In this document: positions 1 through 34,113 of the stretch, piece by piece
Layout: each line of letters begins with the position of its first letter
How positions within the stretch are numbered: position 1 is the first letter of the stretch
Assembly: GCA_022615255.1 (NCBI GenBank)
Contig: JAKEHC010000037.1
Location: 1-34,113 of the forward strand
Direction of reading: 5' to 3'
DNA length: 34,113 nt
Source: Candidatus Dadabacteria bacterium
GTDB taxonomy: Bacteria; Desulfobacterota_D; UBA1144; Nemesobacterales; CSP1-2
The notes under the pieces: generated by a model
The model's database searches: none
What the model saw: the letters and a program-made list of their open reading frames with translations, nothing else
What the model was told of the DNA's origin: nothing
Made by a program: the position numbers and the translations under genes

Positions 1-743
1 CCCTCATACTTTCTGACGTCGCAGGCGACAGGCTTGACGCGATTGCTTCAGGTCCCACAGTCCCTGATCCCACAACATTTGAAGAGGCATGGCGCGTCAT
101 AGAGGAGCTCAGGCTTGAGCATAAAATCCCTCCTCAGGTGGTTATACACCTTGAAGAGGGAAGGGAGGGAAACGTTCCGGAAACGCTTAAAAGGGAGGAG
201 CTTAGAAGCGATCTGGTTCAAACTGTCATTGTAGGGAATAACCTTAAATCGCTTGTAGCGGCTGAGAGAAGGGCGAGAGAGCTCGGATACAATACGATTC
301 TCCTTTCTTCCCAGATACAGGGTGAATCAAGAGAGGTCGCAAAGGTGATAGCGGCGATTGCGCTCGATATAGAAAGGTCCGATATCCCGGTGAAAAAACC
401 CGCCTGCCTGATCTTCGGAGGGGAGACTACCGTAACCGTAACCGGAGAGGGGAGAGGGGGAAGAAACACGGAGACCTCCCTTGCATTCTCAATGGAAATA
501 ATGGGACATGAACAAATACTGGGTCTTTTCTGCGGCACCGACGGGATAGACGGTCCAACTGATGCGGCAGGGGCGATCTCGGATGGGACAACAAGATTAC
601 GCGCAAGGAAGATAAAGCTGAGCGCCAGGGAGTCGCTCAGTCAAAACGATTCTTACACATTCTTTGAGAGATTGGGAGACCTGATTAAAACAGGTTCAAC
701 CGGCACAAACGTCATGGACATCGGCGTTGTGTTAGTGGAATAG
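1..743 (+). CDS. Glycerate 2-kinase / hydroxypyruvate reductase family protein (MOFRL domain), C-terminal part. It is 5'-truncated by the window edge.
   Basis: The frame of the listed ORF (138..743) stays open back to nt 3 (LILSDVAGDRLDAIASGPTVPDPTTF...). Downstream motifs GGETTVTVTGEGRGGRNTE and GTDGIDGPTDAAGA are characteristic of the MOFRL glycerate kinase family. Stop codon TAG at 741-743. Confidence 0.85.
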   Translation, partial: LILSDVAGDRLDAIASGPTVPDPTTFEEAWRVIEELRLEHKIPPQVVIHLEEGREGNVPETLKREELRSDLVQTVIVGNNLKSLVAAERRARELGYNTILLSSQIQGESREVAKVIAAIALDIERSDIPVKKPACLIFGGETTVTVTGEGRGGRNTETSLAFSMEIMGHEQILGLFCGTDGIDGPTDAAGAISDGTTRLRARKIKLSARESLSQNDSYTFFERLGDLIKTGSTGTNVMDIGVVLVE

Positions 744-752
744 AAGTGGATT

Positions 753-781
753 GTAGAGACGACCCGCGGGGTGGTCTCTAC
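753..781. repeat. REP-like palindrome, GTAGAGAC subfamily (GTAGAGACGACCCGCGGGGTGGTCTCTAC)
   Basis: Self-complementary 29-mer with one internal mismatch. It lies in the 48-nt gap between the glycerate kinase stop and the phosphoesterase start, and shares its GTAGAGAC/GTCTCTAC termini with the copies at 10718, 23558 and 32447. Confidence 0.85.
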
Positions 782-791
782 TTTAGCGGAA

Positions 792-1514
792 ATGAGATAC
801 GCAATAATCTCTGATATCCATTCAAACCTCGAAGCCCTGAAAAGGGTGCTGGAAGAGATAGATAGACTCGGTGTTGATAAAACAGTCTGCCTTGGAGATA
901 TCGTAGGCTACGGGGGGAACCCGAATGAATGCGTAGAGGTAATCAAGGAAAGAAACGTAGAATCCATAATTGGAAATCACGATAAGGTCGCTTGCGGGAA
1001 AGAGGAGCCCTACAATTTCAACCCAGTGGCAAGAGCGGCAGCCCTCTGGACAAGAAAAGAGCTTACACCCGACAATAGAGAGTTTTTAAATAACCTCCCG
1101 GATACGAGATTCCTTGATGATTTTCTTATGGTTCACGGCGCTGTATCGGATCCTGATTTATACATAGTGTCATCATATGACGCCCTGATGGAATTCAGGC
1201 TGATGAAAAAAAATTCCGTTTGCTTTTTCGGTCATACACACGTGAGAACCTGCTACACTCTTTTAAACGATGATGTGAGACAGTCATTTGACCACGAGCT
1301 TAGGATAGAACCGGATTATAAATACCTGATAAATCCCGGAAGCGTAGGGCAGCCGAGGGATAGAGACCCTCGTGCCTCTTTCTTAATCTTTGATAAAAAA
1401 GAAGGGTCGGTGAAATTCATAAGGCTTGAATACGATATAGAGAAAGCCCAGAGAAAAATAATAGAAGCGGGGCTTGATAGAAGGCTCGCTGACAGATTGT
1501 CTAGCGGATGGTGA
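792..1514 (+). CDS. Metallophosphoesterase (calcineurin-like, YfcE/MJ0936-type)
   Basis: Motifs ISDIHSN, GDIVGYG, GNHD and GHTH appear in the canonical order. I prefer the ATG at 792 (MRYAIISDIH) to the GTG at 771, because 771 lies inside the upstream palindrome. Confidence 0.85.
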   Translation: MRYAIISDIHSNLEALKRVLEEIDRLGVDKTVCLGDIVGYGGNPNECVEVIKERNVESIIGNHDKVACGKEEPYNFNPVARAAALWTRKELTPDNREFLNNLPDTRFLDDFLMVHGAVSDPDLYIVSSYDALMEFRLMKKNSVCFFGHTHVRTCYTLLNDDVRQSFDHELRIEPDYKYLINPGSVGQPRDRDPRASFLIFDKKEGSVKFIRLEYDIEKAQRKIIEAGLDRRLADRLSSGW

Positions 1515-1670
1515 ATCTCCATTGCGATTAATCGGCTGGAGACTGCCTGCCCTGAGATTTTGAGCTTAATAACCTGACCTACGATTAAATCGATTCATAC
1601 TTTTAAATATTCACTATATTTAGTGTAAAATCTTGAAGGTTTGTCACCTTTGTATTAACTTTAAGATGCG

Positions 1671-3023
1671 ATGGCAATATCGTCAAAACCACTGCCACAA
1701 AATATAGATGCCGAGCAGGCTGTGCTGGGTGGCGTGCTTATAGAAGGCAGCGCTATAAACCAGATCCTAGAGATTCTAACGTCTGAGGATTTCTATAGGG
1801 AATCGCATAGAAAGATATTTGATGCAATGATTGAGCTTGATAAAGACAGCAAGCCCATAGATATACTCACCCTTTTTGATTACCTGAAATCACAGGGACA
1901 ACTTCTAGAAGAAGTAGGGGGGAGTAGCTACCTTACATACCTCACACAGGTTGTTCCTTCTACTGCAAACGTGGAATATTACGCAAGACTTGTAAAGGAA
2001 AAGTCTATCCTAAGGAAGCTTGTCATATCGGCAACGGACATTGCAATGCGGGGCTACGAAGAGGGCATAAACGCTGAGGAGGCTGTTGACCAAGCAGAGC
2101 AGGCAATACTTGATATCGCGCAGCACAAAGTAAAACCGAGCTTTTATGATAGCAGGGAGCTTTCGGCAAAAGCCCTTCAGATAATAGAAACCCTATATGA
2201 GAGAAAAGAGCTTATCACAGGCATCTCGACCGGGTTTGAAAAACTGGATCACATGACAGCCGGGCTCCAGCCAGCCGATCTAATAATAGTAGCGGCAAGG
2301 CCGGGTCTTGGTAAAACGTCTTTCTGCCTTAATATAGCCACACATGCCGCCATAGAGAGTAGAAGCCCTGTGGGAATATTTTCACTCGAGATGACAAAAG
2401 AACAGCTTATGCTGAGGATGCTTTCAAGCAGGGCAAAGGTAAACTATTCGAACGTAAGAAGTGGATGGATCAAAGACGAGGACCTGACGAAGCTCGTGCA
2501 TGCGGCTGATATCTTCGGCAAGGCAAAAATCTACGTTGATGATACCCCTGCGATCAGCGTGCTTGAGCTCCGTGCAAAAGCAAGAAGGCAGAAAAGAGAA
2601 AAAGGGCTTGAGCTCGTCATCATAGACTATCTTCAGCTCATGCGCGGAGGCGGAAAAGCCGAGACGAGAGAGCGCGAGATCGCTGAAATCTCAGGCTCAC
2701 TTAAAGCCCTTGCGAAGGAGCTCGGCATCCCGGTGATAGCCGTCTCACAGCTCAGCCGCCAGACAGAAGCGCGCGCCGATAAACGCCCTCAGCTCGCCGA
2801 CCTCCGTGAAAGCGGCGCACTGGAGCAGGACGCCGACGTGGTTATCTTCATACACAGAGCAGATGCATACAAAAAGAACGCTGATGAGAAGGACGGCATC
2901 GCCGAAATAATTATCGGAAAGCAAAGAAACGGTCCGACAGGGGTGGCGAAGCTTGTTTTTTTGGATAAGCTCGGCGTGCCGAGTTTTGAAAATCCTGCCG
3001 AAGAGTACGAAGGGATATTCTAA
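1671..3023 (+). CDS. dnaB: Replicative DNA helicase DnaB
   Basis: 450 aa. The N-terminal domain has NIDAEQAVLGGVL, Walker A is ARPGLGKTSF, and IIDYLQLM and SQLSR..E follow; the length is typical. Confidence 0.95.
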   Translation: MAISSKPLPQNIDAEQAVLGGVLIEGSAINQILEILTSEDFYRESHRKIFDAMIELDKDSKPIDILTLFDYLKSQGQLLEEVGGSSYLTYLTQVVPSTANVEYYARLVKEKSILRKLVISATDIAMRGYEEGINAEEAVDQAEQAILDIAQHKVKPSFYDSRELSAKALQIIETLYERKELITGISTGFEKLDHMTAGLQPADLIIVAARPGLGKTSFCLNIATHAAIESRSPVGIFSLEMTKEQLMLRMLSSRAKVNYSNVRSGWIKDEDLTKLVHAADIFGKAKIYVDDTPAISVLELRAKARRQKREKGLELVIIDYLQLMRGGGKAETREREIAEISGSLKALAKELGIPVIAVSQLSRQTEARADKRPQLADLRESGALEQDADVVIFIHRADAYKKNADEKDGIAEIIIGKQRNGPTGVAKLVFLDKLGVPSFENPAEEYEGIF

Positions 3024-3112
3024 CCCAAATAATGCGTGAGAGAATAGCAAAGTAAAAAATTTCGTGCATAATATGGTATTATATTTTTTACCGAGATTAT
3101 AAGGAGGAGACA

Positions 3113-3592
3113 ATGAATACATCACGTCGAATAATAGCGTTAATCGTGGCAGTCGGGATGAGCTTGATGGGTTGGACCTTTGCGCAAGCACAAGAGGCTG
3201 AGCATATCATGCTCAAACCGGGTGATATAAAGTGGACTGACGCACCGCCGTCGATGCCGCCTGGCGCGCAAGTCGCTGTGATTGAAGGGGACTTGAAAAA
3301 AGCTGAGCCCTTCACGTTCCGCCTTAAACTTCCCGCTAAGTACACGATAGCACCGCACACACATCCTACTATAGAACACGTGACTGTGATCTCCGGAACC
3401 TTCTATATGGGAGCAGGGGATAAAATTGATAAGGATAAAGCCGTAGCCTTGACTCCCGGAAGTTTCGCAGTGTTTCAACCGGGGCACAGCATGTTCACCT
3501 GGACTCAGGAGGAAACCGTAGTTCAAGTGTATGGGGTTGGTCCGTGGGGGATAAATTACATTAACCCGGCTGACGATCCAAGGAAGAAATAA
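3113..3592 (+). CDS. Secreted cupin-domain protein
   Basis: A strong SD (AAGGAGGAG) sits 6 nt upstream of the ATG. There is an N-terminal signal peptide (IALIVAVGMSLMGWTFAQA) and a cupin motif (HTHPTIEHVTVISGTFY). The antisense ORF 3140..3595 has no motifs. Confidence 0.8.
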   Translation: MNTSRRIIALIVAVGMSLMGWTFAQAQEAEHIMLKPGDIKWTDAPPSMPPGAQVAVIEGDLKKAEPFTFRLKLPAKYTIAPHTHPTIEHVTVISGTFYMGAGDKIDKDKAVALTPGSFAVFQPGHSMFTWTQEETVVQVYGVGPWGINYINPADDPRKK

Positions 3593-3620
3593 CAAGTTAA
3601 AGTAAGCATTTCCGTTGCAA

Positions 3621-3646
3621 CCTGGGAATGAAGCCCGGGCAATTTT
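3621..3646 (+). terminator. Possible weak intrinsic terminator after the cupin gene
   Basis: Hairpin CCTGGG-aatgaag-CCCGGG (one G.U pair) followed by CAATTTT, in a convergent gap. Confidence 0.3.
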
Positions 3647-3703
3647 AAGGTTTAGTTTCCTTACGCCAAATACGATGTAACCCCAATGGCTTATTCGAAG
3701 CGG

Positions 3704-4525
3704 TTAACCTCTTTTAATCAGCGCCTCATTCATACTTCCGCTTCTGTACCCATCTATATCAATCGTGACGTAAGTAAAACCGAGTTCCTTCAAGCGTCTA
3801 GAAATCTTCTCTCTTAGATCGCGGCTCAGAATCCTTTCAAACTCGCTTTCATCAACTTCAATCCTAGCAATCTTTTCATGGTACCTAACCCGAAATTGTC
3901 TTAGCCCCAGTTGCCTTAAAAATAGCTCGGAGAGGGCGATAGTTTTGAGCCTATCCTCCGTGACTTCAGTGCCATAAGGGATTCTCGAGGAAAGACATGC
4001 CATCTGGGGTTTATCCCATGTGGAAAGCCCCATACTTCGGCTCAAATAACGAATCTCTTCTTTATTAAGCCCTGCCTCAAGAAGAGGCGCCCTCGCTCCC
4101 ATTTCCTTTGCGGCATCCATGCCCGGTCTAAAATCTCCGAGATCGGAAAGGGTAGCGCCGTAGACTACATTCCTGATTCTTAGCTCGTTTGCCTTTGCGA
4201 AACAGATATTGAAAAGCTCCGTCTTACAAAAAAAGCATCTTTTAGGGGAATTCTCCTGATACCCGGGAATATCGAGCTCATTAGAGCTTTCGGTGATAAG
4301 CCTTGCGCCTATGTTTTTTGCAAGCTCCCTCGCCTCCTCAAGCTCGAAGGCGGGATAGGAAGGGGAAATTGCAGTGAGGGCTACTGCATTTTCACCAAGC
4401 ACGTCGTATGAGATTTTGAGCAGGAAGGTGCTGTCAACCCCGCCTGAGAAGGCGACTATAACGGAGTCTAAACCCTTTATTATCTCTTTTAACCTATCTA
4501 GCTTTCCTTCGATCTCATTTTTCAT
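3704..4525 (-). CDS. PP-loop ATP pyrophosphatase, LarE-like (TIGR00268 family) sulfur transferase
   Basis: PP-loop SGGVDSTFLL near the N-terminus and a conserved Cys context (MACLSSRIPYG). I prefer the ATG at 4525 (MKNEIEG) to the TTG at 4546. Confidence 0.8.
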   Translation of the reverse strand: MKNEIEGKLDRLKEIIKGLDSVIVAFSGGVDSTFLLKISYDVLGENAVALTAISPSYPAFELEEARELAKNIGARLITESSNELDIPGYQENSPKRCFFCKTELFNICFAKANELRIRNVVYGATLSDLGDFRPGMDAAKEMGARAPLLEAGLNKEEIRYLSRSMGLSTWDKPQMACLSSRIPYGTEVTEDRLKTIALSELFLRQLGLRQFRVRYHEKIARIEVDESEFERILSRDLREKISRRLKELGFTYVTIDIDGYRSGSMNEALIKRG

Positions 4526-4584
4526 TTGTAACCTAATTCTAAACAAATCAAGATAATATGTCCATAAAACTGGGAAATGGTAAT

Positions 4585-4644
4585 GTAGCGGCGACCTTCA
4601 GGTCGCCATGAAGAAAAATGTGGAAGGCTAAAGCCTTCCGCTAC
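4585..4644. repeat. Composite or tandem pair of REP-like palindromes
   Basis: Hairpin GGCGACC-ttca-GGTCGCC (4590-4607) and hairpin GGAAGGC-taaa-GCCTTCC (4622-4639) are bracketed by complementary outer termini GTAGCGG (4585-4591) and CCGCTAC (4638-4644). Confidence 0.8.
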
Positions 4645-4800
4645 ATAAAGGTCACATTTTCCCTATGTTTTATCCAAAGTTATGAATTTTGTTAGACATC
4701 AACTCGTCATGCAATGCAAGCTATTATGGCGCTTCAAAATAATAAAAACGTATACGTTTGACACCCATATGCCACTCATGTGAAACTTATCTTAGTGGAG

Positions 4801-6246
4801 ATGAACAAATCTATAATCACCAAAAAACTCGAGGCTATTGTTGGGAAAGGAAATGTTCTATCCCAGGAAGAAGATACTATTGTTTATGAGCAGGACGCGT
4901 TTGTCATGAGGGCGACTCCAGATTTTGTGGTTTTTCCATCTGGAACCTCGGACGTCTCAGAGATAGTAAAACTGGCGAATAGAGAAGGAATACCAATCGT
5001 CCCACGAGGTGCAGGGACTGGAATAAGCGGGGGCGCAATCCCGGTATCGGGCGGGATTATGATCTCACTTACAAAGATGAATAAGATCCTTGAGATAGAT
5101 ATAAAAAACCGTCTTGCAGTTGTTGAGCCGGGGGTGGTGAATCTAGAGCTTACTAAAGCGGTGTCCCCATATGACCTTTTTTATGCACCTGACCCTTCAA
5201 GCCAGATGGTATGCACGCTCGGGGGAAACGTCGCAGAAAACGCAGGCGGTATACACTGCGTCGCATACGGTGTTACAACAAACCATGTATTGGGGCTTCA
5301 GGTAGTTCTGCCTGACGGCGAGGTTGTAGAGCTTGGAGGAAAGTCAATTGATCCCACAGGATTTGACCTAGTTGGAATAATGGTAGGCTCAGAAGGCACG
5401 CTCGGAATAGTAACAAAGATAATACTAAGGCTTATGAGGCGAGCAGAAGCCGTGGGAACGATGATCGCCATCTTTGACAGCATTGACGACGCTGGAAAGA
5501 CTGTGGCGGATGTTATAGGTAACGGAATAACACCTACCGCGCTTGAGATGATGGATGCTCTCTCTATCCGCGCTGTCGAGGAAACTATCCATGCAGGCTA
5601 TCCCCTTGACGCCGAGGCTGTGCTTCTCATAGAGCTCGAAGGGCTCAAGGAAACGCTCAAGAGGGCTTTTCCATTGATAAGGGATTTGTGCTTCAGGAAC
5701 AGCGCTCGAGATGTTAGAATTGCAGAGACAGAAAATGAAAGGGAGCTTCTCTGGAAGGGGAGAAAAAGCGTTGCGGGCGCAATAGGCAAAATAGCGCCGA
5801 ATCATTACACTCAGGATGGAGTAGTTCCGCGTCCGAAGCTCCCGGAGGTGCTGAGAAAGGTTATAGAGATCGGAAAGAACCGTTCGCTTCTTATCGCCAA
5901 CGTGGCACACGCAGGGGACGGCAACCTTCATCCATTAATACTCTTTGATCCGAGACACCCAGGCGAGCTCGAACGGGTTATCGAAGCAGGGGGGGAGATA
6001 TTAAAGCTTTGTGTAGACGCAGGAGGGACAATCACCGGCGAGCACGGGGTAGGGATAGAGAAGAATAAATACATGAGCTTGCTTTTCAGCGAGGATGATA
6101 TTAAGGCTATGGAGAAAATCAAGGATACATTTGACCCAAAGGGGCTATTTAACCCTGGAAAGATCTTTCCAACCCCTAAGGGATGCAGAGAACTAAGAGT
6201 CCGTCCTATCGGTGCCGGAGACGTTCAAAAGGACATCTGGATTTAA
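4801..6246 (+). CDS. FAD-linked oxidase, GlcD-like (glycolate/D-lactate dehydrogenase family)
   Basis: FAD-binding PCMH-type N-terminal domain (PRGAGTGISGGAIP) and C-terminal GEHGVGIEK. The start is ambiguous between the GTG at 4780 and the ATG at 4801. Confidence 0.85.
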   Translation: MNKSIITKKLEAIVGKGNVLSQEEDTIVYEQDAFVMRATPDFVVFPSGTSDVSEIVKLANREGIPIVPRGAGTGISGGAIPVSGGIMISLTKMNKILEIDIKNRLAVVEPGVVNLELTKAVSPYDLFYAPDPSSQMVCTLGGNVAENAGGIHCVAYGVTTNHVLGLQVVLPDGEVVELGGKSIDPTGFDLVGIMVGSEGTLGIVTKIILRLMRRAEAVGTMIAIFDSIDDAGKTVADVIGNGITPTALEMMDALSIRAVEETIHAGYPLDAEAVLLIELEGLKETLKRAFPLIRDLCFRNSARDVRIAETENERELLWKGRKSVAGAIGKIAPNHYTQDGVVPRPKLPEVLRKVIEIGKNRSLLIANVAHAGDGNLHPLILFDPRHPGELERVIEAGGEILKLCVDAGGTITGEHGVGIEKNKYMSLLFSEDDIKAMEKIKDTFDPKGLFNPGKIFPTPKGCRELRVRPIGAGDVQKDIWI

Positions 6247-6293
6247 AAAATACCGATAGATTCCAGTTAATTTTTTGAATCAATAAACTTGAC

Positions 6294-7121
6294 TCACGTA
6301 TTAACAGCTTTTTCAATACGACTTGCTCCGCACTGATGACCAAGGGGCATTACAATAAGTTTCTTCATCCAAACATCCTCAATTTTAGGATAGTCTTTGA
6401 GTCCATAAATAATTTTCTCATGTTCGGTGAGTTCGGTATATGTACCAAAGAGCCTATCCCAAATTGAGAATAGGTTTGAGTAATTAGAGTTTGTTTCCTT
6501 TAACTTATCGGAGTGGTGGATGTGGTGCATATCCGGGGTAACAAATAATAATCGGGTGATCGATTCCCAGGGTTCTGGAATCCTTATGTTAGCATGCTGA
6601 AATTGGGCGGCTAATCCAAGAGCTGCTTCATGAACAGCTAGGGCTATCGCACTTGGTCCCCATAACAGACCAACAACCATTTTGAAAGCAGATGAAAGTG
6701 CAACCTCAGATAGATGAAATCTGGAAGCACTCGTCACATCGACATCCAAATCGCTATGATGCACACGGTGCAAACGCCACAAAAAGGGTATTCTATGATA
6801 AGCCATGTGCCAGATATATGTCACGAAATCAAGGAAAATCAATGAAAGGATGATATCTGTCCAAGCACCCAGATGAAAAAAGTTTAATAACCCTATGCCG
6901 TGTTTAGCCAATGCTTCATAGTAGGCAACTATAAAGCTGCCTACTGTTATATACATGATTAAACCATTACTGACTCCAATGGATATGTTTCTGATATAAT
7001 GTTTTATTCTAGATTCTAGAGGCTTTCGAAATTGGAAGAAAATTTCAAGGGCACCGAATATAGCTAATCCTCCAAAAGCAACTAAGAACCTCCAGAATCC
7101 TGTTTCAATGGCGATTTCCAT
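6294..7121 (-). CDS. Fatty acid hydroxylase / sterol desaturase family membrane protein
   Basis: Three histidine boxes (HMAYH, HRVHH, HHIHH) and several hydrophobic helices. The ATG at 7121 is preceded by GGAGA; the listed ORF begins at a TTG at 7142. Confidence 0.85.
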   Translation of the reverse strand: MEIAIETGFWRFLVAFGGLAIFGALEIFFQFRKPLESRIKHYIRNISIGVSNGLIMYITVGSFIVAYYEALAKHGIGLLNFFHLGAWTDIILSLIFLDFVTYIWHMAYHRIPFLWRLHRVHHSDLDVDVTSASRFHLSEVALSSAFKMVVGLLWGPSAIALAVHEAALGLAAQFQHANIRIPEPWESITRLLFVTPDMHHIHHSDKLKETNSNYSNLFSIWDRLFGTYTELTEHEKIIYGLKDYPKIEDVWMKKLIVMPLGHQCGASRIEKAVNT

Positions 7122-7209
7122 CTTATTATCTCCAACTATCAATGGGCATGGCGTACTCTACTCTTCGAAGCATACAATCGGCTGCGAGACAAAACTTTAT
7201 CCCTTCATA

Positions 7210-7875
7210 CTACTTCTCTTTTTGTGAAGAAATTACTATAAACCCTCCTTCTCCATAACCCTCTTTTATTGGCTCAATAGCGCGTATCTTTTCCGGATTT
7301 TTTAAGATTGTCTGACGTAACTTGATATTCTTATGCTCCATCCTTCTTAGCCATTCTACAACTTCGTTTACAGAGTAAAAACGAGCATATCGATGAAATT
7401 TGCTTTTATTCTTTTTGGATTCATAAATCCTACCCACAGTACTTTTCTTGTCTATCATTCCAATAATCATATACCCACGAGATTTAAGAACCCTCTTTGC
7501 TTCTTGCAGTCCTTTTATCGGATTCCGGAGAAAGCATATGGTTGTTACCATTAATACAAAATCGAAAGAGGCGTCATCGAAAGGAAGGTCTTCTGCCTTT
7601 GCCTTAACGACCTCTATGCCCCGCTTTCGCGCTATTCCTGACATCGCTTCTGCTGGCTCCACCCCTAGCTTTATACCAAGAGGAAGTGCAAATCTCCCAC
7701 TGCCTACACCTACTTCTAAACCTTTACCTTTTTTCGGAAGGAATTTTCGTAACGCCAGAACTTCTGACTCGTAAACAAACCGATTTTCATCAAACCACTT
7801 ATCGTATTCCTGAGCCAGTTCATCAAAGATTTGGATTCTTTTATCCCAATTATCATGTTTTAAAACCATTTCCAT
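7210..7875 (-). CDS. Class I SAM-dependent methyltransferase (Methyltransf_11-like)
   Basis: Motif I is LEVGVGSGRF, followed by an acidic post-I residue and FDFVLM. The start is uncertain (GTG 7884, ATG 7875 or ATG 7869). Confidence 0.8.
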   Translation of the reverse strand: MEMVLKHDNWDKRIQIFDELAQEYDKWFDENRFVYESEVLALRKFLPKKGKGLEVGVGSGRFALPLGIKLGVEPAEAMSGIARKRGIEVVKAKAEDLPFDDASFDFVLMVTTICFLRNPIKGLQEAKRVLKSRGYMIIGMIDKKSTVGRIYESKKNKSKFHRYARFYSVNEVVEWLRRMEHKNIKLRQTILKNPEKIRAIEPIKEGYGEGGFIVISSQKEK

Positions 7876-7929
7876 AGCCACCACTTTTCAAATAGAACCG
7901 CCATTCAGCATATATCTCTCGCCACAATA

Positions 7930-8262
7930 TTATTTTCTAGCTCTTTGAATTAAAGTTCCTTCTCTTGATATCCGTTCAAATAAAATCTTCCTAAGGATGT
8001 CGAAGGCTTTAAGCATCTTCGGGTTTGTAAGCCTATAATAAACATGATTCCCCTCCTTCCTTATGTCTAGAATGCCCCGCTCTTTCATCATGATTAGATG
8101 CTGTGACAAGTTTCCTATAGAAACGCTTAACCTCTTTGAAAGCTCGCCAACGCCCATCTCTCCCTCGCGAAGGGTATTTATGACCTCAAGCCTCTTTGGG
8201 TTAGAAAGAACCTTACACATCGAGGCATGCAGTTCGTAGATCCGCCTTTCTATCTTTTCCAT
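7930..8262 (-). CDS. ArsR/SmtB family transcriptional regulator
   Basis: Winged-HTH signature LSNPKRLEVINTL...GELSKRLSVSIGNLSQHLIMMKERGIL. The ATG at 8262 has an SD-like GGAGAGAAGGGA upstream; the alternative ATG at 8280 has none. Confidence 0.85.
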   Translation of the reverse strand: MEKIERRIYELHASMCKVLSNPKRLEVINTLREGEMGVGELSKRLSVSIGNLSQHLIMMKERGILDIRKEGNHVYYRLTNPKMLKAFDILRKILFERISREGTLIQRARK

Positions 8263-8286
8263 TTTGTCCCTTCTCTCCATACTAAG

Positions 8287-8337
8287 GTATTATAGAATTC
8301 TCTATAATACTATATCATAAGAATTCAAAAGTATCAA
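8287..8337 (-). promoter_or_regulatory. Sigma70-type promoter plus palindromic operator of the ArsR-led operon
   Basis: On the minus strand the promoter reads TTGATA (8337-8332), a 17-nt spacer, then TATAGT (8314-8309). Immediately downstream, overlapping the -10 element, is a perfect 10-4-10 inverted repeat GTATTATAGA-attc-TCTATAATAC (8287-8310). Confidence 0.7.
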
Positions 8338-8379
8338 TTTTGTAACAAGTTATTAAAATAGAAAAATGCTGAATTGGGT

Positions 8380-9699
8380 TTACGCTATAGGCTTCCTGCT
8401 TTCCTCTATGCCTCGTGCTTCATTCACAAAAAGAAGGAGGAGTAAGCCGAGAGCAAAAAATACTATAAGCGCTATCACTGCAAGACGAATTGAGTCAAAT
8501 GCGTGGCTAATAAATGCAAAGGTGAATGGGCCTATTGCAGATGAAAATTTACCGCCTAGGGCATAGAATCCGAAAAACTCCGCTGTTTTTTCACGCGGGG
8601 TAAAAAGCCCGAACAGGGAGCGGCTTACTGCCTGACTACCTCCCAATATAAATGCAATGAACACCCCTATCGTCCAGAATTCAAATTTCGTCTTAATAAA
8701 AAAAGCCCATATTACAACGGCACACCAAATAACCAAGCTGAGAATAATCGCTCGTTTGTTGCCGAGTTTATCAGCTACGTACCCCAATAATAGAGAACCA
8801 GAAAAGGCTACGATTTGTCCAACGAGGAATAAGGTTATAATCTCAGACTGGGATATCCCTAAAAGCTCGCTTCCAAAAACAGCTGCCATGACTATCACGG
8901 TCTCAATCCCTTCATTATAGACTAGAAAGGTAATTAAAAACTTAAATAGCTCCTTATGTTGCCTGATCCTTTTAAATGTAAGCACCACCCGTTTGAATCC
9001 TATGCTTATATAGTTCTCCCCAGTTGGTAGTGGATTTCCCCATCTCCTCTCTCGAACCAAGAGAAATGTAAATACGGCAAAGAGAGCCCACCAGGCTGCG
9101 ACAGAGAGGATAACAAAACGAACCGGTAGATGGTCTTTATCTGGAATTCCAAGGACCTCTGGGTATCGAATCATGACGAGGTTTATGGCAAGAAGTATAC
9201 CTCCGCCTATAAACCCGAGTGCCCACCCAAAGCCTGAAATCCTTCCTATGTTTTCCTTTGTGGAAATCTCCGGGAGAAAGGCGTTATAGAAACCTAAACT
9301 TCCTGCAAAGAAGTAGTTTGCCAGCATATAAAAAATCATTGCAAATATGTAATCTCCCTCTTTTGCGAAAAATAGAAGCCCTGTAAAAAGACAGGCAAGG
9401 TAACAATATAGAAAAAGAAATTTTTTCTTTGTCCCGGAAAAATCAGCTATGGCGCCTAAGATTGGTGATGTAAATATAACCAATACGATTGATAAAGATA
9501 CTGTGTAGCCCCAGAGAGCGCTTGCAGGTATATTGTGTCCAAATATGTCCGCTCCGCCATCCCCTACCACCACCTTTGTAAAATAAACATTAAATACAAC
9601 AGAGCTTATTGTTGTAGCAAACGCCGAGTTAGCGAAATCGTACATCCCCCAACCGAATATCTCCTTCCTGTCGGGAATGGCTGTTTGATTCTGGCTCAC
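8380..9699 (-). CDS. MFS transporter, UMF1/Atg22-like family
   Basis: 439 aa with about 12 hydrophobic segments. The N-terminal FGWGMYDFANSAFATTI is typical of the UMF1 family. Confidence 0.8.
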   Translation of the reverse strand: MSQNQTAIPDRKEIFGWGMYDFANSAFATTISSVVFNVYFTKVVVGDGGADIFGHNIPASALWGYTVSLSIVLVIFTSPILGAIADFSGTKKKFLFLYCYLACLFTGLLFFAKEGDYIFAMIFYMLANYFFAGSLGFYNAFLPEISTKENIGRISGFGWALGFIGGGILLAINLVMIRYPEVLGIPDKDHLPVRFVILSVAAWWALFAVFTFLLVRERRWGNPLPTGENYISIGFKRVVLTFKRIRQHKELFKFLITFLVYNEGIETVIVMAAVFGSELLGISQSEIITLFLVGQIVAFSGSLLLGYVADKLGNKRAIILSLVIWCAVVIWAFFIKTKFEFWTIGVFIAFILGGSQAVSRSLFGLFTPREKTAEFFGFYALGGKFSSAIGPFTFAFISHAFDSIRLAVIALIVFFALGLLLLLFVNEARGIEESRKPIA

Positions 9700-9790
9700 G
9701 GTGTAATCTCCCTAAATCCTCCTTTGTATAGACTGGACACAAGGGTTACAAAGGGGGAATTTAATTGCTTCTCCCATTTTACAAACAAAT

Positions 9791-9818
9791 GTAAGGGCGA
9801 CCGGCCGGTCGCCCTTAC
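9791..9818. repeat. REP-like 28-nt perfect palindrome (GTAAGGGCGACCGGCCGGTCGCCCTTAC)
   Basis: Perfectly self-complementary 28-mer upstream of the MFS gene. It has the same length and the same GTA...TAC termini as the other copies. Confidence 0.9.
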
Positions 9819-9822
9819 CTTC

Positions 9823-9843
9823 CCCTCCTTTTGTAAAGGAGGG
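9823..9843. repeat. Second hairpin next to the REP (CCCTCCTTT-tgt-AAAGGAGGG)
   Basis: A 9-bp perfect stem 4 nt downstream of the 28-mer. Confidence 0.6.
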
Positions 9844-9960
9844 CTAGGGTGTATTTTGGATTGCTTCACGGAGTTTCCACAGAGCTAAGCAAACGTGTTC
9901 ACAATAAGACCACTGGGATGTCATTAACACTACACTCAGATCACAACCTAGGCTCACTTT

Positions 9961-10575
9961 TTAAACCATCATAGGCTTAACCTTGGCTCTTGGCTTAACA
10001 TCCCTCTCATAAAGCCTTGGATCGTTCTGCCAGGTCATGAACCTGTCGAAGATCTCCTTCAGTTTCTTCCTTACAGAAGTCCAGTGAAAATTCCAATCGT
10101 AGTCTACTCGTCCTTTAAAAAACATCTGGTAGAAGATGCCCCTTTCCTCCGCTCTTCCCTTCTCCCCTATCCACCCCGTGCGGGCATAGCCATACCCGCT
10201 TCCAAATCCAATGCTAAATGTTCCTAAAAGGCCAAGCTTCTCCCCGGCTTTTGCAGCAAACTCGATAAACACATAAAGAGCTTCTATAGTCTTATACCCG
10301 TACTGGTCAAAGTTCTTATCCATCAAAATAAGGTTTTTAAGAAGATACATTGGATAAAATGTGGGGGCATAGCCTGAAACGGATTTTGTAGGGCTTATTA
10401 TTGGCTCCCTGATTATTACGTCTTCTTCTATAATCCCTATCATAAAATCCTCCTGGGAAAACTCTCCTATATCGCCGCAGTGGTCAAGAGATATTCGTAA
10501 ATTACTCCACTCCCTTTTTGCAATACCAATAGCCTTTTCCAGGGTTTCTCTTCTTTTTTCGTATTCATCAAGCAT
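9961..10575 (-). CDS. Hypothetical protein (204 aa, no motif recognised)
   Basis: Long ORF with no competing frame. It has no signal peptide or TM segment and contains a Gly/Tyr-rich patch (FSIGFGSGYGYARTGWIGEKG). I cannot assign a family. Confidence 0.6.
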   Translation of the reverse strand: MLDEYEKRRETLEKAIGIAKREWSNLRISLDHCGDIGEFSQEDFMIGIIEEDVIIREPIISPTKSVSGYAPTFYPMYLLKNLILMDKNFDQYGYKTIEALYVFIEFAAKAGEKLGLLGTFSIGFGSGYGYARTGWIGEKGRAEERGIFYQMFFKGRVDYDWNFHWTSVRKKLKEIFDRFMTWQNDPRLYERDVKPRAKVKPMMV

Positions 10576-10717
10576 TTAACATCCTTCCCCCGGTTGTAAC
10601 TTGGGCGCTTTAAATATACATATTTGATCTTGAATTATCAAAGGATTGTTTGTCTTATGCCAATAACATTTTGAACCAATATTCTCTCCTCATTTAATAC
10701 CGTGTGATTTTCACTTT

Positions 10718-10745
10718 GTAGAGACGTATTGCAATGCGTCTTTAC
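10718..10745. repeat. REP-like 28-nt palindrome, GTAGAGAC subfamily (GTAGAGACGTATTGCAATGCGTCTTTAC)
   Basis: Self-complementary apart from two positions, both G.U-compatible. It lies in a divergent intergenic region. Confidence 0.85.
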
Positions 10746-10870
10746 TGCACCTTCTTAAATTCTCTAATCAATGCCCTTCCAGCAATCTGCGGGAATATCA
10801 GCATATCAACACACATTCTCTTCCGTCATTACGGGGGCGCATTATTTCGAGCGCAGTTTTCAATGACTGT

Positions 10871-10898
10871 GTAGGGGCACGGCATGCCGTGCCCCTAC
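10871..10898. repeat. REP-like 28-nt perfect palindrome, GTAGGGGCAC subfamily (GTAGGGGCACGGCATGCCGTGCCCCTAC)
   Basis: Perfect palindrome, 55 nt upstream of the LON-domain gene. Confidence 0.9.
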
Positions 10899-10952
10899 TA
10901 AATATAAATCCCACTACCTGTCCAAGCCCTTATTTGGTAAAATATTTATATA

Positions 10953-11654
10953 ATGAGGAATTTTACCTTTGACCTAAGAAGCGTTTTAAATCTTCAAGGC
11001 TTTTCTGGAACCATACCTCTTTTCCCGCTGGCTACTGTCGTATTCTTTCCAAACACACTTCTTCCGCTCCATGTGTTTGAGCAAAGGTACAGGCAGATGG
11101 TAAAGGATGTCACGGATTCAGAGCGCATCATAGGGATGGTGCTTTTAAAACCGGGGTGGGAGAAAAGCTATGAGGGAAGCCCAGAAATTTACAGCGTGGC
11201 AGGCATGGGAAGAATCGTTAACTCGGAACCTCTGGAGGATGGAAGGTTCAATATCGTCCTCTACGGATTAAAAAGGGTAAAGATTGTTGAAATTGTGAAA
11301 GAACATCCTTACAGGCTAGCCCGCGTCGAGATATTAGAGGATGTGCATGGTGTAAATGAGGATATTTATAGAGAGCGCATAGTTGAGCTAGTATTAAGGT
11401 GGAATGAAATCATAGGAAAAGAAAACGAATCCCATCTAATAAATATAGACACACGGCTTCCGCTTGAGAACCTCATAGATGCCATCGCTTCATTGAGTGT
11501 GTCCAATGTATTCGAAAAGCAGGAGATTCTTGAAGAGGTTAACGTCCAGAAAAGAGCGGAAAAAATCCTAACACATCTTGAGATAAAGATCGAGGTCATT
11601 TCCATAGTCGCAAATAGAAGAAGTCAGATTGTAGAAAAGAGAAATCTCAATTGA
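10953..11654 (+). CDS. LON N-terminal substrate-binding domain protein (stand-alone LON domain)
   Basis: IPLFPLATVVFFPNTLLPLHVFEQRYRQMV is the characteristic start of the Lon N-terminal (PUA-like) domain. At 233 aa, the protein has no AAA+ or protease part. Confidence 0.8.
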   Translation: MRNFTFDLRSVLNLQGFSGTIPLFPLATVVFFPNTLLPLHVFEQRYRQMVKDVTDSERIIGMVLLKPGWEKSYEGSPEIYSVAGMGRIVNSEPLEDGRFNIVLYGLKRVKIVEIVKEHPYRLARVEILEDVHGVNEDIYRERIVELVLRWNEIIGKENESHLINIDTRLPLENLIDAIASLSVSNVFEKQEILEEVNVQKRAEKILTHLEIKIEVISIVANRRSQIVEKRNLN

Positions 11655-11660
11655 AGCGCT

Positions 11661-11737
11661 GCATGACGCATCATTTATCTTGCATCATGTATCATGCATC
11701 CTCCAACGTGCATGATGAATCTCGCATCCTGCTTAAT
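11661..11737. repeat. Heptad-periodic intergenic element (GCATCAT-type units)
   Basis: Eleven consecutive 7-nt units in one phase: gcatgac gcatcat ttatctt gcatcat gtatcat gcatcct ccaacgt gcatgat gaatctc gcatcct gcttaat. An internal hairpin ATCATGCA (11691-98) / TGCATGAT (11709-16) is present. The element fills a convergent gap. Confidence 0.8.
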
Positions 11738-11742
11738 AGCGG

Positions 11743-12537
11743 CTAACTACCTCTAAGGAGGAAATCTAAGACCAATCTATCTACCTCTTCTTGTCTTTCT
11801 CTCCAAAACCCGTGTCCGACCCCTTTAAGCATCTTTAACTTTGCACTCGGAATTAGCTCTGCTAATTCACGCGACCGCTTAGTTGAAACGCTTAAATCCT
11901 GTTCACCAGACATTACTAGAGTAGGGCACTTAATTTTTCCAACTAAATCCTTAGTATTATGACCTTCACACGCAATACTCTGCCTGATATAACCTGTAAG
12001 AGCCTCAGGGTTTTCAGGAATTTTTGCTAAGGTCTCTTTTATTGAACTTAGATTCTTTTCAATATATTCTCTGGTGTATCCCCAGAAGATAGCGGTAAGC
12101 CATACAGCTTTCATCCCTATTTTCGTTGCCGTTTCCCTGCCCATTCTGAGGATCTCGTTTCCCACCTCATCACGTGAGGCGGATGTACAGCCTAAAACAA
12201 GCTTTTTTACTATATCCGGATGCTTTATCGCCAGCCACTGTCCTATCATCCCACCCATGGATTTTCCCGCTACGTAAGAAGACCTGACGCCGAGCGCGCG
12301 AAGAAGCTCTCTGGTATCATCAGCCATAAGCTCTGTTGTATAAGGCACGTCTGGTTTATCTGATTTTCCTGCTCCCCTATTATCAAAAGCTATCACCATG
12401 AAGTGTTTCGAATAAATGGGTATCTGAGTAGCCCAGCTTTGAATCTCGCTCCCAAGCCCGCCGATGAGAATAACGGGAGGTCCCTCACCGTAGGTTTCAT
12501 AATAGATTCTGATTCCGTTTACATTAGCGTAAGGCAT
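11743..12537 (-). CDS. Alpha/beta hydrolase fold protein
   Basis: HG-type oxyanion region (VILIGGLG), nucleophile elbow GKSMGG and a C-terminal GHGF histidine motif. 264 aa. Confidence 0.85.
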   Translation of the reverse strand: MPYANVNGIRIYYETYGEGPPVILIGGLGSEIQSWATQIPIYSKHFMVIAFDNRGAGKSDKPDVPYTTELMADDTRELLRALGVRSSYVAGKSMGGMIGQWLAIKHPDIVKKLVLGCTSASRDEVGNEILRMGRETATKIGMKAVWLTAIFWGYTREYIEKNLSSIKETLAKIPENPEALTGYIRQSIACEGHNTKDLVGKIKCPTLVMSGEQDLSVSTKRSRELAELIPSAKLKMLKGVGHGFWRERQEEVDRLVLDFLLRGS

Positions 12538-12545
12538 TTTTTTTC

Positions 12546-12625
12546 TTAGCCACGGAGTACACAGAGATCATGGGGTTTTAATTCTGTTTAAAAATCCTAA
12601 ACTCTCTGTTCCCTCTGTGGCTTAA
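12546..12625. repeat. ~80-nt element with TTAGCCAC(A/G)GAG terminal inverted repeats
   Basis: The left arm is TTAGCCACGGAGTACACAGAG. The right arm is CTCTCTGTTCCCTCTGTGGCTTAA, whose reverse complement is TTAAGCCACAGAGGGAACAGAGAG. The core is A/T-rich. It fills the gap between the ruvX stop and the hydrolase start and is related to the element at 29440-29513. Confidence 0.8.
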
Positions 12626-13048
12626 TCAATTTCTTTCCTTTCTTTTTTTCTCTAAATAACCCTCAAGTATAAAAGCGGCAGCCATTTTATCAATAACCTT
12701 CTTTCTCTTTTTTCGGCTGAGGTCTGCCTCAATCAGCATCTTTTCTGCATCCGCTGTGGAGAAGCTCTCATCCCAGTACTCGACGGGCAGAGAGAAAGCA
12801 TTCTTTATTTCTTCGGCAAATTTTAATATACCCTCTCCTCTTTTATTGACTGTGCCATCATCATTATAAGGGACACCGACTAAAACCTCAGAGGGATTGT
12901 ACTGACCTATAATTCTACGAAGCGCCTCCAGATCGCGCTTCAAGTCAGTCCTTTTTATAGTCGTAACCCCATGAGCCGCAATCCCAAGCTCATCGCTTAC
13001 GGCAACCCCGATTGTTTTTGTACCAATGTCTAGTGCTAAGATGCGCAT
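12626..13048 (-). CDS. ruvX: Holliday junction resolvase-like protein RuvX (YqgF)
   Basis: MRILALDIGTKTIGVAVSD at the N-terminus. The 140-aa length and the C-terminal DKMAAAFILEGYL are typical of YqgF. Confidence 0.9.
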   Translation of the reverse strand: MRILALDIGTKTIGVAVSDELGIAAHGVTTIKRTDLKRDLEALRRIIGQYNPSEVLVGVPYNDDGTVNKRGEGILKFAEEIKNAFSLPVEYWDESFSTADAEKMLIEADLSRKKRKKVIDKMAAAFILEGYLEKKRKERN

Positions 13049-13137
13049 CAGGAGAATTTAAAATCTGATATTGTTCTAGTTATACTGTAAACTTCAGTTA
13101 ATTGAAATAAGATACCAGCATAAACCAATTTAAAACA

Positions 13138-14373
13138 ATGCATATGAGTTATAAAAGCATAAAAGCCTTTAATGAAATTTCTTGGTCTAGTTTTTTTAAA
13201 GAGTATTCTGATCGTATAAGAGAAGAAATAGAAAGTAAAGGGAAAAAGTACATATTAGGAGTCGACGAAGAAGAATACAAAAATTACCTTTTTGAAAAAT
13301 ACTTGCTTGAACCCTTAGAAATTGATATAAAAAACGAACAAACTGACGAACCAACAAAATCAACAGAATGGGTCGAGAGTAGAATACCAGGCAACAAATT
13401 TCAGCGAGAATTTTATATTTTTACAGTTAGGTACCTCTTTAAAGGTTTTCCAATCCTGTTCAGAGTACAACCCGATACCTGGCAAGTAACCTCATATGAT
13501 ATCTATGTTGATGAAGAAAATTCAACGGTATCTTTCAATTTTAAACTTTACAACAAAGACCCAGAAGAATTCAAAAGAAAAAAATCAAATTGTTTTACTG
13601 ATGCATTTATAAATATTGAAAATATCAATAAAAATGCTAAAAGTTGGAATGATTCGCTTAGGCATTTAGTAAGTTCTTTATTTAATTCGCTAAAAGCAAA
13701 GTACCTAGATGAAAATAAATTTTTCGAGGCAATCAATATCAAAGCAAATAAGGATGCTGACTCTATCTTTACTGCACCAACTATAAAGAAAAAAATTATT
13801 CCGCAACCAGCTGTATCTTCAAAAAAAGAGCTTTCTTCCGTGCCCACAATGAGTAAGGAAATGTACGATGATGTTCTAAGAGTTATTTACAATGCAGGAA
13901 AAAGTATGGAAAAGAAACCTGCCCTATATCAAGATAAAGATGAAGAAGGGTTAAGAGATCAGTTCCTTTTTATGCTAGAAACAAGATATGAAGGTACAAC
14001 TGCTACAGGGGAAACATTTAATAGAAGTGGCAAGACCGATATTCTGCTAAAGTACGCCAAAGATGGTAGTAACCTATTTGTTGCTGAATGCAAATTTTGG
14101 CATGGAGCTTCCGAATTTCGTGAAGCTATCAATCAATTATTTGATAAATATTTAACTTGGAGAGATTCTAAGGTGGCTTTAATACTATTTGTAAAAAACA
14201 AAGAATTTACAAAAGTCATAGAGACAATCAAGTCTGAGACAGTAAAACACCCATATTTTACTACGGAAATGGGAACAAGAGGAGAAACCTCTTTTTCTTA
14301 TATTTTTCATCTACCACAAGATAAAGAGAAGGACGTTTATTTTGAAATAATAGCCTTCCATTACGATAAATAA
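13138..14373 (+). CDS. Orphan 411-aa protein: unrecognised N-terminal domain plus a C-terminal PD-(D/E)xK-type nuclease-like domain
   Basis: Long ORF in a markedly AT-rich stretch with no SD upstream. The C-terminal half reads EEGLRDQFLFMLE...GKTD(301)ILLKY-x11-FVAE(317)CK(319)FW, followed by the helix ASEFREAINQLFDKYL and the strand VALILFV. This is the canonical E...D...ExK order of the restriction-endonuclease fold. I recognise nothing in residues 1-230. Confidence 0.75.
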   Translation: MHMSYKSIKAFNEISWSSFFKEYSDRIREEIESKGKKYILGVDEEEYKNYLFEKYLLEPLEIDIKNEQTDEPTKSTEWVESRIPGNKFQREFYIFTVRYLFKGFPILFRVQPDTWQVTSYDIYVDEENSTVSFNFKLYNKDPEEFKRKKSNCFTDAFINIENINKNAKSWNDSLRHLVSSLFNSLKAKYLDENKFFEAINIKANKDADSIFTAPTIKKKIIPQPAVSSKKELSSVPTMSKEMYDDVLRVIYNAGKSMEKKPALYQDKDEEGLRDQFLFMLETRYEGTTATGETFNRSGKTDILLKYAKDGSNLFVAECKFWHGASEFREAINQLFDKYLTWRDSKVALILFVKNKEFTKVIETIKSETVKHPYFTTEMGTRGETSFSYIFHLPQDKEKDVYFEIIAFHYDK

Positions 14374-14376
14374 AAT

Positions 14377-14499
14377 ATGGTTAATGAGCAAAAGGCAAAG
14401 CAAATAGCACAATCTTGGATAGAAACCTGGAACCGTCACGACCTCGTTGCCATATTATCTCATTATGTCGATGATATGGAGTTCACGTCAATTACATAG
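14377..14499 (+). pseudogene. Remnant (first ~40 codons) of a SnoaL/NTF2-like (ketosteroid isomerase-like) gene
   Basis: MVNEQKAKQIAQSWIETWNRHDLVAILSHYVDDMEFTSIT* matches the typical N-terminus of SnoaL-like proteins (..W..AWN.HDLDA....Y.DD.EF.SP), which are normally about 110-140 aa. It stops at a TAG after 40 codons, and no frame continues the homology. Its base composition resembles the host-like genes rather than its AT-rich neighbours. Confidence 0.6.
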
Positions 14500-14590
14500 T
14501 ATATCTCTTCATACTACTAAAGAAATTCACCTGCAGAATTCAAGGTCACAATCTTCAAGCAAATGAAACAGAAGTTCTAATGTTGTTTCT

Positions 14591-14629
14591 TTGCTTTATT
14601 TAGGTGTATATTATATTATTAACATACAC
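14591..14629 (+). promoter_or_regulatory. Putative vapBC promoter with an overlapping inverted-repeat operator
   Basis: TTGCTT (14591-96), a 17-nt spacer, then TATTAT (14614-19). The inverted repeat GTGTATATTA...TTAACATACAC (14604-14629; the outer arms match at 9 of 10 positions) spans the -10 element. The SD GGAGA lies at 14633-37. Confidence 0.5.
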
Positions 14630-14643
14630 ACTGGAGACCGAAG

Positions 14644-14838
14644 ATGAAAAAGGCAAGAGAAAGACTAAAAAGAAAAAATATATACTTAGATGAGGGAAAG
14701 CTTAAAGAACTAAGAGAGATACTAAATGTCAACACAAACAGTGAGGCTTTAAGAGAAGCCACAGAAATTGTAGTATCGGGGAAGAAGATTTCAGAGGCTT
14801 TTGAAAGACTCAGAATTAGGGGTACTTGGGGAAGGTGA
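14644..14838 (+). CDS. vapB: Type II antitoxin, VapB-like (DUF2191-type)
   Basis: A 64-aa basic protein. NIYLDEGKLKELREILNVNTNSEALREATEIVV resembles DUF2191-type VapB antitoxins. It has an SD upstream, and its stop overlaps the start of the PIN gene. Confidence 0.7.
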   Translation: MKKARERLKRKNIYLDEGKLKELREILNVNTNSEALREATEIVVSGKKISEAFERLRIRGTWGR

Positions 14839-15284
14839 CAAAGCTAAGGGGGATTGTATTTGACTCCTCGATATTAATCCCGTATCTCCGTGGACTTCGT
14901 TATGGAGAATTGGTAAAAACTGTTTTCGAGAAAGGAAGAGGGTTTATAGTAACACTAGTACTGTTTGAGCTTTATAGCGGAGTCCGCTCTAAAGAGGATA
15001 AAAAAGAGTTAGATATCATATTCCAAGAATCTCGAAGGATAGGTAGGATACTTAGCCCTGAGATAGATGATTGGTCAAAAGCTGGACTATTTGTATCTCA
15101 ATATATAAGACTTTACGGTAGAGTTGAACCGAGAGACCACATGAATGATTTAATGATTGCTTTAGTTGCATCAAAACATGGGCACACAGTTATTACCGAG
15201 AATAAAAAGCATTTTGAAAACTGGAAAAGAATTTTCAATAGATCAGGGATTCAGCTTAATTTCATAGATATGGCAGTTCTATGA
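14835..15284 (+). CDS. vapC: PIN-domain ribonuclease toxin VapC
   Basis: The PIN acidic residues are in order: VFDSS (Asp), LFELYSG (Glu), MNDLMIA (Asp), and ITEN near the C-terminus. The GTG at 14835 overlaps the vapB TGA (GTGA), suggesting translational coupling. The listed ORF starts at a TTG at 14826. Confidence 0.8.
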   Translation: MTKLRGIVFDSSILIPYLRGLRYGELVKTVFEKGRGFIVTLVLFELYSGVRSKEDKKELDIIFQESRRIGRILSPEIDDWSKAGLFVSQYIRLYGRVEPRDHMNDLMIALVASKHGHTVITENKKHFENWKRIFNRSGIQLNFIDMAVL

Positions 15285-15301
15285 AATTTCCCAAACCCTT
15301 C

Positions 15302-15922
15302 TTAAAACGATGACCCCGGTTGTTTTAAGAATTCAATCTCTTGAGACGTTGATTTGCGCTCGAGTATTTCGTTTCTATGAGGAAATCTGCCAAACCTTTC
15401 GATAATCACATAGTGCCTCTCTGCATAATCCCTAAATTCCGTCATCATTGACGCTAAAGAAGGTGGAGAGGTAAAGAGTTTCTCCAGGATAGTAAAATAT
15501 TCAACTGACTTCTTTTGCATCTCTAAGTCTTCTGAATGCTCTAAGGGCATATAAAAGAAAAGCCTTTCGACTGGATGGAGTTTCTTATCAAAACCCTTCT
15601 GAACCCCTCGCAAGTAAACTCCGAGCGCCAACGAGTCTTGGGCAAACGCCCTTTCAGTTCCTCGATACATATTTCTTGAAAACTGATCTAGCAGTATTAT
15701 AAGAGCCAGTGTTCCTTGAGGTGAATCCTCCCAGCTTTTTAACTTACCTTCTACAGCATATTTTAAGTCATCCTCAAAATTGGTTTTTATGGACTCATCA
15801 ACCTCATTACTCTTTGAAAACCACATTTTGTAGTATTCGCCTGAAGGCGCCTCGCCCTCTTTAAGTTCACCAAACCAGTAATTTAGAATTACTCTCTGAC
15901 GTTGTTCATATTCTAAGTTCAT
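15302..15922 (-). CDS. DUF924 family protein
   Basis: ILNYWFGE..., LALIILLDQFSRNMYRGT, YMPLEHSED and RFGRFPHRNEILERKST form the characteristic DUF924 motif series. Confidence 0.85.
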   Translation of the reverse strand: MNLEYEQRQRVILNYWFGELKEGEAPSGEYYKMWFSKSNEVDESIKTNFEDDLKYAVEGKLKSWEDSPQGTLALIILLDQFSRNMYRGTERAFAQDSLALGVYLRGVQKGFDKKLHPVERLFFYMPLEHSEDLEMQKKSVEYFTILEKLFTSPPSLASMMTEFRDYAERHYVIIERFGRFPHRNEILERKSTSQEIEFLKQPGSSF

Positions 15923-16071
15923 TAGGCAACTCCAGCCGACATAAAACTCTCATGCTAATACAAAGGGATTGCTTCTCAATTCATTTATTGTACCCCAAAT
16001 AACGATTTGTAGTTTAATTTACACAGAACCGCCGTGTGGTTGGATGGGTAATAAAAAACGCGATGGCCAAT

Positions 16072-16102
16072 TAGGGCACGCCCCGGGGGTGTCCCTGCGT
16101 AG
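16072..16102. repeat. Degenerate REP-like hairpin (TAGGGCACGCCCCGGGGGTGTCCCTGCGTAG)
   Basis: Imperfect self-complementarity (GGGCACGCCCC / GGGGGTGTCCC, 9 of 11). It resembles the GTAGGGGCAC subfamily but has damaged termini. Confidence 0.4.
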
Positions 16103-16124
16103 TTAGAAAGTGGAATGCCGAGAA

Positions 16125-16901
16125 CTAAAATACAAGAAACAATTTAGTAAGGAAAAAATCCCCTATAATTATAAGCACAAGTGAAATCACAACGGTAAGC
16201 GTCGTAGCCCTTCCAACCCCCTCCGTACCCCCCTCTGCCTTCATTCCGATGTAGCAACCGACAATTGCAACAATTATCCCAAAAAAAACGGTCTTTGATA
16301 TCCCGCTAATAAAATCCGAGATGCCGACCTGCTGCATCACCCCTGATATAAAAAGCCTTGGGGTGACCCCTAATTCTGAATTAGCGATGATCATCCCGCC
16401 AATAATGCCTACGAGGTCTGCAATTATTGAGAGAAAGGGAAATGAAATTAACGCCGCGATGAATCTCGGAACGACGAGCTTCCTTATAGGATCTGCTCCA
16501 AGGGTTCTTATCGCATCAATCTGCTCCGTAACCTTCATAGAGCCGATTTCCGCCGTGATCCCTGACCCTACCCTTCCGCCAACGAGTAATGATGTAAGCA
16601 CCGGTCCTAATTCCCTCACTATTGCAAGGGAGACTACGGGACCCACCAGCCCTTTCGCGCCAAACCTGGCAAACCCATAAGCTAGCTGGAGAACCATTAC
16701 CATCCCAATAGCCAGAGATGAGAGAATGACAATGGGAATGGATTTAAAACCTATCTCATCTATTTGTTCCAGCACAAGTCGAAGGTTAAATGGAGGGGTT
16801 AAGCTGTAGCGTATTGTTCTATAAAGAAGAACCCCGACGTCTCCAAGACTCTCGACTAAAGAAACGAAATATTTCCCTATTGCAGAAATAAAACCTTTCA
16901 C
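16125..16901 (-). CDS. mlaE: MlaE-family ABC transporter permease
   Basis: 258 aa with the typical MlaE/YrbE profile (GVLLYRT..., LVGPVVSLAIVRELGPVLT.LLVGGRVGS.ITAEIGSMKVTEQIDA). GTG start at 16899-16901. Confidence 0.85.
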   Translation of the reverse strand: MKGFISAIGKYFVSLVESLGDVGVLLYRTIRYSLTPPFNLRLVLEQIDEIGFKSIPIVILSSLAIGMVMVLQLAYGFARFGAKGLVGPVVSLAIVRELGPVLTSLLVGGRVGSGITAEIGSMKVTEQIDAIRTLGADPIRKLVVPRFIAALISFPFLSIIADLVGIIGGMIIANSELGVTPRLFISGVMQQVGISDFISGISKTVFFGIIVAIVGCYIGMKAEGGTEGVGRATTLTVVISLVLIIIGDFFLTKLFLVF

Positions 16902-17443
16902 TATTTAATAACCCTGAATTGCGATAGAAAATTTTTAAATTCGCTATATCCGCTTTCAAACCCATCCGGTGAAGAGGCGTAAGTAAAATCATAGACACAA
17001 CTATCTTTTTTAAAAACTGCGGCGCTCAGTTTCACTGAAGCGCTATCCAGTTTCCCCAAGTAAATACCCTCAAGCGCCTTTTCACCGCTAATAATAATTT
17101 CCTTTTCTTCAACCATTTTTTTCTCCTTAAAACCGATAAGAAGTGAATTAGAAAGCGCCTTCAGACTGTAGTTCGCCTTTATCTTGCATGTCGAGTTAAC
17201 GGTTATTGTCGACTGATTCATTTCATTAAAGAATGCCAGGTCTCCTCCCTTGATATTAATTCTCTTCCAGTTATCCGACAGTTTTCCCATCTCATATGTC
17301 GTATCTTTGGACTCATAAACCTGTCCTCTGAGTTTCCCACTAGAAGAATTATCGGCAGAGGCATAATAACGAGCAAATTTAACGACCGAACAGGAATTAA
17401 AGAAAACAGAGAAAAAAACTATGGTTACAAAGAATCTTTTCAT
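16901..17443 (-). CDS. Probable lipoprotein, function unknown (180 aa)
   Basis: Signal peptide MKRFFVTIVFFSVFFNSC with a Cys at the cleavage position. Its stop overlaps the mlaE GTG by 1 nt (TAGTG). No MCE-domain motifs were seen. Confidence 0.65.
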   Translation of the reverse strand: MKRFFVTIVFFSVFFNSCSVVKFARYYASADNSSSGKLRGQVYESKDTTYEMGKLSDNWKRINIKGGDLAFFNEMNQSTITVNSTCKIKANYSLKALSNSLLIGFKEKKMVEEKEIIISGEKALEGIYLGKLDSASVKLSAAVFKKDSCVYDFTYASSPDGFESGYSEFKNFLSQFRVIK

Positions 17444-17493
17444 ATTTCGGATTGGTTTAGTTTAATCAAAATACATCCTAAAAACCAGCAGCA

Positions 17494-17521
17494 GTAGGGG
17501 CACAGCATGCTGTGCCCCTAC
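17494..17521. repeat. REP-like 28-nt perfect palindrome, GTAGGGGCAC subfamily (GTAGGGGCACAGCATGCTGTGCCCCTAC)
   Basis: Perfect palindrome. It differs from the copy at 10871 only at the paired positions 11 and 18. Confidence 0.9.
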
Positions 17522-17529
17522 TCAGTTCT

Positions 17530-18528
17530 TTAAAAAATAAAACTAATTATGTGAAAAGCAAATCCTGCAATAAGAGCCGCGGCAGGTATGGTGAAGATCC
17601 ACGCCCAAACTATCCTTAAGGTAACCCCCCAACGAACTGTAGAGAGTCCTTTAGATGCGCCAACGCCAGAAATAGCGCCTGTGATCACATGGGTCGTGCT
17701 AACCGGTATGCCAAGATAAGTAGCAAGAAATATACTGACTGCGCTCGCACTCTCAGCGCAGAATCCGTCAATCGGTCTTAATTTAGTAATCTTCTGACCC
17801 ATAGTCTTGACAATCCTCCACCCCCCGATTAGGGTGCCTAAAGCGATAAAAGCATGTGCGCTGAGCACTACCCAAAGAGGAACAGTAAATTTGTTAATCA
17901 AACCCGCTGAAAACAATAGTCCTGTAATGATTCCCATTGTTTTTTGAGCATCGTTGCCCCCATGACCCAAGCTATAAAGGGCGGCGGAAAGGAACTGAAA
18001 TCGCCGAGACCATTTATTTACGAAAGCAGGAGTTTGTTTATAGACGAGCCAAGTAGAGATAGTTATAAAAATCATTCCCAGAATTAGACCGATAGTCGGC
18101 GCCAGAATAATAAACCCCAGTGTTTTATACCAGCCGCTTGCTATGATCACACTCGCACCTGCTTTTGCAATGGCTGCTCCGGCATAACCACCTATCAAGG
18201 CATGAGATGAGCTTGTTGGTAATCCTAAATACCACGTTGTTAGATTCCAACCTATAGCACCGATTAATCCAGCAAAAATAACCGTTGGGGTCACAGTACT
18301 AATATCAATTAAACCCTTGCCTACTGTTTTTGCTACGGCAGTTCCAAAAATAAGGAAGGCGACAAAATTAAAGAATGCTGCCCAAATAACCGCTTGTTTA
18401 GGGGTTAACACCCGCGTAGAGACAATTGTTGCAATGGAATTTGCCGCATCATGAATGCCGTTAGTAAAATCAAATATGAGAGCTAAAAAGATAAGAAAAA
18501 TGACAAAGATTAGCTGAGGATCAAGCAT
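17530..18528 (-). CDS. Inorganic phosphate transporter, PiT family
   Basis: GIHDAANSIAT near the N-terminus and a second GGNDAQK repeat; 332 aa, polytopic. Confidence 0.9.
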   Translation of the reverse strand: MLDPQLIFVIFLIFLALIFDFTNGIHDAANSIATIVSTRVLTPKQAVIWAAFFNFVAFLIFGTAVAKTVGKGLIDISTVTPTVIFAGLIGAIGWNLTTWYLGLPTSSSHALIGGYAGAAIAKAGASVIIASGWYKTLGFIILAPTIGLILGMIFITISTWLVYKQTPAFVNKWSRRFQFLSAALYSLGHGGNDAQKTMGIITGLLFSAGLINKFTVPLWVVLSAHAFIALGTLIGGWRIVKTMGQKITKLRPIDGFCAESASAVSIFLATYLGIPVSTTHVITGAISGVGASKGLSTVRWGVTLRIVWAWIFTIPAAALIAGFAFHIISFIF

Positions 18529-19144
18529 TCTCTAGGACAATTCCCTCTATGATGTTTGCCACGTCTTCACAGGTATCAATAGCTTCTTCGAGTGTTTCGT
18601 ATATGTCTTTCCACTTGATTATCTCGATCGGATCGGAAGGCGAATTAAATAATACCGACTGAGCAATTCTGTAAGTTCTGTCTCCTTCATTTTCAAGCCG
18701 ATTGATTTCTATGCAGGTGTCAAGTATTGAGCGGGAATTTTTTAGATTTCTAAGTCCCCCTACACCCTTTGCAACCTCCTCTATGGCTTTCTCAAGAGTA
18801 TTAACTAAAGCTATCGCTTCTGGTGTTGTGTTCGTTATTTTGTAAAGAAGGATTCGCTCGCACGTAGCATAAATAAGGTCAAGAATATCATCCATCTTTG
18901 TAATAAGCGTATAAATGTATTCACGATCAATTGGAGTTACAAAAGTTTTATGCAACTTGGATACAGTTTCATGGGTTATGCGATCGGCTTCATGCTCAAC
19001 GTCTTTTATCTGCCTCGTTTTCTCTTCTACCTTCGACAAATCATGTACCATCTCCTTGAGGAGCCTTATCCCGCGAATCATCTTTTCTGAGGCTTCATCA
19101 AAGTAATCGAAAAATTTCTCTTCTTTTGGAAAAAACCTGACCAT
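18521..19144 (-). CDS. DUF47 / PhoU-like phosphate transport regulator (TIGR00153 family)
   Basis: FFDYF....A at the N-terminus, HEAD...H and ENEGD motifs. It overlaps the downstream PiT gene by 8 nt, which is the canonical DUF47-PiT pair. Confidence 0.85.
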   Translation of the reverse strand: MVRFFPKEEKFFDYFDEASEKMIRGIRLLKEMVHDLSKVEEKTRQIKDVEHEADRITHETVSKLHKTFVTPIDREYIYTLITKMDDILDLIYATCERILLYKITNTTPEAIALVNTLEKAIEEVAKGVGGLRNLKNSRSILDTCIEINRLENEGDRTYRIAQSVLFNSPSDPIEIIKWKDIYETLEEAIDTCEDVANIIEGIVLENA

Positions 19145-19191
19145 TAGAACACCCCTTATGAAAATTTGAATGATTATAACATGTTAAACAT

Positions 19192-19221
19192 ACAAACCTG
19201 ATTTTTTAAAATCAGGTTTGT
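19192..19221. promoter_or_regulatory. 30-nt near-perfect palindrome in a divergent promoter region (ACAAACCTGATTTT-TT-AAAATCAGGTTTGT)
   Basis: 14-nt arms around a 2-nt centre, 48 nt upstream of the DUF47-PiT operon start. Both flanking genes point away from it, so a terminator role is unlikely. Confidence 0.5.
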
Positions 19222-19296
19222 TCACGCAATCATACTTGAAACCCCGACAAAAACCAAGCATCATAACGATATAATCTCCAATGGGAGTAAATTAAC

Positions 19297-19338
19297 GCAT
19301 CTTGTATTATGAATCGTACATCTTGCTTATTTTATTCG
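19297..19338. repeat. Heptad-periodic stretch upstream of grx
   Basis: Six in-phase units: gcatctt gtattat gaatcgt acatctt gcttatt ttattcg. Confidence 0.5.
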
Positions 19339-19379
19339 TGGTTGAAGCATGTGAGCTTAAATGCGGAGGCTAATCTAAA

Positions 19380-19631
19380 TTGAGCAACGTTGTTATATAT
19401 ACAACAGCATACTGTCCATACTGTAGGGCTGCTAAGAGACTTCTTGATAGTAAAGGTGTAAAATACAAAGAAGTTGATATCACTGAAGACCTAGAGGTGA
19501 AAAGTAAGGTCATGGATGAGCTTGGCTGGAAAACCGTGCCTATAATACTAATTAATGAAAAACTCATAGGCGGTTACGACCAGTTGAGGGAACTGGAAAG
19601 AGAAGGAAAGCTGGATGAGATGCTTAAGTAA
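19380..19631 (+). CDS. grxC: Glutaredoxin (Grx3-type)
   Basis: YTTAYCPYCRAAKRLL (CPYC active site), TVPIILINEKLIGGYDQL; 83 aa. TTG start with GGAGG about 10 nt upstream. Confidence 0.9.
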   Translation: MSNVVIYTTAYCPYCRAAKRLLDSKGVKYKEVDITEDLEVKSKVMDELGWKTVPIILINEKLIGGYDQLRELEREGKLDEMLK

Positions 19632-19636
19632 CTTAT

Positions 19637-19727
19637 GGTTCGTGTATCGTTTATCGTGAATCGTTTGAATGAACTAACACGAAGTCAAACCCGAGTCACG
19701 AATCACGAGCCACGAAACTCGAATCAT
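19637..19727. repeat. Inverted arrays of heptad units (TCGTGNA x4 on the left, CACGANN x3-4 on the right); possible grx terminator
   Basis: In one phase: ggttcgt gtatcgt ttatcgt gaatcgt | ttgaatg aactaac acgaagt caaaccc | gagtcac gaatcac gagccac gaaactc gaatcat. The arms are reverse complements of each other, and the element is followed by TTTTTT (19726-32). Confidence 0.75.
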
Positions 19728-19771
19728 TTTTTGGTTTGACTCCTTAAACCCTCTAATTTAACATACACCCC

Positions 19772-21172
19772 ATGAGTGTAAGAGTAAGATTCGCCCCAAG
19801 CCCGACAGGGGCGCTTCATATTGGTGGAGTGCGGACTGCCATATTTAACTGGCTTTTTGCAAGGCATCATAATGGAAAATTTATACTGAGAATAGAGGAC
19901 ACAGACCGTACCCGCTCCACCGAGGAGTCAATCGCTGAAATAATGGACGCCATGACATGGCTCGGACTTGATTGGGATGAAGGTCCCTTTAGACAGTCTG
20001 ATAGGCTTTCGGTTTACCAAGGCTACGCTCAAAAGCTCCTAGAGGCTGGAAAGGCATATAGATGCTACTGCACACAAGAAGAGCTTGAAAGAAGGAGAAA
20101 AGGGGCAGAAAAGCAGGGAAGTGCCTATAGATATGAAGGGACATGTAGGAATTTAAAATCATATCCACCGGACAAAGCTTATGCCATTAGGCTCATAACA
20201 CCTGAGATGGGAAGCATAGAGGTGCATGATTTAATCAGAGGGACGATCACATTTGATGCTAAGGAGATTGATGATTTTATTATTCAAAAGGGAGACGGAT
20301 TTCCAACCTATAACTTCGCTGTAGTGATTGACGACGTCACAATGAATATAACCCATGTAATACGAGGAGACGACCATATCGCAAACACCCCGAAACAGAT
20401 ATTGATCTACAACGCCCTTGGATATGACATCCCGGAATTCGCCCATGTCTCGACGATTCTCGGCTCTGACAAAGCGAAGCTAAGCAAAAGACACGGTGCT
20501 ATCTCGGTTGTCGCATATAGGGAAATGGGCTACCTTCCAGAGGCGCTTGTTAATTATTTAACCCGTCTCGGCTGGTCCTACGGTGATCAGGAAATATTCA
20601 GCAGAGAGGAATTATTTGAAAAATTCACACTAGAGAATGTTGGAAAATCACCCGCTGTTTTTAACCCGGAAAAACTACTCTGGCTGAACGGCTGGTATAT
20701 AAGAAACAAACCTGCCGAGGAAATTGGAAAGCTTGTCATCCCGTTTCTTGAAAAGAAGGGCTTTCAGGTCACACTTGACGATAAGCTCATAAAAATCGTA
20801 AATATCCTTAAAGAAAGAGCAAAAACGCTTGTAGACATTGCCGACTCGGCAGAATACTTTTTCATTGAAGAGGTAGAATATGAAGAATCGGCTCGAAAGA
20901 AGTTTCTAATCCCTGAGTCAGTCCCAATATTTGAAGCCTTGATAGATAAACTCTCCTCCCTTACCGATTTTACCATTTCTGAATTACAAAGTGTGTTCGG
21001 AGAAATTATAGAGAAAAGAGGGCTTAAACTCGTTCAGGTCGCTCAACCCGTAAGGGTCGCCCTCACCGGAGGCACAGTAAGCCCGGGAATATTCGAGGTC
21101 ATGGAGATTATGGGTAAGGAGAGGGTTATAGAGATATTAAAGAAGGCAGTTCATCATATTTCAAAGAGTTAG
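19772..21172 (+). CDS. gltX: Glutamate--tRNA ligase
   Basis: RFAPSPTGALHIGG (HIGH motif), KLSKRHG (KMSKS motif), 466 aa. Confidence 0.95.
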   Translation: MSVRVRFAPSPTGALHIGGVRTAIFNWLFARHHNGKFILRIEDTDRTRSTEESIAEIMDAMTWLGLDWDEGPFRQSDRLSVYQGYAQKLLEAGKAYRCYCTQEELERRRKGAEKQGSAYRYEGTCRNLKSYPPDKAYAIRLITPEMGSIEVHDLIRGTITFDAKEIDDFIIQKGDGFPTYNFAVVIDDVTMNITHVIRGDDHIANTPKQILIYNALGYDIPEFAHVSTILGSDKAKLSKRHGAISVVAYREMGYLPEALVNYLTRLGWSYGDQEIFSREELFEKFTLENVGKSPAVFNPEKLLWLNGWYIRNKPAEEIGKLVIPFLEKKGFQVTLDDKLIKIVNILKERAKTLVDIADSAEYFFIEEVEYEESARKKFLIPESVPIFEALIDKLSSLTDFTISELQSVFGEIIEKRGLKLVQVAQPVRVALTGGTVSPGIFEVMEIMGKERVIEILKKAVHHISKS

Positions 21173-21387
21173 ATTAATTTCCATAGCATGTAAATCACTT
21201 TGACTACTGCGTCCAAACAACCATTGATTGTGCCTGAAGAATTTTTCTTAAACCCCTATATTAAATCTTAACTTAGCTTCAGAACATTCCGAACCACACT
21301 ATACGAACTATCTGTTTTAGAACCGGGGAAGCACCATCAAGCCCGACTTGAGATTAATGGTGCGCCACCGTTTCTACTTAAAATTGT

Positions 21388-21861
21388 TCAGTGATTTTTA
21401 TGGTAAAAACCCCGTTCAGTTCCGTGTTGATGGGAGTGCTTCTTTACTTCATCGGCAATCTTCTTTCGTTGCTCAGGATTCAGGCTTTTGTGAAAATCGA
21501 CTAATTCGGCAATTATAATTGGAGCAATTTGATCAACGTGCTTCTGTTTTTCTTTTACCCATTCTAATATCCTTCCCTGATCCAGCCCTCCTGAGGAAAT
21601 CATATTAATAACCTCCTCTCTTAGGTTTTCTCTATCATTTTTTATCTCTCTCTCGAAGTTTCTCAGTTCATCGCTCATAAGCACCAGTTTGGATCTCTGT
21701 TCCTTCGTAAGATCTAGCTCGAAAGAGATCCATTCTATAACTCTATCTGTTTTTCCTTTGTGAGAATCTTTACCTTTTAAAGTTCCAAAAAATCCGAGGA
21801 CTGATATTAAAACGACCCCAGCTACTGCTGTCGATGTGATCAACAATGTGTTCATGGTCAA
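21388..21861 (-). CDS. Spy/CpxP/ZraP-like periplasmic protein with an N-terminal anchor
   Basis: An N-terminal hydrophobic helix, two LTxxQ-like motifs (DLTKEQRSKL, LNPEQRKKI) and a His-rich C-terminus (KKHSHQHGTERGFYHKNH). Confidence 0.65.
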   Translation of the reverse strand: MTMNTLLITSTAVAGVVLISVLGFFGTLKGKDSHKGKTDRVIEWISFELDLTKEQRSKLVLMSDELRNFEREIKNDRENLREEVINMISSGGLDQGRILEWVKEKQKHVDQIAPIIIAELVDFHKSLNPEQRKKIADEVKKHSHQHGTERGFYHKNH

Positions 21862-21966
21862 CCTCCTTTTTCATTTATTTGTTAATTCACCAAGATAAAG
21901 CAACTAGATCAATTTAAGTTTTACATTTATCACCTCCTTATACAGTTTCCATTTGCCTATATTTGC

Positions 21967-22677
21967 TCAAAGACCCGTATCCGAATTCGACTTGATACCA
22001 AGTGCACATATAGATGAAACAGGTTTCATTTTCTTTATCTCTAGCCTAGCCTGTGAGAATCCCGCTCCCTCGAGATCCGCAACAATCTTTTTTCCAAGCT
22101 CACAAGCAGTTTCATCCGTTGCACCACGGTTTCTGGGCTGTAGCGTGATAGCGATGAGGCCACCCGGTTTCAATAACCTTCTTAATTCCTTCAATCGTTG
22201 GATTGGATCATCCCAGAACTGGATGGAATTAATAGAAAAAATCTTATCAAAATCCTCATCGAACTCGTGCAGGCTTGAAACAGAGCCGAGTTTAATATCC
22301 ACCCTGCCTTCCCGGATCGTTTTAGCGTTTCGTTTTCGCGCCTGTCTTACCATCACTTCGGAATGGTCGATGCCGGCGATGAATCCAACTGTAGTAATTT
22401 TGCCAATTTCTTCTATAGCAACACCAGGTCCGAAACCAATTTCCAATACCCGATCATTTTTCCTTATACCGAGTAATGAAATCGTCCAACGCATCCGCTC
22501 CTTGTTTGATGGGTTATAAGTCATAACTAATCCTGCCACACTCCCCCAAAACCCCCTTGGACATCCAAATTGTGAAACTATGCTCTGAATAAGTCTCATT
22601 GCCGCCTCCTTGTCTTTATTGGGCGTTATAACGGCCTGCATTGACTCAATAATTTCCGTGCATGGTCCCTCGAACAT
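21967..22677 (-). CDS. Class I SAM-dependent methyltransferase
   Basis: Motif I is VLEIGFGPGVAI, with LLKPGG downstream. The start is uncertain (ATG 22677, 22641 or 22599). The antisense ORF 21953..22519 has no motifs. Confidence 0.8.
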   Translation of the reverse strand: MFEGPCTEIIESMQAVITPNKDKEAAMRLIQSIVSQFGCPRGFWGSVAGLVMTYNPSNKERMRWTISLLGIRKNDRVLEIGFGPGVAIEEIGKITTVGFIAGIDHSEVMVRQARKRNAKTIREGRVDIKLGSVSSLHEFDEDFDKIFSINSIQFWDDPIQRLKELRRLLKPGGLIAITLQPRNRGATDETACELGKKIVADLEGAGFSQARLEIKKMKPVSSICALGIKSNSDTGL

Positions 22678-22879
22678 TCTGAGTTTTTATCTCGCTCTTA
22701 TCCCCGATCTTAGCCATCAGCTTTCCGCATAGAAACCAAATGAACAAAAAGCCCAGTGATAATAAAGGACCCGAAAAGATCCAAAGCTTTGTGTATAAAT
22801 CTATAGAGGCAAAGGCTAAGGTAAGGGATGGCAAGCCAATGGCTATAACCAATACCGTGATAACGACCAACCCCTTCAT
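22646..22879 (-). CDS. Small membrane protein (77 aa, two predicted TM helices)
   Basis: Two hydrophobic stretches (VVITVLVIAIGLPSLTLAF, GPLLSLGFLFIWFLCGKLM). The gene is tightly packed between the MarR gene (1-nt overlap) and the methyltransferase. Confidence 0.55.
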   Translation of the reverse strand: MKGLVVITVLVIAIGLPSLTLAFASIDLYTKLWIFSGPLLSLGFLFIWFLCGKLMAKIGDKSEIKTQNVRGTMHGNY

Positions 22880-23439
22880 TATTTTTTTCTCCCGCTTTTA
22901 TGGAACCGCTTCCACTCCTTATCTTCTAAACATGCTCGTAGCTTCCGGAGAACCCTAGCAGTTAACCTTAGATCCCTCTCTTCTATCTCAATCTTTAGCA
23001 TTTCCAGTATCTTCTCCTCCCGGCGATTCATCTCCTTTATTAAATCTTTTCCCCTCTGCGTTAAATGCACCAGAGGTGACCTCTTGTGGGCTGGGTTCTC
23101 GATAAACTCTACATATCCCTGTTCAACAAGCTGGTTAACCAGTGTCTGAATATACTGGCGAGATACAGGTCTAGCGCGCGCCATCTGTGGCACCGTTTGC
23201 AGTCCAAAACGATCGAGACCCCTCAGGACGCCGCGCTTTCCTGACGTTGTCTCCCCCTGACGATGAATCTCCTCGGCAGTCGCCCGAAGACAGTGAAACA
23301 GCGCTACCGTTTCTCCAAAGACAGATTCGATAGCCGACTCCCCAAATCCTGAGGCAACAGCCGCAGGTGCTTTATACCGCTTACCCACACGTCGCTCATA
23401 AGAAGATTTATCCCCCGTGTTTGTTCTCATCTTATTCAT
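22879..23439 (-). CDS. MarR family transcriptional regulator
   Basis: Winged-HTH region VPQMARARPVSRQYIQTLVNQLVEQGYVEFIENPAHKRSPLVHLTQRGKDLI. Confidence 0.85.
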   Translation of the reverse strand: MNKMRTNTGDKSSYERRVGKRYKAPAAVASGFGESAIESVFGETVALFHCLRATAEEIHRQGETTSGKRGVLRGLDRFGLQTVPQMARARPVSRQYIQTLVNQLVEQGYVEFIENPAHKRSPLVHLTQRGKDLIKEMNRREEKILEMLKIEIEERDLRLTARVLRKLRACLEDKEWKRFHKSGRKK

Positions 23440-23473
23440 TAATTATTTCCATCAATCTGGATTTTTACATTTT

Positions 23474-23530
23474 GACAAGCGTATTGTCTAACTGACAAGT
23501 ATATTATAATAATGGCAAGTTTATTGTCAA
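23474..23530 (-). promoter_or_regulatory. Consensus sigma70 promoter and repeated inverted-repeat operators of the MarR-led operon
   Basis: On the minus strand the promoter reads TTGACA (23530-23525), a 16-nt spacer, then TATAAT (23508-23503). GGCAAgtttaTTGTC (23514-23528) overlaps the -35 element and the spacer. GACAAgcgtaTTGTC (23474-23488) lies in the leader. A GACAAG half-site is at 23494. Confidence 0.7.
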
Positions 23531-23557
23531 GAGATAATTTTTAAAATAAGATTTATT

Positions 23558-23585
23558 GTAGAGACACGTCATGGCGTGTCTCTAC
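23558..23585. repeat. REP-like 28-nt palindrome, GTAGAGAC subfamily (GTAGAGACACGTCATGGCGTGTCTCTAC)
   Basis: Self-complementary apart from one T.G position. Confidence 0.9.
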
Positions 23586-23862
23586 CGCAGGAGCAGTCAC
23601 TGGCTAGGATAAAGCCAGAAGGCATATTCGGATTGGGTGATTAGAAAACGAGCACAGGCCACATTTACGATGTCCCGACAAAAGCGTGACCAAATGAGGC
23701 TGATTATCAGAATCCTGCTCTGATGAGTGAATCGAGTGGCGCCAGGATGGCGCTCTTACCAGGTCCTTTTTATTTGTAGGAGTAGCATCTCTTTTGCGAA
23801 CTGAAGGCAGACGGGTTTTCCAGCCCAGCCATACAGAAGTCACCGGAATATAGAAATCGTTC

Positions 23863-24720
23863 TCAATACTTATAAAAACCCCTCCCTGTTTTCCTTCCGA
23901 GCCACCCTGCGCGAACCATCTGACGTAGAAGCGAAGCGGCGCGGAACTTCGGGTCTTTAAACTCCCGATAGAGAACATCTATCACATCAAGTGTTACGTC
24001 AAGTCCAATAAGGTCTATGAGCGCTAGAGGACCAATTGGTTGATTCGTTCCGAGCTTCATCGCTTTATCAATATCCTCAGGTGTTGCAACACCCTCCTCG
24101 AGTGCAAATACCGCCTCATTAAGCATCGGCATAAGAACCCGGTTTACGATAAATCCGGGAACATCCTTTGATTTGACCGGCTCCTTTCCAAGAGCCAAAG
24201 CGAAATCAAAAACAAAGTCTAGAGTCTCTTCTGACGTTGCTAAGCTTTTAATTATCTCCACGAGCTTCATAATAGGCACCGGGTTAAAGAAGTGCATGCC
24301 TATGACCTTATCTGGCCTTTTTGTGCTCATAGCAATTTCTATAATAGGAAGAGAGGAAGTATTTGTGGCAAGTATCACGTTAGAAGGTGTGGTTGCATCT
24401 AGTTTTTTAAATGACTCTTTTTTAACATTTAAGTCTTCGAACACGGCTTCGATGACCAAATCAACATCTGCCAGATCCTCAAACTTAGTTGTTGACCTAA
24501 TCCTAGATAAAATGGACTTGCTGTCTTCTTCTTTTATATCTCCCTTTTTGACAAGCCTTCCAAGGCTATTTCCGATTGCCTTAATTCCGCGATCAAGCGA
24601 AGAATCAGAAACATCTAGGAGAATAACATCCATTCTGTTTGAAGATACAACCTGAGCTATTCCGGACCCCATTGTTCCTGCTCCTATAACACCTACCTTT
24701 TTCACACCCTCTACATTCAT
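23863..24720 (-). CDS. hbd: 3-hydroxyacyl-CoA / 3-hydroxybutyryl-CoA dehydrogenase
   Basis: The Rossmann motif VGVIGAGTMGSGIAQV, then NTSSL, HFFNPV and the C-terminal GRKTGRGFYKY are all typical of Hbd/FadB-type enzymes. Confidence 0.9.
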   Translation of the reverse strand: MNVEGVKKVGVIGAGTMGSGIAQVVSSNRMDVILLDVSDSSLDRGIKAIGNSLGRLVKKGDIKEEDSKSILSRIRSTTKFEDLADVDLVIEAVFEDLNVKKESFKKLDATTPSNVILATNTSSLPIIEIAMSTKRPDKVIGMHFFNPVPIMKLVEIIKSLATSEETLDFVFDFALALGKEPVKSKDVPGFIVNRVLMPMLNEAVFALEEGVATPEDIDKAMKLGTNQPIGPLALIDLIGLDVTLDVIDVLYREFKDPKFRAASLLRQMVRAGWLGRKTGRGFYKY

Positions 24721-24833
24721 AATAACCTCCTGAGGCTATCTATAATCAAAATTTCAAAAAGGTATTATACCCAATGAAAAATCTACGGAGACTAAATTTG
24801 AAAGAAAACCATACGCGAATTAAACTACACGAA

Positions 24834-25430
24834 ATGAAGGTAATCGGACTTACAGGAAACATAGCATGCGGGAAGACCGTCGTAGCAAGGATGTTCGAAG
24901 AACAGGGGGCAAGGATAATTGACGCTGACCGAATCGCCAGATTGATTGTAGAACCGGGCGAGCCCGCCTGGAAAGAAATCGTAGAAAAATTTGGGCATAA
25001 AATACTTAATCCTGATAGAACAATTAACAGGAAGATGCTAGGCGACATCGTTTTTAAGGATAAAGAAAGAAGAGAAGAGCTTAACAATATTACTCATCCT
25101 AGAATTATTGAGAAGATAAAATTGATGCTTGAGGTGTGCAGAAAAAAAAAGGTTGAGGTTGTTATTATAGAAGCCGCTTTGATAGTGGAGAAAGGCGGGA
25201 TGAAACCGATTATTAGCGATTTGATACTCGTTACTGCGGATGAAGAGGCACAGATAACCAGACTTATCAAAAGGGACGGGCTTACAAGGGAAGAAGCGCT
25301 TACACGAATAAGATCTCAGATGCCGATTCTTGAGAAGGCAAAATATGCAACCTATATAATTGATAACTCCCGAACCCTGGAAGAAACCAGGATGCAGGTT
25401 CAGGAGGCTTGGAAAAAGATTAATTCGTAA
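24834..25430 (+). CDS. coaE: Dephospho-CoA kinase
   Basis: MKVIGLTGNIACGKT (P-loop at the N-terminus), ITHPRI. I prefer the ATG at 24834 to the upstream ATG at 24774 because CoaE normally starts at the P-loop strand. Confidence 0.9.
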   Translation: MKVIGLTGNIACGKTVVARMFEEQGARIIDADRIARLIVEPGEPAWKEIVEKFGHKILNPDRTINRKMLGDIVFKDKERREELNNITHPRIIEKIKLMLEVCRKKKVEVVIIEAALIVEKGGMKPIISDLILVTADEEAQITRLIKRDGLTREEALTRIRSQMPILEKAKYATYIIDNSRTLEETRMQVQEAWKKINS

Positions 25431-25443
25431 ATCGCATTTACTT

Positions 25444-25530
25444 AATCAGAAAGGCACAAGGTTTGAATTCAGAGGTTTTTCTTCTGACACCTGACTTCTG
25501 TCTTCGGACTCTTATCTTTTGATTGACCCA
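25444..25530. repeat. Heptad-periodic element (TTCTGAC-type units) with a complementary left arm
   Basis: In one phase from 25482: ttctgac acctgac ttctgtc ttcggac tcttatc ttttgat tgaccca. Upstream TCAGA-containing segments (25445, 25468) are complementary, for example TCAGAGG-ttttt-CTTCTGA. Confidence 0.7.
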
Positions 25531-25580
25531 TTTTTATCTGGTATAGTTCCATTCCAAAGTAGACTTTGCCTAAAACCACT

Positions 25581-25608
25581 CCTTCGACCCTTCGATGAAC
25601 TCAGGGCT
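25581..25608. repeat. CCTTCGAC-N11-CTCAGGGCT element
   Basis: Shares both boxes with 32353-32384, where the spacer is N15. It lies in the 5' region of the carboxyltransferase gene. The spurious ORF 25601..25801 runs across it. Confidence 0.6.
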
Positions 25609-25717
25609 CGGGACAGGCGAATGAAAATCTCGTGAACAGAACCCCATAAAAACTCGACTTGCCATTTTTACTCTTAAAGAGTAGATTCTTGTCGAGCTTT
25701 AAGGAAAGGAGTAAACG

Positions 25718-27262
25718 ATGAGCGATAAGATAGCGTTTCTTGAACAAAAAGAGAAGGAAGCAGAGCTTGGGGGTGGTGCCGCAAGAATCAAAAAGCAGCA
25801 TGATATGGGAAAGCTCACGGCGAGAGAGAGGGTAAACCTACTTCTAGATAAAAATACCTTTGTCGAGCTAGATAAGTTTGTTGTTCATAGATGCACTGAT
25901 TTCGATATGGAAAAGAGCAGAATCCTTGGCGACGGGGTTGTAACAGGCTACGGCAAGATTGACGGGCGTCAGGTATTCGTATTTGCTCAGGATTTCACCG
26001 TCTTTGGCGGTTCCCTAGGTATGGTGCACGCAAAAAAGATATGCAAAATCATGGACCTAGCTATGGAGGTTGGAGCGCCCGTTATTGGTCTTAACGACTC
26101 AGGTGGAGCCAGAATACAAGAGGGCGTGGAGAGCCTTGCTGGTTATGCCGAGATATTTTTAAGAAATGTGCTTGCTTCGGGTGTCGTCCCCCAGATCTCG
26201 GCTATACTGGGACCGTGTGCAGGAGGGGCAGTTTACTCGCCTGCGATGACGGATTTTATTCTTATGGTAAAAGACACAAGCTACATGTTTATCACGGGAC
26301 CAGATGTTATTAAAGCCGTTACACACGAGGAGGTAACGAGAGAAGAACTAGGCGGAGCAATCATCCACAACTCGACGAGCGGTGTCGCGCACTTTGCCAC
26401 TTCAGATGACCGCGAGTGCATTCAATCAACCCGCGAGCTCCTTAGCTTTCTCCCGTCAAATAATATGGAGGACCCGCCAAGGATATCATGTGACGATCCG
26501 CCCGATCGCCGCGATATGAGGCTTAAAGATGCCGTGCCCGAAAACCCGAATAAGCCATACGATATAAAGGATGTGATTCGTGGAGTCGTTGATGACGGAT
26601 ACTTTTTTGAGGTCCAGGAGCATTTTGCGCAGAATATCGTTATTGGGTTTTCAAGGCTTCAGGGCCGTGTTGTCGGAATAGTCGGGAATCAACCGAACGT
26701 GCTTGCAGGCTGTCTTGACATAAATGCCTCTGTAAAAGGCGCAAGGTTTGTTAGATTCTGTGACTGCTTTAATATCCCGATTCTTACCTTTGTTGATGTT
26801 CCTGGATTCCTTCCTGGCACCGCTCAAGAGTGGGGCGGCATTATCAAGCACGGGGCAAAACTACTATACGCCTACTGTGAGGCTACAGTTCCCAGGGTTA
26901 CTGTAATTACAAGAAAAGCCTACGGGGGCGCTTACGATGTTATGTCTTCAAAACACATACGTGGGGACATAAACTATGCATACCCGACAGCCGAGATTGC
27001 AGTAATGGGTCCGGAAGGAGCCGTGAACATCATCGCAAGAAAAGAAATCGAGCAGGCTGAGAACCCTGAAGCCGAAAGGGCAAGGTTAGCCTCCGATTAT
27101 AGAAACACCTTTGCAAACCCATATAGGGCGGCAGAACTAGGCTATATCGACGAGGTTATAAGGCCTGAAGACACGAGACCAAGATTGATAGGGGCTTTCG
27201 AGATGCTCGAAGGAAAAAGGGAAACAAACCCGCCTAGAAAGCATGGAAACATCCCATTATGA
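25718..27262 (+). CDS. Acyl-CoA carboxylase carboxyltransferase subunit (propionyl-CoA carboxylase beta / methylmalonyl-CoA carboxyltransferase 12S-like)
   Basis: 514 aa with [49 protein letters not shown] and the second-half motifs (GGAYDVM). SD AAGGAAAGGAG lies upstream. Confidence 0.9.
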
Positions 27263-27314
27263 TGGAGGGTTATTAACAATTCTACCACCATGGCATAAAA
27301 GTTATATAAAGATA

Positions 27315-27383
27315 AACGCAGAAATCGAAGGCAAAAAAACTTTTTTCTAAAGCTCTAACTTTGTGTCTTCGTGCCTTCGTGGG
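27315..27383. repeat. Inverted-arm element between the carboxylase genes (CGAAGGCA ... TGCCTTCG around an A7-C-T6 core)
   Basis: CGAAGGCA (27325-32) pairs with TGCCTTCG (27372-79). The right arm carries tandem CTTCGTG units (tcttcgtg ccttcgtg), and the centre is AAAAAAACTTTTTT. Confidence 0.6.
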
Positions 27384-27407
27384 AAAATCATCAATAAGGA
27401 AAAACAA

Positions 27408-28904
27408 ATGTTTAATAAAATCCTAATCGCAAATAGAGGTGAAATAGCAATCCGAATTATAAGAGCGTGTAGAGAGCTAGGAGTAAAAACAGTAGCTGTT
27501 TACTCAGATGCAGACCGCCGCTCCCTCCATGTTGCAATGGCAGACGAGGCTTATCATATCGGACCTCCAGCCCCAGCTGAAAGCTATCTTGTTATAGAAA
27601 AGATAATAGATGCCATAAAGCGCTCCGGTGCTGAAGCTATCCACCCCGGATACGGCTTTCTTTCCGAAAATTATGCATTCGCAAATATATGCGAGAAAGA
27701 GGGAGTCGTTTTTATAGGTCCTACATCGGAAGCCATTCGCCTTATGGGAGATAAGGTAACAGCGAGAAAAATAGCTCAAGAAACCAAGGTGCCGCTTGTT
27801 CCAGGTTCCGAGGGAGCGGTAAGCGACGTTGAAGCCGAGGTTATAGCGAAGCGAATTAACTATCCGGTCATGGTTAAGGCTTCGGCAGGCGGAGGCGGAA
27901 AAGGAATGAGACTCGTAAGAAAAGAGGAGGATTTTAAGAGCTCCCTCAGAATGGCTCGAAGCGAAGCGCGCACAGCCTTTGGTGACGAGTCCGTTTATAT
28001 AGAGAAATTCATCGAGCGTCCCCGCCATGTAGAGATTCAGATAATCGGAGACTCATATGGAAAGGTCCTTCATCTCTTTGAACGCGAATGCTCGGTTCAG
28101 AGAAGGCATCAAAAGGTAATAGAGGAATCTCCCTCTCCTGCAATTTCAGATGCAACCAGAAAAAAAATGGGAGAGGTAGCTGTGAGAGTCGCAAAAGCCG
28201 TATCCTACCGCGGCGCAGGAACGATCGAGTTTATCCTGGACCAGAACGGTAACTTTTATTTCCTTGAGATGAACACCCGCATTCAGGTGGAGCATCCTGT
28301 TACAGAGATGGTTACCGGGTTTGACATCGTAAAGTGGATGATAAAAATAGCGTCAGGAGAGAAACTCCCGTTCAGTCAAGATGATTTATCCATTAAGGGC
28401 CATGCGCTTGAATGCAGGGTTTATGCTGAAGACCCTGAGAAGAATTTCCTTCCTTCTCCAGGAAAGATAGAGTACCTCCGAACCCCAAGCGGACCAGGCG
28501 TAAGGGACGATTCCTCAATCTACAATGGGTATGAGGTAACACCGTTTTATGACCCTATGCTATCAAAGCTCATTGTGTGGGGGGAAAGGAGAGAGGAGGC
28601 GATAAAGAGAATGAGCGCCGCTCTCCAGGAATATATAGTCTTAGGAGTAAGAACGAATATCGGATTTCTTGGAAGAACTATGGAGAATGAGGAATTTATT
28701 CGTGGAGAGATTGACACCGGTTTCATAGAGCGCCATCCTGAGCTCCTTCCACCCTCTTTAGAAGATGTTAAGCCCGCCCTTATTGCGGCGGCTCTTGCAA
28801 TGAGGAATTCAACTCAGGAAATTGATACCTCAAAACAAGCGCCGCTATCAAACTGGAAGCTCCTTGGTAGAAAATTAGCAGTCTCAAGGGGTCCACTTAT
28901 ATGA
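27408..28904 (+). CDS. accC: Biotin carboxylase subunit
   Basis: MFNKILIANRGEIA at the N-terminus, the ATP-grasp motifs (GGGGKGM, EMNTRIQVEHPVTE), and AAGGA 7 nt upstream of the ATG at 27408. The listed ORF starts at an upstream GTG inside the repeat. Confidence 0.95.
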   Translation: MFNKILIANRGEIAIRIIRACRELGVKTVAVYSDADRRSLHVAMADEAYHIGPPAPAESYLVIEKIIDAIKRSGAEAIHPGYGFLSENYAFANICEKEGVVFIGPTSEAIRLMGDKVTARKIAQETKVPLVPGSEGAVSDVEAEVIAKRINYPVMVKASAGGGGKGMRLVRKEEDFKSSLRMARSEARTAFGDESVYIEKFIERPRHVEIQIIGDSYGKVLHLFERECSVQRRHQKVIEESPSPAISDATRKKMGEVAVRVAKAVSYRGAGTIEFILDQNGNFYFLEMNTRIQVEHPVTEMVTGFDIVKWMIKIASGEKLPFSQDDLSIKGHALECRVYAEDPEKNFLPSPGKIEYLRTPSGPGVRDDSSIYNGYEVTPFYDPMLSKLIVWGERREEAIKRMSAALQEYIVLGVRTNIGFLGRTMENEEFIRGEIDTGFIERHPELLPPSLEDVKPALIAAALAMRNSTQEIDTSKQAPLSNWKLLGRKLAVSRGPLI

Positions 28905-29431
28905 TGTACACATTCAAATTTCAAGGTGATACATACAAGATCAACCTCGAAGAGGAAGGGGAAAAAACCGAGGTTGAGATTTCGGCAAGCGGGGATTCGA
29001 CTAAACCTGATTTCTCTTCAGGAAAAAGTATCCCAATTGAATTTCAAAAGATTGACGAAAGCTTCTACTCGATCATAGTAGACGGCAGATCCATCGGGGT
29101 AGGAATACTAAAAAAGGGTAAAAAGGTTGAGGTATTCTTGGGTGGCGACCTTTACGAATTTGAATCAATCTCAGATAGAGAAAGGGAAAAGGCAAAGGGA
29201 GTTATCTCAGGGGTTCAGGAAATTAAATCCCCTATGCCGAGCCGTGTTGTAAAGATCCTTAAGAGCAACGAGGATGTCGTGAAGGAAGGCGAAGGAATAA
29301 TCGTCATAGAGGCGATGAAGATGGAAAGCGAGCTTAAATCTCCGATTGAAGGAAAGGTTAAAGAAGTGAAGGTCAAAGAGGGAGACGCCGTAGAGAGTGG
29401 AACGGTGCTTGTTATGATTTCGTCTGAGTAG
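28901..29431 (+). CDS. Biotin carboxyl carrier protein (biotinyl domain with an N-terminal extension)
   Basis: The C-terminal biotinylation motif is IEAMKME. ATGA start/stop overlap with accC. 176 aa. Confidence 0.85.
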   Translation: MMYTFKFQGDTYKINLEEEGEKTEVEISASGDSTKPDFSSGKSIPIEFQKIDESFYSIIVDGRSIGVGILKKGKKVEVFLGGDLYEFESISDREREKAKGVISGVQEIKSPMPSRVVKILKSNEDVVKEGEGIIVIEAMKMESELKSPIEGKVKEVKVKEGDAVESGTVLVMISSE

Positions 29432-29439
29432 ATTGCTCA

Positions 29440-29513
29440 TTAGCCACAGAGGGAAGGATAAAAAAGATTTATTCTTTTTTCTTCTCAATACACTCTGTGT
29501 TCTCTGTGGCTAA
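29440..29513. repeat. 74-nt element with perfect 12-bp terminal inverted repeats TTAGCCACAGAG
   Basis: TTAGCCACAGAG (29440-51) and CTCTGTGGCTAA (29502-13) are exact reverse complements. There is an inner hairpin AAAAAAGA-tttat-TCTTTTTT. It is related to the element at 12546-12625. Confidence 0.85.
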
Positions 29514-29532
29514 AGTTTGAGTCCTAAGCATC

Positions 29533-30426
29533 ATGAAAGAAGGTATTGTCGGAGTCACAGGTAGTACGGGATTTGTTGGAAGAAGTATAGTAAAAAAACT
29601 CCTAGAGGATAGGTGGAAGGTAAGATGTATTCTAAGAAAACCCGACGGCGGGGAAGCCCTAAAAAAACAAGGGGTAGATATCTACAAAGGAGACATTACG
29701 AATAAGCCCTCGATTGATAAGTCCTTCTTCCAAGATTTAAGCTACGTAATCCACCTGGTTGGAATAATTAAAGAGGTAGACACACAGACATTTGAGAGGG
29801 TTCACTTTCAGGGAACTAAGAATGTCGTTGACCTGGCAAAAGAAGCCGGGGTGAAAAAATACGTCCATATGAGCGCGCTCGGAACAAGGAAAGATGCAAA
29901 AAGTAAATACCACTCTACAAAGTGGAAAGCCGAGGAATACCTGAGGAAAAGCAGCTTAACCTATACGATTTTCAGACCCTCAATAATATTCGGTCCTGAC
30001 GATGAATTCATCAATACATTCATCCGCATAATCAAGCTTTCGCCCTTCGTCCCAGTCATTAAAGGAGGAAAACTCCAGCCCATATATGTAGGAGATGTCT
30101 CCCACTGTTTTGTGCAGTCCCTGACTAACACGAAAACAGATGGAAAAACGTTTGAGCTTGGAGGTAATAAACAATACACACTAGAAGAAATAATAAAACT
30201 TATGATGAAGGTGCTTAATGTAAAGCGTATTCTAATACCAATCCCAAGCCTTTTGATGTACCCTCCTGCATTTCTTTTTCAAAATGTCTTAAGAAACCCT
30301 CCATTAACCCTGGATCAGCTCATAATGCTTGAAGAAGATAATGTATGCGATATGAAGGAAGTGGAGGATGTATTCTCATTCTCACCGCTACCACTTGAAG
30401 ATGCACTAAAGCAGTATCTCGGTTGA
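29533..30426 (+). CDS. NAD(P)-binding SDR-family protein (NDUFA9/NmrA-like epimerase fold)
   Basis: The N-terminal motif is VTGSTGFVGRSIV, with Y..K (YHSTKWKAE) and FRPSIIFGP. Confidence 0.8.
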   Translation: MKEGIVGVTGSTGFVGRSIVKKLLEDRWKVRCILRKPDGGEALKKQGVDIYKGDITNKPSIDKSFFQDLSYVIHLVGIIKEVDTQTFERVHFQGTKNVVDLAKEAGVKKYVHMSALGTRKDAKSKYHSTKWKAEEYLRKSSLTYTIFRPSIIFGPDDEFINTFIRIIKLSPFVPVIKGGKLQPIYVGDVSHCFVQSLTNTKTDGKTFELGGNKQYTLEEIIKLMMKVLNVKRILIPIPSLLMYPPAFLFQNVLRNPPLTLDQLIMLEEDNVCDMKEVEDVFSFSPLPLEDALKQYLG

Positions 30427-30490
30427 TTAGAAATGATAATTATAATAGCCTATTTTGTATAATCGGTCGTTAAAATAAATTTAAAAGAAT

Positions 30491-30518
30491 GTAGGGGTAC
30501 GCTGCAGCGTGCCCCTTA
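30491..30518. repeat. Degenerate REP-like palindrome, GTAGGGGCAC subfamily (GTAGGGGTACGCTGCAGCGTGCCCCTTA)
   Basis: Positions 3-26 are self-complementary with one T.G position. The right terminus is altered (CTTAG instead of CTAC). Confidence 0.7.
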
Positions 30519-30660
30519 GTAAAAGAATGGTTAGAGATTTAATTCACCCCCTTTATGGCGAAAAGACTAGTTTTATTATTTTTTCACACAAGCGCAAGGG
30601 AGAATTATCTCTACCGACCACATAAATTTTAAAAAAACAGTAGACAAGGGCTATAATTTT

Positions 30661-32280
30661 ATGATAAATATAATCTTTGTGAATAGTAGGCTTCTCATAT
30701 TATTAATGCTTCCAGTTTTCCTCCTACACTGCGAAGGCAGAGAAAAGGAATCCTCTCCCTCCGCATTACTAAATAAAGATAGGCTTAATATAAACATAGG
30801 CTCCGAGCCCCCCACGCTTGATTGGTCTCTTGCAACTGACAGCACCTCATACACCATCATACTCAATATTATGGACGGACTTACTAGATTTGGAAAAGAC
30901 TATAAGCCTGAGCCGTCACTTGCCGAGAGCTGGGAGATAAGTGAGGATGGAAGGATCATAACCTTCCACCTAAGAAAAAATGTATTCTGGAGCGACGGAA
31001 AACCTCTCATTGCTAGGGATTTTGAATACTCATGGAAGCGTCTTCTTAATCCCAAGACTGGCGCAGACTATGCCTACTTTCTCTATGATATAGAAGGTGG
31101 AAAGGAATACAACACAGGCAAAGAAAAAGACCCTGAAAAGATCGGTGTAAAAGCACTGGACGACAGTACCCTCCTTGTAAAACTGAAGCGCCCTGCCTCT
31201 TATTTTCTTAGCCTGCTTACGTTTATGTCTACATTCCCGATGAGACAAGACGTAGTCGAAAAACACGGTTTAAAGTGGACAGAGCCTAAAAATATAGTCA
31301 CTCTCGGACCCTTTTATCTCTCCAATTGGCGCCATCACGAAAGGATTCTACTCACTAAGAACCCGAATTACTGGGGAGAGAAGCCAAAGCTCAACAAAGT
31401 CGAAATGGTAATGGATGAGAACCCGACATCGGCTCTTGCCCTTTACGAAGGTGGGGAGCTTGACTATATTGATGGAAGAAGCATACCAGTGCTTGAAGTC
31501 CCAAGGCTCAGATTATCGCAAGAGTTTAAAACTGAGCCGCAGTTCAGGGGAAACTATATCGGGTTTAATGTAAAGAAGCCGCCATTTGATAACCCCCTTG
31601 TAAGACGTGCCTTTTCTGCCGCGGTTGACAGGTCTAAGATCGCGGAGCTTATACAGGGTGCAGGAATTCCTACTACCTCTTGGATCCCTCAAGGGATGCT
31701 TGGATATGATCCCGAAATTGGAATCGAATTTAATCCCGATAAGGCTAAGACCTGGCTCGCTGAGGCAAGATACCCGGGTGGAAACGGATTTCCTGAGATA
31801 ATTTTTCTATATCCCGATGTCGGAAATAATAGAATAGTCTCTGAAGCCCTGCAAAACATGTGGAAAAGATATTTGGGAGTACATGTAGAGCTCCAGAACC
31901 AGGAATGGAAGGTTTATCTAAGCACCCTTGATACCGACCCGCCGCAGGTCTTTCGAGCCAACTGGGGTGCGGATTTTCCAGACCCGCATAATTTTATGAA
32001 CCTCTTTGAGTGTAACAGCGGAAATAACGAAACAAAATGGTGTGATAAGATGTACGATGAGCTTATAGAAAGAGCAGCTGCAGAAGATAACACTGAAAAA
32101 CGTGTCGCAATTTATAAAGAAGCGCAGAAAATTCTTACAGAGACCGAGGTTCCGATTGCCCCTATCATGACCTCAATCCAACAGAGCATGATAAAACCAT
32201 ATGTGGCAGGTCTCAGCCTTAACCCGCTTGGTATGGTCTTCTTCAACCAGGTATCGTTTGCTGACAAGGCGTCAAACTGA
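30661..32280 (+). CDS. ABC transporter substrate-binding protein, family 5 (peptide/nickel, OppA/DppA-like), probable lipoprotein
   Basis: Signal peptide ending LLHC. Family-5 SBP motifs are present (DGLTRFGKDYKPEPSLAESWEISEDG, FHLRKNVFWSDG, NPNYWG). 539 aa. Confidence 0.85.
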   Translation: MINIIFVNSRLLILLMLPVFLLHCEGREKESSPSALLNKDRLNINIGSEPPTLDWSLATDSTSYTIILNIMDGLTRFGKDYKPEPSLAESWEISEDGRIITFHLRKNVFWSDGKPLIARDFEYSWKRLLNPKTGADYAYFLYDIEGGKEYNTGKEKDPEKIGVKALDDSTLLVKLKRPASYFLSLLTFMSTFPMRQDVVEKHGLKWTEPKNIVTLGPFYLSNWRHHERILLTKNPNYWGEKPKLNKVEMVMDENPTSALALYEGGELDYIDGRSIPVLEVPRLRLSQEFKTEPQFRGNYIGFNVKKPPFDNPLVRRAFSAAVDRSKIAELIQGAGIPTTSWIPQGMLGYDPEIGIEFNPDKAKTWLAEARYPGGNGFPEIIFLYPDVGNNRIVSEALQNMWKRYLGVHVELQNQEWKVYLSTLDTDPPQVFRANWGADFPDPHNFMNLFECNSGNNETKWCDKMYDELIERAAAEDNTEKRVAIYKEAQKILTETEVPIAPIMTSIQQSMIKPYVAGLSLNPLGMVFFNQVSFADKASN

Positions 32281-32318
32281 AACGGTTTCCCATTGAATGT
32301 AAAGTGTTTCTATAACCG

Positions 32319-32384
32319 TTCGTCCTGAGAATGTCGAAGGACGAACACCATCCCTTCGACTTCGCTGACGCTCCGCTCAGGGCT
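32319..32384. repeat. Two-part structured repeat: a GTTCGTCCT/AGGACGAAC hairpin plus CCTTCGAC-N15-CTCAGGGCT
   Basis: A 9-bp stem (32319-27 / 32338-46) encloses CCTGAG..GTCGAAGG. That segment is itself complementary to the downstream CCTTCGAC (32353-60) and CTCAGG (32376-81), so alternative pairings are possible. Confidence 0.7.
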
Positions 32385-32446
32385 GACTGGTTCCCCGATT
32401 TAATCGGTTCGAGTCTTGTTGCGAGTAATCCTTAGACGGTGCTATT

Positions 32447-32474
32447 GTAGAGACATGCCATGGCATGTCTCTAC
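32447..32474. repeat. REP-like 28-nt perfect palindrome, GTAGAGAC subfamily (GTAGAGACATGCCATGGCATGTCTCTAC)
   Basis: Perfect palindrome in a convergent gap. Confidence 0.9.
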
Positions 32475-32550
32475 ACTTTGGAGGGAGTGCCCGTTTGTCA
32501 GATTTAAATTGGCGGGGCACTACAAGGATACCTCCACGCTAACTACCACT

Positions 32551-33564
32551 CTAGTCACCCGGTGCTAGCCCCATGATTGTTTCCCTTACCATATCACGGG
32601 ATAATTTAGGTGGGAAAATGATTATCGGTAAGTCCGCTCCAGCTTTAATATATTCTTTGAGTTTCTTCTTTCCCGTGTCTTTAGTCCCAACTACCGCAAT
32701 CGAATCCAGCAGGGCATCGCTTACGCCTTGAATTGCCTGATTTTTATTTCCTTTCTTACACGCTTCTACAATACGCTCCGCTTCATCTTTAAACCCATAT
32801 CGGCTTATCATTTGATAATAATATGTCCCCATTCCACCTATATAATATGCAATGTAATCTTTAACCATGCGTTTTGATAAATCATTCTCCTTGTAAACAC
32901 ATGCAGGGATATACGGGCATACCATGAGATTATCTGGGTCTCTTTCCTTAGCACTTGCACTAGCGATAAGCTCCCTTATCCCGTCTTTAAGAAACCCAAG
33001 CGTGGTTAAGAAAGGAATCCATCCATCCGCAATCTCTCCGGTAAGCCGAATGTTTTTGGGACCGAGTGAGGCAATGTAGATAGGAATACTTTTTCTCAGA
33101 GGAGTAAACTGCAGGCGAAAATTTTTAAGTTTAAATATCTCACCATCATAATCCACCCTTTCCCCGCTTGTTATTATTCTTATAATTTCTACATATTCTC
33201 TTGTTCTCTTAAGGGGCTTCTCAAACTCCACCCCGTGCCAGTCTTTTATAACTATGGGACCGCTTGTTCCCAGCCCCAAGATCATCCTTCCCTCTGAGAT
33301 CTCATCAAGTGTCGCCATGGTCTGAGCAATTATCGCAGGCGACCTGCTGAATACAGAGACAATCCCCGTTCCGAGTTTTACCCTTTTTGTATTAAGGGCG
33401 AGGACTGTAAGAAGGGAAAAGGCATCCCTCCCCCACAACTCTGGAACCCAGATAGAATCGTATCCAAGCTCCTCTGAAAGCCTTCCAATTTCTATAAGCT
33501 CAGTTTTAGTGATATCATGCCAGTATGGAATTACAAGACCGGTTTTAGAGTCGTTGCTCATCAT
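32551..33564 (-). CDS. Luciferase-like monooxygenase (LLM) family oxidoreductase, probably F420-dependent
   Basis: 337 aa. The motifs GYDSIWVPE, LGLGTSGP and EGRMILGLG and the overall layout are typical of LLM class / Mer-like F420 enzymes. The cofactor assignment is inference. Confidence 0.75.
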   Translation of the reverse strand: MMSNDSKTGLVIPYWHDITKTELIEIGRLSEELGYDSIWVPELWGRDAFSLLTVLALNTKRVKLGTGIVSVFSRSPAIIAQTMATLDEISEGRMILGLGTSGPIVIKDWHGVEFEKPLKRTREYVEIIRIITSGERVDYDGEIFKLKNFRLQFTPLRKSIPIYIASLGPKNIRLTGEIADGWIPFLTTLGFLKDGIRELIASASAKERDPDNLMVCPYIPACVYKENDLSKRMVKDYIAYYIGGMGTYYYQMISRYGFKDEAERIVEACKKGNKNQAIQGVSDALLDSIAVVGTKDTGKKKLKEYIKAGADLPIIIFPPKLSRDMVRETIMGLAPGD

Positions 33565-33585
33565 TCATTAAGTCTAATGTACTTT

Positions 33586-34113
33586 TCATTTCTCCACCCA
33601 ACTGCCGTCGGGGAGCTGAACCCACCATCCAGACTGAGCCTCGCTTCTCGTAGCGGCGGCAAACTGCTCGCCTGCATTCGGAATAACCCTTTTAATATTT
33701 TCAGGGGTTGGGTCAATGTTATTGATTTTTACAATTGCCTTGGCCATCCCCTCGATAATCGTCTCTCTATCCTTATTTTCGGCATTCAAAGCCGCCTTCT
33801 CATTCATTGTGAGGCCACTCCTTCCGACTAAAAGCCCTTTATTTCCCACTCCTGCCTTGCCCTCTGATAGCATAGTATTAATAACGTTAAGCCTCGCACT
33901 CCTATTTCTATAAGCCTGTAATACGTTAGGCATGCTTTTAATCTCTTTTACAATCTCTCTATCAAGATCATCCTGTGCCCAAGCATACGTGCTTAGGTCA
34001 ATAGTGAATTTTCTCTTAAGAATAATCAGCCTCTTGGATTGAAGCTGCGGCTTATCGGGGTACTTCATCAGGGATTCGGGTTTGCTTGCAGGTCCTTCCT
34101 TTTTGGGGGCTTC
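33586..34113 (-). CDS. DUF1318 (YdbL-like) domain protein, possibly 5'-truncated by the window edge
   Basis: The C-terminal half (GKAGVGNKGLL..., N..R..II.GMAKA..., GWWVQLPDGSWVEK) resembles YdbL/DUF1318. The frame stays open from the ATG at 34068 to the window end, so the true start is unknown. Confidence 0.6.
   Translation of the reverse strand, partial: EAPKKEGPASKPESLMKYPDKPQLQSKRLIILKRKFTIDLSTYAWAQDDLDREIVKEIKSMPNVLQAYRNRSARLNVINTMLSEGKAGVGNKGLLVGRSGLTMNEKAALNAENKDRETIIEGMAKAIVKINNIDPTPENIKRVIPNAGEQFAAATRSEAQSGWWVQLPDGSWVEK

Follow-up and report, generated by a model that had tools for sequence, protein, structure and literature searches.

What occupies the AT-rich interval between ruvX and a DUF924 gene in this Candidatus Dadabacteria contig, and does its composition mean that it arrived recently? 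The initial annotation had read the interval (positions 13049-15301 of the window, by which we mean the entire 34,113-nt stretch analysed) as a small defence or addiction islet, acquired horizontally and possibly in two steps. Our analysis leads us to regard it as a slot for defence and toxin-antitoxin cargo in one Candidatus Dadabacteria clade, filled here by two modules with separate histories; a reading to which we assign a probability of about 75%.

Composition and borders of the interval

The compositional dip is readily confirmed. GC content is 33.3% in the islet as against 43.5% in the remaining 32 kb, no 2253-nt window of the whole sequence has a lower GC than the one beginning at 13055, and comparison with non-overlapping windows of equal length (mean 43.3%, sd 2.2%, minimum 39.0%) gives a z-score of -4.6. 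Among the 34 open reading frames of at least 100 amino acids (mean GC3 0.43, sd 0.058) the lowest value belongs to the 411-aa gene of the islet (0.255), followed by that of vapC (0.32). A tetranucleotide anomaly, for which the initial annotation had proposed a check, did not emerge: once corrected for base composition the deviation is unexceptional (rank 32 of 319 windows), and the anomaly is therefore one of base and codon composition, not of oligonucleotide signature.

The flanks are conserved, with ruvX (YqgF/RuvX family; 12626..13048, minus strand; Pfam RuvX E 2.9e-44) on the left and the DUF924 gene (15302..15922, minus strand; Pfam DUF924 E 5.8e-65) on the right, and the borders first proposed from composition turn out to be exact. 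Homology to three related loci (L002, L166 and L167) ends precisely at the ruvX start, 13048/13049, and that to L002 and L003 picks up precisely at the DUF924 stop, 15302; homology to L166 runs from 14561 through vapBC and DUF924 to 15945. Taken across the related loci, breakpoints fall at 13048/13049, 14489/14490, 14561 and 15301/15302. The intergenic region that follows ruvX (13049..13137, 25.8% GC) aligns with the counterpart spacer of L169, L172 and L003, with blocks in common such as GAAATAARATACCAG, and has no homology to the ruvX-proximal spacer of L166 or L167.

As had been remarked from the outset, signs of a dedicated insertion mechanism are missing: none of the genes called over the surrounding 21 kb encodes an integrase or recombinase, the window holds 0 tRNA or tmRNA genes and gave no match in an Rfam search, and the search for flanking direct repeats returned only short A-rich chance repeats. 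The islet thus lacks the integrase or recombinase, the tRNA or attachment site and the flanking direct repeats by which an integrase-mobilised genomic island is recognised.

A PDC-S54 family gene with a predicted nuclease domain

The 411-aa gene (13138..14373, plus strand) had been described as an orphan, a description ruled out by its 3147 homologue clusters and by its full-length match to the PADLOC family PDC-S54 (PDLC05036; E 1e-105, 352.5 bits, residues 5-409 on profile positions 3-406 of 410); Pfam and NCBIfam searches with the protein gave no match. It is a candidate single-gene anti-phage nuclease and, together with vapBC, bears out the defence- or addiction-type cargo originally suspected. 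PDC families were first delineated from genes lying within BREX, DISARM or type I restriction-modification (R-M) systems, and PDC-S54 is one of 145 such candidate families of untested activity (Payne et al., bioRxiv 10.1101/2024.01.29.577857); we found no mention of ‘PDC-S54’ in any paper text, and studies testing PDC candidates picked others. Unlike those founding genes, the copy in the window lies outside BREX, DISARM and type I R-M, in a slot flanked by core genes beside ruvX, and its host phylum is not evident among the named homologues.

Named homologues outside Dadabacteria all belong to Bacteroidota (60-68% identity; Saprospiraceae, Pedobacter, Pontibacter, Chryseobacterium). Gabija GajA/GajB, bSEFIR or SoFic adjoin the homologue, or lie within a few kb of it, in three of the four Bacteroidota genomes sampled, and the other neighbours in the four contexts include Abi_C, a resolvase, a transposase and ICE genes, but never ruvX. 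Neighbours vary in every context examined, such that the gene, like the PADLOC family at large, appears as a single-gene system of ~400-415 aa lacking a conserved partner and found near known defence systems. Its GC content is 31.8%, and no GGAG precedes its start at 13138, whereas vapB has one at 14633-14636; the absence of a Shine-Dalgarno sequence noted at first inspection is accordingly upheld.

The predicted architecture comprises two domains. An N-terminal domain (aa 1-199; 13138..13734, plus strand), presumed to serve in sensing or recognition, is modelled by AlphaFold2 (AF2) with a pLDDT of 93.1 and a pTM of 0.81, and a Foldseek search of the PDB returned no structural neighbour for it (best E 0.098, probability 0.10); its representatives number 197 in 1.84 billion proteins, nearly all of them full-length members of ~400 aa. 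Beyond a linker predicted to be disordered (aa 200-236; 13735..13845, plus strand; pLDDT 30-47) lies the C-terminal domain (aa 237-411; 13846..14373, plus strand), for which motif, AF2 model and Foldseek together predict a PD-(D/E)xK nuclease. The putative catalytic residues are D301 (codon 14038-14040), E317 (14086-14088) and K319 (14092-14094), all on the plus strand; across 64 homologues at 59-79% identity the first two never vary, and K319 is kept in at least 90%. The AF2 model of this domain (pLDDT 44-92) has an alpha-beta-beta-beta-alpha-beta core, made up of a helix at 269-283, strands at 287-290, 302-306 and 311-320, a second helix at 324-338 and a final strand at 345-352.

The best Foldseek matches of the modelled C-terminal domain are the Mrr-domain restriction endonuclease D5L2B9 in BFVD (probability 1.00, E 3.4e-3) and, in the PDB, NucS (2vld, probability 0.84) and McrC (6hz4_M, 0.80), none of the PDB matches reaching E <=1e-3. 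Matches to Pfam Mrr_cat are weak or marginal and confined to 7 of the 64 members (best E 0.057), falling short of a significant sequence match to Mrr. Taking the motif together with these weak fold matches, the domain is probably a Mrr/NucS-like PD-(D/E)xK nuclease; it has the D...E-x-K motif of the Mrr-like/type IV, NucS and McrC nucleases, and its modelled topology fits theirs. Mrr and other type IV enzymes combine an N-terminal recognition domain with a C-terminal nuclease, and the plan of PDC-S54 is similar; its N-terminal domain, however, is unrelated to any solved DNA-binding domain, and the gene lacks a GTPase/ATPase partner such as McrB. We propose that the N-terminal domain detects a cue of phage origin (a phage protein, or DNA that is foreign or modified) and on doing so would license the nuclease to cut DNA, so that one polypeptide would provide a restriction-like or abortive defence.

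A SnoaL stump and a divergent vapBC operon

Downstream of PDC-S54 sits a SnoaL/NTF2-like reading frame of 40 codons (14377..14499, plus strand; SnoaL_2 E 0.0089). Its homology to intact genes is limited to codons 1-38 and ends, at the DNA level with L003 too, at 14489/14490, and a stop codon follows at 14497-14499; what remains is consequently a gene stump and not a complete domain of ~120 aa. Over the 38 residues it is 74% identical to the SnoaL protein of L003 (121 aa, SnoaL_2 E 8.3e-15) and 68% to that of L172 (127 aa), both encoded by intact genes directly after PDC-S54; an intact SnoaL-like gene at the locus is what the initial annotation had advised looking for in related genomes. The stump has a GC3 of 0.44, which agrees with its earlier description as host-like. 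A stretch of junction filler (14490..14560) separates it from what follows; in a blastn-short comparison with all related loci this segment matched itself alone.

The second module begins with a conserved leader (14561..14643, plus strand), at the first position of which homology to L166 and L167 starts. It carries a palindrome, GTGTAT (14604-14609) and ATACAC (14624-14629), as a putative operator, along with the GGAG upstream of vapB; palindrome arms and GGAG are kept in all three loci (window, L166 and L167), and a sigma-70 consensus scan flagged no promoter in the leader. The vapB-like antitoxin gene (14644..14838, plus strand, 64 aa) matches PF09957 VapB_antitoxin at E 0.0018, its 18.5 bits lying under the 23.4-bit cut-off, has no NCBIfam match and no PDB sequence match, and is 77-83% identical to its counterparts in L166 and L167. 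The vapC-like gene (14835..15284, plus strand; 149 aa from a GTG start) encodes a PIN-domain toxin (Pfam PIN PF01850, E 1.5e-9; 38.9 bits against a 23.6-bit cut-off), and its start overlaps the TGA stop of vapB by 4 nt (GTGA, 14835-14838), an arrangement kept in L166 and L167. All three elements first described (the 411-aa gene, the 40-codon SnoaL remnant and vapBC) were thus recovered in place.

The NCBIfam VapC model (NF047959) scores 30.9 bits (E 2.4e-7) against a cut-off of 80, so that this vapC is best described as a divergent PIN toxin, not as an equivalog of characterised VapC. Wherever the sequences cover them, the acidic residues D10, E45, D105 and E122 are shared by all homologues: E45, D105 and E122 occur in all four vapC sequences, and the N-terminal part containing D10 is missing from one of them (P0124). 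The fourth acidic PIN residue is typically Asp in VapC proteins, and is Glu here. Only 4 word-sharing homologues were found in 5.8 billion proteins, and there is no sequence match in the PDB. Where the convergent vapC and DUF924 genes meet, a perfect inverted repeat (15258..15288; repeat I23) with arms of 11 nt and a loop of 9 nt runs across the stop codon of vapC; its stem is AT-rich, and a terminator scan did not call it.

In its antitoxin-first two-gene order, 4-nt overlap, PIN acidic residues and upstream palindrome the pair resembles type II VapBC systems with a DUF2191/VapB-type antitoxin, from which it differs in being very divergent, with both proteins under one or other family cut-off. 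By this likeness VapC is predicted to be an RNase of the PIN-domain type, with all four acidic residues in place, that VapB would neutralise, and VapB probably represses the operon by way of the conserved GTGTAT-N14-ATACAC palindrome. We suggest that vapBC may stabilise the slot as an addiction module, and that it might also provide a fallback switch for abortive infection.

Cargo turnover and the age of the modules

The same slot, ruvX...DUF924/MlaE, exists in at least seven distinct cargo states among related Dadabacteria, all of these comparators being metagenome-assembled genomes or metagenomic contigs and their relationships being based on 357 nt of ruvX only. L172 carries intact PDC-S54, intact SnoaL and a ferritin gene, L169-171 have ruvX followed by PDC-S54, and L003 retains an in-frame-deleted PDC-S54 with its intact SnoaL; L166 and L167 hold vapBC only. 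Elsewhere the contents are unrelated: a GIY-YIG gene and a DUF4258/YgiT-like (MqsA-like) pair, with DUF924, in L002 and L086, a nucleotidyltransferase and a SnoaL pseudogene in L004, and a type II methyltransferase (PADLOC E 3.8e-47) with a 172-aa ORF in L087. In PADLOC the GIY-YIG gene has a weak match to PDC-S02, and the nucleotidyltransferase matches PDC-S09/PDC-M05A at ~3e-9; the cargo of L088, and part of that of L003, has no defence link. Finally, the slot is empty in L089, where the DUF924 stop and the ruvX start lie 185 nt apart. This comparison, which the initial annotation had proposed, confirms that the contents are accessory and that two modules flank the SnoaL remnant and differ in distribution: the window has PDC-S54 and the 5' end of SnoaL in common with L003, L172 and L169-171, and vapBC in common with L166 and L167.

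Conserved flanks, variable cargo, an empty allele and enrichment in defence and toxin-antitoxin genes are the marks of a core-gene-flanked defence hotspot, and all are found here. Comparable sites have been reported from Pseudomonas aeruginosa (core defence hotspots, PMC10250203) and from the E. coli pan-genome (integration hotspots, PMC10121019), and these reportedly likewise combine conserved flanks with interchangeable defence or toxin-antitoxin cargo, empty alleles and cargo that is AT-richer than the core; the Dadabacteria slot differs in being very small (0.2-3 kb, one to four genes), in its want of mobile-element hallmarks and in being described here from metagenome-derived sequences only. 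We propose that cargo is swapped, truncated or lost here with no dedicated integrase, most likely by homologous recombination in the flanks together with illegitimate deletions, and that the window carries one module made up of PDC-S54 and codons 1-38 of a SnoaL-like gene, and another consisting of the vapBC operon.

Synonymous divergence separates the two modules further, with the proviso that our dS values are NG86/Jukes-Cantor estimates from short genes with nearly saturated flanks. For PDC-S54, dS is 1.12 between the window and L172 (ruvX 1.46-1.52) and 0.41 between L003 and L172 (ruvX 0.37), and dN/dS values of 0.13-0.21 denote purifying selection and hence a maintained function. Given that it adjoins ruvX in at least four related lineages, that its dS roughly tracks that of ruvX and that its dN/dS is low, we take PDC-S54 to be an old AT-rich resident; other Dadabacteria copies have overall GC contents of 32-34%. 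The idea that AT-richness betrays a recent arrival does not, then, survive for this gene. The vapBC cassette, on the other hand, looks younger than its flanks, with a dS 2-4 times lower than theirs between the window and L166 (Fisher p = 7e-7) and values of 0.03 for vapB and 0.17 for vapC against 0.37 for ruvX between L166 and L167; this fits exchange of the cassette between lineages, and compositional constraint could account for part of the reduced dS in AT-rich genes.

Might the whole islet nonetheless be a single recent insertion from a distant low-GC donor, for example a member of the Bacteroidota? Its GC of 33% and GC3 of 0.255 would suit such an origin, as would the Bacteroidota identity of the named homologues and the missing Shine-Dalgarno sequence, since Bacteroidota starts are typically Shine-Dalgarno-poor. 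We consider this improbable, in that L003, L172 and L169-171 share the ruvX adjacency, the intergenic region and the PDC-S54/SnoaL junction, PDC-S54 diverges in step with ruvX, vapBC is common to L166 and L167 at 83-85% amino-acid identity, and the two modules occur independently; an ancient transfer from Bacteroidota is possible. The opposite case, that of ancestral core content merely skewed in amino-acid and codon composition, appears more improbable still. Purifying selection on PDC-S54 speaks for it, and several relatives do carry PDC-S54 or vapBC here at the same low GC. For the initial annotation, relatives with the same three genes at the same composition would have pointed to core content; that pattern is seen only module by module. 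All three elements together occur in no relative examined, the L089 site is empty, L002/L086, L004, L087 and L088 have unrelated cargo, and L003 bears a deletion derivative.

PDC-S54 might also serve a role outside immunity, either as a repair or recombination nuclease working with the adjacent ruvX, from which it is divergently transcribed in at least four lineages, or as a selfish nuclease or toxin. Resemblance of its motif to that of the repair nuclease NucS lends this some weight, and yet in the four contexts outside Dadabacteria ruvX gives way to Gabija, bSEFIR, SoFic, Abi_C and mobile genes, relatives have lost, replaced or deleted the gene, and the founding genes of the PADLOC family came from inside BREX, DISARM or R-M systems; on balance we think it unlikely. 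An artefact of assembly or binning, joining foreign AT-rich DNA to a Dadabacteria contig, would be in keeping with a metagenome-assembled source and with the abrupt change of composition at gene borders. We rule this out, its likelihood being negligible, because the arrangement recurs in a second, separately made assembly (GCA_975097865.1), which is 99.94% identical over 21.2 kb with all junctions included; each junction, moreover, recurs in other samples, ruvX|PDC-S54 in L169-172, PDC-S54|SnoaL in L003 and L172, and vapC|DUF924 in L166.

Reading the interval as a cargo slot with two modules of separate history places it, as an unexceptional case, among defence hotspots of a familiar kind, and leaves current concepts unchanged. 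A bolder proposal, which we advance tentatively and would not back at even odds, is that PDC-S54 constitutes a single-polypeptide anti-phage system in which the N-terminal domain, lacking a structural neighbour in the PDB, is a sensor of a new type that licenses an Mrr-like nuclease, the gene having stayed AT-rich and devoid of a Shine-Dalgarno sequence throughout a long vertical residence (dS ~1); were this true, its ‘foreign’ composition would reflect active upkeep, through regulation or silencing for instance, and not recent arrival.

The locus offers a small natural case of defence and toxin-antitoxin turnover at a site between core genes in an uncultivated phylum; the recovered alleles range from empty and alternative to intact and decayed. 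It also illustrates that a marked GC deficit need not signal recent transfer, given that PDC-S54 co-diverges with ruvX at a GC3 of 0.255 against ~0.43 for the core. Selection, the D/E/K triad and the defence neighbours add some support for PDC-S54 as a maintained and functional nuclease associated with defence, making the family a reasonable candidate for experiment, with an N-terminal domain that stands out as structurally uncharacterised.

Composition and contents of the ruvX–DUF924 slot

The ‘islet’ between ruvX and the DUF924 gene (13049–15301) has a GC content of 33.3%, against 43.5% for the remainder of the window, and the stretch of 2253 nt with the lowest GC anywhere in the window begins at 13055. 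All equal-length, non-overlapping windows are at 39.0% GC or above, placing the islet at z = -4.6; the drop in base composition reported in the initial annotation therefore holds. Among the 34 ORFs that reach 100 aa or more (mean GC3 0.43, sd 0.058), the 411-aa gene has the lowest value (0.255) and vapC the second lowest (0.32); the SnoaL stump is host-like (0.44). With base composition factored out, tetranucleotide usage in the islet is unremarkable (rank 32 of 319 windows), and the idea of a distinctive oligonucleotide signature was dropped on this basis. Milder low-GC stretches (35–37%) also occur at 30001–30750, 19001–19500, 7001–7500 and 10251–10750.

The window comes from the metagenome-assembled genome of a Candidatus Dadabacteria bacterium, of which it is one contig. 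Over 21.2 kb it agrees with a second assembly, GCA_975097865.1, at 99.94% identity and with identical gene order. The two differ by 12 SNPs (e.g. at window position 13254), of which several are bunched in MlaE and orf180 (16758–16922), and the only one to fall within the 411-aa gene is silent. Scans of the whole window returned no tRNA or tmRNA and no Rfam match at the gathering threshold, nor did Rfam return any match for 12900–15400 at E-values up to 1. No integrase is present among the called genes in the 21 kb around the islet, and a search for flanking direct or inverted repeats gave short A-rich matches only, which we judge to be chance. Scans for sigma-70 promoters and terminators gave counts equal to those for shuffled sequence, with no call of either kind in the vapBC leader.

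Relatives were located by their RuvX anchor in genome and metagenome collections, supplemented by contigs encoding the closest PDC-S54 (see below) and VapC homologues. In the clade so recovered, a variable interval is bordered by conserved LON–abhydrolase–ruvX at one end and by conserved DUF924 and/or MlaE at the opposite end. After ruvX, locus L172 carries an intact PDC-S54 gene (75% aa), an intact SnoaL gene, ferritin and then MlaE; loci L169–171 carry PDC-S54 (79% aa). In L168, PDC-S54 is followed by the DUF4258 toxin–antitoxin region also present in L002, indicating that cargo modules recombine in varied combinations; this region (L168:1263–2011) is rich in repeats. L002 and L086 have GIY-YIG, a DUF4258/MqsA-like pair and DUF924, L088 has unrelated genes, and the slot of L089 is empty, with the DUF924 stop just 185 nt away from the ruvX start.

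L003 carries a deletion derivative of PDC-S54, an intact SnoaL gene, small WXXGXW-repeat proteins and a DUF924 fragment. The derivative (L003:9460–9879, minus strand; 139 aa) is in-frame and has lost 273 codons, including that for D301; the E-C-K segment and an open frame are retained, and the ORF may be either a relic in decay or a piece that has been kept. SnoaL is separated from the DUF924 fragment (L003:6903–8756) by a series of small signal-peptide-like ORFs, two with WXXGXW repeats (PF12779), which represent cargo unrelated to defence. In L004 a nucleotidyltransferase gene is accompanied by a SnoaL-like gene with an internal stop (9149–9262, minus strand), where TGA replaces the Trp codon of ‘EWIE’ and splits the ORF, likely reflecting a pseudogene or a sequencing error. 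In L087 (142–1307, minus strand) a type II N6/N4 DNA methyltransferase (218 aa; PADLOC E 3.8e-47), overlapping a 172-aa ORF that has no family match, adjoins ruvX; together these may constitute a small restriction–modification system with an unrecognised endonuclease.

Finally, L166 and L167 have a spacer of 245–300 nt followed by vapBC. DUF924 is confirmed in L166; in L167 this side is unconfirmed, as the contig end (1725–1848), directly after vapC, repeats the 5′ end of ruvX in inverted orientation (equivalent to window 12925–13048), which is probably an artefact of metagenome assembly.

PDC-S54 as a candidate nuclease

The 411-aa gene (13138–14373, plus strand; NCBI protein L0Y68_01685), previously described as an orphan, is nothing of the kind: its product matches the PADLOC family PDC-S54 end-to-end (E 1e-105) and has 3147 homologue clusters in a collection of 5.8 billion proteins, whilst Pfam and NCBIfam return no matches. 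Untested as yet, the 145 PDC families are ‘phage defence candidates’ drawn from genes embedded within BREX, DISARM or type I restriction–modification loci (10.1101/2024.01.29.577857). PDC-S54 is absent from the eight candidates tested in one study (PMC12881386), and a text search of the literature for its name found no mention.

An AlphaFold2 model, built with 64 homologues, predicts an alpha/beta domain at the N-terminus (aa 1–199) whose last part is a long helical hairpin, a disordered linker (aa 200–236) and a C-terminal domain (aa 237–411) with the alpha-beta-beta-beta-alpha-beta order of PD-(D/E)xK nucleases. D301 and E317 are invariant in the family alignment, and K319 nearly so. With Foldseek, the C-domain matches a viral Mrr-domain restriction endonuclease (probability 1.00, E 3.4e-3), with weak support from NucS (2vld, probability 0.84) and McrC (6hz4_M, probability 0.80) in the PDB; 7 of the 64 members also give marginal matches to Pfam Mrr_cat. 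We consider the C-domain a probable PD-(D/E)xK-type nuclease. Pol beta/lambda, the top PDB matches for the full-length protein, were rejected as spurious (rmsd 18 Å), and a profile search against PDB sequences yielded noise only (best E 0.052).

The N-domain modelled separately is well-defined (pLDDT 93, pTM 0.81), but Foldseek finds no neighbour for it in the PDB (best E 0.098). It occurs in just 197 clusters from a library of 1.84 billion representatives, with full-length members of ~400 aa, and hence the domain architecture of the family appears to be fixed. Weak Pfam AntA/AntB antirepressor matches in 25 of the 64 members (alignment A2; best E 0.029) may be noise. The N-domain would act as a sensor that gates the Mrr-like nuclease, giving a restriction-like or abortive form of defence.

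Outside Dadabacteria, four Bacteroidota genomes were compared for the genes around PDC-S54, and no two contexts are alike: Gabija GajA/GajB, Abi_C and a resolvase in one, bSEFIR inside ICE-like genes in another, SoFic with a transposase in a third, and unannotated genes only in the last. Such shifting surroundings, known defence systems among them, are as expected for a single-gene defence system. A functional link with ruvX was rejected, since in none of these four contexts does ruvX adjoin the gene and the adjacency is confined to Dadabacteria.

An old resident and a probably younger cassette

Homology between the window and related loci breaks at 13048/13049 (the ruvX start), 14489/14490 (within SnoaL), 14561 (the left-hand limit of the vapBC cassette) and 15301/15302 (the DUF924 stop). 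All PDC-S54 carriers share a homologous ruvX–PDC-S54 spacer and PDC-S54/SnoaL junction, and the module thus arose once. By Nei-Gojobori estimates, divergence of PDC-S54 roughly tracks that of the flanking core genes: between the window and L172, dS is 1.12 against 1.46 for ruvX and 1.52 for MlaE (Fisher p = 0.19); between L003 and L172 it is 0.41 against 0.37 for ruvX; and between the window and L169 it is 0.60 against 1.18, albeit over only 88 ruvX codons (p = 0.011). With dN/dS values of 0.13–0.21, we take PDC-S54 to be an old resident under purifying selection. Its GC content is 32–34% in all Dadabacteria copies (window 13138–14373, L172:536–1771, L169:383–1597) despite dS values of 0.4–1.1 between them, such that AT-richness is a lasting trait of the gene, with no shift towards host composition, and low GC cannot be read as a sign of recent arrival.

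A neighbour-joining tree of 357 nt of ruvX, in itself weak evidence, puts the window among the vapBC and GIY-YIG lineages, with L003, L172, L004 and L087 as their sister group. If this tree is right, PDC-S54 would predate the split between the two groups and was then lost or replaced repeatedly. Import of the window's PDC-S54/SnoaL module from an L003/L172-like (clade B) donor, although conceivable, is not supported, because the closest copy (84% nucleotide identity, L168–171) adjoins ruvX fragments with 84–88% aa identity to the window's, a level that matches the one seen in its nearest relatives.

The SnoaL_2 stump (14377–14499, 40 codons) represents the 5′ end of a gene found intact in L003 (121 aa) and L172 (127 aa), a comparison that the initial annotation had proposed; codons 1–38 align. 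Truncation may have taken place in situ, either on arrival of vapBC or by a deletion extending to it, or the stump may have come in with a recombined segment. The 71-nt filler that follows (14490–14560) has no homologue in the related loci, and nor do the L166 and L089 spacers.

There is a 4-nt overlap between vapB (14644–14838; weak PF09957 match) and vapC (14835–15284; GTG start). The PIN domain of VapC is above the Pfam cut-off (38.9 bits against 23.6), yet the protein scores under the NCBIfam VapC equivalog cut-off, neither protein has a meaningful match among PDB sequences, and the pair, which is very divergent, has four word-sharing homologues in the protein collection. The acidic residues D10, E45, D105 and E122 are kept in homologues, the last three in 4/4 VapC sequences, with D10 outside the coverage of the truncated P0124 homologue. 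VapC would act as a PIN RNase toxin restrained by VapB, which probably also represses the operon through a conserved palindrome, GTGTAT-N14-ATACAC (14604–14629), just upstream of a GGAG motif (14633–14636). Spanning the vapC stop is a perfect inverted repeat of 11 nt around a 9-nt loop (15258–15288), which lies between two convergent genes, vapC and DUF924, and may serve as a bidirectional terminator, although it is AT-rich and drew no call in the terminator scan.

Synonymous divergence of vapBC is 2–4 times below that of its flanks: 0.30 (vapB) and 0.49 (vapC) between the window and L166, against 1.02 for ruvX and 1.36 for DUF924 (p = 7e-7), and 0.03 and 0.17 between L166 and L167, against 0.37 for ruvX. 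Such values suggest that the cassette has spread between lineages more recently, with compositional constraint as a possible alternative source of the low figures. Between L166 (660–851) and L167 (1024–1215), vapB shows ~1 synonymous and many non-synonymous changes (dN/dS ~2.5), with vapC at 0.24; the counts are small, but hint at fast antitoxin evolution.

Synthesising these findings, the earlier view of the islet as accessory defence or addiction cargo in two modules stands, but not as a recent insertion; it is instead an old polymorphic hotspot, in which recombination within the conserved flanking sequence would swap the cargo and illegitimate deletions would trim it. The islet combines known kinds of element, namely a vapBC module and a PADLOC candidate set in a defence hotspot. 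Two leads stand out as most useful: the PDC-S54 N-domain, with no neighbour in the PDB, and a gene composition that has not drifted to that of its host.
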